A stretch of 40,000 nucleotides of DNA from Azotobacter salinestris. GTDB taxonomy: Bacteria > Pseudomonadota > Gammaproteobacteria > Pseudomonadales > Pseudomonadaceae. The translations under genes were made by a program, and so were the position numbers. Under the pieces are notes generated by a model. That model worked only from the letters and a program-made list of their open reading frames with translations. It was not told the origin of the DNA and ran no database searches. Below are positions 1-40,000 of the stretch, in pieces. How positions within the stretch are numbered: the first letter of the stretch is position 1; each line of letters begins with the position of its first letter. The stretch is taken from contig NZ_CP045302.1 in assembly GCF_009363155.1 (NCBI RefSeq), positions 4,563,194 through 4,603,193 on the forward strand, read 5' to 3'.

Positions 1-58
1 AACGCTATGCGCTGGCAGTCATCTCATGTACATGGCCGATCTGTAAGTCAGTAGCGAG

Positions 59-355
59 GTGTGCATGATGGATCCGGAAGCTCCTATCGAAATTCCTGCC
101 GATACTGAAGGTGAAATTCCAAGATCTCGCGATGAGCAGGGAGAGCGCGAGTCTGAAGAGGTCAAGGAGGTAAGGCGCAAATCAGGCTCTTTGAATGCCC
201 GGCGAGTCCGGGGGAGCCCTGATGAGTCGGGTGTTGAGGATGTGCCCGGCTATGACATCGAACTTCCACCGGATGCCAATGACGAGATCAAGGGATTGCC
301 CTCGGATATTGATCCGGATAGTGCGGATATTGATGGCCAGATCAATCCACTTTGA
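59..355 (+). CDS. hypothetical small acidic protein (98 aa)
   Basis: GTG-start ORF rich in D/E/P, followed by a hairpin plus T-run at 381..410. No family recognised. Confidence 0.4.
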   Translation: MCMMDPEAPIEIPADTEGEIPRSRDEQGERESEEVKEVRRKSGSLNARRVRGSPDESGVEDVPGYDIELPPDANDEIKGLPSDIDPDSADIDGQINPL

Positions 356-380
356 TTGTCCGGTTGGATGTGTTGGGAAG

Positions 381-410
381 GCCCGGTCAGTGCACCGGGC
401 TTTTTCTTCT
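381..410 (+). terminator. rho-independent terminator
   Basis: Stem GCCCGGT / ACCGGGC with a 6-nt loop, followed by TTTTTCTTCT. Confidence 0.7.
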
Positions 411-894
411 CTGGCTTCTGGAAGGCGCCATCGGGGTGAGGCCCGAATGTTGTTGTCGAACGGTATGGCGAGACGCCCGAAGGGCTCTGCGTGCGCTGTC
501 GTGGGTTTTTTCGTGGGGAAATACAGCATTAATTTATAAATGGTTCATGTTAGGATAAGCGTTTCAAAAGCAAGCGATTCGATCTGTTTCCCTTTTTGAC
601 TCAATGGATTAAGGCCATCCTGCCGCTGTCCTGAAGGGGTAGCTCGGTCAAGTCCTATTATGCTCGCAACTCTGAATTGAAAAGGCCGCGAAAGCGTCTT
701 TTTACAGGATGCTTGTCAGTGGCGCGGCTTTCTGAAAGCATCCCGCAGCTTTTACTTCCAGTGACTCCGGTTCGCTCGGTTCGGGCCTTCGGGCTTCTGC
801 CACCGTGAGGCAGGCATATCCGGCGAATCGCTTTACTGGCTCATCCCAACCCATGTGGCCTTTGGTAGGGGTCACCACTAGGAGAGGAGGCGCC

Positions 895-2817
895 ATGCCC
901 ACCATCACTCTTCCCGACGGCAGTCAACGTGCATTCGATCATCCGGTTTCGGTCGCCGAGGTCGCCCAGTCCATCGGCGCCGGCCTGGCCAAGGCCACCG
1001 TGGCCGGCAAGGTCGACGGCAGGCTGGTCGATGCCTGCGATCTGATCGACCATGATGCGACCCTGCAGATCATCACGCCGAAGGACGAGGAGGGGGTCGA
1101 GATCATCCGCCACTCCTGTGCCCACCTGGTCGGCCATGCGGTCAAGCAGCTGTATCCGACGGCGAAGATGGTGATCGGTCCGGTCATCGAGGAAGGTTTC
1201 TACTACGACATCGCCTACGAGCGTCCCTTCACGCCGGAGGACATGGCGGCCATCGAGCAGCGCATGCGCGAGCTGATCGACAAGGACTACGACGTCATCA
1301 AGAAGATGACCCCGCGCGAGCAGGTGATCGAGGTGTTCAGGTCCCGGGGCGAGGACTACAAGCTGCGCCTGGTCGACGACATGCCCGACGAGCAGGCGAT
1401 GGGGCTGTACTACCACGAGGAATACGTGGACATGTGCCGTGGTCCGCACGTGCCGAACACCCGCTTCCTCAAGGCCTTCAAGCTGACCAAGCTGTCCGGC
1501 GCTTATTGGCGCGGCGACGCCAAGAACGAGCAACTGCAGCGCGTCTACGGTACCGCCTGGGCGGACAAGAAGCAGCTGGCCGCCTACATCCAGCGCATCG
1601 AGGAGGCAGAGAAGCGCGATCATCGCAAGCTCGGCAAGCGCCTCGATCTGTTCCACACCCAGGAAGAAGCGCCGGGCATGGTCTTCTGGCATCCCAATGG
1701 CTGGATCGTCTACCAAGTGCTCGAGCAATACATGCGTACCGTCCAGCGGGAAAACGGCTATCTGGAGATCAAGACGCCGCAGGTGGTCGATCGCGTACTC
1801 TGGGAAAAGTCGGGGCACTGGGCAAACTATGCCGAGAACATGTTCACCACCGAATCGGAAAGCCGCGACTACGCGATCAAGCCGATGAACTGCCCGTGCC
1901 ATGTGCAGGTGTACAACCAGGGGCTGAAGAGCTACCGCGAGCTGCCGCTGCGTCTGGCCGAGTTCGGTGCCTGTCATCGCAACGAGCCGTCGGGTGCGCT
2001 GCACGGCATCATGCGCGTGCGCGGCTTCACCCAGGACGATGCGCACATCTTCTGCACCGAAGAGCAGATGCAGGCCGAGTCCGCCGCTTTCATCAAGCTG
2101 ACTCAACAGGTTTACGCCGACTTCGGCTTCCAGGACATCCAGCTGAAGCTGTCCACCCGTCCGGAAAAGCGCGTCGGTTCCGACGATCTGTGGGATCGTG
2201 CCGAGGGTGCGCTGGCCGCGGCCCTGGAGACTGCCGGCCTGCCCTATGATCTGCAGCCGGGCGAAGGTGCTTTCTACGGCCCGAAGATCGAGTTTTCCCT
2301 GAAGGACTGCCTGGGGCGTGTCTGGCAGTGTGGCACCCTGCAGTTGGACTTCAACCTGCCGGTCCGTCTCGGAGCCGAGTACGTCAGCGAGAACAACGAC
2401 CGCCAGCATCCGGTGATGCTGCACCGGGCGATCCTGGGCTCCTTCGAGCGTTTCATCGGCATCCTGATCGAGCACTACGAAGGCGCTTTCCCGGCCTGGC
2501 TGGCGCCGACTCAGGCGGTGATCATGAACATCACCGACAAGCAGGGCGAATTCGCGCTTGAAGTCGAGCGGATGCTCAATCAAAGCGGTTTTCGTGCCAG
2601 GTCCGACTTGAGAAACGAAAAGATCGGTTTTAAAATCCGCGAGCATACTTTGCTCAAGGTTCCCTATCTCTTGGTGGTCGGAGATCGGGAAGTTGAGACG
2701 CGAGCCGTAGCTGTGCGCACCCGCGAAGGGGTCGATCTGGGCTCGATGCCCGTCGAACAGTTCCGCGAGATGCTGGCGCAGGCGGTAGCCCGGCGTGGTC
2801 GCCAAGAATTGGAGTAA
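895..2817 (+). CDS. thrS: threonyl-tRNA synthetase
   Basis: 640 aa starting [12 protein letters not shown], with TGS, editing and class II core motifs. RBS AGGAGAGGAGG lies upstream of ATG 895. The track ORF start at 805 is an upstream extension. Confidence 0.97.
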
Positions 2818-2819
2818 TC

Positions 2820-3368
2820 ATTATTAAGCGTGAAATGAGACAAGATAGAAAAGCTCAACCGAAAGCCCCGATCAACGAGAATATCTCGGCACGCGAGGTT
2901 CGGTTAATTGGAGTGGACGGCGAGCAGATTGGCATCGTCTCGATTGATGAAGCGCTTCGCGTAGCGGAAGAGGCCAAGCTGGATCTGGTCGAGATTTCCG
3001 CTGACGCGGTACCGCCCGTGTGCCGGATCATGGACTACGGCAAGCACCTGTTCGAGAAGAAGAAGCAGGTCGCGGCGGCGAAAAAGAACCAGAAACAGGT
3101 CCAGATCAAGGAAATCAAGTTCCGACCAGGGACGGAAGAAGGGGATTACCAGGTAAAACTACGCAACCTGGTACGTTTCCTTAGCGATGGGGACAAGGCC
3201 AAGGTATCCCTGCGATTCCGCGGCCGCGAGATGGCTCACCAGGAGCTGGGCATGGAGCTGTTGAAGCGGGTCGAAACCGACCTCGTCGAATATGGCGCCG
3301 TCGAACAGCATCCGAAGATGGAAGGACGCCAACTGATCATGGTCATCGCCCCCAAAAAGAAAAAATAA
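2820..3368 (+). CDS. infC: translation initiation factor IF-3, probable non-canonical ATT start
   Basis: IF-3 sequence (REVRLIG...DYGK...). In-frame ATT ATT AAG CGT GAA precedes ATG 2835, with GGAG at 2811..2814. infC classically starts at AUU. Exact start is 2820 or 2823 (uncertain). Confidence 0.9.
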
Positions 3369-3430
3369 CCCACCAGGGCACTGGCAGGCCTTGCGGTTAT
3401 GTATATTGACTGAATGCGGAGTATCCGAAC

Positions 3431-3625
3431 ATGCCAAAGATGAAAACCAAGAGCGGTGCCAAGAAGCGCTTCAAGCCGACTGCGAACGGCTTCAAGCACA
3501 AGCACGCTTTCAAGAGCCACATCCTGACCAAGATGACGACCAAGCGTAAGCGTCAGCTGCGCGGCACCTCGCTGATGCATCCGTCCGACGTCGCCAAAGT
3601 CGAGCGCATGCTGCGCGTTCGTTAA
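3431..3625 (+). CDS. rpmI: 50S ribosomal protein L35
   Basis: 64 aa, [15 protein letters not shown]..., in the conserved infC-rpmI-rplT order. Confidence 0.97.
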
Positions 3626-3655
3626 TTCCGGTCAAGATTCTAGAGGTAACTACTC

Positions 3656-4012
3656 ATGGCTCGTGTTAAGCGTGGCGTTATCGCCCGTCGCCGTCACAAG
3701 AAAATCCTGAAACTCGCCAAGGGCTACTACGGTGCGCGTTCCCGCGTATTCCGCGTCGCCAAGCAGGCGGTGATCAAGGCAGGCCAGTATGCCTACCGTG
3801 ACCGCCGTCAGCGCAAGCGTCAATTCCGTGCCCTGTGGATCGCCCGTATCAACGCTGGTGCCCGTCAGAACGGTCTGTCCTACAGCCGTCTGATCGCCGG
3901 TCTGAAAAGGGCGGCCATCGAGATCGACCGCAAGGTTCTGTCCGATCTGGCAGTGAACGAGAAAGCGGCGTTCGCCGCGATTGTCGAGAAGGCCAAAGCC
4001 GTTCTGGCTTGA
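3656..4012 (+). CDS. rplT: 50S ribosomal protein L20
   Basis: 118 aa, [30 protein letters not shown]... Confidence 0.97.
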
Positions 4013-4057
4013 TCCCCCCCGACAATCACCGGGTTCGCCCGGTGCCGAACGTCACCG

Positions 4058-4095
4058 ATAGGGGAAGAGCCTAGTGCTCTTCCCCTATTTCGTAT
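4058..4095 (+). terminator. 13-bp perfect hairpin after rplT (terminator or attenuator ahead of pheS)
   Basis: ATAGGGGAAGAGC-ctagt-GCTCTTCCCCTAT followed by TTCGTAT (weak T-run). A second hairpin lies at 4027..4044 (CACCGGG-ttcg-CCCGGTG). Confidence 0.55.
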
Positions 4096-4099
4096 CTGA

Positions 4100-5227
<1,128 letters not shown>

Positions 5228-5263
5228 GGCCGCAACCGTAATCGAATTCTTTGGGAGAACAGG

Positions 5264-7642
5264 ATGAAATTCAGCGAACAATGGCTGCGGGACTGGGTCA
5301 ATCCGCAGGTGTCCCGCGACGAATTGGTGGCCCGCCTGTCCATGGCCGGTCTCGAGGTCGACAGCGTCACGCCGGTGGCGGGGGCCTTTTCCGGTGTGGT
5401 GGTGGGCGAGATCCTCGCCACCGAGCCGCATCCGGACGCCGACAAGCTGCGCGTCTGCCAGGTGAGCAACGGCAGCGAAACCTTCCAGGTGGTCTGCGGT
5501 GCGCCCAATGCCCGTCCGGGCATCAGGGTCCCCTTCGCCATGATCGGTGCCGTACTCGGTGACGACTTCAAGATCAAGAAGGCCAAGCTGCGTGGTGTGG
5601 AATCCTTCGGCATGCTCTGCTCGGCAGCCGAGCTCAGGATCAGCGAGGAGAACGACGGCCTGCTGGAACTGCCGGCCGATGCGCCGGTAGGGCAGGACAT
5701 CCGCACCTATCTCGATCTGGACGATGCCAGCATCGAGGTGGACCTGACCCCCAACCGTGGCGACTGCCTGTCCCTGGCCGGCCTGGCCCGCGAGGTAGGT
5801 GCCCTCTACGGCGCTCCGGTCGCTCGCCCGTCGGTCGCCAGCGTGCCGCCGGTACATGACGAAGTGCGTCCGGTCGAGGTGCTGGCATCGCAGGCCTGCC
5901 CTCGTTATCTGGGGCGCGTGGTGCGCAACGTCGACCTGTCGCGGCCGACTCCGCAGTGGATGGTCGAGCGCCTGCGCCGCTCCGGTGTTCGCGCCATCGA
6001 CCCGGCGGTCGATGTCACCAACTACGTGATGCTCGAGCTGGGTCAACCGATGCATGCCTTCGATCTTGCCGAGATCCATGGCGGTGTCCGCGTGCGCATG
6101 GCCGAGGAGGGCGAGAAGCTGGTCCTGCTCGACGGCCAGGAGGTCAGCCTGCGTGCCGATACCCTGGTGATCGCCGACCACCAGCGCGCCCTGGCGATCG
6201 CCGGCGTGATGGGCGGCGAACACAGTGGCGTTGCCAAGGGTACCCGTGACCTGTTCCTGGAAAGTGCCTTCTTCGACACCATCGCCATCGCTGGCAAAGC
6301 GCGCTCCTATGGTCTGCACACCGATGCCTCGCACCGCTTCGAGCGCGGTGTCGATTGGCAACTGGCCCGCGAAGCCATGGAGCGTGCCACTGCGCTGCTG
6401 CTGGAGATTGTCGGTGGCGAGCCCGGCCCCATCATCGAGGTGGTCGATCCGTCGAGCCTGCCGCAGGTGGCGCCGATCACCCTGCGTGCCGAGCGCATCG
6501 AGCAGATGCTCGGCCTGCGCATGGAGGCCGCCGAAGTCGAGCGCCTGCTGGTCGCACTGGGGCTGACGGTCAGCTCCACTGCGGCCAGCCAGTGGCAGGT
6601 TGGGGTGCCCAGCCATCGTTTCGATATCGGTCTCGAAGTGGATCTGATCGAGGAGCTCGGCCGCCTGCATGGCTACAACAACCTGCCGGTCCGCTATCCG
6701 CAGGCACGCCTGGCACCGCAGGCGCGTGCCGAGGCCCGCGGTGAACTGCCGGTGCTGCGCCGTCTGCTGGTCGCGCGCGGCTACCAGGAGGCGATCACCT
6801 ACAGCTTCATCGATCCCAAGCTGTTCGAGCTCTTCACTCCGGGCGTCGAGCCGCTGGCCCTGGCCAATCCGATTTCCGCGGACATGGCGGTCATGCGGGC
6901 CTCGCTCTGGCCTGGACTGCTCAAGGCGCTGCAGTACAACCTGAACCGCCAGCAGTCCCGCGTGCGTCTGTTCGAGAGCGGCCTGCGTTTCGTCGGTCGG
7001 CTGGACAACCTCAAGCAGGAGCCCGTGCTGGCTGGCGTCATCACCGGCAGCCGTCTGCCGGAAAGCTGGAGCCATGGCCGGGATGCGGTGGACTTCTACG
7101 ATGCCAAGGCGGATGTGGAGGCTCTGCTTGCCACCGCCGGCGCCGCCGACGAATATCGTTTCGTCAGTGGCGAGCATCCTGCGCTACATCCGGGGCAGAC
7201 CGCACGGATCGAGCGCAAGGGACGTCTGGTCGGCTTCCTGGGTGCCCTGCATCCCGAACTGGGCAAGGCGCTGGGGTTGGATCAGCCGGTCTTCCTGTTC
7301 GAGCTGGTCCTGGCGGAAATCGCTGCCGGTCGCCTGCCGGCTTTCCGCGAGCTTTCGCGCTTCCCCGAGGTGCGCCGCGATCTCGCGCTGATCGTCGATT
7401 GCGATACTCCGGCAGAGGCGGTGCTGCAGGCCATTCGCGAGGCGGCAGGGGAATATCTGACCGACCTGCGTCTGTTCGATGTGTATCAGGGTAAAGGTAT
7501 TGATCCGCAACGAAAAAGCCTGGCTGTCGGCTTGACCTGGCAACATCCATCGCGCACTCTTAACGATGATGAGGTGAACAGTACAACCCAGAACATCCTC
7601 ACCTCGCTGGAAGAAAGGTTCAATGCGACGTTAAGGAAGTAG
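5264..7642 (+). CDS. pheT: phenylalanyl-tRNA synthetase beta subunit
   Basis: 792 aa, [14 protein letters not shown]..., with tRNA-binding, B3/4, B5 and FDX-ACB regions recognisable. Confidence 0.97.
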
Positions 7643-7647
7643 CGTAT

Positions 7648-7950
7648 ATGGGGGCTCTGACGAAAGCTGAGATGGCAGAACGTCTCTACGAGGAGCTTGG
7701 CCTGAATAAACGAGAAGCCAAGGAATTGGTGGAGCTGTTCTTCGAGGAAATCCGCCAGGCACTGGAGCACAACGAGCAGGTCAAATTGTCCGGTTTCGGC
7801 AATTTCGACCTGCGCGACAAGCGCCAGCGGCCTGGTCGCAACCCCAAGACGGGGGAGGAAATCCCGATCACGGCACGGCGTGTCGTCACCTTTCGTCCAG
7901 GGCAGAAGCTGAAAGCCAGGGTTGAAGCCTATGCTGGAACCAAGCCATAA
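7648..7950 (+). CDS. ihfA: integration host factor alpha subunit
   Basis: 100 aa, ...[26 protein letters not shown]..., the canonical IHF/HU fold signature. Confidence 0.96.
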
Positions 7951-8287
7951 CGACGAACTGCCTCCCATCCCCGGGAAGCGTTACTTCACCATTGGCGAGG
8001 TCAGTGAGCTGTGTGCGGTCAAGCCGCACGTGTTGCGTTACTGGGAACAGGAATTTCCCCAGATCAACCCGGTCAAGCGTCGGGGCAATCGGCGCTACTA
8101 TCAGCGTCAGGATGTCCTGATGATCCGGCATATTCGCGCCCTGCTGTACGAGCAGGGCTTCACCATCGGCGGGGCGCGCCTGCGCCTTTCCGGGGACGAA
8201 GCCAAGGAAGAAACCACCCAATACCGGCAACTGATTCGACAGACGATCGCCGAGTTGGAGGATGTTCTCCAGGTTTTGCGCAAGTAG
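7931..8287 (+). CDS. MerR-family transcriptional regulator
   Basis: 118 aa from ATG 7931, overlapping the ihfA 3' end. N-terminal MerR HTH ([25 protein letters not shown]...RRGNRRYY). Confidence 0.85.
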
Positions 8288-8306
8288 CCGAAGTCGCAAA
8301 AAAAAC

Positions 8307-8335
8307 TTCCACTTTTCAGAAGCTTAATATATAGT
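8307..8335 (+). promoter_or_regulatory. candidate sigma70 promoter for tRNA-Pro
   Basis: TTCCAC, 17 nt, TATAGT, about 30 nt upstream of the tRNA 5' end. Confidence 0.35.
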
Positions 8336-8366
8336 TCGACCCGCTCCAGCGAGTTGGGGCAAAGAG

Positions 8367-8444
<78 letters not shown>

Positions 8445-8460
8445 ATGAATTCAATGACTT

Positions 8461-8490
8461 AGCCGCTTTCGAGCGGTTTTGTTATTTTTG
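8461..8490 (+). terminator. rho-independent terminator after the tRNA
   Basis: CCGCT-ttcg-AGCGG followed by TTTTGTTATTTTT. Confidence 0.55.
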
Positions 8491-8522
8491 GCCTAGTGAC
8501 TTTTCAAGTAACTCGGCCTTTT

Positions 8523-9692
8523 TTATCCCTGCCTCCTTTTCAGGATCGTCAGCGCCGGAGCGCGACTGTCGGTTGCTGATACCTTGTTCGCCGCATCAAT
8601 CAGCTGGTCGAGTTCTGCCGCCGAATAGTGGCTGGTGATGCTTCCATTCTTGTGGCCCAATAGGGCCTTCCTGTCCTCCTCGGTTACGCCTGCCGCCCTA
8701 AGCCGTCTGCCAAACGTATGCTTTAGGTCGTGGATGCGTATCGAGGCGAATCCTGGGTGAGCCGGCGTCTTGTGGATCTCCTCCCACTTGGCAGCCGACC
8801 TAACCCTGGCCTTCCTCCAGGCGCTGTCGTTCATCCGGTGGACTGCAGTTGGCCCGAACTGGTCTGGATTTCCGTAGGGGAACACCAGTGATGGGTGTAG
8901 GCCGCGCTGCCCATCAATCACCCGCCTGGCTACGTCATTCAGAACGACAAGACGCTCGTCGCGGTTCTTAACGCCAGACTGCTCACGCCTCCCACCGAAT
9001 TCTGCCGGGATCAGGAAAACGCTGGTCCCGAGTTCTGGCACGGCGATTTCCCATTCCCACCTGAGCTTGCAAACCTCCTGCTCTCGGCACCCGGTGTTAA
9101 CCTTGTACAAGGCCATTCTCCGAAGGTGGTCGGGAAGCTCCGCGAACAGCAGGCTCTGTTCCTCCCACGACAGCGGGTACGGTTTTCGGCTGGCCCGCTT
9201 CTCATCCAGTTTGGCGATCATCGGCACTGTGTCGAGCCACGGTTTGCTGTTGTCGTCCCGCCACTTCCTAGCGCACAGGTTCAGGATCCTGATTACCCTC
9301 TCCAGCGCGATGTTCACCGTCCTGTTCGACGCTCCGCCTTGGAGCTTGTCCTTTATGTAGGGAGCCAAGGACCTGTCATCTATGCGGGACAGTGGTAGAT
9401 CGCCTATGTACGAGTCGAGCTGCTCCAGGTAGATCGCCGTCAGCCAGATGGAAGGCTGGTTCTGGAACTCGATCAGATAGCGGGTTGCGGCCTCCTGCCA
9501 CTGGATGACAGGGCGAACCCCGTACACTTTTTCCTGCCGCAACTGCTCCAGCCGATGGATCAGGTACTGCTCTGCTTCTTCCCGGTCACAAGTTCCAGTG
9601 CTTTCCTGAATCCGTTCTCCTTTGTACCTTTTGTCGATTTTCCAGATGCCGTTCGGCATTTTCTGGAGCCCTGAGATTGTTTTTCGCGCCAT
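8523..9692 (-). CDS. int: tyrosine-type phage integrase
   Basis: 389 aa. C-terminal catalytic signature ...IRIHDLKHTFGRRLRAAGV...LLGHKNGSITSHYS (R..HxxR..Y). Adjacent to the tRNA. Confidence 0.95.
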   Translation of the reverse strand: MARKTISGLQKMPNGIWKIDKRYKGERIQESTGTCDREEAEQYLIHRLEQLRQEKVYGVRPVIQWQEAATRYLIEFQNQPSIWLTAIYLEQLDSYIGDLPLSRIDDRSLAPYIKDKLQGGASNRTVNIALERVIRILNLCARKWRDDNSKPWLDTVPMIAKLDEKRASRKPYPLSWEEQSLLFAELPDHLRRMALYKVNTGCREQEVCKLRWEWEIAVPELGTSVFLIPAEFGGRREQSGVKNRDERLVVLNDVARRVIDGQRGLHPSLVFPYGNPDQFGPTAVHRMNDSAWRKARVRSAAKWEEIHKTPAHPGFASIRIHDLKHTFGRRLRAAGVTEEDRKALLGHKNGSITSHYSAAELDQLIDAANKVSATDSRAPALTILKRRQG

Positions 9693-9985
9693 TGCTGTTC
9701 TCCTTTGCTTTGGCGCTCGCTGCGGGCGGATTGTTGCCCCGTAGCGCCTGCTTTATCAATTGCTGCTCGTTCAACATAGGCGTCAGCCCATGCGTCCAGT
9801 TCTTCACGATCGAACCCGACGCCCTGCTTCCCGATGGGGAACTCACGGACATAAGGCCTGACCGTATTTGCAAATTCGGTCTTGCACATGCCGAGGTATG
9901 CCGGAGCATCGCCGGCCCGGATGAATCGCGGGGCAATATCCTGCCGGCGCTGCCGAGTGATCGGCTGCGCTACTTCTGCGCTCAT
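9560..9985 (-). CDS. excisionase/AlpA-like DNA-binding protein (putative Xis)
   Basis: Positioned upstream of int. Core FIRAGDAPAYLGMCKTEFANTVRPYVREFPIGKQGVGFDREELDAW resembles excisionase-type winged HTH proteins. RBS GGGAGA. The 3' end overlaps int by 133 nt, so the true C-terminus is uncertain. Confidence 0.55.
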   Translation of the reverse strand: MSAEVAQPITRQRRQDIAPRFIRAGDAPAYLGMCKTEFANTVRPYVREFPIGKQGVGFDREELDAWADAYVERAAIDKAGATGQQSARSERQSKGEQQWREKQSQGSRKCRTASGKSTKGTKENGFRKALELVTGKKQSST

Positions 9986-10032
9986 TGAGTCTCCCTGCCC
10001 CGGCCTGGCCGGGGAGTGTGGGCGGGGTTGGG

Positions 10033-10335
10033 TTAGGCTTGGCCGGTGGCCTTGGCTATTGCGGCGCGGGCTATATCTCCCGCGTGATACCGGGTTCCGC
10101 CCTTGCCTTCGTGTACAGCCAGAAGATTCTCAAGCGCCTCCAGCAGGCTCGGTGCGGCGGCGATCAGGCGGGCGTCATGATCATTCTCAAGCCCTGTTTC
10201 TGGTTCTGCCGCATACCAAACAACGGCCTTGCCTTCATGATTTTCAACTCCAAGCCCAGGCAATGAGCTTGGGCCTTCATAGTCCTCTGGAGTGAATACT
10301 CGCCAAGGCCCTGGCGTGTGCTTATGTTCAGACAT
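10033..10335 (-). CDS. hypothetical phage protein with the TPGPW...LIAAAP motif (Ead/Ea22-like C-terminal type)
   Basis: 100 aa from ATG 10335 (RBS GGAGAGAG). Shares the motif HTPGPW...ARLIAAAPSLLEALENLL with CDS 29127..30005. The track ORF to 10506 is an extension. Confidence 0.65.
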   Translation of the reverse strand: MSEHKHTPGPWRVFTPEDYEGPSSLPGLGVENHEGKAVVWYAAEPETGLENDHDARLIAAAPSLLEALENLLAVHEGKGGTRYHAGDIARAAIAKATGQA

Positions 10336-10373
10336 GACTCTCTCCGCGCCGCCCGTGGGCAGCGGTGGTAAGT

Positions 10374-10400
10374 GGGTATGGGGGGATGGGGGGATGGGGG
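10374..10400 (+). repeat. G-tract repeat (GGG / GGGGGG / GGGGGG / GGGGG separated by AT), G-quadruplex-capable
   Basis: GGGTATGGGGGGATGGGGGGATGGGGG in the 65-nt intergenic gap. Confidence 0.6.
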
Positions 10401-10745
10401 TTAGCGGATAGTTCCGCCGAGGGCCTTGATTGCTGCCTTGATCTCGTCGAGCTTGTCCTTCGGTGCCTGTACGCTCAGGAACACGCTGCTCTGGAGCTTG
10501 CGCCACTTTCGGAACTGAGTCTCCAGATCACGCTCATCGCCATTCTCCAGGCAGATCGCTCCGCCAATGATCTTGATGTCTTGATCGTCGGTAAGAGTTC
10601 CCGGGTCTGTGCCATCGAACTCGTCGGTCAGCGCGCCGTCGACCATCAAAGTCAGACCTTCCACGTAGGCCCCGTCCGGCCAGAACATCGGGTCATCCGA
10701 AGCCCAGAACGCCTGAAGTTCGCTCGCCGTGGTTTTTGTCGTCAT
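10401..10745 (-). CDS. hypothetical phage protein (114 aa)
   Basis: Start ATG 10745 overlaps the upstream stop (ATGA). High third-position GC. Begins MTTKTTASELQAFW... Confidence 0.7.
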   Translation of the reverse strand: MTTKTTASELQAFWASDDPMFWPDGAYVEGLTLMVDGALTDEFDGTDPGTLTDDQDIKIIGGAICLENGDERDLETQFRKWRKLQSSVFLSVQAPKDKLDEIKAAIKALGGTIR

Positions 10746-11344
10746 CGGCTGGCCTCCAGGGCTACGTCGATGGCTATGTCGACCTTGACCGATTCGACCT
10801 CGCTTGGCTGAGACCAAGCGGGGTGCTCTCCTGGGATATCCTCGACTGCCATGCGCTCGCGCAGCCACCGATAGCGATCCGCATCCTTGCGCAGGGCCTC
10901 GACCTCGGCGTTAGCGTCCAGGAGTCCTGCCTTCCAATACTCGGCAGTCCCGCGAGCTTGTTCGACCTCGGCGCGCAGATCATCAACAGTCGACTGGTAT
11001 TTACCGATCAGTTCGGTGTCTGCTGCGGCCTGGTTTTCCAACTCCCTGCACCGCTCTGCCAGCTGGTCGCGCTCCTGAATCGCCTCGCGGATCAACGACA
11101 TGACTTCGATCAGCTTCGTGTCATCGGTCAGCTGGTCGAACTCCATCTTGCCCAATGCACATACCACGGACGCGAGCCGGATTGCCTCCTGCTGCCACTG
11201 ATCCCGCTCCGCCTGCATCTTCCTCCCGCCCTCGACCAGCTCGCTGACGATGCGGTCGTGGTCGGCGGCATCTACCACCTCGACGACTGAGCCGTCACCA
11301 GGTCGCTCGGTGGCTCGCCAGCGATGAACTCCGTCATTCGCCAT
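10742..11344 (-). CDS. hypothetical coiled-coil phage protein (200 aa)
   Basis: Long heptad-like E/Q/R/L-rich centre. Translationally coupled on both sides. Confidence 0.75.
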   Translation of the reverse strand: MANDGVHRWRATERPGDGSVVEVVDAADHDRIVSELVEGGRKMQAERDQWQQEAIRLASVVCALGKMEFDQLTDDTKLIEVMSLIREAIQERDQLAERCRELENQAAADTELIGKYQSTVDDLRAEVEQARGTAEYWKAGLLDANAEVEALRKDADRYRWLRERMAVEDIPGEHPAWSQPSEVESVKVDIAIDVALEASR

Positions 11345-11588
11345 GGCGGGCCTCCTTTGCGGTCAGCATCCAGTCAGGCAGGCACGACAGGCTTTTCCCG
11401 CCATTGACGCTATGTAGCCAGCAGGTTACTCGGTGCTCGTCGTCATGCCAGGTTTTAAGCCAATCCCCATGTACCTCGGTTGGCGCGCCTGCGGGCGGGG
11501 TAGGTTCTATCTTGCATGCAGCCAACAGCAGGGCCGCAAGGACAACCAATAGGCGCATCATGGTCTTGCGGCAGATGAGGTCGCTCAT
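11334..11588 (-). CDS. small putative lipoprotein
   Basis: Signal peptide MMRLLVVLAALLLAAC with lipobox LAAC. ATG 11588 forms an ATGA overlap with the upstream gene. Internal Met 11561 is an alternative start. Confidence 0.7.
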   Translation of the reverse strand: MSDLICRKTMMRLLVVLAALLLAACKIEPTPPAGAPTEVHGDWLKTWHDDEHRVTCWLHSVNGGKSLSCLPDWMLTAKEARHGE

Positions 11589-11866
11589 GCGCCACCTCCA
11601 AGCAGATCACGCAGAGCCACGGTTTTGATTTCGATCAAACGGTCAACATCCCATCGCAATCCATTTTCAAGCACGCCTGTCCAAGTAGTTCTGGCCCGGC
11701 GCATTTCGATTAGATAGTCAAGTGCATCTCTTGATCCGTTCGCGCTGTCAATATTGACCATTGACATCTGCCTGCGCAGGTCGGTGTTAGTAGGCTGTCC
11801 GTGGTCTGCCAACCATTGATCGCTGCGATCCATAATCGCAAAGTCGAATTCATTTTCGGTGCTCAT
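11585..11866 (-). CDS. hypothetical phage protein (93 aa)
   Basis: ATG 11866 in an ATGA overlap. Ends ...LRDLLGGGA. Confidence 0.65.
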   Translation of the reverse strand: MSTENEFDFAIMDRSDQWLADHGQPTNTDLRRQMSMVNIDSANGSRDALDYLIEMRRARTTWTGVLENGLRWDVDRLIEIKTVALRDLLGGGA

Positions 11867-12258
11867 TCGCCACCTCCAAGCAGGGCGCGCAGTTTGTGCC
11901 CGGCCTCTACCCAATCGCCGCCCCCGTTCAGGTAGCACTCCAGCAGCCCCCGCGGCACCTTCACGGCGTCCTGCTCGGCCTGCTCCAGTTCGGCCACGCG
12001 CTTTTCCAGCTTCTCGACTTGCTTCTCAGCCGCAGCCAATTGCTGCGCGGTCCAATCCGTGTCGAGCACTTCCTTGTCGCCGTCATAGACGCGGGCGGCA
12101 TATACGTCACCGACATCCATCTTTCCGGAGCAGTAATGGCAAAGACTTGGATTGCCGGCTTCATCCATCGCCAGCTCGGCCGCATCCTCTGGCGTGTCGG
12201 CGGTAACCGTCATTGAGGTCGATGCGTCGATCAGCAGCGTTACTGAAAATTCGGCCAT
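11863..12258 (-). CDS. hypothetical phage protein (131 aa)
   Basis: RBS GGGGAAG. Ends ...LRALLGGGE. CxxC (CHYCSG) plus a coiled-coil segment. Confidence 0.7.
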   Translation of the reverse strand: MAEFSVTLLIDASTSMTVTADTPEDAAELAMDEAGNPSLCHYCSGKMDVGDVYAARVYDGDKEVLDTDWTAQQLAAAEKQVEKLEKRVAELEQAEQDAVKVPRGLLECYLNGGGDWVEAGHKLRALLGGGE

Positions 12259-12261
12259 GGT

Positions 12262-13293
12262 TCACTTCCCCTCTGCCGTCGGCTGCTCGGCCTGCCCATT
12301 GATCCGCTCCAGCTCAACCAGGGCCTCGGTCACGTTGCCGTATCCCATATCGCGGGCCTTCTGCCACACCTCGTCGTAGAGTTCGGCGCGGTACTTGTCG
12401 CTGGTCGTTCCGTAAGGCTGCTCGGTCTGCTCCGGCGCTGCGGTGTCGCCGGGGGCGGCTGGAAGCGGCATCCAGTGCGATACCTCGCCCTCTGTGACGT
12501 GAACTGTACTGTAGTCTCCCCAGTTGTTGATCCGCTCGTACCAGCCTGCTTGCAGATAGTAGGTATCGGACTCTTCGTCGTACTCAACAGATTCGATATC
12601 TGGGTCTGTGGATTCCTCAGTTCTTGGGGCCACGTATTCGGCGCGGATGACAAATACCCTCCCGGTATATCTACCCGCATAAGAGGCAAGAACATCCTTG
12701 CCTCTTTCCGGCAGCCGCTCACTCACAGCCACCCACTGGCTCTGCTGCGCTGGCGGGGCTGCGTAGAGCGGGATTCTTCCAGGCGAGTTCGCAGCAGCCA
12801 GTTCGTCGATGGCTTTCCCGTCGCACTGAATATCCCACTCGCCGGCCTCAATCCCGGCCGCTCCATGGAACGGCTCGTCGACGCTTATCCACGCCGCCGG
12901 CTGCTGCGCTGGCGGGGTTGGCGAGGATGGTGCTGAACTTTCCCGCCATTCGAGAGCGGCGAGCCAGCCCTTGCGAATTTCGCCATAGGCATTTGCCTGC
13001 CACGCATTGAACTCGGTGGCGGCATAGGTGTTGCCGACACGCCTGCAATCGCTCGGCACGGGAAATTTTGCCTCGAATGCCTCGCGCTCATCCGGCACGG
13101 CCACCGGGGCGGCCTGCTCAGCTTCATGCGCCGCAACCAGCTCGGCGGCGGCGTGGCGGGCGTCGCGGTGGCCCTCCTTGTAGGCGAGCATCATGTTGAC
13201 GTTGGTGTACTCCGCCGGATCGCACGGCAGCCACATGATCTGGTCATGCAGGCTCGGGCTGATCAGCTTCATTTCAAGCGGGGTGTCGGTCAT
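12262..13293 (-). CDS. phage protein with a DUF551-like C-terminal domain (343 aa)
   Basis: Start ATG 13293 (RBS GGAGAA). The upstream 140 codons of the track ORF overlap the Bro-N gene and are not coding. C-terminal part QWVAVSERLPERGKDVL...EVSHWMPLPAAP matches my memory of the DUF551 signature. Confidence 0.8.
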   Translation of the reverse strand: MTDTPLEMKLISPSLHDQIMWLPCDPAEYTNVNMMLAYKEGHRDARHAAAELVAAHEAEQAAPVAVPDEREAFEAKFPVPSDCRRVGNTYAATEFNAWQANAYGEIRKGWLAALEWRESSAPSSPTPPAQQPAAWISVDEPFHGAAGIEAGEWDIQCDGKAIDELAAANSPGRIPLYAAPPAQQSQWVAVSERLPERGKDVLASYAGRYTGRVFVIRAEYVAPRTEESTDPDIESVEYDEESDTYYLQAGWYERINNWGDYSTVHVTEGEVSHWMPLPAAPGDTAAPEQTEQPYGTTSDKYRAELYDEVWQKARDMGYGNVTEALVELERINGQAEQPTAEGK

Positions 13294-13310
13294 ATCGTTT
13301 CTCCGGGAAA

Positions 13311-13802
13311 TCAGTGGCGGGTTTCGATGAGGTCGAGAAGCTCTTGGAACCGATCGGCGAAGAACAGCGGCTGAGTCTCGCGCGGGTTGCTCGGGCTGGT
13401 GGCGTTCTTTCCGTACTGGAGGCCGGGCCCAGTGAGCGCCCAGAAGGTCTTGACCTTTTCCGGCGCCTTGGTCGAAGCCCGTTGCTTGGCTTCCAGGAGG
13501 CCCGCCTGTTCCAGCGCTTTGTTGGCCTTGATCGCCGACATCGCGATCCCGTGCTCCTTGAGCAGGTGCGTCAGGCTGAAGGCTGGCAGCGATGATCCGG
13601 ATGTAACGTGGCCGGCCGGTGCATCCACGGCGTAGGAGGGGAGCAGGCCAACCGGGTCGACGCCGTGGCGGGAGAAGGCGGCGCCGAACATCTGCAGCTT
13701 GCTCGACTCGCACACGTTCAGCGATCGGGCGACGATCTCAATGGATGCCACGACTACCGGGAGTTCGGCGACATCGGCAGGGCGTGAAACAGGGGGTTTC
13801 AA
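13311..13802 (-). repeat. dispersed direct repeat copy 1 (about 490 bp, pairs with 19515..20003)
   Basis: The encoded C-terminal domains align over their whole length (LKPPVS...NVCESSKLQM.GAAFSRHGVDPVGLLPSYAVDAPAGHVT...PRETQPLFFA.RF). The DNA is visibly similar. Confidence 0.85.
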
Positions 13803-14120
13803 CTGGTACTGGCCAGTCCTGCGGATCGTTGGAAGGACTTCGGCGGTGACCCACTTCTTGAAGCGCTTTGCCTCGGGCTTCTGGCTGCCGAGGATCGCGG
13901 TATAGAGGCCTGACTCGTTGATGACCGTGATCCCGCGATTTCCAAAACCTGCTCCGCGCAGGTTTTGCTTTTCGTCATCATCAAGGCGGGTAGTCATGTT
14001 GAAGGCATCGGAGTAGCCGAGCGACTCTGCTACGTCCATTGCGATCCACCACAGTTCGCCGTCGATCTCGACGACGCGGACTTCATGCTGCTCGAATTGG
14101 AACGGGGTGATGCTCGTCAT
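13311..14120 (-). CDS. Bro-N domain antirepressor-like protein (269 aa)
   Basis: N-terminus FQFEQHEVRVVEIDGELWWIAMDVAESLGY...INESGLYTAILGSQKPEAKRFKKWVTAEVLP is the Bro-N signature. The C-terminal 160 aa are shared with CDS 19515..20297. Confidence 0.88.
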   Translation of the reverse strand: MTSITPFQFEQHEVRVVEIDGELWWIAMDVAESLGYSDAFNMTTRLDDDEKQNLRGAGFGNRGITVINESGLYTAILGSQKPEAKRFKKWVTAEVLPTIRRTGQYQLKPPVSRPADVAELPVVVASIEIVARSLNVCESSKLQMFGAAFSRHGVDPVGLLPSYAVDAPAGHVTSGSSLPAFSLTHLLKEHGIAMSAIKANKALEQAGLLEAKQRASTKAPEKVKTFWALTGPGLQYGKNATSPSNPRETQPLFFADRFQELLDLIETRH

Positions 14121-14200
14121 TGCATTTCCTCCAGGCAGAAGGGGGCCGCACCGCCGGCGATGGCCGGCGGCGGGTAGAAGCGTTTGGGGTTAGCGGTGCG

Positions 14201-14794
14201 TCAGATTTTCAGCCCGGCTTCCCAGGCTTTCTTGATGCGCGAGCTTTGGTAGTCGGTGCGGGCCTTGAGGTTGGCCATGGCGGCGACGACGAATGCGAAC
14301 AGCTCTTCGGTCGAGATCGGCAGTTCGCCGGGCTCGGTGATTGCCTTCAAGACCTCGGGGATGGTCATGACGCAGGCGTCGTTTGGAATCGGCTTGATCT
14401 GCTCACGGCCCATGTGATCGAAGGAGACAAGCCAGCGGCGGGTTGTCAGGGAGGGGACTGGCCGGACTTGCTCCTGGGCCACTTCCTTGTCCAGCACGTC
14501 GAGCACCCACTTACGGAACTCGGCGGCAATCTTGGTACGGGCGAACATGGCCAGCAGGTGAGCGCCGCGCAAGGAGAAAATTCGGGTTTCCTGCAAGACG
14601 CCGTTAGGGTCGGTCAACTTGACCGAACCTGTCATCTGATCGGTGAACTCTTCGGCGTTGCGTGCGTAGATGCGATTGATGCTGCTGGCATCTGCGTATC
14701 CCAAGGCTAAACCGATCTGGTTTGCCCTCAGCCACGGCTTGCCGTTGCGGTCGATGACGTCGAATTGGGTGTCGCGGAAGGCTAGTGCTTGCAT
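14201..14794 (-). CDS. Bro-N/antirepressor-like protein (197 aa)
   Basis: Start ATG 14794 (RBS AAGGAG). N-terminus FRDTQFDVIDRNGKPWLRANQIGLALGY...RIFSLRGAHLLAMFARTKIAAEFRKWVLDVL. Confidence 0.8.
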   Translation of the reverse strand: MQALAFRDTQFDVIDRNGKPWLRANQIGLALGYADASSINRIYARNAEEFTDQMTGSVKLTDPNGVLQETRIFSLRGAHLLAMFARTKIAAEFRKWVLDVLDKEVAQEQVRPVPSLTTRRWLVSFDHMGREQIKPIPNDACVMTIPEVLKAITEPGELPISTEELFAFVVAAMANLKARTDYQSSRIKKAWEAGLKI

Positions 14795-14950
14795 AGCGAA
14801 GCTCCTTTGCTTTGGTGAGGAGTTCGCCGCCACCCATTGGTCGTTGGGCATTGGAGGCGAACCGCGCAGGGCGACCAAGACCGGGGCAAAGGAACCCGGC
14901 GAGCCCGAGAGCTCCCCTACGCGGCCCGCCATAAAGCGTTTCGCGGGCAC

Positions 14951-14979
14951 AAAAAAAGCGCCTGCGAATGGTGGGCGCT
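14951..14979 (-). terminator. rho-independent terminator (minus strand)
   Basis: Minus-sense AGCGCCCACCATTCGCAGGCGCT followed by TTTTTTT. Confidence 0.7.
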
Positions 14980-15077
14980 GTTGCGCCTTTGCTGATCCGG
15001 GTTGGTCGTCCCGGCCGCTGAATTTGCAGCGGCAGGGCAAAGGTAATCCCGGAAGCATCAGGCGTCAACGGCACATC

Positions 15078-15212
15078 TCACTTCCCCTGCGAAACAGGGG
15101 GTTTCACCGGCTTGGCCGGCGCAACCGGCCGGCAGCGGAAACAGTCTTTCCTCTCGCCGTAGCGGTGCAGGCGTCCGTCACTTCGGCTGCGGCAGTAGGT
15201 AGGCGCGTTCAT
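15078..15212 (-). CDS. small Cys-containing hypothetical protein (44 aa)
   Basis: ATG 15212 preceded by AGGAGG. Followed by the terminator at 14951..14979. Too short for confident calling. Confidence 0.4.
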   Translation of the reverse strand: MNAPTYCRSRSDGRLHRYGERKDCFRCRPVAPAKPVKPPVSQGK

Positions 15213-15356
15213 GTCGCCTCCTGCTTGGGGGATTGGTTTTCTGTGGGCATGGGGAGTCCTTGCAGGCCGTATGTCGGCCAGCATATTTGGCGGTGATAGG
15301 TGGGCTACGTTGATTATCTAGTCGGATGGGCGATGTGAAATCATCCGGAGGGAATC

Positions 15357-15656
15357 ATGGCGCTCCATATCGTTGCGAAGGCTCGTATCAACAACAATGA
15401 TGAAATCGAGGGCTTTATGTGGGCTTTGGCTAACGGATCGAACAACTTTCTCGAGGAGCTGCACGAAGTAAGTGTCGAGGAGGTCATCAAGGCGATAGAC
15501 CGTGGTGATGTTATCGAGATGGTGTTCGAGGCTGACCACAGGCGGCTAGTCTCTGGCGGTGAGCTTCTGAAAGCAGAGCTGCCAGGAGGCGGAGCAACTG
15601 TTATTGAAGAGCGTGGTTATCCGGAGAGAAAGATTCGAGATTTACCAAGGTTTTAA
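15357..15656 (+). CDS. hypothetical protein on the opposite strand (99 aa, moron-like)
   Basis: RBS GGAGGG. Local drop in GC. The only plus-strand gene inside the leftward operon. Faint resemblance to DUF3892-type small proteins (unverified). Confidence 0.6.
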   Translation: MALHIVAKARINNNDEIEGFMWALANGSNNFLEELHEVSVEEVIKAIDRGDVIEMVFEADHRRLVSGGELLKAELPGGGATVIEERGYPERKIRDLPRF

Positions 15657-15752
15657 GTTGCAGAGCTGATTATCCGGATAGATTCAATTCATACCCTCAA
15701 TCGGGCAAGGATGGACCGGAAGGCTTACGCCGCCTGCCCAAAAGTCTCACGA

Positions 15753-15857
15753 TTAGCCATCCTGCCGACGGATCGTCCTGGCCCGGCGCTGACCGCGCTC
15801 GACCGTGTAGCCGAGCTGCTGCCAGTGCCAGTTGGGGGAGTCGGGCTGGGCGGTCAT
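15753..15857 (-). CDS. possible 34-aa micro-ORF
   Basis: ATG 15857 in an ATGA overlap with the upstream stop. GGAGGG lies 5 nt upstream. Below the track length cutoff. Confidence 0.35.
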   Translation of the reverse strand: MTAQPDSPNWHWQQLGYTVERGQRRARTIRRQDG

Positions 15858-16033
15858 GCTGCCCTCCGATTGCTCTGCCGCATGCCGCGCTGCTCGGCGT
15901 CGCGCACTACGTGGCGAACCGTCTCAGGGTGGGTATCCATGAGCCTGGCGACACAGACCCATTTCAGGCCCTCGCCGTAGTAGAGCTCCATGGCGTAGGC
16001 GATGCGCTCGTCGGTCCAGGCCAGGGTGCTCAT
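15854..16033 (-). CDS. small HTH-like protein (59 aa)
   Basis: ATG 16033 in an ATGA overlap. WTDERIAYAMELYYGEGLKWVCVARLMDTHPETVRHVV looks like a sigma/LuxR-type HTH. Confidence 0.6.
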   Translation of the reverse strand: MSTLAWTDERIAYAMELYYGEGLKWVCVARLMDTHPETVRHVVRDAEQRGMRQSNRRAA

Positions 16034-16425
16034 GTCACTGTCTCCGCCCGCCCAGGCCGGCTGCCCACGCCTGCGAACTGGATTCCGTGCTCCTCGGCGA
16101 TGCGTGTCAGCCTCATCCGTCCGCACTTCATCAGGGTGGCGGCCGAGTACAGGCTTTCGCCCCGGGCGGCGTGCTGGCGGGCCAGTGCGGCCAGGGCGAT
16201 ATCGGACTCCTGTTTTTCCGCGCTGCTTGCGGCTGCTCGTTGTGCCGGCCTGCGCTTCAGCACCGTCTCCGGATCGATCTTACGGCGGCGCGGTGGCATG
16301 GGCTTTTGCTCGTAGCCGGGCAGTTCGATCACTGGGCCTCCGGCCTTGGCATGTTGGTCCATGAGACGGGCAAGCCGCTGCCTGTCCGCCTCTTTGCTGG
16401 GCAGAGTGTTGATTGCGTCGTACAT
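16030..16425 (-). CDS. hypothetical phage protein (131 aa)
   Basis: Complete ORF with high GC3, coupled to the downstream gene. Confidence 0.7.
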   Translation of the reverse strand: MYDAINTLPSKEADRQRLARLMDQHAKAGGPVIELPGYEQKPMPPRRRKIDPETVLKRRPAQRAAASSAEKQESDIALAALARQHAARGESLYSAATLMKCGRMRLTRIAEEHGIQFAGVGSRPGRAETVT

Positions 16426-16511
16426 GGGATATCCGAGGCCGGTCAGCGCCGGCGGTTGAGGCGAGAGGGGCGCTCGGCGGCGCCCTTGTGGCTGGTCAGT
16501 AGTGGTCTGAC

Positions 16512-16973
16512 CTAGAAGGGGATGTCATCGTCGAAAGGGTCAGGCGTCGAAGCCTGCTGGCTTTGCTGGCCCTGCTGCTCATCGCTCGGCTTGCGAGGCT
16601 GCTGCTGTTGTGGTGGCAAACCGCCCTCTTGCTTGCCGCCGAGCATCTGCATAGAGCCTTCGACGCCCACCAGAATCTCAGTGGTATAGCGCTTGATGCC
16701 ATCCTTCTCCCACTCCCGGGTGCGCAGCTTGCCCTCGATGTAAAGCTGCTGCCCCTTGGTGACGTACTGCCCAACGATCTCGGCCAGCTTTCCGCTGAAA
16801 ACTACGCGGTGCCATTCGGTGCGCTCCTGCTGCTGCCCGGTCTGTTTGTCCTTCCAGCTTTCGGATGTGGCCAGGGTGATGCTGGCAAAGGCGGTACCGT
16901 TCTGGCTGTAGCGAACCTCGGGGTCGCCGCCTACGTTGCCGATCAGCATGACTTTGTTGAGCCCGCGTGCCAT
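16512..16973 (-). CDS. ssb: single-stranded DNA-binding protein
   Basis: OB-fold N-terminus [22 protein letters not shown], a Q/P-rich linker, and the acidic tail DDDIPF. Confidence 0.95.
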
Positions 16974-16975
16974 AT

Positions 16976-17593
16976 CTACCTCGGAATGCTGTCCAGCGTT
17001 TCGTTTACCAGGGCAAGGAACTTATCTCGCCGCGCCCTGAGCCGTTCGATCTCTTCGGCGAAGTCACTCCGATGCAGGCGGTGAACGATCAACTGGCCCG
17101 CCTCGGGGAACTCTGAGCAGTAGCTGACAAAGTCGACCCATTGGCGGCTAGTACAGTCTAGGTGCCCAATCAACTGCCAGCGGTAGGCAGGATCGAACGA
17201 GCCGCGCTTGAGGGTGGCGAAGTGGACTGCGGCAGTGACGGACTTGATCTCTATCACCCCGTCTTCGCCGATCAGGCCGTCAGGTGAGTCTCCGTATGTG
17301 CCGTGGTCGAAGAAGCCGCCGTTCGTCACGTCGACGAAGTGCTCTTCCTCGTACAGCATTCGGGCAACAGGTTCCTGCTCGTGGCCGCGGTCGGTGTGGT
17401 CATTCTTGAAACTGAACTCCGCCTTCCTTCCGGTCGCTATCTCCAGAGCGATCTGCAGCGCATACCTCTTCGCCGGGTCTCCGAAAGCGTTTCCATCGTT
17501 TGCCATGATGGTCCCGAAGTTAGACGCTGTGGCTTTTCCTACCCGCAGCGCCTCCCAGACTTCGCTGTTCTGGGGCACGTCATGCCACTTCAC
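16976..17593 (-). CDS. YqaJ-type (lambda Exo-like) recombination exonuclease
   Basis: 205 aa with a GTG start. [20 protein letters not shown]... and [14 protein letters not shown] (PD-(D/E)xK) motifs. Confidence 0.88.
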
Positions 17594-18089
17594 GCTGGCA
17601 TTCCTCTATCAGCAGGGCCTGGTTCTCTTCGCTCATTTCCGCCCTGGCCAGCACGGCATCGAGGTTTCCGTCGCGCCGATAGGCCAGCTTGGCGTTTTCC
17701 CATGCCTTGGTGCCCGGCTCAATCCGGCGACCAACCGGCGCGTGAGGGCTGATGCGCAGCCCTTCTGTCACTTCCTTGCCGAATCGCACGTTCTGGTCGA
17801 CGTAGATCGTCACCCTGACGTTCTGCCAGTCCTCAAGGAAAGCCGAGCCTGTCAGCGACCGGAGCGTCTTGCTGTTCGTGGCGTTGAGGATCATCGGCTT
17901 CAGCGGCTCGCCAGGGCGAATCTCACGTTCGACGAAGTGAGCGGTGTTGAACATGTCCTTGGTTTTCTTCGTGCGGTCAGGCTCCAGCCCGACGCGTTTG
18001 ATGGTCAGCACGGTCGGCTCTACAAGGTCAGCGCTGCTCAGGTACGGCGAGTCGAATGCTTTGCGATAGTGGGTCTTGGTTTCAGCCAT
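17580..18089 (-). CDS. hypothetical protein in the position of the exonuclease partner (169 aa)
   Basis: Directly upstream of and overlapping the exonuclease gene by 14 nt. No RecT/Erf/Red-beta motif that I can recognise. Confidence 0.7.
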   Translation of the reverse strand: MAETKTHYRKAFDSPYLSSADLVEPTVLTIKRVGLEPDRTKKTKDMFNTAHFVEREIRPGEPLKPMILNATNSKTLRSLTGSAFLEDWQNVRVTIYVDQNVRFGKEVTEGLRISPHAPVGRRIEPGTKAWENAKLAYRRDGNLDAVLARAEMSEENQALLIEECQREVA

Positions 18090-18148
18090 GCTTATCTCCG
18101 GCGCACGCTTATCCCTACGGCGTGCGCATCTGGTTAGGTTTGAAGGGG

Positions 18149-18262
18149 TCAGCAGATCGGGCGAGTCTGCTCAATCATCAGGACGATGATGAGGACGATG
18201 CCGGACTCGATTGCGATGATGTTGGCGGTGCGCCAGAGCTTGGCGCGGCGGTAGCGGGTCAT
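18149..18262 (-). CDS. possible small membrane protein (37 aa)
   Basis: ATG 18262 in an ATGA overlap. One hydrophobic helix (IIAIESGIVLIIVLMI). Confidence 0.4.
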   Translation of the reverse strand: MTRYRRAKLWRTANIIAIESGIVLIIVLMIEQTRPIC

Positions 18263-18519
18263 GCCTGCTTCAGCTCCTTCAGGATCCGGTGCTGGGTGCC
18301 GATGGCGAAGCGGCGGCCGATGCCGGCCAGCCAGCGGCGGAGGCGGGCGGTGCGCAGGCGGGCCAGCGTGGCGACGGGGTTGGTTGCCGGGTAGAACACG
18401 GTCCACTCACCGCCGACGCAGTATTCGTACACCGGGGCTTCCGTGTGGCCCTCATTGCGAGCGAGCGACTTGGCCCCGAGCAGGCTGCCGGCTGCGTACT
18501 TGTCGAATTTGCCTTCCAT
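18259..18519 (-). CDS. hypothetical phage protein (86 aa)
   Basis: ATG 18519 overlaps the upstream stop (TGATG). The track start at 18654 is an extension. Confidence 0.6.
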   Translation of the reverse strand: MEGKFDKYAAGSLLGAKSLARNEGHTEAPVYEYCVGGEWTVFYPATNPVATLARLRTARLRRWLAGIGRRFAIGTQHRILKELKQA

Positions 18520-18923
18520 CAGATGTCTCCTATCCATGCGTGGGCCTTCTCGGCCGCGTCCTGGTGCTTGAGCAGCATTTCCTCGGCGACCTTGCGGGCC
18601 AACTGCTGATACTGCTCGCCGCCGCTGAACATCCCGCCGCGGGCCAGCGCCCATTCGAGGCGGTTCTTGGGGTCGTAGGCGTAGATGTCTGCGGCGGCCT
18701 CGCCGAAGCCGGCGATGAACTCTGCCGCGGTGACGACCAGCTTCTGGCTGAAACTGATCACGACGTCACGGCTTTCAAGCAGTGCGTCGGCGCTCTCATT
18801 GAGCCAGTCCTTGCCCTGCTGGCTGTCGATCCAGCGGTCTTGCTCGGCCGGCGGCTCCATGTTGTCCCAGGCGTGCTGAGCGGCTTGGAAGGTGCGCTGG
18901 TTGTGCAGTGCGAGTGATGCCAT
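18519..18923 (-). CDS. hypothetical phage protein (134 aa)
   Basis: RBS GGAG. Good GC3. Confidence 0.7.
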   Translation of the reverse strand: MASLALHNQRTFQAAQHAWDNMEPPAEQDRWIDSQQGKDWLNESADALLESRDVVISFSQKLVVTAAEFIAGFGEAAADIYAYDPKNRLEWALARGGMFSGGEQYQQLARKVAEEMLLKHQDAAEKAHAWIGDI

Positions 18924-18987
18924 TCTGGTTTTCTCCGTTTTCAGGCGTGCGGGTGCCCGTACCGCCGGGGTGGCCGGCAGGCGGGGA

Positions 18988-19503
18988 TCAGAAGGGGAGG
19001 CAGAAATTGGCCCCGACCGGGGGCAGGTCTGGGACCTTGGGAAGTGCTATTTCAGGCATTGGGGACTGGTCGATGCCCACGTCGAAGGGGACGCCCACCA
19101 GCGGCGTTGTCGATGGCCAAGGGACCAGGCCCTCGTCGCTCCTGCACGGGGCCCAGCGGGCTATCAGGTCCCACACATCGGTGAAGAACCAGCCATGCCC
19201 GACGTAGTAGCCTCCGGTCAGGTAGTCGACGCGGATTAGCTGGTCGCGGGGCGGCTGTTCGGATGTCGGCCGCCAGTCGAGTTCAGTCTTTCGGGCAGGT
19301 TGCGGGTCGGCAGGTGGCGGTGCGTCAAACGCCTCGAACTGCCGGCGTGCCGTCTCCCCGGTTGCTACCAGCTTGCCGCCGATAAGCAGCGCGTCGAAGT
19401 TGCAGCGGCCGCAGGATCGGCACTCCTGGTACTCGAGGAGCGCGGCATGTTTCGATCGCTCGGCCCGCCCAGACTTCATCAGGCCGCCGCAGTTGCATTC
19501 CAT
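18988..19503 (-). CDS. hypothetical protein with an N-terminal zinc-ribbon-like CxC...CxxC (171 aa)
   Basis: ATG 19503 with RBS AAGGAGG. Begins MECNCGG...CRSCGRC. Confidence 0.7.
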   Translation of the reverse strand: MECNCGGLMKSGRAERSKHAALLEYQECRSCGRCNFDALLIGGKLVATGETARRQFEAFDAPPPADPQPARKTELDWRPTSEQPPRDQLIRVDYLTGGYYVGHGWFFTDVWDLIARWAPCRSDEGLVPWPSTTPLVGVPFDVGIDQSPMPEIALPKVPDLPPVGANFCLPF

Positions 19504-19514
19504 GGCGGCCTCCT

Positions 19515-20003
19515 TCAGTGGCGTGTTTCGCTGGCCTCGATCAGGTCCAGCAACTGCGGGAACCGCTCGGCGAAGAACAGCGGCTGTGTCTCGCGTGGGT
19601 TGTTCGGGCTGGTGACGTTCTTCCCGTATTGAAGACCGTGCTCGGTGAGCGCCCAAAAGTTCTTGGCCCTGTCAGGCGACTTGGTGGACGGCCGCTGCTG
19701 TATCTCCAGAATGCCGGCCTTGGCCAGCTCCTTGTTGGCCTTGATAGCCGACATCGGGATGCCGTGCTCCTTGAGCAGGTGCGTCAGGCTGAATGCCGGC
19801 AGCGATGAGCTGGCGGTGACGTGGCCTGCGGGAGCGTCGACGGCGTAGGAGGGCAGCAGGCCCACCGGGTCGACTCCGTGGCGGCTGAATGCGGCGCCGA
19901 GCATCTGGAGCTTGGAAGACTCGCAGACGTTGAGCATTCTGGCGGCGACTTCCAGAGCTGCGGACAGATCGGCCAGGGCGGGCGGTGAAACCGGGGGTTT
20001 CAG
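19515..20003 (-). repeat. dispersed direct repeat copy 2 (pairs with 13311..13802)
   Basis: See copy 1. Same orientation, about 6.2 kb apart. Confidence 0.85.
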
Positions 20004-20297
20004 TTGAGCTGGTTCCGCCTTCTTCAGCTTCGCCAGGACTTTTCGGCGAACTCCCTTCGATTCGCGCATCGCAACCAGCATGCACTGGTCCTGGGTAAGC
20101 TCGATGGTCTCCGACTCTTTCCCGAACTTCAGGCTTACAAAAATTTTGTAAGCTTCGCCTTCCAACTCGTCCTTGATGCGGTCGACGAACACGTTGTTCC
20201 GCAGCTCAGATTCCCCGAACTCTTTGCGGGCTTCGTTGACGATCTCCAGTAGCTCGGTACTGTTCATGGTTGCAGGTGTTTCAACGATGCTGCTCAT
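19515..20297 (-). CDS. Rha-like phage regulatory protein fused to the shared antirepressor C-terminal domain (260 aa)
   Basis: N-terminus (LTQDQCMLVAMRESKGVRRKVL) resembles the Rha family. The C-terminal 160 aa are paralogous to 13311..14120. Confidence 0.8.
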   Translation of the reverse strand: MSSIVETPATMNSTELLEIVNEARKEFGESELRNNVFVDRIKDELEGEAYKIFVSLKFGKESETIELTQDQCMLVAMRESKGVRRKVLAKLKKAEPAQLKPPVSPPALADLSAALEVAARMLNVCESSKLQMLGAAFSRHGVDPVGLLPSYAVDAPAGHVTASSSLPAFSLTHLLKEHGIPMSAIKANKELAKAGILEIQQRPSTKSPDRAKNFWALTEHGLQYGKNVTSPNNPRETQPLFFAERFPQLLDLIEASETRH

Positions 20298-20644
20298 TGC
20301 CTTCCTCCAAGTTCGAGCCCAGCGGATCCGGGGATGCGTTCAACGATCTTCCAGGCCTCGCCAGGGTCGACGCGGGATGGCCCGACGTGGCGCAGCTTGG
20401 TGCCGTCGGGCAGTTCCAGGATGATTACGGGCCCTGCCAGCGTCTGGTCGCTGGTGTTGACGGCGGTCGCCACCGCCCAAGAATCGTGGGCGGTGTCCAT
20501 GATCTGCACGTTCCGCAGGGTTACGTCCGGCGCCGGCAGCTCGGCGCTTTGGGCCTCGTGGGTGGCCAGGGCGCCGGCGGCCAGGATAAGCAGGGTCGCG
20601 GTCGCGGCGACGCCTGCCGATTGCAGCATGTCGATCAGTTTCAT
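20294..20644 (-). CDS. secreted hypothetical protein (116 aa)
   Basis: Signal-peptide-like MKLIDMLQSAGVAATATLLILAAGALATHEAQS. ATGA overlap with the downstream gene. Weak RBS. Confidence 0.65.
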   Translation of the reverse strand: MKLIDMLQSAGVAATATLLILAAGALATHEAQSAELPAPDVTLRNVQIMDTAHDSWAVATAVNTSDQTLAGPVIILELPDGTKLRHVGPSRVDPGEAWKIVERIPGSAGLELGGRQ

Positions 20645-20683
20645 TGGGGGTCTCGTGGTTGCTGGGGTGGGTCGCGCGCGCAT

Positions 20684-21693
20684 GAGGAAGCCGCCTCGGG
20701 CGAGGTGGCTTTCTTATGAGTACGGAAGAGAGAGAAGGGGCGGCCGGTTACGCCGGCCAGGCGGTCACTCTGTCGACGCCTGCGTGACTACAGACTGATT
20801 CCGGTGGTTTGACTTCCGTGTCTTGCAGATTACTCAAACCGGCTGCGCGCCTTTCCGGGAACGAGATACCGGCGTGGCCACTTCGGAGGTGGCCGGCTGA
20901 CGCGGACGACATACCGATCTGCCGACGGCTTAGACTGACATGAGCATCTCTTGCAACTTCTCCCCCGGATTAGCTGGGGAGTGCTCAGTAAGCTAAGCCC
21001 TTGGATAGGGCCTCGCTATACCCTGCGGCGGGAAGGTCTTTCCCATAAGAGTAGGGTTGAGAAATGGCCGTCTTTCCGGCCTGTCCGTCAGCGCATCGCC
21101 GCGAAGCAATGAGGGCGCTAGCAATCGCTGACTGCTGCTGATGTTTCGGTCTCAGTCAGCGCAACCGGCCTGCTGTGTGACCGGCTACGGTCGACCGGCA
21201 ACAGGCAACCGGAGATTCGTGCCCGGTGCTTGGCACCCGCCCGGCGCGGGTTAAACGCTGACTGCTGGAGTCAGTTGCCCTCAGGGCAGATCAGAGGGGG
21301 ATGCTGGGGAAGCATCGGGGAGTGACCTGCGCTGGACCTAACGCCAACCTGGGTAACTCGACACTCTCGCCGGAGGCGAGCGTCTCATGCGTAGCTATCT
21401 CGCATGTCAGGTCACTCTCCGATGCCACCCGCTGGATGGATCGGCCCGTCTTTCCGGGGTCATCGCCTAACGCGGTCGACTACGGCCGTCTTTCCGGCTG
21501 TCAGATGCGAGCGGCATCGGTGGAGTGGTCTGGCCGGCGCTGATCTCCGGCTTCTTTCAAGGGCAGACTCTTTGGCTGGCTATCCTGGTTGCGAGTCTTA
21601 GCAATGCCGCTCGCGGATACGTCACAAATATCTGGCCACGCAGGAGCGCATCAGCCTGCGCATTCAGACCACTCCCCTGATGCCGCCCTGTCG
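20684..21693 (-). ncRNA. candidate large structured non-coding RNA, or another non-coding element, inside the early-left operon
   Basis: No minus-strand ORF of 60 codons or more in about 1 kb of roughly 60% GC DNA. At least ten perfect 5-8 bp stem-loops. CCGTCTTTCCGG occurs 3 times and CGCTGACTGCTG twice. Strand is inferred only from operon direction. Confidence 0.35.
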
Positions 21694-21954
21694 CTACTTG
21701 GTGCGGATGCCGGCGGCCTCGATGGCGGCGCGGAAGGCATGGTGCAGGCCGCTCAGCGCATAGAAGGCCTCCATGTCTTCCTCTTCGGCGCCTTCAAGCT
21801 CGGGCTGAGGGCATGGTGGCAGCTCCACCACCATCGCGGCGCGGGAGGCTTGCCAGCCGGCCCACATGGCACGCTTGATGAAGTCCGGCTCGCCGTCGTG
21901 TTTGCTGTCGATCCACCACGCCTCGAACTCCGCCCGTACCTTGTCTTGTTCCAT
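21694..21954 (-). CDS. hypothetical phage protein (86 aa)
   Basis: ATG 21954 with RBS AGGAGAG. Begins MEQDKVRAEFEAWW... Confidence 0.7.
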   Translation of the reverse strand: MEQDKVRAEFEAWWIDSKHDGEPDFIKRAMWAGWQASRAAMVVELPPCPQPELEGAEEEDMEAFYALSGLHHAFRAAIEAAGIRTK

Positions 21955-21997
21955 GTCTCTCTCCTGTGGGCGCCCCGTTGCCAGGGCGCGGTCGTGT

Positions 21998-22186
21998 TCA
22001 AGCTGCCTCGCATCCATTCCGCAATCCGGCCTGGTAGGCCTTCTTCATCTCGTTCAGGATCTGCAGGCAGTACTGGCCGTTCTCCTTGCGAAAGGTGCGG
22101 TAGCCCAGGGCGCGCATCTCGCGCTCGAAGTCCAGGGTTTCCGGGTCGGTGGGGCGATGGCTGTTGGTGATTGTGATAGAGGGCAT
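21998..22186 (-). CDS. hypothetical phage protein (62 aa)
   Basis: ATG 22186 with RBS AAGGAAA. Confidence 0.65.
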   Translation of the reverse strand: MPSITITNSHRPTDPETLDFEREMRALGYRTFRKENGQYCLQILNEMKKAYQAGLRNGCEAA

Positions 22187-22252
22187 GGGGGGTTTCCTTC
22201 TTCGGTTGGTTTTCCCGGATGCCACTGTCGCCAATGGCATCGAGGAAATCGC

Positions 22253-22495
22253 TCATGCCCCTTGTGCAGCCATTTCGCGCTCCCACGCACGAGTATCGTG
22301 CTGAAGGCGTAGCGCCTTCATGCTCCGGCCAATGGAGCCTGCAAGTTCTGGCTCGTCGTCATCGATTGCGTTGTTCTGCAAATCGCGCCATTCCAGGTAG
22401 GTGCCGACATCAATCCGAATGGCTTCTTTTGCGCGAAGAGCGTCGCAGGCTTTGCCTAGGTCTTGGGCGCGGTGCAAAGCTACTTTGGTCTTCAT
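22253..22495 (-). CDS. hypothetical phage protein (80 aa)
   Basis: ATG 22495 with RBS GAAGGAG. High GC3. Confidence 0.75.
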   Translation of the reverse strand: MKTKVALHRAQDLGKACDALRAKEAIRIDVGTYLEWRDLQNNAIDDDEPELAGSIGRSMKALRLQHDTRAWEREMAAQGA

Positions 22496-22709
22496 CCCTT
22501 GCTCCTTCTGCTGGTGGTTTCCCGGTGCGCCCTCGGGAGAAGGCGCAGCAGTGAAACTTCTGGTCTTTCTGGCCGGCGTTACTCGCCACCTCCGGCTGGG
22601 CGGTGATTTCTTTCCATACGTTTTCTGGTTTCGGCTGATGGGTTCCGGCCATACGGCACAACCAGGTGGGAGTCACCCACTCCAGATGCGTTAAGGCCGG
22701 CTTGGCCAT
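22410..22709 (-). CDS. questionable ORF in the lambda-N position (first ORF after PL/boxA)
   Basis: ATG 22709 follows the boxA-like element. No clear RBS. The 3' third overlaps the next gene by 86 nt, and GC3 falls there. No N-terminal arginine-rich motif. Confidence 0.3.
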   Translation of the reverse strand: MAKPALTHLEWVTPTWLCRMAGTHQPKPENVWKEITAQPEVASNAGQKDQKFHCCAFSRGRTGKPPAEGARDEDQSSFAPRPRPRQSLRRSSRKRSHSD

Positions 22710-22727
22710 CAGCTTTCAAGCATTCGG

Positions 22728-22740
22728 TTGTTAAAGAGCG
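22728..22740 (-). promoter_or_regulatory. boxA-like antitermination element (nutL-like)
   Basis: The minus-sense sequence reads CGCTCTTTAACAA, a 12/13 match to the rrn boxA TGCTCTTTAACAA. It lies about 55 nt downstream of the predicted PL start. Flanking small hairpins are GGCA-gcga-TGCC, CCGG-ttcg-CCGG and GCT-tgaa-AGC. Confidence 0.6.
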
Positions 22741-22800
22741 TTCCCGGCGAACCGGAGGCATCGCTGCCTGGCGAGGCGCTTGGTGCGCTTCGATGGGTAA

Positions 22801-22842
22801 AAAATACAAAACGTATTTCTAAAGGTCAATACGAAACGTATT
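22801..22842 (-). promoter_or_regulatory. PL promoter with two OL operators
   Basis: Minus-sense TTGACC, 17 nt, TATTTT. Two palindromes AATAC-N5-GTATT (22803..22817 and 22828..22842) overlap the -10 and -35. The same palindrome occurs at OR (26400..26414). Confidence 0.6.
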
Positions 22843-22862
22843 TTATTTTTCCGTGGCGTATT

Positions 22863-22884
22863 AAAAAGCCCGCACTCGGCGGGC
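22863..22884 (-). terminator. rho-independent terminator of the SOS-gene transcript
   Basis: GCCCGC-actcg-GCGGGC with an A5 run on the plus strand (U-run in minus sense). Confidence 0.65.
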
Positions 22885-22903
22885 TTCGTTGGATAGGGGC
22901 GGA

Positions 22904-23149
22904 TCAGTCAGAGGTAGGGGCTGTCCAGGTCAGATGTACGGCGCCGTCCTCGCGCTTGGCCATCGTTACTGATTCCTCGTCGGCGAGATCCTCAAGTAGC
23001 TGTTCCCAGGCGTCCAGGGGTTCCTCTGGCAGCCGGCTGACCAGGACACATCGGCTGGCCTGAGCCCTAGGACTGAGAATCTGCTTCTTGATTCGCAGGG
23101 CGAGGAGTTCATAGGGGGTTGGTGTGCGGGGTAGTGCTTTACGTGCCAT
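22904..23149 (-). CDS. small SOS-box-controlled protein, paralog 1 (81 aa)
   Basis: RBS AAGGAGA. Paralogous to 23321..23572 (YEL...RI.K.I.SP.AQ....V...RLP.EP.D.W...LE..A..E...............V.LTWT.P). LexA box lies 24 nt upstream. Confidence 0.75.
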   Translation of the reverse strand: MARKALPRTPTPYELLALRIKKQILSPRAQASRCVLVSRLPEEPLDAWEQLLEDLADEESVTMAKREDGAVHLTWTAPTSD

Positions 23150-23172
23150 ACAGTCGTCTCCTTACTGCTTCG

Positions 23173-23188
23173 CTGTATATCCATACAG
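23173..23188. promoter_or_regulatory. LexA SOS box
   Basis: CTGTATATCCATACAG is a perfect CTGT-N8-ACAG / CTGTAT-N4-ATACAG. It overlaps a candidate -10 (TACTGT), with TTGATC 17 nt upstream on the minus strand. Confidence 0.8.
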
Positions 23189-23320
23189 TAGTAATAACGA
23201 AGCGCTGGATCAAGGAGAAAAGCTATGGCGATTTGATGGTATGTAAACTTTTCGAGCAGGTTCTGAGGGCGGGAGAGACGAAAGCCCCGCGCTGGGCAGG
23301 CTTGAGGGGAGGGGGCGGTG

Positions 23321-23572
23321 CTACTCGGCCGGAACGGTCCAGGTAAGCCGGACGCCATCTCCGCCGACGTGCTGGACCTTGACGTTCTCGGCTTCCGCAA
23401 CCTCTTCGAGGAAGCGCGCCCAATCAGCCGCTGGCTCATCTGGCAGGCGGTGGACTGTCACGTCCCTGGCCTGCTGCGCCTTTGGCGAGTTGATGATCTT
23501 CTGGATGCGGGCGCCCATCAGCTCATAGCTGGACGGCTGGCGGACGGCGGTTTTCTTGGCTGGCTTGGCCAT
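23321..23572 (-). CDS. small SOS-box-controlled protein, paralog 2 (83 aa)
   Basis: Paralog of 22904..23149. LexA box lies 16 nt upstream of the ATG. Confidence 0.75.
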   Translation of the reverse strand: MAKPAKKTAVRQPSSYELMGARIQKIINSPKAQQARDVTVHRLPDEPAADWARFLEEVAEAENVKVQHVGGDGVRLTWTVPAE

Positions 23573-23587
23573 GCAGCTTACTCATTG

Positions 23588-23603
23588 CTGTATTTGTATA
23601 CAG
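23588..23603. promoter_or_regulatory. LexA SOS box
   Basis: CTGTATTTGTATACAG is a perfect CTGTAT-N4-ATACAG. It is fused to the candidate -10 TATACT on the minus strand. Confidence 0.8.
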
Positions 23604-23748
23604 TATAAGGGGTGCCAGGGGGAGAGGTGGAGTAGCTGCGGACGGCCGAAGGGCGTGAACCAGGTAGAGCTTTGAGCGCGTCGCTATGGCGCGGCTAAAG
23701 GCAGCTGCTACCTTTGGTTAATCGATTCTGCCAAGGAGGGTGACGACG

Positions 23749-24006
23749 ATGATCAACTCAATCCTTTCTCTTCTGCTCGCAGGTGGCCTGCTGACTACTG
23801 GTGGCTGTCTGGCCGCCATGAGTTCGCATGGCCAAGATCTGGATGCTTTAGACGATGATGAGCTGCTTGATGGCTTAGGCGATCTCACCCCCAGGGAGCG
23901 GAGGAGGCGCCTGGCGGTATACCGGCGGCGTGTGCGCGATCAGATCGCCGAGGAGCAGGAGATGGCTTGGGTACGGGCGCGGATTAAGGGGTACGTGGGG
24001 GACTGA
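23749..24006 (+). CDS. small exported or membrane-anchored protein (85 aa, possible lipoprotein)
   Basis: ATG 23749 lies 9 nt after AAGGAGG. Begins MINSILSLLLAGGLLTTGGC. The charged C-terminus is D/E/R-rich. The track GTG at 23740 has no spacer to the SD. Confidence 0.65.
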   Translation: MINSILSLLLAGGLLTTGGCLAAMSSHGQDLDALDDDELLDGLGDLTPRERRRRLAVYRRRVRDQIAEEQEMAWVRARIKGYVGD

Positions 24007-24010
24007 AACG

Positions 24011-24030
24011 AAAAGCCCCGCGCGGGGATT
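24011..24030. terminator. bidirectional terminator between convergent genes
   Basis: AAAA-GCCCCGCGCGGGG-ATT. In minus sense the hairpin is followed by CTTTTCGTTT. Confidence 0.65.
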
Positions 24031-24043
24031 GGATTGCTTAGCA

Positions 24044-24502
24044 TCAAAGTGATTTCCTGCAAATATTGATTATTATGGTGCTTATGGTCGCAACCTGAAT
24101 TACGCTGTTTGTTGCAAGCGAGAGTGCGGACCGCATAAATATCTCTGCGGAAGCTGATGCTAGAGTAAGTAGCGAGGCTCCAAATGTTAGCGCCAATGTA
24201 ATTATGCAGTAAAAGTAAATAATGAAGAAAATATCTAGGTATTTGTTATTTTTGTATTTTTTGAATGTCGTTGATTGTGAAAAGTTCAAAAGGATAGCGA
24301 TTACTGCAGCCAAGAACCCAAGCATTGTGAATGCGTAGGTTGCGAGTATTACGGCAACATTTGGCCTTTGTGCGAATAGGCTGACTGAGTTCTCAGGGGC
24401 TGAGCTTATAACGATTTTGTAAATCAGCAGCAAGATTGGCCCAGGTATGGACATCAGAAAAACGAAGAATACGGCTAAAGTCCACTTTGTTAGTTTGTCC
24501 AT
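24044..24502 (-). CDS. rexB: RexB-like four-helix membrane protein (152 aa)
   Basis: Four hydrophobic segments. AT-rich codon usage. Immediately downstream of the RexA-like gene in the cI operon position. From memory, size, topology and local similarity resemble lambda RexB (ILATYAFTMLGFLAAVIAIL vs LSSYAGTMIAILIAALTFL). Confidence 0.6.
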   Translation of the reverse strand: MDKLTKWTLAVFFVFLMSIPGPILLLIYKIVISSAPENSVSLFAQRPNVAVILATYAFTMLGFLAAVIAILLNFSQSTTFKKYKNNKYLDIFFIIYFYCIITLALTFGASLLTLASASAEIFMRSALSLATNSVIQVATISTIIINICRKSL

Positions 24503-25343
24503 TTTCTGTGAAGGCCTTTAGCTGTTCCTGTAGTTGGTTGTTTTCTCTAATTTTTTCCTCGATTATTCCGGGTATATCTTTTTCGTCACGAGATCCAAGG
24601 TCATCAGAAATCACTCCTTTCCCTGCTACGTAAATATCTAGCATAGCAGAAGATGCATCATTTTTTGCTTTGATCATAAACTTTTCAAGGCCATCGCTTG
24701 ATGTGGCCTCAACAACCTTTTCAATTAATGGCTTAATGCTGCGCATTCTTCTTGGCTTCAAAATAATCTCTATGGATTCCAGCTCTTCTGTGTCAGCTTC
24801 GCCAGTAAATACATTGAGAAAATGCTTGGCGAGAGTGTTTTTTTGTGTCACCTCGATGGTTGTTCTTCCTATGTATTCCATCTTGACGGCTTGTTCTTTG
24901 GTTGCCTGGTAAATCAATGGCTTAATGCAAAAGCTCCAGCTGCCATTTTCAGTATAGTTAAGGAGTTCATTTATTAGGTTTGTAAATGCATCGAATTTTG
25001 GGGAGAGTGACGTTGATGAAAACCCGAAGTAATATTCTTTGAGTATGATGTAAGAGGCAAAGCCAATTTTTTCGTCTTGCCCAAGTATTTTATTTATTTC
25101 GCTGATTGATAGGTTTGTGGTATTGATTTTTTTGAACTTCTCACTGTCACGCGTCATGATTAGCACGCAGACATTTCCTAGAAGCCTCTGTAGGTAGATG
25201 TGCTCGCCGTTGTGTCTAAAGCTGCCTTTGAATTGAGGGCTGTCAAATTCTGCAAATGAAGACAAAAATCCTGATAAGTCTATTAAGTGAGACTCGTTAG
25301 AGATTTTGTGTTGCAAGTAATATCCAAAATAGCTAATCTTCAT
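24393..25343 (-). CDS. rexA: RexA-like protein (316 aa)
   Basis: AT-rich ORF with RBS AAAGG. Co-linear motif matches to lambda RexA as I remember it: IDLSGFLSS/INLSVFLNS, KIGFASY/SLGFPSF, IKPL..(11)..YIGRTTIEV/IEPL..(11)..FIGRTTVKV, IEIILKPRRMRSIK/LDIVIKPKFKRDIK. The 3' end overlaps rexB-like by 110 nt. Confidence 0.65.
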   Translation of the reverse strand: MKISYFGYYLQHKISNESHLIDLSGFLSSFAEFDSPQFKGSFRHNGEHIYLQRLLGNVCVLIMTRDSEKFKKINTTNLSISEINKILGQDEKIGFASYIILKEYYFGFSSTSLSPKFDAFTNLINELLNYTENGSWSFCIKPLIYQATKEQAVKMEYIGRTTIEVTQKNTLAKHFLNVFTGEADTEELESIEIILKPRRMRSIKPLIEKVVEATSSDGLEKFMIKAKNDASSAMLDIYVAGKGVISDDLGSRDEKDIPGIIEEKIRENNQLQEQLKAFTENGQTNKVDFSRILRFSDVHTWANLAADLQNRYKLSP

Positions 25344-25433
25344 TTTGACCTTTTTTCATTAAAAGCTAACAAAGCTTATGTTTTGTGCGCGTAACTTTCT
25401 CGGGGTTGGTGTATTTTTTGTGACCTCTTTAAT

Positions 25434-25583
25434 TTATTTACATAAGCTCTCACACGGCACCCCATCCCCATCCCCATCCCCATTCCGATCCAGCCGGCCA
25501 TTCCCGCACTCGTTCAGGTGAAACTCAGCCCCTCCCAACTTCTCATCAGCAAGCGGGGCGGCGACGAACAGCTTTGATCGCAT
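25434..25583 (-). CDS. 49-aa micro-ORF with an Excalibur-type calcium-binding motif
   Basis: ATG 25583 preceded by AAGGAAG. Encodes ...ECGNGRLDRNGDGDGDGVPCESLCK. DGDGDGVPCE fits DxDxDGxxCE. The GDGDGDG run is encoded by the (CCCCAT)4 repeat. Below the track cutoff. Confidence 0.45.
   Translation of the reverse strand: MRSKLFVAAPLADEKLGGAEFHLNECGNGRLDRNGDGDGDGVPCESLCK
25460..25483. repeat. (CCCCAT)x4 hexamer repeat, which is (ATGGGG)x4 on the minus strand
   Basis: Perfect 4-unit tandem repeat at the GC-rich/AT-rich junction. Four G4 tracts in the minus-sense transcript. Confidence 0.9.
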
Positions 25584-25681
25584 AAGGCTTCCTTGCGTTG
25601 CTGATGGTTGTGCTGAGTTGGTTACATCCGGACCCCGCCCGGCGGCCCCCTACCCCCTGACCTTGCTCGGCGGGCAGGCGC

Positions 25682-26377
25682 TCAGAGCACGCCTTTTGGC
25701 GCCTTCATGTCGATAACTCGACCAATCACGTCCCAGTTGTCGTCCATCTCGACCTGCTTGAATTCCTTGTTCAGCGGGACCAGGTACTCGCGCCCGCCAT
25801 CGTAGATGTACTGCTTGAACGTCGTTTCGCCGTCGCGGTGCTTGGCGACGTAAAACTTGCCGCTGACCAGGTCGAATCCTTCCGGACGCACCAGAATCCG
25901 CGTTCCTTCGGGGAAGCTGGGAGAGCCAGGCGCGGTCATGGATGGGCCCTTGACGACCAGCCAGTAGCCGTCCTGCCCGGCGTTTTCTGTCGACGGCAGC
26001 CACTCTTCCGGTGCCTGACGGCTGAAGTTCTCCGGCGATTCTGCGCGCTGGCCGGCGATGACCCAACTGATCACCGGGTAGTCGCGCAGGCTGCGGGATG
26101 GCTGCAGCGCTAGCTCAACATTCTGGTGGCGCTGAGGGGGCTGCTGTATCGATAGCGCCTCAATCCCGAGTGCACTGAGCATTGCGTTGATGTCAGCCAG
26201 TCCAGGCTCACGGCGGCCATTCAACCAATGCGCGATTGCGCCTTGGGTTTTCCCAATACGTTCGGCCAGTTGGGCTTGGGTTACGCGCTGCTGCGCCATA
26301 GCGCTTCGCACGGCTTTGATCCATTCATCCATGGGCGAAATGCTACAGCCCGTATTAATTTGCGCAACGCACGGCAT
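25682..26377 (-). CDS. cI: lambda cI-like prophage repressor (HTH-XRE plus S24 LexA-like autopeptidase)
   Basis: HTH is QRVTQAQLAERIGKTQGAIAHWLNGRREP. The C-terminal domain WLVVKGPSMTAPGSPSFPEGTRILVRPEG...GETTFKQYIYDGGREYLVPLN is close to the lambda cI CTD (Ser in GPSM, Lys in TFKQ). An Ala-Gly is present (VIAGQ). Alternative start at ATG 26332. Confidence 0.92.
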   Translation of the reverse strand: MPCVAQINTGCSISPMDEWIKAVRSAMAQQRVTQAQLAERIGKTQGAIAHWLNGRREPGLADINAMLSALGIEALSIQQPPQRHQNVELALQPSRSLRDYPVISWVIAGQRAESPENFSRQAPEEWLPSTENAGQDGYWLVVKGPSMTAPGSPSFPEGTRILVRPEGFDLVSGKFYVAKHRDGETTFKQYIYDGGREYLVPLNKEFKQVEMDDNWDVIGRVIDMKAPKGVL

Positions 26378-26416
26378 GTATTAATCCTTGCATGTTATGA
26401 ATACGAAATGTATTTT
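26342..26416. promoter_or_regulatory. OR operator region with PR (and presumably PRM)
   Basis: Full palindrome AATACGAAATGTATT at 26400..26414. Half-sites GTATTAAT at 26352 and 26378. PR is TTGCAT (26388), 17 nt, TATTTT (26411). Confidence 0.6.
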
Positions 26417-26445
26417 TATGGGAGGCAAAAAACCGGAGAAATGCC

Positions 26446-26682
26446 ATGAGCGCCTTGAAAACCATCCGCAAGCAGACGGGTGTAACTCAAACCCAACTGG
26501 CTGAGCGTGTGGGGCTTACTCAGGCCGCCATCGGTCACTACGAGACAGGTCGGCGTAAGCCTGGGCTGAGCGAATGCCGTCGCATCGTCGCGGCGCTGAA
26601 TTCGTTCGGAGTTGACTGCTGCCTTGCAGACGTCTTTCCAGAGCCAATCCAAGAGCAGGACCCTGCTCAGTCGGTGGCCTAG
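26446..26682 (+). CDS. cro: Cro-like HTH (XRE family) regulator
   Basis: 78 aa, divergent from cI. RBS GGAGAA. HTH is VTQTQLAERVGLTQAAIGHYETGRRKP. Confidence 0.85.
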   Translation: MSALKTIRKQTGVTQTQLAERVGLTQAAIGHYETGRRKPGLSECRRIVAALNSFGVDCCLADVFPEPIQEQDPAQSVA

Positions 26683-26684
26683 CC

Positions 26685-26996
26685 ATGGCCACGACTCAAT
26701 TAAGCCCTGAGCAGGACGCAAGGGCACGAGAGTTCGAATCGCTGATCTTGAGCCAGCTTCTGTCGGTCGGGCAGAAGCATGTGGCTGACGCAATCGCTGT
26801 CAGCGAATCGACGGTAAGCCGCTGGAAAGAGGGCGAGATAGAGCGGTGGAGCAAGGTGATTTCACTGCTTGGCCTCCAGCTCGTACCGCAGCACGCGGTC
26901 GTAGTGAGCGCCGATTACCTGCGCTCTCTGGAAACCCTGGCAGAGCTTGGCCTGAAGGCTGAGAAGAAGCGTCCAGGCCCGCTGGGGTGGGACTGA
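26685..26996 (+). CDS. cII: CII-like transcriptional activator
   Basis: 103 aa, positioned after cro. GQKHVADAIAVSESTVSRWKEGEIERWSKVISLLG matches the phage CII HTH pattern. Confidence 0.8.
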   Translation: MATTQLSPEQDARAREFESLILSQLLSVGQKHVADAIAVSESTVSRWKEGEIERWSKVISLLGLQLVPQHAVVVSADYLRSLETLAELGLKAEKKRPGPLGWD

Positions 26997-27013
26997 TGAG
27001 CACTTTTCTGCAG

Positions 27014-27082
27014 GCACAAAAAACCCCGGTCAGCTGGCAGGCCCCGGGGTTCGTTGCAGCACATAAGCATGACATGCACAAC
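27014..27082 (-). ncRNA. OOP-like antisense small RNA candidate (about 67 nt)
   Basis: Minus-strand promoter TTTACT, 18 nt, CATAAT (27118..27089). Strong minus-strand terminator: CCCCGG/CCGGGG stem at 27024..27049 followed by UUUUUUGUG. A 5' hairpin GCATG-a-CATGC is also present. Confidence 0.4.
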
Positions 27083-27088
27083 GAGGGA

Positions 27089-27118
27089 ATTATGGCGTCA
27101 ATCCACGCAATCAGTAAA
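27089..27118 (-). promoter_or_regulatory. candidate promoter of the antisense RNA
   Basis: -35 TTTACT, 18-nt spacer, -10 CATAAT. The -10 overlaps the ATG of the O-like gene. Confidence 0.4.
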
Positions 27119-27967
27119 GGGCAGTTGCGTATGCAGCTCCAAGATAGGGCGGGGCCGGTCGTCGGGGTTTACCCGGCGTTCCGTAAGGTCTTGGGCCTGA
27201 ACGCTACGGCAGCGCAGTTCCTGTCTCAGTGCGTCTACTGGACAGAGCGGACTGATGACGGCTGGTTCTATAAAACCAACGCGGAATGGTTTGATGAGCT
27301 AGGGCTTACCGTGGAAGAGGTCAACGGTGCTCGCCGCAAGCTCAAGGCTCTCGGGCTGCTTTCGGAGAAACGCAAGGGTATTCCTCCGAAGCTGTATTAC
27401 CGAATCGACACCGACCTGCTTCTTTGCCTTCTATCCGGGGAAAAGCCTGTAATCAATTCCGGGAAAACCCCGGAATTAAAGGCTGTAAAACCCCGGCAAC
27501 GTACCCCGGAAAACCCCGGCGATATTACAGAGACTACCAAAGACTACGGCAAAGAAACTCTCTCTCAGGGCGCGGACGAGCAAGCGAGCGCAGAGGGCGA
27601 GGGCGAAAGCGCCGAGGCGGAAGATACCACCCCCCCTGATCAACCCATCCCGGCCAGCAGCGATCTGGTAACCGTCACGCTGGACTGGCAGCCGGACATG
27701 ATCCGGCTGAAGGCCAGGGCAGTGAAGGCCGGCGTGCCGATGGACCTGTTCACCGGCGAAGCCATCGGCCTGTTCGCCGTCCATCACGAAGCAGGCGGCC
27801 TGGCGAAGACCCAAAGCCAGTGGGAAGCCGCGCTGGTGTCCTGGGTCAACCGTGACCGCCAGCGCTCCGCCCGAGCGCCAAGCCGAGATGCTTGGCGACC
27901 CCGAACCTCAGGCCCTGACTTCCACAGCGGAGACACCTCTTGGGCCGATGACCTGGGGGACCTGTGA
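27092..27967 (+). CDS. replication initiation protein (lambda O-like position, DnaT/DnaD-like C-terminal part)
   Basis: 291 aa from ATG 27092 (RBS GAGGGA). N-terminal winged-helix-like region, an acidic linker, and a C-terminal region WQP...AGVPMDLF...FAVHHEAGG...SQWEAALVSWV. Confidence 0.8.
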   Translation: MASIHAISKGQLRMQLQDRAGPVVGVYPAFRKVLGLNATAAQFLSQCVYWTERTDDGWFYKTNAEWFDELGLTVEEVNGARRKLKALGLLSEKRKGIPPKLYYRIDTDLLLCLLSGEKPVINSGKTPELKAVKPRQRTPENPGDITETTKDYGKETLSQGADEQASAEGEGESAEAEDTTPPDQPIPASSDLVTVTLDWQPDMIRLKARAVKAGVPMDLFTGEAIGLFAVHHEAGGLAKTQSQWEAALVSWVNRDRQRSARAPSRDAWRPRTSGPDFHSGDTSWADDLGDL

Positions 27968-28629
27968 TGAAACAGGTCGTCGAAATTGCCAAGCGGGTTA
28001 CTCCGCAGCAGGTCCAGTTCAGCCCGAAGACCGCGCCGCGCCAGATCGATCGGGGAACCGCCTCCGTCGTGAACGCGCTGTTCTGCGAGCTGCAATCCGT
28101 TTTCCCGGCCTGGCGTCAGGCTTGGCCCGACGACAAGGCGCTGGAGTCCGCCAAGAAGACTTGGATCAAGGGCTTCATGGCGGCGGGCATCAACACCCTG
28201 GAGCAAATCCGGTTCGGCATCGAGCAGTGCCGCCGCTCTGGCAGCGACTTCGCCCCGAGCGTGGGCAAGTTCATCGCCTGGTGCCAGCCGACCCCTGAAA
28301 TGCTCGGCCTGCCGAACGCTGACCGGGCCTACCGCGAGGCCTGCGCGAACGCCCACCCAGCCGCCAGTCGCGACTGGAGCCACCCGGCCGTGCACCACGC
28401 TGCCTGTGAAACCGGCTTCTACGAGCTGGCCAGCCTGCCCGAGGAGCGCAGCCGCAAGCTGTTCGAGCGCAACTACGCGGCCACCGTCCGCATGGTCCTG
28501 GCCGGAGAGCCGCTGCGAGAGATTCCGAAGGCCCTGCCAGAGCGGGTATCCATCTGCACGCCGGAAGTGGGCCGCAGCGCCCTGGCTGGCCTGCGTAACG
28601 CACTGAAGAAGGAGTCCGCCCATGGCTGA
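27967..28629 (+). CDS. replication protein P-like (helicase loader)
   Basis: 220 aa. ATG overlaps the O-like stop (TGATG). Pattern ...FPAWRQAWPDDKALESAKKTWIKGF...FAPSVGKFIAWC resembles the lambda-P family. Confidence 0.75.
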   Translation: MKQVVEIAKRVTPQQVQFSPKTAPRQIDRGTASVVNALFCELQSVFPAWRQAWPDDKALESAKKTWIKGFMAAGINTLEQIRFGIEQCRRSGSDFAPSVGKFIAWCQPTPEMLGLPNADRAYREACANAHPAASRDWSHPAVHHAACETGFYELASLPEERSRKLFERNYAATVRMVLAGEPLREIPKALPERVSICTPEVGRSALAGLRNALKKESAHG

Positions 28630-28783
28630 CATACCCCGCTGTCTCCCGCTGAGCCACCAGGCTGAATCGCGCCGGCAGCGCGCCGCGAAACTCCGAGCCC
28701 AGATCGAGAAGTTCGAGGCCATCCGCGCCGAGTTCGGAATCACCAATATCAAGGCGCTGATGAAGAAGGAGGCCAGGGCATGA
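28622..28783 (+). CDS. small hypothetical protein (53 aa)
   Basis: ATG 28622. The stop overlaps the next start (ATGA). High GC3. Below the track cutoff. Confidence 0.5.
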   Translation: MADIPRCLPLSHQAESRRQRAAKLRAQIEKFEAIRAEFGITNIKALMKKEARA

Positions 28784-28971
28784 GTTTCTACCTGTTCATG
28801 ACCGCTGTGATTTCCGCTTGGTCGCTTGGCTTTTCGGCCGGGAGCGAAGAGGAGTCAAGCGCTATGTCGATCATCCTCGCAGCCTTTGCGCTTGGCCTTT
28901 TGTGGCCTGTGTTCATCGGCTGCCTGCTGTACGGACTGGCTAAGGCTGCCAAGGAGCCCCGCCATGCGTAA
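28780..28971 (+). CDS. small two-helix membrane protein (63 aa)
   Basis: Two hydrophobic segments. Translationally coupled. Confidence 0.6.
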   Translation: MSFYLFMTAVISAWSLGFSAGSEEESSAMSIILAAFALGLLWPVFIGCLLYGLAKAAKEPRHA

Positions 28972-29134
28972 GCACCTCAGCGCCTGGTGGCGCGCCCACA
29001 TCGTCGCCGACGAGCCCGTGGAGGTTTCCCGCGTGCAGATGCCGAAGCTCTCCGACATGAGCTTCAAGGTGCTGATGCAGAGCCTCAAGAAAGGCGTGGA
29101 CATCGAAGAACTGCGGAGGGCTGAGCGTGGCTGA
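28964..29134 (+). CDS. small hypothetical protein (56 aa)
   Basis: ATG 28964 lies 7 nt after AAGGAG. Overlaps the previous stop. Confidence 0.55.
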   Translation: MRKHLSAWWRAHIVADEPVEVSRVQMPKLSDMSFKVLMQSLKKGVDIEELRRAERG

Positions 29135-30005
29135 TATCGAGAACCTGAAGCGGCTGGCCGAGGCAGCTACGCCCGGGCCTTGGTCTGTCGGGGATGCAAA
29201 CCGAGACGAAAGAGACATCGGTATCCATGGCGTCGGCGAGGGATCAATCGTTGCGGATGTGTGCGTGGACGTTTGGGGCGACCCGGATGCCAATGCTGAC
29301 TTCATCGCTGCCGCCAACCCCGCCGCCATCCTGGAGTTGATCGCCGAGAACGAGGCGTTGAAGGCCCGCCTGGAAGTCGACGACCGCCACCCCTATGACG
29401 GCATCGCCTGCCGGGACGAGACCATCAAGGGGCTTCAGGAGCAGGCCGACCGGCTCAAGGCCGAGCTGGAGCGGGCGAGGGCGGATGTTAATTTTTTCAA
29501 CCAGCAATGTAGGCGCGAAAAATTAACATGCATGCAGCTCCAGGCTGAGAACGAGCGGCTGCAGGAGCAGCAAAAATCTGCAGGTGATGCAGACGCAGCA
29601 GAAAACTGCAGGTGCAACGAAAAAGTGCAGGTGGTGCAGGAGCTGCAGGCCGAGCTGGAGCGGGTGAAAGCCGAAGGATTGGCATTGCTCGTAATGGCGC
29701 GGCCTTTTCTGGCCTCCAGGCTCACCGAGCTGCCCTCCATTCGAGAGCAGGTCGAAAATCCTGAAGCGGTTGATCGAGCCATCGAAAAACTTTCAGCCTT
29801 GGTCAGTCACATCGACGCCGCCCTGGGCAAGGGTGGTGGTCAAAGCGGCACAAAAACAGCCGAAACCCGCGCCAGTGCTGGGCTTGATGGTGGTGGGCAT
29901 GGCGGAAATTCTGGTGGCGCGGAAAACGCCCTCGAAACAGTTGAAACCCGCGAGATAGACGGCGCGGAGGGTGGCGCCGAAAAGGGAGGGAAGGCCGATG
30001 ATTGA
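29127..30005 (+). CDS. Ead/Ea22-like protein (292 aa)
   Basis: N-terminus ENLKRLAEAATPGPWSV...ANADFIAAANPAAILELIAENEALKARLE, then a coiled coil and a G-rich tail. GTG start overlaps the previous stop. Confidence 0.8.
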   Translation: MADIENLKRLAEAATPGPWSVGDANRDERDIGIHGVGEGSIVADVCVDVWGDPDANADFIAAANPAAILELIAENEALKARLEVDDRHPYDGIACRDETIKGLQEQADRLKAELERARADVNFFNQQCRREKLTCMQLQAENERLQEQQKSAGDADAAENCRCNEKVQVVQELQAELERVKAEGLALLVMARPFLASRLTELPSIREQVENPEAVDRAIEKLSALVSHIDAALGKGGGQSGTKTAETRASAGLDGGGHGGNSGGAENALETVETREIDGAEGGAEKGGKADD

Positions 30006-30180
30006 GATCATCGCCTCCGCCCTTGCTTGGGCCTGGGTCGGCTACTCAGTCGGGTATCTCCGCGCACAGAAGCGGTATATCCCCGAGATCATCGAGGCCA
30101 GAGAAGATCTGGCCAAGGCCCGCATGCTCGCCAAGCTGCATGTCTGCCCGCAGTGCGAGGGAGGGCGCGCAGATGGCTAG
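29998..30180 (+). CDS. small membrane-anchored protein with C-terminal CxxC (60 aa)
   Basis: ATG 29998 after GGGAGGGAAGG. Begins MIEIIASALAWAWVGYSVGYL and contains CPQCEGG. Confidence 0.55.
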   Translation: MIEIIASALAWAWVGYSVGYLRAQKRYIPEIIEAREDLAKARMLAKLHVCPQCEGGRADG

Positions 30181-30595
30181 CCCAACCTTCCCGCTCCGCA
30201 CCGAGATGGACCGGCAGCGGGCTATCAGCTTCATCGCCGCACTGGACCTTGAGCAGCCCCGCAAGCTGGCCATCACCGACGAAGACCGCACCGCCGAGCA
30301 GAACGCCAAGCTGCACGCGATGCTGACGGATATCTCCCGCCAGGTGGAGCACGTCGGCAAGAAGTGGAACGTCCTGATCTGGAAGCGCCTCTGCACCGCG
30401 GCGTGGCTGCGCGAGATCGGCGAGAGCGCCCAGATGATCCCGGCCCTCGATGGCAACGGCTTCGACGTCATCTACGAGAAGACCTCGAAGCTTGGCGTGA
30501 AGAAGTGCGCCTCGCTGATCGAGTGGGTGCAGGCATTCGGCGCAGAGCACCAAGTGCGCTGGACGCAGAAGGACGTATGGGGAGGGCGGTACTGA
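30173..30595 (+). CDS. ninB: NinB/Orf-family recombination mediator
   Basis: 140 aa. RTAEQNAKLHAMLTDISRQVEHVGKKWNVLIWKRL... matches the NinB pattern. Confidence 0.85.
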   Translation: MASPTFPLRTEMDRQRAISFIAALDLEQPRKLAITDEDRTAEQNAKLHAMLTDISRQVEHVGKKWNVLIWKRLCTAAWLREIGESAQMIPALDGNGFDVIYEKTSKLGVKKCASLIEWVQAFGAEHQVRWTQKDVWGGRY

Positions 30596-30894
30596 TGCTC
30601 CGCCAACGCCAACCCATCTACCGCTCCAGCAAGTGGCTGGCCGCGGTTCGCAAGATCGAAAACTGCGTGCTCTGCGGCGCCTATGGCGTGCAGGCCGCGC
30701 ACCTGAACGAAGGAAAGGGGATGGGGATGAAGACCGATGACGCTTTGACCGCGGCCCTGTGCCCAGCCTGTCATCACGAGCTGGACAACGGCAACAAGCT
30801 GAGCCGCGAGGAGCGTCGGGAAATCCTGCGCAAGGCGGTGCTGGACACTATTGCACTGCTGGCCCGCCGCGGGCTGATCGAGGTGAAGGCATGA
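30595..30894 (+). CDS. DUF1364-like Cys/His nin-region protein (99 aa)
   Basis: IYRSSKWLAAVRKIENCVLCGAYGVQAAHLNEG...ALCPACHHELDNG. Start overlaps the ninB stop (TGATG). Confidence 0.75.
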   Translation: MLRQRQPIYRSSKWLAAVRKIENCVLCGAYGVQAAHLNEGKGMGMKTDDALTAALCPACHHELDNGNKLSREERREILRKAVLDTIALLARRGLIEVKA

Positions 30895-31493
30895 GCGCAA
30901 GCATTATCCGATTCGACTATCAGGGACAGCCAGTGCGGTTCAACGCCGAGGGGTGGCTCCATGCGACAGAGATCGCGGCGCGGTTTGGTCGCGAGCCCTC
31001 AATGTGGCTTCGCCAGCCTGACACTGTTGGGTATCTGGCGGCTCTTGCGCGAGCCCTGGGCGTCGAAATCAAATCCTCCATTCTGGAGGAATTAAGTAAA
31101 ATCAATGACTTAGATAGCTCTAAGGCCTCGACCCAGGCAAAACTCCTTCGCCTTTCAAAGGCAACTGGGCTGGTCAAGACGAAGGCCGGCGCGCCGGAGA
31201 CAGGTGGCGGCACCTGGCTCCACCCGAAGCTGGCTGTCGCCTTCGCTCGCTGGCTGTCGCAGGACTTCGCCGTCTGGTGTGACCTGCACATCGACGACCT
31301 GCTGCACGGCACGCAGACCCCTACTAAGAGCGCCATGCAGGCCTTGGACGAAGCCATCGCGGCTATGGAAGCCGACAAGGCCATTGCCTCGAGGTGCGGC
31401 ATGGCTCTGGCTCGCTGGAAGAAGTCCCGCAAGCAGCACATCAAGGCGGTCGAGACGGCTACCCGCCGGGCTCAGCTGCTGCTGGGGTTCTGA
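30891..31493 (+). CDS. KilA-N domain protein, paralog 1 (200 aa)
   Basis: FDYQGQPVRFNAEGWLHATEIAARFGREP..WLR...GTWLHPKLAVAFARWLSQDFAVWCDLHIDDLL is the KilA-N signature. Confidence 0.85.
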   Translation: MSASIIRFDYQGQPVRFNAEGWLHATEIAARFGREPSMWLRQPDTVGYLAALARALGVEIKSSILEELSKINDLDSSKASTQAKLLRLSKATGLVKTKAGAPETGGGTWLHPKLAVAFARWLSQDFAVWCDLHIDDLLHGTQTPTKSAMQALDEAIAAMEADKAIASRCGMALARWKKSRKQHIKAVETATRRAQLLLGF

Positions 31494-31535
31494 GCATGAA
31501 AATCTCCCCCATAGACGTACAGGCACTCAACGGCG

Positions 31536-31826
31536 ATGACGGACAGCACGAATCGGGCCGGCCCTTCGGCGAGCGCTGGCTCATGGAATTTGGCCTTATC
31601 GACTGCGGAGAGCCGCCAGCAGATCGAGGCGCACAAGGCAGCCTGCCTGGAGCGCTGGAAGGCCGCGCAGGAGCTCGCCAGCTCGATCTACTCCCAGCGC
31701 AGGGACAAGGGGAAGGGGTGGCGGATGTGGGCCGAGCGGGAGCTGGCGGCCAGGCCGGAGCTCGAGAGGGAGGCCAGGGCGAAGCTCAACAGGCTGATGA
31801 AGGGGGCGGGCAGTGATCGAACTTGA
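31536..31826 (+). CDS. hypothetical protein (96 aa), possibly the 3' part of a frame-shifted gene starting at 31496
   Basis: Very high GC3 from about 31610 onward in this frame. The upstream ORF frame from ATG 31496 looks coding only up to about 31612. Confidence 0.55.
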   Translation: MTDSTNRAGPSASAGSWNLALSTAESRQQIEAHKAACLERWKAAQELASSIYSQRRDKGKGWRMWAERELAARPELEREARAKLNRLMKGAGSDRT

Positions 31827-32178
31827 GCTGCCGTGGCCGCCCAAGGAGCTGAGCCCTAACGCTCGGGTGCACTGGGCGAAGCGCGGCAAGGTGGCCAAGG
31901 CGTACCGGGCAGCCTGCCATCTGCTGGCCAAGAAGGCCGGTTTGCTGGCTCCAGCAGGAAGGGCCCTGCTGATGCTGGAGTTCGTCCCTCCAGACCGGCG
32001 CCGGCGCGACGACGACAACATGCTGGCCAGCTTCAAGGCAGGCAGGGATGGCCTGGCCGAGGCGCTGGGCATTGATGACAGCCGATTCGTGACACAGCTG
32101 CGGGTCAGTCAAGAGACGGCGACCGGCGGGGTTGTACGGGTTCGCATTTCAAAGTTCGAAGAGGGGGAAGAGGGATGA
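31813..32178 (+). CDS. rusA: RusA-family Holliday junction resolvase
   Basis: 121 aa with a GTG start. LPWPPKELSPNARVHWAKR...PDRRRRDDDNMLASFKAGRDGLAEALGIDD is the RusA signature. Confidence 0.88.
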   Translation: MIELELPWPPKELSPNARVHWAKRGKVAKAYRAACHLLAKKAGLLAPAGRALLMLEFVPPDRRRRDDDNMLASFKAGRDGLAEALGIDDSRFVTQLRVSQETATGGVVRVRISKFEEGEEG

Positions 32179-32540
32179 AAGACCTTGGCACCGAGTATCT
32201 GCTGCAGGAGTGGGGCGTCTGGCTGCGTTGCCAGACTGGCGTGCCGCGTTACGTGTCTCCTTCCTATGCTTTGATGCGCGACAAGCTGGGCATCCACGGC
32301 GGAGAGACTCCGCAGATCCAAGACGAGACAGCCATGCTCATTGATCGGTTGGTATGCCGTATGGCCCTGCGCTACGAGGAGGCGGCCTACTCGCTGTTCC
32401 TCTGGTATCGCCACAGCATGACCAGCTATAGGCAGCTAGGAAGGGCAATGGACGTGCATCACACGAAAGCCGAGGTCTGCCATAGGGCAGGAATTGCCTG
32501 GATCGACGCGATGCTGAGTAGCTATGCCGAGGCTGCGTAA
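32175..32540 (+). CDS. Q: late-gene antiterminator Q-like protein
   Basis: 121 aa, the last gene before the late leader. LLQEWGVWLR... is a pattern I associate with the phage antitermination Q family. ATGA overlap with rusA. Confidence 0.75.
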   Translation: MKDLGTEYLLQEWGVWLRCQTGVPRYVSPSYALMRDKLGIHGGETPQIQDETAMLIDRLVCRMALRYEEAAYSLFLWYRHSMTSYRQLGRAMDVHHTKAEVCHRAGIAWIDAMLSSYAEAA

Positions 32541-32563
32541 TCTTTGATGACATGTCGTAGTGA

Positions 32564-32592
32564 TTGACGTGTCGACAGCGAAATGGCAATAT
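32564..32592 (+). promoter_or_regulatory. candidate late promoter (PR'-like)
   Basis: TTGACG, 17 nt, CAATAT, between Q and the tRNA. The -10 is weak. Confidence 0.35.
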
Positions 32593-32624
32593 GCGTCTAC
32601 GTTGCGGTTTTACCGCTTAGATGT

Positions 32625-32699
<75 letters not shown>

Positions 32700-32707
32700 A
32701 ATTCAAA

Positions 32708-32745
32708 GCCCCGGCTCAGAGCAATCTGGCCGGGGTTTTTCGTTT
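32708..32745 (+). terminator. rho-independent terminator (tR'-like)
   Basis: 7-bp stem CCCCGGC/GCCGGGG followed by TTTTTCGTTT. Confidence 0.75.
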
Positions 32746-32749
32746 CCAG

Positions 32750-33172
32750 TCAGGCCGCCTCGACGGAAACCGCCAGGCGCTTGCCGAGAGCTGCCAAGGC
32801 CCGCTCGATCTGCTCCATCTTCGAGGTGTGATCGAAGTCGACCAAGCGGCTGGCTACAGGGTGTGAGACCTCGAGCAGTCGGGCAAGATCGGCTACTCGC
32901 AGCCCTTGTTCGCGCATGGTGTTCCATAGCGCAATCTTGGCGACGGCCTGGGCGGGAAGGTGCACAACGTGCTGGCCTTCCCCTGCAGGAGAGGCAGGTG
33001 GAATGCTGCGCACCTGATCGACATAGATGGTCAGCGCTAGGCAGATGCCATCGACTGCATTGGCCAGCAGCTCCTCGATGGTATCGCCCGCGCTGTGAGC
33101 TTCCGGGATGTCTGGACAAGAAGACCAGAAATGGCCGGCCTCGTCGTGCGCAGTGATCGGATAGTCGTACAT
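32750..33172 (-). CDS. hicB: HicB-family antitoxin
   Basis: 140 aa from ATG 33172 (SD GAGGTG). N-terminal HicB fold (YPITAHDEAGHFWSSCPDIPEAHSAGDTIEELLANAVD) plus a C-terminal HTH. Confidence 0.9.
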   Translation of the reverse strand: MYDYPITAHDEAGHFWSSCPDIPEAHSAGDTIEELLANAVDGICLALTIYVDQVRSIPPASPAGEGQHVVHLPAQAVAKIALWNTMREQGLRVADLARLLEVSHPVASRLVDFDHTSKMEQIERALAALGKRLAVSVEAA

Positions 33173-33223
33173 GGTCACCTCGTCTTGATTTGAGAGCTGA
33201 TGCCTGTTCCGGGTGACTGGGCC

Positions 33224-33415
33224 TCAGTCGTTGAGGCCCAGTTGCTTGATGATGTCCTTCCTGAGTCCTTCGCCGATTTCCTTGGCTCCATGATTCGGGA
33301 AGATCGTCTGTTTGCCGTTCGGGGCTTTGATCTTGAAGTGGCTGCTGCCGCCGCGTGACTTCGTGAACTCAACCCCCTGGGCCTCCAGCCATCGCCGGAA
33401 CTCGTTGTATTTCAT
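33224..33415 (-). CDS. hicA: HicA-family mRNA interferase toxin
   Basis: 63 aa. MKYNEFRRWLEAQGVEFTKSRGGSSHFKIKAPNGKQTIFPNHGAKEIGEGLRKDIIKQLGL is the canonical HicA sequence. Confidence 0.9.
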   Translation of the reverse strand: MKYNEFRRWLEAQGVEFTKSRGGSSHFKIKAPNGKQTIFPNHGAKEIGEGLRKDIIKQLGLND

Positions 33416-33451
33416 CAACTCTCCTCTGTTCTGTTGATGGCTCTATTGTAT

Positions 33452-33482
33452 AGCATAAGTGATTAAAGTAAATACTTATGCT
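33452..33482. promoter_or_regulatory. 9-bp perfect inverted repeat upstream of hicA (candidate HicB operator)
   Basis: AGCATAAGT-N13-ACTTATGCT in the AT-rich hicAB promoter region. Confidence 0.5.
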
Positions 33483-33560
33483 TAATCTTTTGTGCTGCCC
33501 GATCCGGTCACCCTCCCGGCCGGAGAGGGCAGCGCCCATCCGCCCGCGAGGGCTGCCGAG

Positions 33561-33881
33561 ATGCCCAAGATGCCCGAGAAGTCCCCAGAGTTCTGGGTCG
33601 GCGTCGTGTTAGCCCTTCGTGAGCAAGGTCTGGCCATGACGCTGACCTTCATCCTGTCCTACCTGCGCATTCGTCTGTACGGAGATCAGCCGAGCATCGT
33701 GCGCTCAGTCCTTGAGGCTGCTGTCGGCGCGCTGCTGGTGATGATCGTCGGCCTTGCCGTGAAGGAGGCCGGGTTGAGCGAGGCCTGGACGCTTTTCACT
33801 GCGGGGTTCGTCGGCATCCTTGGCGTGGACCAAGTGCGAGTCCTGGCAAAGAAGTGGGCTGTGCGGAAGGTGGAAGGATAG
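33561..33881 (+). CDS. lambda S-like class I holin with a dual-start motif
   Basis: Begins MPKMPEKSPEF..., has three hydrophobic segments, and ends ...FVGILGVDQVRVLAKKWAVRK, comparable to lambda S (MKMPEK...[21 protein letters not shown]). Starts at 33561 and 33570. Confidence 0.85.
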   Translation: MPKMPEKSPEFWVGVVLALREQGLAMTLTFILSYLRIRLYGDQPSIVRSVLEAAVGALLVMIVGLAVKEAGLSEAWTLFTAGFVGILGVDQVRVLAKKWAVRKVEG

Positions 33882-33885
33882 TGAT

Positions 33886-34512
33886 ATGGCGGCAAAGCAA
33901 CTTGACTGGGAGGCAATAGAACGCGCCTACCGGGCGGGCCAGCTTTCAGTCCGGGCCATCGCCGCGCAGCACGGCATCAACGAGAAGTCCATCCGTAATC
34001 GTGCGGCGGCCGGTGGGTGGCAAAGAGACTTAGCCGACCAAGTACGCAAGGAAGTCCGCAACAAGTTGGTCCGCAGTCCGCAGTCCGCAGTCCGCAACCC
34101 CTTACGCGCGAGTGCGGACTGCGGACTTGATGCACAGATCGTTGAGGTGGCGGCCGAGGAGGGGGCACAGGTAGTCCGGACTCACCGCCGGGATATCCGC
34201 AAGGCATCGGATATCGCCGACCTGCTGATGTGCGACCTGATGACAACGATCAGAAATCGTGAAGCCATCGAGGAGGCCATCGAGGCTGAGACAGAACCTG
34301 GAATGCTCCGGGCCAACATGCTCGCCGCCGTGGCTCTCCCAAGCAACGCCAAGACCCTGTTCCAGCTATCGGCGGCGATGAAGAACCTGCAGACGCTGGA
34401 GCGCCAGGCCTACAACCTCGACGACGAGAAAGAGTCCGGGCCTGCTCAAGATTGGGACGGCAAGGTGGTGGTGGAGCTGGTAGAGCCTGGGACGGCAGTC
34501 GATGCCGATTAA
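33886..34512 (+). CDS. terminase small subunit
   Basis: 208 aa. N-terminal HTH (LSVRAIAAQHGINEKSIRNRAAAGGW). Immediately upstream of and overlapping the large subunit. Confidence 0.75.
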   Translation: MAAKQLDWEAIERAYRAGQLSVRAIAAQHGINEKSIRNRAAAGGWQRDLADQVRKEVRNKLVRSPQSAVRNPLRASADCGLDAQIVEVAAEEGAQVVRTHRRDIRKASDIADLLMCDLMTTIRNREAIEEAIEAETEPGMLRANMLAAVALPSNAKTLFQLSAAMKNLQTLERQAYNLDDEKESGPAQDWDGKVVVELVEPGTAVDAD

Positions 34513-35695
34513 TCTGCGGATGCCCGCAGCGATCGGGCGTCTGTTGCATGCCGAGGGATATCGGTACTACGGCCTGAAAGGCGGGCGAGGCTCGGGAAAG
34601 TCGGCCAGCGTTGCCCAGCGCCTGCTGATCGAGGGCATGCAGCAGCCGCACCGGATACTCTGCTGCCGCGAGGTCCAGAACTCGATCCGCGAGTCATCGC
34701 ACGCCGAGCTTGGTACCTGGGTCGACAAGCTAGGGCTGCGCTGGTTCTACGACTGCGGGGACACGTACATCCGCGGGCGCAATGGCACCGAGTTTTTTTA
34801 TCGAGGCCTGCTGCGCAATCTCGACGCCGTCAAATCCATGTCCGGGGTGACGCGCGTATGGATCGAGGAGGCCGAGAACGTCTCGCAGAACTCCTGGACG
34901 AAGCTGGACCCCACGATCCGCGCCCCAGGGGCAAAGATCTACGTCACATACAACCCCGAGGATGCCGATAGCCCTACGGCAAAGCTGCTTGACGGCAACC
35001 CGAGCGCCATCGTCGGGCACTTCAACTTCGACTCGAACCCATGGTTTCCAGCAAGCCTTGAAGAGCAGCGCTTGCTATGCCAACGCCGAGACCCGGACGC
35101 ATACGCTCACATCTGGCTCGGCGAGCCGATCAGCCGAAGCGACGCGCAAGTGCTTGGCGGAAAGTGGGTCGTCGAAGACTTCGAGCCTGGAGCGGACTGG
35201 GAAGGCCCGCTATGGGGCTGTGACTGGGGGTTCAGCCAAGACCCGACAACCCTGGTCAAGGTGTGGATCTACGGCGGAAACCTGTACATCGAGCAGGAGC
35301 TGTACCGGGTCAATCTTGAGATCCGGCATACCGCGAAGGCCTTTCGAGATGTGCCAGGCCTCACTGACCGCAGCCTGATCTTCGCCGATTGCGCGCGTCC
35401 CGAGACGATAAGTCACGTCCGGGGGGATGGCCTGAACATCAAGCCCTGTACGAAGTGGCAGGGCAGCGTCGAGGACGGCATCACTCACCTGCGCGGTGCA
35501 TACGACAAGATCATCATCCACCCGCGATGCCGCCACATAGCCAAAGAGGCCCGGCTGTACAAGTACAAAGTCGACCCGCACACAGACGAAGTGACAGACA
35601 TCATCGTAGACAAGCACAACCACGGCTGGGATGCGGTCCGATATGCCCTGGACAGGCGCATCCAGCGGCGCGGCAAGGGCTTCTTCGGGCGATAG
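34502..35695 (+). CDS. terminase large subunit (PBSX/Terminase_3-like)
   Basis: 397 aa. Walker A is GLKGGRGSGKS, Walker B-like is VWIEEAE, and there is a C-terminal nuclease part. Confidence 0.93.
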   Translation: MPINLRMPAAIGRLLHAEGYRYYGLKGGRGSGKSASVAQRLLIEGMQQPHRILCCREVQNSIRESSHAELGTWVDKLGLRWFYDCGDTYIRGRNGTEFFYRGLLRNLDAVKSMSGVTRVWIEEAENVSQNSWTKLDPTIRAPGAKIYVTYNPEDADSPTAKLLDGNPSAIVGHFNFDSNPWFPASLEEQRLLCQRRDPDAYAHIWLGEPISRSDAQVLGGKWVVEDFEPGADWEGPLWGCDWGFSQDPTTLVKVWIYGGNLYIEQELYRVNLEIRHTAKAFRDVPGLTDRSLIFADCARPETISHVRGDGLNIKPCTKWQGSVEDGITHLRGAYDKIIIHPRCRHIAKEARLYKYKVDPHTDEVTDIIVDKHNHGWDAVRYALDRRIQRRGKGFFGR

Positions 35696-35703
35696 GAGGC
35701 ATC

Positions 35704-37113
35704 ATGCCACGCAAGCGCAACAAGCCCCGTCGAGGGGGTGTTTTCTCGACCGACCTGAGCCTACCGGCCGCCGGTCCGGCTCGAACTGTCGGGATCGCCC
35801 GGGACAGCGCCCTTGGGCCGATCATCAAGGGCGCGCAGACAGTTGGCGTGCCAGATGCCCAGTTGGAGTGGTACGGGGCTCAGAGCTTCATCGGCTACGC
35901 TGCCTGCGCGGTACTCGGCCAGCACTGGCTGATCGACAAGGCCTGCCTGCAGCCTGCCCGGGATGCGTTACGCCATGGCTATGAAATCACTGGCGTGTCC
36001 GAAGAGGTCAAGGCAAGGCTTCGTGACTCGGAGAAGCGTCAGCGGCTGAACGACAAGCTGCGCGAGTTCATCCACTTCGGCCGGCTGTTTGGTGTTCGGA
36101 TCGCGCTGTTTTCCGTGGCCAGCCCGGACCCCGAGTACTACGAAAAGCCGTTCAACCCTGACGGTGTGGGGGCTGGCTGCTACCGAGGCTTGGTACAGGT
36201 CGACCCACATTGGTGTACGGCGGAGCTGGACGAGGCCTCGCTCGCTGACCCGACGTGCCCGCACTTCTACGAACCGCTGTACTACCGGATCGGCAAGCTC
36301 CGCATCCATCGCAGCCACCTGGCCATATTCGTCCCGTACCCGGTACCGGACCTGCTCAAGCCGCAGTACCAGTGGGGCGGAGTGCCCTTGCCGCAGCGGA
36401 TCTATGAGCGGGTCTACGCGGCTGAGCGCACGGCCAACGAGGCGCCCCAGCTCGCGATGACCAAGCGGCTCACGGCCCTGAAGACCGACACGGCACAGGC
36501 CATGGCCAACATGTCGGACTTCCAGCAGAAGCTTCAGGACTGGACCGAGCTGCGGGACAACTACGGCGTCTGGGCAATCGACAAGGAGGTCGAGGATCTT
36601 GCCCAGTTCGATGTGTCCCTGGCCGACCTCGATGCGACGATCATGACGCAGTACCAGCTTGTCGCAGCCGTCGCCAACGTGCCTGTGACGAAGCTGATGG
36701 GCACGCAAGTCCCGGGCTTCAACTCCAGTGGCGAGTACGAAGAGACCAGCTACCGGGAAGAACTGGAGTCGATCCAGAGCAACGACCTCTCGCCGCTGAT
36801 TGAGCGGCACCTGCTGTTGTGCCTGCGCTCCGCTGGCATCGCTGATCAGATCCCAGGCGTCTCCTGGAACCCGCTCGACAGCCCGACCGCGGAAGAGTGG
36901 GCGGCAATCAACAAGACGAAGGCCGAGACGGCAGAGATCTACGCCGGCATAGGCGCGATTGATGGGGGCGACGTGCGCCGTCAGCTCATGGGCGATCCGA
37001 ACAGCGACTGGAGCAACCTTCAGGCGCTCACTGAAGAGTCGATGCTGGAGGCGGAGGAGCAGCATGGCGAACAAGCGCCCGCCGCTGTCGAGCAAGCGGC
37101 AGCAGTACGCTGA
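35704..37113 (+). CDS. portal protein (DUF1073-type)
   Basis: 469 aa from ATG 35704 (RBS GGAGG). Position after terL, plus size and sequence pattern. Confidence 0.88.
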   Translation: MPRKRNKPRRGGVFSTDLSLPAAGPARTVGIARDSALGPIIKGAQTVGVPDAQLEWYGAQSFIGYAACAVLGQHWLIDKACLQPARDALRHGYEITGVSEEVKARLRDSEKRQRLNDKLREFIHFGRLFGVRIALFSVASPDPEYYEKPFNPDGVGAGCYRGLVQVDPHWCTAELDEASLADPTCPHFYEPLYYRIGKLRIHRSHLAIFVPYPVPDLLKPQYQWGGVPLPQRIYERVYAAERTANEAPQLAMTKRLTALKTDTAQAMANMSDFQQKLQDWTELRDNYGVWAIDKEVEDLAQFDVSLADLDATIMTQYQLVAAVANVPVTKLMGTQVPGFNSSGEYEETSYREELESIQSNDLSPLIERHLLLCLRSAGIADQIPGVSWNPLDSPTAEEWAAINKTKAETAEIYAGIGAIDGGDVRRQLMGDPNSDWSNLQALTEESMLEAEEQHGEQAPAAVEQAAAVR

Positions 37114-37918
37114 GCAGCGTAAATCCGGCTTCTTCGTTGGCAAGCCGCTGAGCTACCCAGCCGGCCCGATGCACCGCTACAGCTTCGCGCTGCTGCGACT
37201 GATCGATCCGATGCTGCGCGAGTACGAGCACGAGCTGTCGGCAGTCTTTCGCGAGTACGGGCCTGACCTGCCGGCACAGGACGCCAGCCTGGCCAGCCAG
37301 GCACGGATTGCCCTGAACAGGCTTCAGCAGAAGTTCGCTCGGATGTTCCGCCAGGCTGCTACAGGCATCGTGAGCCGGATCTTTGGTCAGGTCGACAAGG
37401 CTTCGGCCGCAAGCCTAGGCCTGTCGCTCAAGGAGCTGTCCGGCGGCCTGACGCTCAAGACCGACATCATGCCGGCGGCTCTGGCCGAGGCCGTGACCGC
37501 TCGCACCGCCGAGAACGTGGCACTGATCAAGTCGATACCGCAGGCCTTCCACGAGCAGATCGCCGGCGCAGTGATGCGTTCGATTCAGCCGGGGGCCAAC
37601 GGCCTGGCCGACGTGACCGAGGCGCTGCGCAAGTACGGCGGGATCACGCAAAGGCGGGCGGACTTCATCGCGCGGGATCAGGTTTCCAAACTGACCAGCG
37701 TGATGAACGCCGAGCGCTCCAGGGCGCTGGGCATCAAGAAGTTCCGCTGGCTGCACTCCGGGGGAGGCGCCGAGCCGCGCAAGCTTCACCTGAAGCTGAG
37801 CGGGCAGGTCTTCAGCTACGACGACCTGCCCGTGATCGATGAGCGGACCAAAGAGCGTGGATTGCCGGGGCAGTTGCCGAACTGCCGGTGCCGCGCCGTG
37901 CCGCTAGTTGAGTTCTGA
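37064..37918 (+). CDS. head morphogenesis protein (Mu F / SPP1 gp7 family)
   Basis: 284 aa. C-terminal ...FRWLHSGGGAEPRKLHLKLSGQVFSYDD...PNCRCRAVP is the typical Mu F signature. Confidence 0.88.
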   Translation: MANKRPPLSSKRQQYAEQRKSGFFVGKPLSYPAGPMHRYSFALLRLIDPMLREYEHELSAVFREYGPDLPAQDASLASQARIALNRLQQKFARMFRQAATGIVSRIFGQVDKASAASLGLSLKELSGGLTLKTDIMPAALAEAVTARTAENVALIKSIPQAFHEQIAGAVMRSIQPGANGLADVTEALRKYGGITQRRADFIARDQVSKLTSVMNAERSRALGIKKFRWLHSGGGAEPRKLHLKLSGQVFSYDDLPVIDERTKERGLPGQLPNCRCRAVPLVEF

Positions 37919-37947
37919 GCCCTGGCATCCGCCGGGGCTTTTTGTTT
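37919..37947 (+). terminator. rho-independent terminator inside the head module
   Basis: 8-bp stem GCCCTGGC-atcc-GCCGGGGC followed by TTTTTGTTT. Confidence 0.8.
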
Positions 37948-38042
37948 GCGCGCGGCCTAGGTCCGTACAACCGAACGACGGGTGTCCGCTCATCCGCCTG
38001 TCCCGGCCGCGCACCTATTTCCCGGTGAGCGAGGTAACGCCA

Positions 38043-38552
38043 ATGAGCAATGTCATCCCGTTCCATTACCAAGGCCAGCCGGTACGGTTCAACACTGATG
38101 GCTGGATCAATGCAACCGAAGCGGCCAAGCGGTTCGGCAAGAAGCCGGCGAAGTGGCTTGAGCTGCCTAGCACTCAGAGCTATATGGCGGCGCTCGCGAA
38201 GCGTCTGACCCAGGAGTTTGATGTCCGAAAATCGGACATCAAACTGGTTGATACCTCTCGGGTTCGTGGTAGAGCAGGCACCTGGCTTCACCCGAAGCTG
38301 GCTGTTGCTTTTGCTCGCTGGCTATCTGACGACTTCGCCGTCTGGTGCGATCTGCAAATCGACGCCTTGCTCCACGGCAACCTGCCGGCCCAGCAGCAAT
38401 TCGACAATGCCTGCAGGCGCCTGGCTGACGGCAAGGCTATGGCCAGCCTGAGCGGCCGAGAGCTAGCCCGCTGGCGGTGGGACAAGCCAGGCCTTGAGCA
38501 CGAAGTCGATCACTGGCGCGGCCAGATTCAATTGATGCTGGCTCTCGGGTAG
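38043..38552 (+). CDS. KilA-N domain protein, paralog 2 (169 aa), a moron in the head module
   Basis: FHYQGQPVRFNTDGWINATEAAKRFGKKP..WLE...GTWLHPKLAVAFARWLSDDFAVWCDLQIDALL. Preceded by a terminator and a 95-nt gap. Confidence 0.85.
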   Translation: MSNVIPFHYQGQPVRFNTDGWINATEAAKRFGKKPAKWLELPSTQSYMAALAKRLTQEFDVRKSDIKLVDTSRVRGRAGTWLHPKLAVAFARWLSDDFAVWCDLQIDALLHGNLPAQQQFDNACRRLADGKAMASLSGRELARWRWDKPGLEHEVDHWRGQIQLMLALG

Positions 38553-38564
38553 CAGGAGCACCAC

Positions 38565-39728
38565 ATGCCCCCGTCAGCAAGAACCCGAGACATCAATGGG
38601 TATGTCGAAATCCGAGACAACCCGATATCCAAGGCTGGCGTATACCCCTACTCGGGCGCGCAGCTCGGCATGACAGGCGAAGCGACAGGCCGGATTTTCC
38701 GCGTCTACCGGCCGCCGGAAGAACTGGCGGATCCCGAGTGCATCGCCTCCTTCCGCCTGCTGCCGCTGGTCGATGAGCACCCGGCCGGCATCCTCGGTGA
38801 CGAGGAACTCGGCGCGACACCCGCCGAACTCCACGGCATTCAGGGCTGTATCGGGGAGCAGGTCCACTTCGACCCGCCCTACCTGCGGGCCAACCTGCGC
38901 CTCCTGTCCGAGTCGATCAAGCGGGCCATCGACATGGCCGGCAAGGTCGAGCTGTCTCCCGGCTACCGCTGCCAGTACGACTTGACACCCGGTGTCACGC
39001 CAGAGGGCGAACCGTATGACGCCGTGCAGCGCAAGATCCGCGGCAACCACCTGGCACTGGTCGAGGAGGGGCGCACCGGCCCGGACGTCGCCGTGCTCGA
39101 TCACCTGAAAATCACTCTTGACGCAAAGGAGGTCGCGCCCATGGCCGACGAAAACGAGAACACACAAGACGCCGAAGGCGGAGAGGGCGGCGACATCCTG
39201 GCCACTGCCAAGGCTGCGCTCGAAACCCTGAAGCCGCTGCTTGAAGCCTCGGCCGAGGTCAAGGCCATGCTCGCCGAGCTGATGGGCGCCGGCGATCCGG
39301 CGGCGGCTGGCGACCAAGAGCCGGAACCGACTCTACCAGCCCCCACGATGGACGAACCCAGCATGACCCCTGCAGCACTCGACGCAGCCCTGAGCAAGGC
39401 GCTCCAGCCCATCAACGATCGCCTGTCCGCCCTGGAGGCTGGACGTACCGCGCTCGATGCCGCCGTGATTTCCAGCCTGGCCGAGCGTGATGCGCTGGTC
39501 GGCAAGGTCACCCCCTTCGTGGGCACCTTCGACTCGGCCCGCATGACCGTCCAGCAGGTTGCCGAGTATGCCGCGGACAAGCTCGGCATTCCTGTCGTGG
39601 TAAAGGGCCAGGAGCGCGTCGCCCTGGATGCCTGGCTGCATGGCCGCACGCCTGACATGAGCAAGCCGACCATCGCCGCCGACGGGGCCAGCGGCAAGGG
39701 CATCTTCGACACCTGGAGGGCTCAGTAA
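38565..39728 (+). CDS. DUF2213-type prohead protease/scaffold protein
   Basis: 387 aa. N-terminus RDINGYVEIRDNPISKAGVYPYSG..., an acidic middle, and a helical scaffold-like C-terminus. Confidence 0.8.
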   Translation: MPPSARTRDINGYVEIRDNPISKAGVYPYSGAQLGMTGEATGRIFRVYRPPEELADPECIASFRLLPLVDEHPAGILGDEELGATPAELHGIQGCIGEQVHFDPPYLRANLRLLSESIKRAIDMAGKVELSPGYRCQYDLTPGVTPEGEPYDAVQRKIRGNHLALVEEGRTGPDVAVLDHLKITLDAKEVAPMADENENTQDAEGGEGGDILATAKAALETLKPLLEASAEVKAMLAELMGAGDPAAAGDQEPEPTLPAPTMDEPSMTPAALDAALSKALQPINDRLSALEAGRTALDAAVISSLAERDALVGKVTPFVGTFDSARMTVQQVAEYAADKLGIPVVVKGQERVALDAWLHGRTPDMSKPTIAADGASGKGIFDTWRAQ

Positions 39729-40000
39729 TGGCTTTTCAAACTTCCATCGCCGCCGACATCGTGTCCGGCTATATCGGCGAGCTGTCGCACAAGGGCCCGA
39801 TGCGCGCCATCCCGGCAAGGATCGCCGCCGATGCCACGCAAGCCGATTGCCTGGTAGGGCGCGCCTACACCTATGCCGACGAGACCGCCGAGACCGTCCG
39901 CCCGGGCGGCACCGGACAATTCGCCGGCATCCTGATCAGCCCGAAGTCGTACCCGCGGCAGGACCTCTATGACGACACGCTGGATATCCCGCTGAACAGC
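39728..40000 (+). CDS. head structural protein, 5' part only (runs off the window)
   Basis: ATG 39728 overlaps the previous stop (TAATG). The frame is open to the window end with high GC3. Absent from the track because no stop is in the window. Confidence 0.6.
   Translation, partial: MAFQTSIAADIVSGYIGELSHKGPMRAIPARIAADATQADCLVGRAYTYADETAETVRPGGTGQFAGILISPKSYPRQDLYDDTLDIPLNS

Follow-up and report, generated by a model that had tools for sequence, protein, structure and literature searches.

The window analysed, the whole 40,000-nt stretch of Azotobacter salinestris DNA, carries a Pseudomonas-type lambdoid prophage in which a stretch of about 1 kb (20684-21693, GC content ~63%) is noncoding. 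An earlier note had claimed this segment to be free of credible open reading frames between two flanking minus-strand coding sequences, and this was borne out both by the lengths of the frames present (the longest being 54, 45 and 43 aa on the minus strand and 80 aa on the plus strand) and by searches with Pfam and PHROGs, which returned no match at E ≤ 0.1 for any of the eight frames of at least 43 aa. The position claimed for the segment, downstream of a boxA, was likewise confirmed, and a PL-like promoter was located upstream of that boxA, from which the segment would be transcribed as part of the early-left operon. Positions 22240-21998 code for a candidate N-like protein that has an RRRK motif. 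Two close relatives, L035 and L036, were found by using the downstream coding sequence as the query. The features recognised, in the order of minus-strand reading, were as follows.

22801-22829, minus strand: PL-like sigma-70 promoter (TTGACC-17-TATTTT) with operator-like palindromes AATACGTTTCGTATT on its flanks; putative start of an early-left operon that would include the segment
22728-22740, minus strand: boxA CGCTCTTTAACAA, downstream of the PL-like promoter and the sole perfect copy in the window
21694-21954, minus strand: upstream flanking coding sequence (86 aa; PHROG 343, a family of unknown function)
21507-21690, minus strand: B1 module, with closing helix arms 21686-21665 and 21532-21511
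21481-21506, minus strand: 22-nt element, copy 3, CUGACAGCCGGAAAGACGGCC (27.1 bits, E = 9e-7)
21445-21458, minus strand: element copy 2, the hairpin alone without its CUGACA flank, CCCGGAAAGACGGG (17.3 bits, E = 1.4e-3)
21305-21432, minus strand: B2 module, with closing helix 21430-21408/21329-21307
21096-21304, minus strand: lineage-specific segment with short hairpins at 21288-21276, 21274-21258 and 21161-21126
21063-21089, minus strand: 22-nt element, copy 1, CUGACGGACAGGCCGGAAAGACGGCCA (36.3 bits, E = 8.5e-10), the best in the window
20932-21062, minus strand: spacer (C segment), 92-93% identical to L035/L036 and including GGGAAAGACC
20741-20931, minus strand: A unit of ~190 nt (nhmmer E = 1.9e-52)
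20685-20714, unstranded: GC-rich hairpin that separates the A unit from the next gene, kept in L035
20294-20644, minus strand: downstream flanking coding sequence (116 aa, signal-peptide-like N-terminus, no family)

Read on the plus strand, with its tail TTTCTTATG, the hairpin at 20685-20714 resembled a terminator; on the minus strand it was weak. Minimum free energy (MFE) folding of the whole region gave z-scores of −4.9 (minus strand) and −4.8 (plus strand), compared with −0.1 to −1.5 for four flanking coding sequences that served as controls; the equivalent values for individual modules were −4.2 (B1), −5.3 (B2), −1.6 (21096-21304) and only −1.2 (A unit). The short hairpins previously described were all visible in the sequence, as were the two copies of CGCTGACTGCTG (21126 and 21256) and the three of the 12-nt unit CCGTCTTTCCGG (21068, 21446 and 21486), the latter being a hairpin that displays a GAAAGA loop in a minus-sense transcript and that turned out, beyond what had been claimed for it, to be the core of a 22-nt element spread through the phages and genomes of most bacterial phyla. 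By contrast, neither of two supposed degenerate copies was a significant match to this element: 20847-20859 is part of the A unit, and 21030-21044 holds just the 8-mer GGAAAGAC (7.2 bits, E = 3). A repeat finder identified two further long-range inverted repeats, 21307-21329/21408-21430 (23 nt, 87%) and 21511-21532/21665-21686 (22 nt, 91%), and TRF found no tandem repeat in the window.

The segment is a mosaic of separate modules in operon sense, i.e. on the minus strand, rather than a single large RNA, and contains one A unit, two B units, private segments and three copies of the 22-nt element. These modules have homologues, covariation and thermodynamic stability; the conserved parts are the separate modules only, the number and order of which vary among close relatives. 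The large structured RNA that had been proposed by analogy with GOLLD and ROOL stands in part: the region is noncoding and structured, with RNA-like modules that show compensatory changes in relatives, but the modules are separate and variable, one relative containing seven tandem A units over 2 kb. As with GOLLD and ROOL, which are noncoding, highly structured and prophage-encoded, often adjoin or enclose tRNA-like elements and have no known protein partner, the setting is a prophage; however, those RNAs each adopt one fold of 600-800 nt, whereas here a variable array of 125-190-nt modules occurs in Pseudomonas-type prophages. In keeping with the earlier statement that the segment could not be assigned to a familiar RNA family, it belongs to no Rfam family, and no cmscan match to GOLLD (RF01998) or ROOL (RF03087) was obtained for the window at the gathering threshold, for 20400-22000 at E ≤ 10, or for L035 and L156. 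BLAST against GenBank phages and plasmids gave nothing for the region beyond a 45-nt edge match. No homologue was found for 21096-21304, which contains two GUCAGCG(U/A)UU words similar to the 5' part of A units.

The A unit was characterised from 23 copies, obtained from seven viral contigs plus the window. A long-range helix, GCAGAU/AUCUGC, accompanies several covarying hairpins, and the unit closes with a terminal hairpin (GGCCGG-CGUAA-CCGGCC) and then a tail rich in C/U. RNAalifold predicted 30 pairs, 14 of them with double changes; in the long-range helix AU was recorded 12 times and GC seven times, and one hairpin exhibited 10-11 compensated cells per pair. In two copies (L157g and L164g) the 22-nt element takes the place of the terminal hairpin. 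While nhmmer detected no second A unit in the window, relatives contain up to seven in tandem at ~300-nt spacing with the same gene downstream. All four promoter-like matches in L035 lie on the sense strand directly before two A units; one A unit of L035 is preceded by a Fur-box-like promoter. Tandem RNA units upstream of a gene recall both PrrF1/PrrF2, given also that Fur-box-like promoter as at prrF, and ToxI; however, PrrF has no sequence similarity to A units, and ToxI consists of 34-36-nt repeats followed by a terminator and a ToxN-family gene rather than ~190-nt units at ~300-nt spacing. Other features of a type III antitoxin were equally lacking, TRF having found no tandem repeat, the downstream gene coding for the 116-aa signal-peptide protein, and no ToxN-like gene being present.

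The B units share a conserved closing helix of 18-21 bp with many compensatory changes around variable interiors that are mutually unrelated. An alignment of 15 sequences comprised 21 pairs, 12 with double changes, and 91% of cells were paired, a result equalled by none of 500 shuffles. The proximal 9 bp of the arms are conserved in sequence, and the distal half carries compensatory changes and, at three positions, sense-strand U-G wobbles. B2 is paralogous to B1, with compensatory changes and the conserved A.C mismatch of the family; because this sense-strand mismatch would be a G-U pair on the opposite strand, the B helix alone leaves the strand unfixed. Two inner hairpins of B1, GCGCAGGCUGAUGCGC and GCCGGAGAUCAGCGCCGGC, are common to Pseudomonas relatives, the rest of its interior being variable. 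Some B interiors (L069, L094, L110 and L261) include hairpins resembling a tRNA T-arm, such as GGGGUUCGAAUCCCC, which neither B1 nor B2 of the window possesses. These units are reminiscent of Y RNA (YrlA), whose 5' and 3' ends pair into a long stem around a tRNA-like domain with a T-arm. The B stem is, however, unrelated to the Ro-binding helix, no Rsr/Ro gene lies nearby, and the L069 unit gave no Rfam match to Y RNA at E ≤ 10, just a weak 17-bit tRNA-Sec-like match. ARAGORN detected no tRNA or tmRNA in 12 B-unit loci.

The 22-nt element has the form CUGACA-[G(N)CCG-GAAAGA-CGG(N')C]-A and is a single hairpin of 5-6 bp. When its covariance model was run with filters off against the whole 40 kb, just three significant matches were returned, all on the minus strand and inside the segment. 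The element is an RNA-level hairpin with a covarying closing pair, N-N' being C-G in 32 cells, G-U in 6, G-C in 5, U-A in 3, A-U in 2, U-G in 2 and mismatched in 2 (52 cells, among the matches listed); none of 500 shuffles gave pair counts as good. Among the matches listed, conservation is limited to 22-23 nt across 49 unrelated flank contexts, and in 83 of 97 contexts the MFE fold includes the hairpin. Other roles considered for it were set aside. There was no pairing from flank to flank beyond controls, and no conservation outside the 22-23 nt, that would make it the core of a larger fold or ribozyme; CTGACA as the −35 box of a sigma-70 promoter was rejected because tRNAs begin 0-10 nt after the hairpin; and the UGA of CUGACAG showed no enrichment over other frames as a stop of upstream open reading frames. 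In some Bacteroidota loci this UGA does end mini-ORFs of just five codons. A hammerhead seen by eye next to the element in L151 was dropped because Rfam gave no confirmation.

Exact-motif scans of viral and genome sequences yielded at least 120 viral and at least 120 genome loci with exact copies. Because an exact motif was required and only the matches listed were considered, the resultant distribution and flank statistics represent biased samples, and a few genome matches inside open reading frames may be due to chance, since ~9 are expected in 596 Gb. Within these bounds, the element has a pan-phylum distribution, its hosts among the matches listed including Proteobacteria, Bacteroidota, Clostridia, Actinobacteria, Myxococcota, Planctomycetota and CPR bacteria, and it is positioned at unit boundaries. 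It lies 3-10 nt before same-strand tRNA genes in L038, L068, L135, L142/L209, L148 and L193 and ~92 nt before a capsid gene, and it immediately precedes a B module in at least 11 Pseudomonas genomes, while in two Myxococcota genomes a tRNA-Tyr gene is followed by ~10 nt, the element and an EF-Tu gene. Among the matches listed it precedes Shine-Dalgarno-equipped starts by 17-37 nt in 13 contexts, flanking open reading frames are co-oriented with it at ~2:1, and most loci have a single copy, compared with three in the window and four in L028; in gut phages, 5-6 tandem hairpins occupy the 5' UTR before a structural (scaffold-like) gene. Clustering of 2,392 neighbouring open reading frames indicated no linked partner protein and no linked transposase, integrase or Rep; the commonest neighbour within 5 kb was a cI-like repressor (62 of 249 loci, 25%, among the matches listed). 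Rfam 15 contained nothing at the elements in the window, L035, L156, L069, L151 or 18 genome loci, and literature searched by sequence returned nothing but primers and a single synthetic sequence of random origin. Among RNAs described in the literature, Pas sRNAs and put RNA proved unrelated.

Our best guess, advanced tentatively, is that the 1-kb segment consists of noncoding RNA modules arrayed like cassettes, in which boundary "punctuation" hairpins delimit and stabilise units cut from an antiterminated early-left transcript. The minus-strand array would be read within the transcript from PL (22829-22801), with boxA-dependent antitermination (22740-22728) allowing RNA polymerase to cross the untranslated kilobase. 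A free-standing hairpin with an invariant loop and flank suggests sequence-specific recognition, most likely by a factor conserved across bacteria. Marking the borders between functional RNA units (tRNAs, structured RNAs and open reading frames), such hairpins may set where units are released from the long transcript, the newly made ends then being protected by a hairpin, whereupon the A and B RNAs could accumulate during induction as discrete stable RNAs serving as regulators or decoys; the binding factor, the cleavage or stabilisation at the hairpin and the functions of the A and B RNAs are all presumptive. Against this reading stand the arrays of 5-6 hairpins before the gut-phage gene, which are hard to explain as cleavage sites, the position of the element after PL and before a terminator in enterobacterial lambdoids, which fits antitermination better, and the neighbour clustering, which found no partner protein and had the cI-like repressor as its commonest member.

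A wider proposal, possible if rather doubtful, is that CUGACA-hairpin(GAAAGA) is an undescribed pan-bacterial RNA signal read by universally conserved machinery, for example the ribosome, RNase P, or RNA polymerase together with Nus factors or Rho. By means of this signal, phages of most phyla and certain host operons (tRNA-tuf in Myxococcota) would punctuate or protect their polycistronic transcripts or promote read-through of them. The array of the Pseudomonas prophage would then hold a cargo of new structured RNAs (the A and B families, some of them tRNA-like) that are deployed through the signal.

An unlikely rival, though likelier than those that follow, is that the hairpin, like nut or put, is a processive antitermination or anti-Rho signal that forms on nascent RNA and modifies RNA polymerase directly or via Nus-type host factors, so that neither terminators nor long stretches without translation (arrays of tRNAs or ncRNAs, and 5' UTRs) would stop the polymerase; the A and B modules would be cargo in need of this protection. 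Like nut and put, the element is a short RNA on lambdoid early transcripts. In Klebsiella-type lambdoids (BUCT709 and the L072/L074/L182 types) its first copy lies ~55 nt after the PL-like promoter and just downstream of the cI-like gene, which is the nutL/putL position; after it come an RprA-like sRNA that has a strong terminator and then more copies; Xenorhabdus, Morganella and Klebsiella loci have a terminator-like hairpin ~20 nt after it. Terminator-like sites peak 0-49 nt downstream of the element (9 of 97 contexts, versus 0-4 in nine other 50-nt bins), a cI-like repressor is the commonest neighbour, the GAAAGA loop resembles the GAAAA/GAAGA loops of lambda boxB, and a universal distribution suits an equally universal partner, for example RNA polymerase, Nus factors or Rho. 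By way of contrast, an intrinsic terminator is nearby in just ~9% of contexts, and a canonical boxA is already present at the nutL of the window, ~1.2 kb upstream of the first copy. In lambda nut, boxA (CGCUCUUA-like) is a few nt upstream of boxB, whereas here the 5' flank is CUGACA; moreover, boxB has a GNRA-like pentaloop bound by the arginine-rich motif of N protein, as opposed to a 6-nt GAAAGA loop. N-type peptides are lineage-specific, whereas the present element is identical across phyla and found also before tRNA, capsid and EF-Tu genes; copies 0-10 nt before a tRNA, or 5-6 in tandem, are unusual for nut-like sites. Known RNA antiterminators are also larger, HK022 put spanning ~70 nt and forming two stem-loops shortly after PL/PR (PMC9378689), compared with a single hairpin of 22-23 conserved nt.

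Improbable, too, is a sponge or decoy role, in which GGAAAGAC-displaying hairpins on A and B scaffolds would titrate an RNA-binding protein or nuclease in the manner of CsrB/RsmZ or phage tRNA decoys, the targets proposed being a regulator of translation, an RNase with a defence role or an enzyme whose usual substrate is a conserved cellular RNA. Consistent with this are the several copies at some loci (three in the window, four in L028, 5-6 in gut-phage 5' UTRs), the T-arm-like hairpins in some B interiors, and BUCT709, in which the 8-mer GGAAAGAC doubles as the ribosome-binding region of three genes (GAGGAAAGACCAATG) and the motif occurs at least seven times in 880 nt. The 9-mer CGGAAAGAC is, in addition, identical to a confirmed stretch of E. 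coli 23S rRNA, A2058-A2062 in the established numbering; as a post-hoc 9-mer, its chance probability against ~4.5 kb of rRNA is ~0.07. Set against these points, most loci among the matches listed have one copy, ARAGORN and Rfam call no tRNA or Y RNA in B units, and no candidate protein is linked. CsrB/RsmZ similarly display a GGA-containing motif resembling ribosome-binding sites on several short hairpins, but have many hairpins with the ANGGA loop of the CsrA consensus, whereas the present motif, an invariant G-GAAAGA-C usually found in one copy (three in the window), falls outside that consensus; neither CsrA nor Hfq is known from several of the phyla that carry the element.

More improbable again is that the features act as DNA, the repeats being binding sites (iterons or operators) or borders of recombination or mobile cassettes, and the B "helices" the terminal inverted repeats that bound small mobile elements; a mosaic of variable copy number would follow from this. 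The differing number and order of modules among close relatives, the cassette-like conservation of B arms around unrelated interiors, the identity of the element amid unrelated flanks, as expected of a mobile or recombinogenic border, and the iteron-like arrays of gut phages would all suit it. Nevertheless, this alternative, raised in the earlier note as a clustered DNA-binding site, is disfavoured because G-U and U-G occur at the covarying closing pair on the sense strand only (8 of 52 cells), and recognition of double-stranded DNA would not select such pairs. Furthermore, the distal half of the B helix has compensatory changes and sense-strand U-G rather than a conserved protein-binding sequence; the orientation of the element is biased toward that of flanking genes and tRNAs, and linked genes for a transposase, integrase or Rep were lacking. 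A MITE would be expected to have arms conserved in sequence, near-identical dispersed copies and target-site duplications; the B arms are conserved in sequence over their proximal 9 bp, around unrelated interiors. That the segment is a decayed gene or neutral junk, with hairpins arising from composition, is scarcely credible and largely refuted: a GC content of ~63% allows short hairpins to form easily, and 21096-21304 has no detectable homologue and a modest z-score, but the ORF products lack Pfam or PHROGs matches, z-scores lie far beyond those of the coding controls, covariation is present in A, B and hairpin, the element is conserved across phyla, and a pseudogene is refuted because L035/L036 have 2 kb of RNA units at this position and no gene.

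Very few short RNA signals are known to be common to bacterial phyla, the familiar ones being boxA, the Shine-Dalgarno sequence and intrinsic terminators. The present element recurs letter-for-letter in Pseudomonas, Bacteroidota, Clostridia, Actinobacteria and CPR bacteria, where it borders tRNAs, structured RNAs and genes with high expression. A related noncoding stretch, the L182 region of Escherichia whittamii, has two copies of the element and finds matches in 449 of 5,426 complete E. coli genomes, which opens the system to direct tests. With the A and B modules, temperate phages of Proteobacteria gain at least two new families of structured RNA; GOLLD, ROOL and other large phage RNAs are not known to be prominent in this group. 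If a conserved factor does read the element, it would represent a new piece of gene-expression grammar exploited by phages, and a portable part for synthetic operons.

The ORF-poor stretch of about 1 kb at 20684-21693 is established as noncoding: it is an array of private segments and members of at least two new structured-RNA families, interspersed with an RNA hairpin element whose phylogenetic spread is extraordinary. ORF calls, which were mechanical and are noisy in GC-rich DNA, bore out the earlier note's observation that no minus-strand ORF of at least 60 codons is present there, and no ORF of the stretch had a Pfam or PHROGs match. The 12-nt repeat, the second repeat and the short hairpins described in that note were all found, the repeats at the positions it gave, as were two extra long inverted repeats (21307-21329/21408-21430 and 21511-21532/21665-21686). 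The stretch folded 4.9 SD better than its dinucleotide shuffles, as against -0.1 to -1.5 for four flanking CDS controls.

The surrounding DNA is a lambdoid prophage of a Pseudomonas-type genome (GC ~60-65%), the relevant features of which are as follows.

8368-8444: tRNA-Pro, marking the left end of the prophage with the next feature
8523-9692, minus: integrase-size ORF, a candidate by size
25682-26377, minus: cI-like gene, immunity region
Divergent to the cI-like gene: cro-like gene, immunity region
24044-25343, minus: RexA/RexB-like exclusion genes, in a low-GC island (39-42%) downstream of the cI-like gene
23321-23572 and 22904-23149, minus: two DUF1654 genes
~22890-22865: strong intrinsic terminator after the DUF1654 genes
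22829-22801, minus: PL-like promoter between operator-like palindromes
22740-22728, minus: perfect boxA, CGCTCTTTAACAA
22495-22253, 22240-21998, 21954-21694, the array, 20644-20294 and the anti-repressor-like gene 20297-19515, minus: early-left operon, in order

We infer that the array is transcribed within the boxA-antiterminated PL transcript. The second gene past PL and boxA (21998-22240, minus) codes for an 80-aa protein with an Arg-rich N-terminal stretch, GKTNRRRKPP, and is a candidate N-like antiterminator; no match was obtained in PHROG or Pfam. LexA/SOS-box-like CTGT-N8-ACAG palindromes, TACTGTATACAAATACAG and TACTGTATGGATATACAG, precede the two DUF1654 genes at 23590-23610 and 23180-23200 (minus), and the pair lies between rexB and PL as a putatively SOS-controlled insert. 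A C4 antisense RNA (14850-14936, minus; Rfam RF01695, 65 bits), a P1/P7-type immunity RNA within a lambdoid Pseudomonas prophage, lies upstream of an antirepressor-like ORF. On the plus strand, an antisense RNA of ~225 nt over the start of CDS 20294-20644 could be specified by a promoter-like site within that CDS (20457-20484) and a terminator-like hairpin at 20685-20714, GCCGCCTCGGGCGAGGTGGC with TTTCTT after it; the hairpin is conserved in the relative L035.

Relatives sought through the downstream protein (20294-20644) comprised two IMG/VR prophages, L035 and L036 (84-86% identity), in which ~2 kb devoid of credible ORFs precedes the homologous gene and contains seven tandem copies of a ~190-nt module, the A unit, at a spacing of ~300 nt. 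Exactly one A unit is present in the window (20931-20741; nhmmer E = 1.9e-52), and a pattern search revealed eight further viral contigs carrying it. RNAalifold gave a consensus of 30 pairs from 23 aligned copies, with compensatory double changes at 14. Within it lie the long-range helix GCAGAU/AUCUGC (AU:12, GC:7), the terminal hairpin GGCCGG-CGUAA-CCGGCC and another hairpin in which each pair is compensated in 10-11 sequences. Covariation here, and below for B and the hairpin element, was counted over partly related sequences. Promoter-like sites in L035 were confined to the sense strand, directly ahead of two A units. Immediately ahead of one A unit, at L035 2800-2840, a sigma-70-like promoter (TTGATA-16-TATGAT) shares bases with a Fur-box-like sequence, GATAATAATTATCATT, which suggests possible iron-regulated expression of that unit.

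The two long inverted repeats of the window proved to be the paralogous closing helices of B1 (21690-21507) and B2 (21432-21305), with folding z-scores of -4.2 and -5.3 respectively. The helix, GCAUCGGAGUGUGAUCUG ... CAGAUCACACCCCGAUGC, is present in many Pseudomonas prophages and genomes, enclosing mutually unrelated interiors of 65-179 nt; B1 has two inner hairpins in common with its relatives. Among 15 non-identical examples, compensatory changes occurred at 12 of 21 pairs and 91% of cells were paired, a level equalled by none of 500 shuffles. The proximal 9 bp are conserved in sequence with an A.C mismatch, equivalent to G-U on the opposite strand, whereas three other positions have U-G wobbles, in favour of the sense strand, so that the strand of B is not settled by B alone. 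Six B interiors (L069, L094, L110, L191, L195 and L261) bear T-arm-like hairpins (GGGGUUCGAAUCCCC, GCGGUUCGAUUCCGC, GGCGGUUCAACUCCGCC) beside the 3' strand of the closing helix, an architecture like that of tRNA or Y RNA; ARAGORN and Rfam called no tRNA, tmRNA or Y RNA in them. A third conserved module, absent from the window, lies downstream of B units in L039, L079, L110 and L126; in it a C/U-rich tract, CCCUUCCCUUCACUUC, leads into a long hairpin, GACCGCAUUAGACAGGUGCCAG...CUGGCAUCUUCCUAAUGCGGUC.

Thirty loci, otherwise dissimilar to the window, were obtained by searching viral contigs for the 12-nt repeat in two copies; their comparison lengthened the motif to CCGTCTTTCCGG(N)CTGTCAG, or, on the sense strand of neighbouring genes, 5'-CUGACA-[G(N)CCG-GAAAGA-CGG(N')C]-A. 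Exact-pattern scans for one copy, biased toward this canonical motif, detected no fewer than 120 loci in viruses and likewise at least 120 in genomes representing species; with ~9 chance matches expected in the whole genome collection, a few matches inside ORFs may be fortuitous. The hosts include Pseudomonas, Stenotrophomonas, Xenorhabdus, Serratia, Morganella, Escherichia, Paraburkholderia and Sphingomonas, many Bacteroidota, Clostridia, Actinobacteria, Myxococcota, Planctomycetota and Verrucomicrobia, plus Ignavibacteria, Spirochaetes, Parcubacteria and Gastranaerophilales. Conservation was confined to 22-23 nt (49 unrelated flank contexts), within which the optional closing pair covaries (C-G 32, G-U 6, G-C 5, U-A 3, A-U 2, U-G 2, mismatch 2) to an extent reached by 0 of 500 shuffles. 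Wobbles of both polarities on one strand imply a single-stranded hairpin on the sense strand. This hairpin is free-standing: the MFE fold contains it in 83 contexts out of 97, and flank-to-flank pairing did not exceed that of controls. A covariance model located three copies in the 40 kb, all minus and all inside the array (21089-21063, 21506-21481 and 21458-21445), and none elsewhere.

The element lies 3-10 nt upstream of same-strand tRNA genes in six independent loci, directly upstream of B modules in at least 11 Pseudomonas genomes, often 0-6 nt past a stop codon, ~92 nt upstream of a major capsid gene and, as a tandem array of 5-6 copies, 16-18 nt upstream of a gut-phage gene whose product looks scaffolding-protein-like, with no Pfam match. 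SD-preceded starts follow at a distance of 17-37 nt in 13 of 97 contexts. On large chromosomal contigs of four Myxococcota (L219, L233, L248, L281) it lies between a tRNA and an EF-Tu gene, the order in L248 and L281 being tRNA-Tyr, ~10 nt, element, then EF-Tu 17-40 nt on; the element is thus not confined to phages. Flanking ORFs were co-oriented ~2:1, and a search for protein partners among neighbours at 249 loci revealed no universal one, the commonest being a cI-like repressor (62 loci). In five Bacteroidota loci (L184, L188, L196, L235, L241) a 5-codon mini-ORF (ATG-N12-TGA, e.g. M-A-H-K-D-stop), preceded by ~150 nt of apparently structured RNA, ends at the UGA within CUGACAG; a U-run follows the hairpin in L184 and L218.

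In Klebsiella-type lambdoids such as phage BUCT709 the element occurs ~55 nt past a PL-like promoter, just downstream of a cI-like gene, inside an 880-nt noncoding stretch with an RprA-like sRNA, a terminator and many copies of GGAAAGAC, three of which act as ribosome-binding regions. The sRNA (OM816835, 4311-4430; 50 bits against an Rfam gathering score of 70, E = 5e-5) has a strong terminator, and three genes near it have a common start region, GAGGAAAGACCAATG. A related noncoding stretch, L182, matches 449 of 5,426 complete E. coli genomes, only 4 matches covering at least 80% of the query; no annotation underlay the matches listed.

We infer that a conserved factor recognises the hairpin. 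An antitermination or anti-Rho signal would accord with the post-PL position and downstream terminator in enterobacterial phages, but an intrinsic terminator is nearby in only 9 of 97 contexts. A decoy or sponge would be consistent with the tandem arrays, with GGAAAGAC serving also as a ribosome-binding region and with a 9-nt identity between the element core, CGGAAAGAC, and an E. coli 23S rRNA stretch, ACGGAAAGACC (NZ_AP018488.1 232337-232393), at A2058-A2062 in the peptidyl-transferase/exit-tunnel loop; statistically the identity is weak and may be coincidental (~7% chance). DNA-level models, including the binding-site cluster offered in the earlier note as its alternative, are disfavoured by the strand-specific wobble pairs. 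Junk and a pseudogene remnant are both refuted as readings, the latter by L035 and L036, which have tandem A units, not a gene, at the same position.

Rfam 15 gave no match at the array, at the gathering threshold or at E<=10, nor for the hairpin, A or B, and a sequence search of the accessible literature found nothing. In its manner of working the locus resembles phage structured RNAs and sRNA arrays already known; membership in the GOLLD, ROOL, nut, put, CsrB-type, Y RNA and ToxI families was rejected on the features tested. The earlier proposal of a large structured RNA holds as regards structure and noncoding character, a modular array taking the place of one GOLLD/ROOL-like RNA. There is a substantial chance, though less than an even one, that the 22-nt element represents a universal RNA signal of a categorically new kind. 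As the best single model, it would act as punctuation, setting the boundaries of RNA units and protecting them, a reading that fits its place beside tRNAs, RNA modules and ORFs and its substitution for the A-unit terminal hairpin in two copies (L157g, L164g).

Follow-up and report, generated by a model that had tools for sequence, protein, structure and literature searches.

Mutants of Pseudomonas fluorescens that lack a DUF1654 protein are specifically cisplatin-sensitive, and the close homologues of this protein are predicted LexA targets; the phenotype is strong for DUF1654 and weak for the accompanying nuclease (Price et al., bioRxiv 10.1101/072470). In the chromosomal loci that we surveyed, the DUF1654 gene is usually the first of a tight operon that also contains endonuclease I. 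In 53-54 of 80 genome loci it is followed by a gene for an endonuclease I with a signal peptide, and the first in-frame nuclease start lies no more than 20 nt from the DUF1654 stop in 46 of 52 measured pairs, typically at 4 nt. Most family members fetched from genomes lie outside prophages. The gene is also found in the immunity region of the temperate phages F116, LESphi3, PA8 and PS-1, near an S24-type cI, and an SOS box is present at DUF1654 in these four as well as in YMC11/07/P54. DUF1654 is thus already known as a predicted LexA-controlled and cisplatin-survival family, which largely explains the locus described here; what is new is an example from an Azotobacter prophage, in which two copies stand in tandem.

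The two genes were analyzed within a 40 kb stretch of DNA, referred to as the window, and the features of the locus are compiled in Table 1. Both genes sit between cI-rexA-rexB (24044-26377) and an operator-flanked PL-like promoter (22801-22829), confirming the immunity-region position that the initial annotation had assigned to them. Three operator sites of the sequence ATACRAAAYGTAT were found where 0.08 were expected. The repressor looks self-cleaving, as had been noted before, with a full-length Peptidase_S24 domain (E 3.5e-19) and the residues listed in Table 1. PADLOC identified RexA (6e-89) and RexB (1.8e-36) in an island with a GC content of 38-41% compared to ~60% in the flanks, which forms the cargo that separates cI from the DUF1654 genes. 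The cargo of this slot varies, being rexAB in the window and an endonuclease, hicAB or parE/phd in relatives. Candidates of the Ant/BRO type are located in the left operon.

Table 1. Features of the DUF1654 locus; positions are those of the window.
Feature	Position	Strand	Description
PL-like promoter with two cI-operator-like sites	22801..22841	-	TTGACC, 17 nt, TATTTT; left border of immunity region
Operator-like sites	22804-22816, 22829-22841		ATACRAAAYGTAT; flank the PL-like promoter
Intrinsic terminator 3' of proximal gene	22862..22887	-	9-bp G+C-rich stem, then U run; hairpin AAGCCCGCC/GGCGGGCUU
Proximal DUF1654 gene, 81 aa	22904..23149	-	PF07867 E 1.3e-20, 73.3 bits; phrog_2707 E 9.2e-23
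AAGGAG ribosome-binding site, proximal gene	23158-23163	-	Read from sequence
SOS (LexA) box 1	23173..23188	.	CTGTATATCCATACAG; minus-strand reading CTGTATGGATATACAG; motif search and shuffles
Candidate -10, proximal gene	23185..23190	-	TACTGT; shares four bases with box 1; read from sequence
Candidate -35, proximal gene	23208..23213	-	TTGATC; 17-nt spacer to TACTGT; read from sequence
Weak terminator-like hairpin 3' of distal gene	23286..23300	-	Flagged by terminator scan
Distal DUF1654 gene, 83 aa	23321..23572	-	PF07867 E 3.9e-24, 84.6 bits; phrog_2707 E 6.7e-23
SOS (LexA) box 2	23588..23603	.	CTGTATTTGTATACAG; perfect palindromic CTGTAT-N4-ATACAG; motif search and shuffles
Candidate -10, distal gene	23602..23607	-	TATACT; shares two bases with box 2; read from sequence
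rexA/rexB-like abortive-infection pair	24044..25343	-	Pfam RexA E 5.5e-59, RexB E 2.7e-6
cI-like repressor	25682..26377	-	HTH and Peptidase_S24; Ala108-Gly109, Ser146, Lys188
Third operator copy	26401-26413		ATACRAAAYGTAT; between cI and cro

No family had been recognized in the two products by the initial annotation, but both are clear members of Pfam DUF1654 (PF07867) and of phrog_2707, covering positions 1-68 and 1-70 of the 70 positions of the PF07867 profile. Both open reading frames can be taken as real genes on sequence grounds, because they score 73 and 85 bits against Pfam, well over the cut-off (gathering threshold) of 27 bits, and because the distal gene displays a dN/dS of 0.08-0.32 relative to five Azotobacter prophage orthologues. 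Both proteins have the form of the family (stand-alone, single-domain, ~80-90 aa), contain its conserved core Y-E...R-I-x-K...S-P-x-A-Q...W...V...W in alignments and possess an acidic C-terminal half (pI 4.0-4.7). Their proposed paralogy was corroborated, with 45% identity over 77 residues (E 7e-23). However, the suggestion that a duplicated unit points to two targets found no support: each gene has its nearer relatives outside this pair (89% and 72% identity), and the two copies are therefore not the product of a recent duplication. The distal protein is 84-95% identical to its closest database proteins, the named ones of which are from Azotobacter, and a protein 100% identical to the proximal one is annotated in Azotobacter salinestris. 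Look-ups by exact sequence returned no record for the 83-aa protein or for P0123, a protein identical to the 81-aa one.

DUF1654 is a small cytoplasmic family restricted to the Pseudomonas/Azotobacter group (Pseudomonadaceae and their phages). Genome matches come nearly all from Pseudomonas, 45 of 46 phage records with DUF1654 are Pseudomonas phages, and nearly all of 150 listed family representatives measure 75-110 aa and are without real fusions. Likewise, a profile search of 1.84 billion representatives yielded 195 clusters, nearly all stand-alone, and no informative domain fusions. Two long hits of this search were beta-propeller repeat proteins and were discarded as spurious matches to a hairpin motif. 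NCBIfam has no family and PADLOC no matching defence-system model for either protein, a sequence search of solved structures returned nothing, and a DNA-level search with the 1.1-kb region gave zero matches among 50,697 phage records. The AlphaFold2 model of the distal protein (mean pLDDT 88) shows the element order helix-helix-strand-helix-strand-strand. Using this model, Foldseek searches of PDB and BFVD produced nothing below E 0.001, and weak winged-helix-like and SepF-like fold resemblances were not significant and were not counted as evidence.

Exact CTGT-N8-ACAG sites occur twice in the whole window against 0.38 expected, and both are the boxes of the DUF1654 genes. The presence of two perfect SOS boxes, as originally described, was verified with the longer motif CTGTAT-N4-ATACAG, which matches these sites with 0 mismatches and was found 0 times in 100 shuffles; allowing up to two mismatches revealed zero further sites in the window. 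Box 1 has the same sequence as the box 5' of phage F116 gene p28, and box 2 stays unchanged across five aligned upstream regions from Azotobacter prophages, although their flanks have diverged. The reported fusion of the boxes to candidate -10 elements also holds, since TACTGT and TATACT overlap them in the sequence. The gap between box and start codon is small as stated, but the figures of 16-24 nt are inexact, since 23 nt separate the two at the proximal gene and 15 nt at the distal one. The TTGATC-17 nt-TACTGT arrangement of the proximal gene recurs 5' of the second DUF1654 gene in a further locus (L083), and a comparable TTGAAA-17 nt-TACTGT arrangement is present in phage F116. Inspection of the sequence gave no recognizable good -35 for the distal gene; TATACTGTAT in its promoter region is kept in L083 and L085. 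A general-purpose promoter scan made no call at TACTGT and TATACT, the -10-like hexamers at the boxes. We infer from these elements that both genes are regulated by LexA and induced by damage in the present prophage.

The monocistronic layout attributed to each gene was borne out. The terminator of the proximal gene has a minimum free energy of -18.4 kcal/mol (z-score -2.1). The hairpin behind the distal gene folds no better than shuffles, and read-through into the proximal gene is therefore possible. A consensus terminator scan missed the proximal terminator. SOS-driven read-through into PL was considered as a conserved function and rejected in view of the strong terminator and of the opposite gene orientation in F116, LESphi3 and PA8.

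The association of box and gene extends across the family. An exact CTGT-N8-ACAG box lies just 5' of 141 out of 166 homologous genes, and 157 of them have a box with two mismatches at most, while the background amounts to 30 boxes in 1.73 Mb. Among the Pseudomonadaceae genome loci, 76 of 80 carry the exact box just 5' of the gene, where it is usually the sole one in 12 kb. Related Azotobacter prophages possess two to three DUF1654 copies, sometimes with toxin-antitoxin modules between them, and in such multi-copy prophages each copy has its own box. In effect, the DUF1654 gene includes its LexA box, which is near-universal in the family (~95% of 166 members). In phages, the position of the unit is likewise stable: at least 57 of 79 IMG/VR contigs have DUF1654 within 5 kb of an S24-type cI, some of them at a distance of only ~160 nt. 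The genes resemble morons in having promoter-like signals of their own, a strong terminator and variable neighbouring cargo, yet their position beside cI is strongly conserved, which suggests more than optional cargo. This fixed position looks more like that of a phage life-cycle function than of an optional gene that benefits the host.

We favour the reading, with a probability of roughly 0.6, that the two genes are LexA-repressed, damage-induced accessory DUF1654 genes, each a self-contained unit with promoter, ribosome-binding site and terminator of its own in a lambdoid Azotobacter prophage, which aid damage tolerance. The family as a whole would belong to the SOS response of the Pseudomonas/Azotobacter group. 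In the undamaged lysogen, host LexA would occupy the box over each -10 and block RNA polymerase. Upon DNA damage, RecA would become active and LexA would cleave itself, allowing both promoters to fire without involvement of the phage repressor. Two short transcripts would be made, the proximal of which would stop at the strong terminator just before PL. With less certainty, the proteins would target something common to all hosts, either a conserved protein of the host or DNA that has been damaged, rather than the phage repressor. Their action might help the damaged cell and the phage template to tolerate the damage. The phage copies would thereby do the same job as the chromosomal copies, whose loss leads to cisplatin sensitivity in Pseudomonas fluorescens. 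This phenotype stems from chromosomal homologues that are ~50% identical and reside in an endonuclease I operon, and the phage copies need not share it.

More tentatively, we speculate that SOS box and DUF1654 could form a conserved second input, independent of the repressor, to the lysis-lysogeny region in lambdoid phages of the Pseudomonas group, and would then be more than cargo borrowed from the host. Synthesized as cI is cleaved, the protein would make induction succeed by acting on a component that is conserved in the host, for instance the RecA filament, the S24 cleavage reaction, a nuclease or the division machinery. The chromosomal copies would be the host counterpart of this lineage-specific SOS effector. 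If this were true, the mechanism of DUF1654 would be new.

A related and rather doubtful idea is that the proteins tune the SOS switch itself, binding RecA filaments or LexA/cI-type S24 repressors to speed or delay self-cleavage and thereby set the timing of prophage induction, comparable to DinI, RecX, GIL01 gp7 or Acinetobacter DdrR. Phage GIL01 gp7 and Acinetobacter DdrR provide precedents for such small accessory proteins. The DUF1654 proteins are small, predicted to be SOS-induced and lineage-restricted, and in phages their genes are found near an S24-type cI, no farther than 5 kb away in at least 57 of 79 contigs. Their independence from repressor specificity is as expected for RecA or a conserved S24 target, and the cisplatin-sensitive mutant fits a weakened SOS response. 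However, the chromosomal copies pair with endonuclease I and not with recA or lexA. Membership in the DinI family was rejected, with a hhalign probability of 0.9% for sequence similarity to a DinI sequence and DinI being absent among the PDB Foldseek matches listed.

The pairing with endonuclease I raises the possibility, which we regard as improbable, that the proteins are nuclease partners, acting as cytoplasmic inhibitor or handling factor, and that the phage copies control a phage or host nuclease during SOS. The tightly spaced endonuclease I gene in 53-54 of 80 genome loci is in line with this, as are the acidic C-terminal half of the proteins and the strong DUF1654 and weak nuclease phenotypes described by Price et al., which follow an antidote-toxin pattern. 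Moreover, related Azotobacter prophages carry an Endonuclease_1/Excalibur gene beside cI, of which the window keeps a 49-aa remnant. Yet there is no intact nuclease gene in the window, and 72 of 79 phage contigs are without a nuclease gene nearby. The phage nuclease of L083 lies 36 nt downstream of cI on the same strand and therefore looks co-transcribed with cI, not with the LexA-gated DUF1654, and would thus be unprotected. In addition, the reducing cytoplasm keeps endonuclease I enzymes such as Vvn inactive, which makes an inhibitor unneeded.

Among other roles, the initial annotation had proposed LexA-controlled antirepressors in the manner of coliphage 186 Tum or the Gifsy phages. In such a role the proteins would bind and inactivate the repressor of their own prophage or those of other resident prophages. 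A LexA box before a small phage gene in an immunity region is indeed the layout of LexA-gated antirepressors, and the position beside cI is conserved. Nevertheless, we consider an antirepressor role unlikely and attach very little credence to it, because the autocleavage residues of cI are present, DUF1654 and cI are uncoupled and chromosomal members lack a prophage repressor as a target. With a complete S24 domain, Ala-Gly, Ser146 and Lys188, cI should be able to respond to RecA directly and would need no helper. DUF1654 type and cI type do not co-vary: DUF1654 proteins that are 95-98% identical occur beside cI proteins that are only 22-26% identical, a cI of 92% identity accompanies DUF1654 of only 50% identity, and the two similarities correlate with a Spearman coefficient of 0.16 over 2278 pairs. 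Most genome-derived members lie outside prophages, neither protein matches any antirepressor family in Pfam or PHROGs, and the left operon already has its Ant/BRO-type candidates. Neither of two marks of the antirepressor class, a repressor without RecA-stimulated cleavage and a match to that repressor, was found here. Cell-division inhibitors and other host-takeover factors acting at the time of SOS, which the initial annotation had listed as further candidate roles, are in our view highly improbable: enterobacterial prophages are known to encode SOS-linked division inhibitors and the fold weakly resembles the C-terminal domain of FtsZ-binding SepF (3zih_B, 8hzt, 3p04_B; E 0.17-0.71, TM ~0.3-0.5), but these matches are not significant and have a large rmsd, Pseudomonas already possesses a LexA-controlled sulA, and neither protein matches a known division-inhibitor family in Pfam, PHROGs, NCBIfam or PADLOC.

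Our survey adds that temperate phages keep the DUF1654 unit at one fixed site, between cI and PL, irrespective of the type of repressor, and that the slot around it swaps defence and toxin-antitoxin cargo. This small protein, which phages across an entire bacterial family hold under the predicted control of host LexA and beside a RecA-sensing repressor, represents a well-defined target in the search for an SOS function that is still missing from the picture of Pseudomonas and Azotobacter. DUF1654 furthermore allows immunity regions to be recognized by a simple sequence marker in prophages of these genera.

The chromosomal DUF1654 SOS genes of Pseudomonas (P. fluorescens AO356_00980, PFL_2098) belong to the same Pfam family as the window genes, are of the same size, encode proteins with ~50% identity to the 83-aa protein and carry the same CTGT-N8-ACAG box immediately 5'. 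In contrast to the window genes, which are monocistronic, paired and located in a prophage immunity region, they head a two-gene operon with endonuclease I. The phage genes (F116 p28, LESphi3 P31_18, PA8 gp28, PS-1 gp25 and YMC11/07/P54 gp55 and gp56) share family and SOS box, and in Pseudomonas temperate phages DUF1654 likewise lies between cI and the left operon. However, the Pseudomonas phage proteins are only 31-37% identical to those of the window, and the host differs, the window prophage residing in Azotobacter and the named phages in Pseudomonas. The DUF1654 genes of F116, LESphi3 and PA8 point toward cI whereas those of the window point away from it. YMC11/07/P54 also has two copies, but these are divergent with one common box region, unlike the tandem window genes with a box each.

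The Tum and Gifsy antirepressors resemble the window genes as small phage genes behind a LexA box, and they are expressed upon damage independently of the phage repressor, as is predicted for the window genes. The repressors of coliphage 186 and the Gifsy phages are not self-cleaving, whereas the cI of the window has the S24 catalytic set; moreover, Tum and the Gifsy antirepressors have no homology to DUF1654, which is unmatched to repressor type and mostly chromosomal. DinI, with the dinI-like genes of enterobacterial prophages, is similar to DUF1654 in being an acidic alpha/beta protein of ~80 aa and a stand-alone SOS unit of chromosomes and lambdoid prophages under LexA regulation, which is predicted for DUF1654, but it has no sequence relationship to DUF1654 and a secondary-structure order that differs from the AlphaFold2 model of the distal protein. 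Morons of the lambda rexAB type occupy the same cI-to-PL slot and, like the DUF1654 genes, have expression signals of their own and variable surrounding cargo. In the lysogen, rexAB is co-transcribed with cI, whereas the DUF1654 genes are predicted to stay silent until LexA is cleaved.

Both small minus-strand genes of the immunity region, for which the initial annotation recognised no family, proved to encode members of the Pfam family DUF1654 (PF07867; scores of 73 and 85 bits, cut-off 27) and of phrog_2707. The proposed paralogy of the proximal and distal products held (45% identity, E 7e-23), as did the location of the genes between rexB and the leftward promoter PL. The two SOS boxes had also been placed correctly. 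Both are CTGTAT-N4-ATACAG with 0 mismatches and represent the sole CTGT-N8-ACAG sites within the window; shuffled sequences yielded 0 such sites, and a window scan allowing ≤2 mismatches found no further CTGTAT-N4-ATACAG sites. Box 1 lies 23 nt from the ATG of the proximal gene, which follows an AAGGAG site, and box 2 lies 15 nt from the ATG of the distal gene. Reading the minus strand gave no convincing -35 element for the distal gene, and its 3' side holds only a weak hairpin.

Features of the prophage region, with insertions in two related Azotobacter prophages (L083, L166)
Feature	Position	Strand	Remark
thrS + infC	805-3368
tRNA-Pro(GGG)	8368-8444	+	adjoins integrase
Integrase	8523-9692
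Ant/BRO/KilAC-type homologues	13311-14120, 14201-15058, 19515-20297	-	leftward early operon
Promoter TTGACC-17 nt-TATTTT	22801-22829		bracketed by two ATACRAAAYGTAT copies
ATACRAAAYGTAT copies	22804-22816, 22829-22841, 26401-26413		third in cI/cro intergenic region
Hairpin 3' of proximal gene	22862-22887	-	9-bp G+C-rich stem + U run; -18.4 kcal/mol, z-score -2.1
Proximal ORF	22904-23149	-	81 aa
Box 1	23173-23188		before proximal gene
Candidate -10 TACTGT, proximal gene	23185-23190	-	box 1 begins within this hexamer
Candidate -35 TTGATC, proximal gene	23208-23213	-	read from sequence; 17-nt spacer to TACTGT
Distal ORF	23321-23572	-	83 aa
Box 2	23588-23603		before distal gene
Candidate -10 TATACT, distal gene	23602-23607	-	overlaps box 2
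88-aa ORF	23740-24006	+	divergent from distal gene
rexA/rexB-like abortive-infection pair	24044-25343	-	downstream of cI
49-aa ORF	25434-25583	-	Excalibur C-terminus remnant of Endonuclease_1 gene; just downstream of cI
CCCCAT x5 tandem repeat	25460-25491		in 49-aa remnant
cI-like repressor	25682-26377	-	HTH + full Peptidase_S24 domain; Ala108-Gly109, Ser146, Lys188
tRNA-Met	32625-32699	+	within late region
hicAB, or parE/phd + DUF2442 gene	L083 6280-6899; L166 8325-9396		between DUF1654 copies

We surveyed the upstream regions of 80 loci fetched from Pseudomonadaceae genomes and found an exact CTGT-N8-ACAG just upstream of DUF1654 in 76 of them, mostly as the sole copy per 12 kb. Together, these loci, 80 IMG/VR contigs and several phage or prophage records supplied 166 DUF1654 genes with sufficient upstream sequence. 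An exact box preceded 141 of these, and 157 had a site with ≤2 mismatches to CTGTAT-N4-ATACAG, against a background of 30 boxes across the pooled 1.73 Mb (0.017 per kb). Near-consensus palindromes, for example GTGTAT-N4-ATACAC or CTGG-N8-CCAG, stand upstream of the few exceptions. In five aligned Azotobacter prophage upstream regions TAT(A/G)CTGTAT-N4-ATACAG, the ribosome binding site GAG and the ATG are invariant while the flanks diverge. This amounts to a strong phylogenetic footprint for the predicted LexA control and agrees with the LexA prediction that Price et al. (bioRxiv 10.1101/072470) cite for PFL_2098. How widely box and gene are linked across the family was not described in the literature searched. 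In a phage sub-clade, DUF1654 directly follows cI at ~160 nt (L118, L128, L138, L140, L142, L146, L148, L150, L156-L159, L162-L164). Among eight of these loci read upstream, CTGT...ACAG is replaced by GTGTA-N6-TACAC (mostly GTGTAT-N4-ATACAC) in four and by CTGTGTATCCATACA(T/A) in four, which could represent a weakened LexA site or the site of another repressor.

DUF1654 is a small, lineage-restricted family: a profile search of 1.84 billion representatives found 195 clusters (50% identity), and nearly all members are stand-alone proteins of 75-110 aa. Two long profile matches were spurious, being beta-propeller proteins. NCBIfam, PADLOC and PDB-by-sequence searches gave no match. A. salinestris has an annotated protein 100% identical to the 81-aa product. 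For the 83-aa protein, identity to the closest homologues is 84-95%, and those with a named source belong to A. chroococcum, A. salinestris and A. beijerinckii. These matches make Azotobacter the most likely host. In comparison with five Azotobacter prophage orthologues dN/dS is 0.08-0.32, which places both genes under purifying selection. The AlphaFold check proposed earlier delivered a confident AlphaFold2 model (mean pLDDT 88), but fold searches returned no significant match. The model predicts a disordered basic N-terminal tail, a helix, a short helix, a strand, an acidic helix and a beta-hairpin; the pI is 10.6-11.6 for residues 1-30 and 4.0-4.7 from residue 41 on.

The window is bacterial chromosome with a lambdoid prophage, whose attachment site is likely the tRNA-Pro(GGG) gene beside the integrase. 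Rightward from the immunity region follow cro, cII and a replication gene, with terminase and portal genes farther right; the late region also contains a tRNA-Met gene. The 13-nt palindrome ATACRAAAYGTAT occurs three times in the window against 0.08 expected, and its copies likely serve as cI operators. As two of them flank TTGACC-17 nt-TATTTT, we take this promoter to be PL with its operators. The leftward early operon holds an exonuclease gene and three Ant/BRO/KilAC-type 'anti-repressor' homologues, so conventional antirepressor-like genes are already present under PL control.

An S24-type cI lies ≤5 kb upstream of DUF1654 on the same strand in 57 of 79 IMG/VR contigs. In phages F116, LESphi3, PA8, PS-1 and YMC11/07/P54, DUF1654 occupies the interval from cI to the left operon and is always accompanied by a box, which in F116 is identical to box 1. 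Phages differ in the orientation of DUF1654 relative to cI; its position is constant. This fixed address across Pseudomonas-group phages was not found in the literature searched. Related Azotobacter prophages have two or three DUF1654 genes, with an own box for every copy examined, and in some of them hicAB, or a parE/phd pair and other small genes, are inserted between the copies; a hot-spot for cargo thus seems to be bordered by DUF1654 units. Because related prophages vary in copies and cargo, the tandem pair is, judged from these comparisons, one state of a variable slot and did not arise by recent duplication; both paralogues are more similar to proteins from elsewhere (at 89% and 72% identity) than to each other.

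Neighbouring cargo also varies. The GC content of the rexA/rexB island (38-41% versus ~60% in the flanks) is sharply low, which suggests recent horizontal acquisition by the Azotobacter prophage. As listed, the rexA and rexB ORFs share 110 nt, and the rexB start is therefore probably internal. Over 31 aa the 49-aa remnant is 68% identical (E 5e-13) to the nuclease that an A. chroococcum prophage encodes immediately behind cI, and the CCCCAT repeat expands the Asp-Gly motif of the remnant. This nuclease has apparently disappeared from the slot where rexAB now resides. The 88-aa ORF, 137 nt from an SOS box, has a hydrophobic N-terminus with a lipobox-like GGC. It has no family match, and three other Azotobacter prophages conserve it at the corresponding place (37-64% identity).

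In several P. fluorescens strains DUF1654 mutants are specifically sensitive to cisplatin, a phenotype exceeding that of the downstream endonuclease, and a DNA-repair role was proposed with the mechanism left unknown (Price et al., bioRxiv 10.1101/072470); the literature searched held no other functional data. Both window genes are DUF1654 members and, by sequence criteria, belong to the LexA regulon. The best reading is that DUF1654 is a LexA-gated damage-response accessory protein carried by phages in a fixed slot, where its role is probably that of the chromosomal copies. The conserved address beside cI would also fit a phage-centred role, in which DUF1654 may tune RecA or S24 cleavage or otherwise aid induction.

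The association with endonuclease I is notable since it is seen in two settings. On chromosomes, a signal-peptide endonuclease I gene follows DUF1654 in 53-54 of 80 genome-derived loci, and its first in-frame start lies ≤20 nt from the DUF1654 stop in 46 of 52 measured pairs (typically 4 nt), indicating a tight operon. The conserved order of box, DUF1654 and nuclease (L002-L080, Pseudomonas chromosomes) implies that periplasmic endonuclease I would be SOS-induced in many Pseudomonas species, a point we did not find discussed in the literature searched. In Azotobacter prophages the nuclease gene lies beside cI, and the window retains its Excalibur remnant. Arguing against an actual partnership, most phage DUF1654 copies have no nuclease nearby, and the nuclease of the related prophage L083 looks co-transcribed with cI, not DUF1654.

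The antirepressor role first suggested is disfavoured, as cI carries self-cleavage residues, most genome-derived DUF1654 members lie outside prophages, and DUF1654 and cI types are uncoupled (DUF1654 95-98% identical beside repressors only 22-26% identical, and the converse). These observations point to a target common to all hosts instead of a particular repressor.

The DUF1654 family itself is already known; what the survey adds is the breadth of the box-gene link and the fixed immunity-region address. LexA-controlled antirepressors are defined by a non-cleaving cognate repressor and by matching to that repressor, and the DUF1654 pair differs from them in both respects. Comparison with a DinI sequence showed no homology. 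The nearest analogy is nevertheless provided by enterobacterial dinI-like genes, which are stand-alone SOS units in prophages, as the DUF1654 pair would appear to be.

Follow-up and report, generated by a model that had tools for sequence, protein, structure and literature searches.

Among abortive-infection systems, RexAB is the one that has been known for longest. In lambda, RexA (279 aa; PF15969; PDB 8TWQ) and RexB (PF15968), together recognised as RexAB by PADLOC, are encoded by genes separated by a 15-nt gap. They lie downstream of cI and face cro-cII-O-P. The lambda Rex system is sensitive to the RexA:RexB stoichiometry, and only five Rex-like systems were counted as characterised in 2026 (PMC12894663). 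A Rex-like system is also known from a Pseudomonadaceae host. RexABpp of P. putida prophage P1 (PP_5643/PP_5644; Rosendahl et al. 2026, PMC12894663) is a two-gene module that small ORFs separate from a cI-like repressor gene upstream of it. One gene encodes a RexA-like protein that is soluble and binds DNA, the other a partner with four transmembrane (TM) segments. Phage defence by RexABpp has been shown experimentally and needs both genes; when RexA is overexpressed in P. putida, growth stops in a RexB-dependent manner and the membrane becomes permeable (PMC12894663). Rex-like pairs of actinobacteriophages (Sbash gp30/gp31, CarolAnn gp44/gp43, Butters gp30/gp31) are likewise prophage-expressed; encoded close to the immunity repressor, they pair a soluble protein with one in the membrane. 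They exclude heterotypic phages, and the RexA homologues among them form dimers and bind DNA without sequence specificity (PMC11077077; PMC12894663). These systems are far more distant in sequence from the cassette described here, their triggers are specific phage proteins and in Butters the logic of the pair is reversed (PMC12894663).

Here we analyse a two-gene cassette in the window, i.e. the whole 40,000-nt stretch of Azotobacter salinestris DNA. From homology of both proteins, and by analogy with the systems above, it is probable (roughly 0.75) that the cassette is a true RexA-RexB exclusion (abortive-infection) module, an AT-rich accessory element ('moron') that a lambdoid prophage carries in its immunity region. 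This agrees with an earlier note on the same DNA, which had read the pair as a RexA/RexB-like exclusion module; homology and lambda synteny bear that reading out, with the exclusion phenotype predicted from homology.

Location and base composition of the cassette

The gene order tRNA-Pro, integrase, cI/cro/cII/O-like/P, NinB and portal is that of a lambdoid prophage integrated beside tRNA-Pro, evidently in A. salinestris. The repressor gene (25682..26377, minus strand) encodes a lambda-cI-like protein of 231 aa with HTH_3 and Peptidase_S24 domains, 34% identical to lambda cI (E 3e-31), and is probably the first gene of the cassette's transcription unit. The immunity region continues with a divergent cro-like HTH gene (26446..26682, plus strand), followed by cII (26685..26996), an O-like gene and then the P gene. 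rexA and then rexB lie on one strand downstream of cI, and the cI-rexA-rexB order is opposite-facing to cro-cII-O-P, matching lambda. The rexAB position assigned in the earlier note is thus confirmed by gene order and cI homology. The note had also placed the cassette directly downstream of the repressor. It is indeed downstream and on the same strand, but not directly, as a 338-nt gap intervenes. Unlike in lambda, this gap contains a GC-rich 49-aa ORF (25434..25583, minus strand), whose 17.9 bits against Pfam Excalibur fall short of the cutoff (22). The lambda host is enterobacterial, whereas the hosts here are Azotobacter and Pseudomonas. As a description of the present host, Azotobacter (family Pseudomonadaceae) fits better than the 'Pseudomonas-type' label used before.

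Six Pseudomonas prophage loci likewise have the cassette after an S24 repressor gene. A scan of genome contigs gave only 2 loci. No match to the cassette was obtained by blastn against 50,697 phage records, and megablast of 24 kb of the window returned only short patches in Pseudomonas phages. As the DNA searches gave no substantial phage match, no known phage can be named as the source of the cassette. At the protein level, only enterobacterial lambda-type RexA (26–29% identity) was found in the same phage collection. PADLOC revealed no other defence protein among ten further ORFs of the window.

The cassette and its leader lie within an AT-rich block (24011..25450) with a GC content of 39.2%, as compared to 60.6% for the whole window. 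In a scan with 1,440-nt windows (mean 0.606, sd 0.042) the GC minimum starts exactly at 24011, and the lowest value outside the block is 0.559. The borders are sharp, at about 24035 and 25437. The AT-richness noticed earlier is therefore real and represents the lowest 1,440-nt stretch, while the estimate of about one third GC was slightly low. GC content of the overlapping cassettes that we compared is between 0.35 and 0.47, with a single exception (L022, 0.50, as in its flank); for lambda rexAB the value is 0.41. Low GC is a trait of the Rex family itself, lambda included.

Between the 49-aa ORF and rexA there is a leader (25344..25433, minus strand; GC 0.34) with an AGG Shine-Dalgarno-like motif 7–9 nt before the rexA ATG. 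The promoter scan called no sigma-70-like promoter in the leader and no separate promoter for the cassette, and the terminator scan found no terminator-like sites between cI and rexB. Alignment of the upstream leaders of related loci showed no conservation, and hence no shared cassette promoter or boundary repeat. Promoter-like sites within rexA upstream of rexB are at chance level (2 found, 2.7 expected) and we rejected an equivalent of the internal rexB promoter of lambda. After rexB there is a GC hairpin with a T-rich tract (24005..24027, minus strand), possibly a weak terminator. More specifically, a 4-bp CCCC/GGGG stem with a GCGC loop (24016-24027) is followed by CUUUUCGUUUC. Comparable GC hairpins with T tracts occur downstream of rexB in three other loci (L002, L004 and L006). 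The earlier note had the cassette ending in its own terminator. A short hairpin and a T-rich tract are present, but a clear terminator was rejected: the consensus scan did not call the site, and shuffled sequences fold just as stably (z = 0.76).

The RexA and RexB homologues

The first gene (24393..25343, minus strand) encodes a soluble protein of 316 aa without TM segments. Judged by sequence and modelled fold, this protein is a homologue of lambda RexA. It matches Pfam PF15969 with 200 bits (cutoff 25) over residues 1-233, covering profile positions 1-234 of 235, and the PADLOC RexA profile with 296 bits (positions 1-263 of 267). Its match in PHROGs is a 'RexA-like exclusion protein'. Identity to lambda RexA is 27% (BLASTP, E 3e-24), and phmmer against PDB finds 8twq_A with E 6e-22. 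The four motif matches to lambda RexA given in the earlier note are all correct against the real sequence. The AlphaFold model (pLDDT 76.9) has the two-domain RexA fold of PDB 8TWQ, and the top Foldseek hit in PDB is 8twq_B (E 8.9e-16, probability 1.00, TM-score about 0.5). Third in the Foldseek ranking is RdgC (PDB 2OWL; E 5.6e-3), a recombination-associated DNA-binding ring, which is consistent with the already published structural relationship between RexA and RdgC. RdgC is a fold relative only: it is a host housekeeping protein, has no sequence similarity to the RexA described here and has no membrane partner.

Functional roles of lambda RexA residues were taken from PMC11077077. K225-A226-K227 align with the lambda DNA-contact residues R219-A220-K221, so that R219 and K221 are kept as K225 and K227; the basic/Ala/Lys pattern at these positions is present in 14 of 14 aligned sequences. 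T148/K149 align with the conserved hinge residues T142/K143 of lambda, and the swivel loop is of equal length. The lambda D215-R261 contact is not kept, as the corresponding residues are K221 and N269.

The second gene (24044..24502, minus strand) encodes a protein of 152 aa that sequence comparison identifies as RexB. PADLOC RexB is matched with 123.6 bits (profile positions 3-140 of 141), while the Pfam PF15968 score of 28.3 bits is marginal, just over the cutoff of 27. Identity to lambda RexB is 26% (BLASTP, E 2e-9). The four hydrophobic helices proposed earlier are seen both in hydropathy and in the AlphaFold model (four long helices, pLDDT 84.8). The hydropathy segments 9-27, 52-70, 91-109 and 127-145 line up with segments 8-26, 49-67, 84-102 and 116-134 of lambda RexB. 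The loop between TM2 and TM3 is K/R-rich in both proteins, which predicts a cytoplasmic location for both termini. Foldseek of the RexB model against BFVD (viral predicted structures) gave nothing significant, the best hit being an unnamed siphovirus protein (E 0.04), and no solved RexB structure was found for comparison. A later start at Met17 is disfavoured by a conserved MD(K/R)xTK N-terminus and by the PADLOC alignment, which starts at residue 6. Such a start would leave an overlap of 62 nt with rexA.

The overlap of rexA and rexB

One difference from lambda is in the arrangement of the two genes. Instead of following after a 15-nt gap, rexB starts 110 nt inside rexA and is read in the +1 frame relative to it. 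The dual-coding overlap (24393..24502, minus strand) specifies the RexA tail (aa 281-316) and aa 1-37 of RexB, including TM1. The overlap length of 110 nt had been given in the earlier note and is confirmed by the ORF coordinates. Correspondingly, the RexA described here has a C-terminal tail of about 37 aa, which is absent from lambda RexA; it is modelled by AlphaFold as a helix at residues 298-314 (pLDDT 85–92).

All 17 distinct long-RexA cassettes examined have an overlap in the +1 frame, 104–143 nt long. The RexA frame is open across the overlap in each of them (17/17), whereas the chance of it staying open, given the RexB protein, is P = 0.04–0.37 per cassette. Codon use in the overlap is constrained: the Tyr codon is TAC, and a T closes the codon that precedes GGN, each in 8/8 cassettes. 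Across the clade, third codon positions vary at 0.64 as compared to 0.24–0.36 at first and second positions. Synonymous-site and stop-avoidance tests together indicate that the overlap is under selection. The overlap is a previously unreported feature and new relative to lambda; otherwise the cassette is a member of a known family. The 'overlapping exclusion genes' of P. aeruginosa phage Fc02 were considered and belong to an unrelated system.

In about half of the clade loci rexB is missed by annotation pipelines. We suggest tentatively, giving it somewhat less than an even chance, that the lambda form is atypical for Rex and that in the majority 'long' subfamily, this locus included, the overprinted RexA tail is functionally required. 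It could set the RexA:RexB ratio via translational interference or coupling, or it could dock onto RexB or gate it. Some published 'orphan RexA' genes would then be artefacts of annotation, as gene callers discard a rexB that overlaps. Orphan RexA loci have been reported in Shewanella khirikhana and Salinisphaera sp. NP40.

Proposed function and alternative explanations

By analogy with the described systems, prophage-expressed exclusion or abortive infection is the most likely function of the cassette. If lambda and RexABpp are a guide, the cassette would be transcribed together with cI from the maintenance promoter in the lysogen, for which the lack of called terminators between cI and rexB and of a called separate promoter is indirect evidence. 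RexA, as a cytosolic DNA-binding dimer, would sense a product of the superinfecting phage or a DNA-protein intermediate and activate RexB in the inner membrane. Activated RexB would cause loss of membrane potential or integrity, ATP would fall, growth would stop and the infection would be aborted. Since identity to the lambda proteins is only 26–27%, the trigger specificity of lambda is not transferable to this locus. Ribosomes finishing rexA would cross the rexB start, and RexB output may in this way be tied to RexA output and probably kept below it. It is possible that the RexA tail takes part in docking between RexA and RexB.

The position next to a cI homologue, shared with the lambda operon, and the conserved DNA-contact residues of RexA would also suit a mainly regulatory role. 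In that case RexA, modulated by RexB, would tip the cI/cro switch of the induced prophage to the lytic side, an effect reported for lambda, and exclusion would be secondary. We consider this unlikely. The same cassette is found behind repressors differing in type (219–231 aa with HTH_3 and S24, or 279–283 aa with an S24 match only), which makes a specific RexA-CI partnership unlikely. In P. putida, RexApp had no measurable effect on repressor gene expression (PMC12894663), and that RexB is strictly co-conserved speaks for a role as membrane effector. It is important to note that regulatory and defensive roles of RexAB are not mutually exclusive.

A Pseudomonadaceae host with 60% GC could silence foreign DNA that is AT-rich, and this counts against reading the cassette as an active module. 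It might be intact yet silent or decaying cargo, xenogeneically silenced and without current function in the host, given a GC content of 0.39 within a 0.61 genome, no detected promoter of its own and a decayed copy in P. entomophila (L007), with a truncated RexA of 222 aa and no RexB. We find this quite improbable: both ORFs here are full length and match their profiles end to end, the excess of third-position variation indicates purifying selection across the clade, the overlap frame is maintained in every cassette and low GC is typical of the family. A reversed logic as in mycobacteriophage Butters gp30/gp31, in which the RexA-like protein is toxic and the membrane RexB-like protein only sequesters it until infection, seems very improbable. 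Butters is among the five characterised Rex-like systems (PMC12894663) and the extra C-terminal helix in the RexA model could conceivably tether the protein to RexB. The proteins of this locus are, however, directly homologous in sequence to RexA and RexB of lambda. In both lambda and P. putida RexABpp it is RexB that acts as the effector, with both genes required (PMC12894663). An exclusion module in which RexA activates RexB is the reading that we prefer.

The locus belongs to an uncharacterised Pseudomonas/Azotobacter clade. RefSeq labels the clade members 'hypothetical protein', and a search of NCBIfam for a RexA or RexB model found none. Where annotation fails to detect rexB, counts of the system become biased, and false calls of 'orphan RexA' may result. 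For the long-known dependence of Rex on the RexA:RexB ratio, the conserved dual-coding overlap is a cheap and concrete experimental handle. P. putida RexABpp is much more distant from lambda than this clade is, and structural and genetic knowledge of lambda therefore transfers more directly to a Pseudomonadaceae host.

RexA and RexB homologues in an AT-rich block

The GC content of 24011-25450 is 0.392, compared with 0.606 for the whole window. The lowest-GC of all 1,440-nt windows starts exactly at 24011, values outside the block never fall below 0.559, and the boundaries are sharp (about 24035 and 25437). An earlier note had described this AT-rich block with two ORFs overlapping by 110 nt, downstream of a lambda-cI-like repressor on the same strand, and the layout was borne out. 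ORF scanning places the 316-aa ORF at 24393..25343 and the 152-aa ORF at 24044..24502, both on the minus strand. The 231-aa repressor (25682..26377, minus strand; HTH_3 and Peptidase_S24; 34% identity to lambda cI) lies upstream, 338 nt from rexA. This gap consists of a GC-rich 49-aa ORF (25434..25583, minus strand), which ends in DRNGDGDGDGVPCESLCK, and an AT-rich leader of 90 nt. For the Excalibur calcium-binding domain the small ORF has a partial match of 17.9 bits, below the cutoff of 22. Small ORFs between repressor and rexA vary in number and size among related loci and are absent in two.

Identification of the 316-aa protein as RexA holds by profile, alignment and structure. It matches Pfam RexA (PF15969) with 200 bits (cutoff 25), PADLOC RexA with 296 bits, the PHROGs 'RexA-like exclusion protein' family and the solved lambda RexA chain 8twq_A (E 6e-22); BLASTP gives 27% identity to lambda RexA over 252 residues (E 3e-24). 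The four motif pairs given in the earlier note all agree with the actual lambda sequence. The best PDB match of the AlphaFold model (pLDDT 76.9, input of 20 homologues) is 8TWQ (E 8.9e-16, probability 1.0), and RdgC, a published fold relative of RexA, ranks third. In lambda RexA, R219 and K221 are DNA-contacting residues, the hinge spans G140-K143 and the swivel loop 239-244, and D215 and R261 form a pair (PMC11077077). Lambda R219-A220-K221 aligns with K225-A226-K227, and these columns are basic, Ala and Lys in 14/14 aligned sequences. The hinge T and K are kept and the swivel segment has equal length; the D215-R261 pair is not kept, K221 and N269 occupying those positions.

The 152-aa protein matches PADLOC RexB with 123.6 bits, Pfam RexB with 28.3 bits (narrowly over the cutoff of 27) and lambda RexB with 26% identity (E 2e-9). 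The proposed four hydrophobic helices are found both by hydropathy (9-27, 52-70, 91-109, 127-145; in lambda RexB 8-26, 49-67, 84-102, 116-134) and in the model, which has four long helices (pLDDT 84.8). In both proteins the TM2-TM3 loop is K/R-rich, which predicts cytoplasmic termini. A fold search against viral predicted structures gave no significant match for RexB, which is therefore assigned from sequence and topology. Since the PADLOC profile matches to RexA and RexB are strong and the genes adjacent, a standard defence-system scan should report the cassette as RexAB.

The terminator ascribed to the cassette is plausible but weak. A hairpin at 24016-24027 (4-bp CCCC/GGGG stem, GCGC loop) is followed by CUUUUCGUUUC, and similar GC hairpins with T tracts lie 3' of rexB in three related loci (L002, L004, L006). 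However, a consensus scan calls no terminator there, and the fold energy is no better than that of shuffled sequence. An 88-aa ORF (23740..24006, plus strand) is convergent with rexB and shares the hairpin region. Its hydrophobic N-terminus, followed by Cys (…LLTTGGC…), resembles a lipoprotein signal, and the ORF has zero matches in Pfam, PHROGs, NCBIfam and PADLOC.

Prophage setting and relatives

The cassette sits in a lambdoid prophage, at the place where lambda has rexAB. Host genes include thrS (805-2817); a tRNA-Pro (8368-8444) and an integrase (8523-9692) follow. In the immunity region cI (minus strand) faces a cro-like HTH gene, with a cII homologue, a DnaT-domain O-like protein and a lambda-P homologue, and beyond these NinB, tRNA-Met and a portal gene. 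The tRNA-Met (32625..32699, plus strand) has the NinB/KilA-N region on one side and the portal gene on the other. A 1030-aa ORF (4085..7177, minus strand; GC3 0.70) between the ribosomal-protein/thrS cluster and tRNA-Pro has zero matches in Pfam, NCBIfam and PADLOC.

RexA and RexB are 100% identical to A. salinestris database entries annotated as 'hypothetical proteins', a label explained by the lack of an NCBIfam model for either. When 1.84 billion representatives were searched exhaustively by profile, the RexA family came to only 290 members at E ≤ 1e-3. Most have 305-320 aa, and lambda RexA (279 aa) is therefore a short outlier. Close relatives (about 316 aa, 52-72% identity) belong to prophages of P. 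azotoformans, P. syringae and Pseudomonas sp. B392_1p and NFIX28. Their cassettes lie downstream of an S24 repressor facing a P22_Cro-type gene, with 0-3 unrelated small ORFs between. Among 50,697 isolated-phage records there are no close cassette relatives, the matches being enterobacterial lambda-type RexA only (26-29% identity); IMG/VR contributed 15 more loci.

Overlapping cassettes have a GC content of 0.35-0.47 (flanks 0.44-0.64) in all but one, L022, where it equals that of the flank (0.50). Lambda rexAB has 0.41. The low GC thus mostly reflects the family and is not a sign of very recent arrival.

Several observations concern the surroundings of related loci. A DUF1654 paralogue pair lies just past rexB (23321..23572 and 22904..23149, minus strand), and DUF1654 also flanks rexB in two Pseudomonas prophage loci (L005 6910..7221, L008 5350..5670), which suggests a recurrent neighbour. 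In Pseudomonas entomophila WZ006 (L007 6001..6669) a RexA homologue shortened to 222 aa stands with no RexB-like ORF after it, and the locus looks like a decayed copy. In a metagenome scaffold (L010) large inverted repeats, 739..2570 and 6032..7848, flank rexAB (891 nt at 96% complementarity, 858 nt at 81%); these could be a true inverted duplication or an assembly artefact.

The rexA-rexB dual-coding overlap

Lambda RexA stops about where rexB starts. Coverage by the RexA profile stops near residue 272; the 316-aa RexA continues for about 37 codons in an alternative frame of the rexB N-terminus and TM1. All 17 distinct long-RexA cassettes examined, down to 32% identity, have an overlap of 104-143 nt, with rexB in the +1 frame, whereas lambda-type cassettes have gaps of 15-23 nt; the 25%-identical outlier L011 also has no overlap. 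With the RexB protein fixed and synonymous codons redrawn according to the codon usage of each cassette, the RexA frame remained open as far as its real stop with P 0.04-0.37 per cassette (geometric mean 0.125). The actual frame is open in all 17, which as related cassettes are not independent trials. Median ungapped nucleotide identity of the overlap segment is only 0.35. A rexB Tyr codon is TAC in 8/8 cassettes (TAC makes up 52% of their Tyr usage); a TAT at this site would put a TAA stop into the RexA frame. The codon preceding a Gly is T-ending in 8/8, which preserves a Trp found in 17/17 tails. Third-position divergence of rexB is 0.50 inside the overlap and 0.65 outside, and the tail is modelled by AlphaFold as a confident helix (298-314, pLDDT 85-92). 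Together, the open frames, fixed synonymous sites, lower divergence and modelled helix lead us to regard the tail as a genuine part of RexA that is under selection in the long subfamily. Neither PMC12894663 nor PMC11077077 mentions the tail.

Gene callers left out rexB in 4/8 analysed cassettes, although intact four-TM ORFs overlap the end of rexA (L004 5842..6303, L008 4842..5306, L009 4827..5306, L010 3730..4191). Some of the reported 'orphan RexA' genes (PMC11077077) may therefore be partly artefacts of dropped overlapping rexB.

Proposed exclusion mechanism and its alternatives

What the cassette itself shows is homology, synteny, conserved residues and a matching predicted topology. The reading of it as RexAB in the earlier note is correct, and by analogy it would act in exclusion. 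In P. putida both RexABpp genes are required for defence, and RexA overexpression causes RexB-dependent growth arrest and membrane permeabilisation; in lambda the RexA:RexB ratio matters (PMC12894663). As in these systems, the cassette would be co-transcribed with cI in the lysogen; a consensus scan found no terminator-like sites between cI and rexB. RexA would detect a superinfecting phage and switch on RexB, leading to collapse of membrane function and aborted infection. Owing to the overlap, ribosomes completing rexA would traverse the rexB start, and RexB output would thereby be tied to RexA output.

A role in the cI/cro switch, which lambda RexA also has (PMC11077077), is less likely as the principal one, because the cassette is found with unrelated repressor types. 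Clade-wide purifying selection argues against silenced or decaying cargo. The reversed Rex logic described for Butters (PMC12894663) is unlikely here, as RexA and RexB are directly homologous to those of lambda.

The RexAB family is already known and the cassette adds a member. What is new is an uncharacterised Pseudomonadaceae Rex clade, nearer to lambda than the sole characterised Pseudomonas system, together with a conserved dual-coding rexA-rexB overlap that is missing from lambda.
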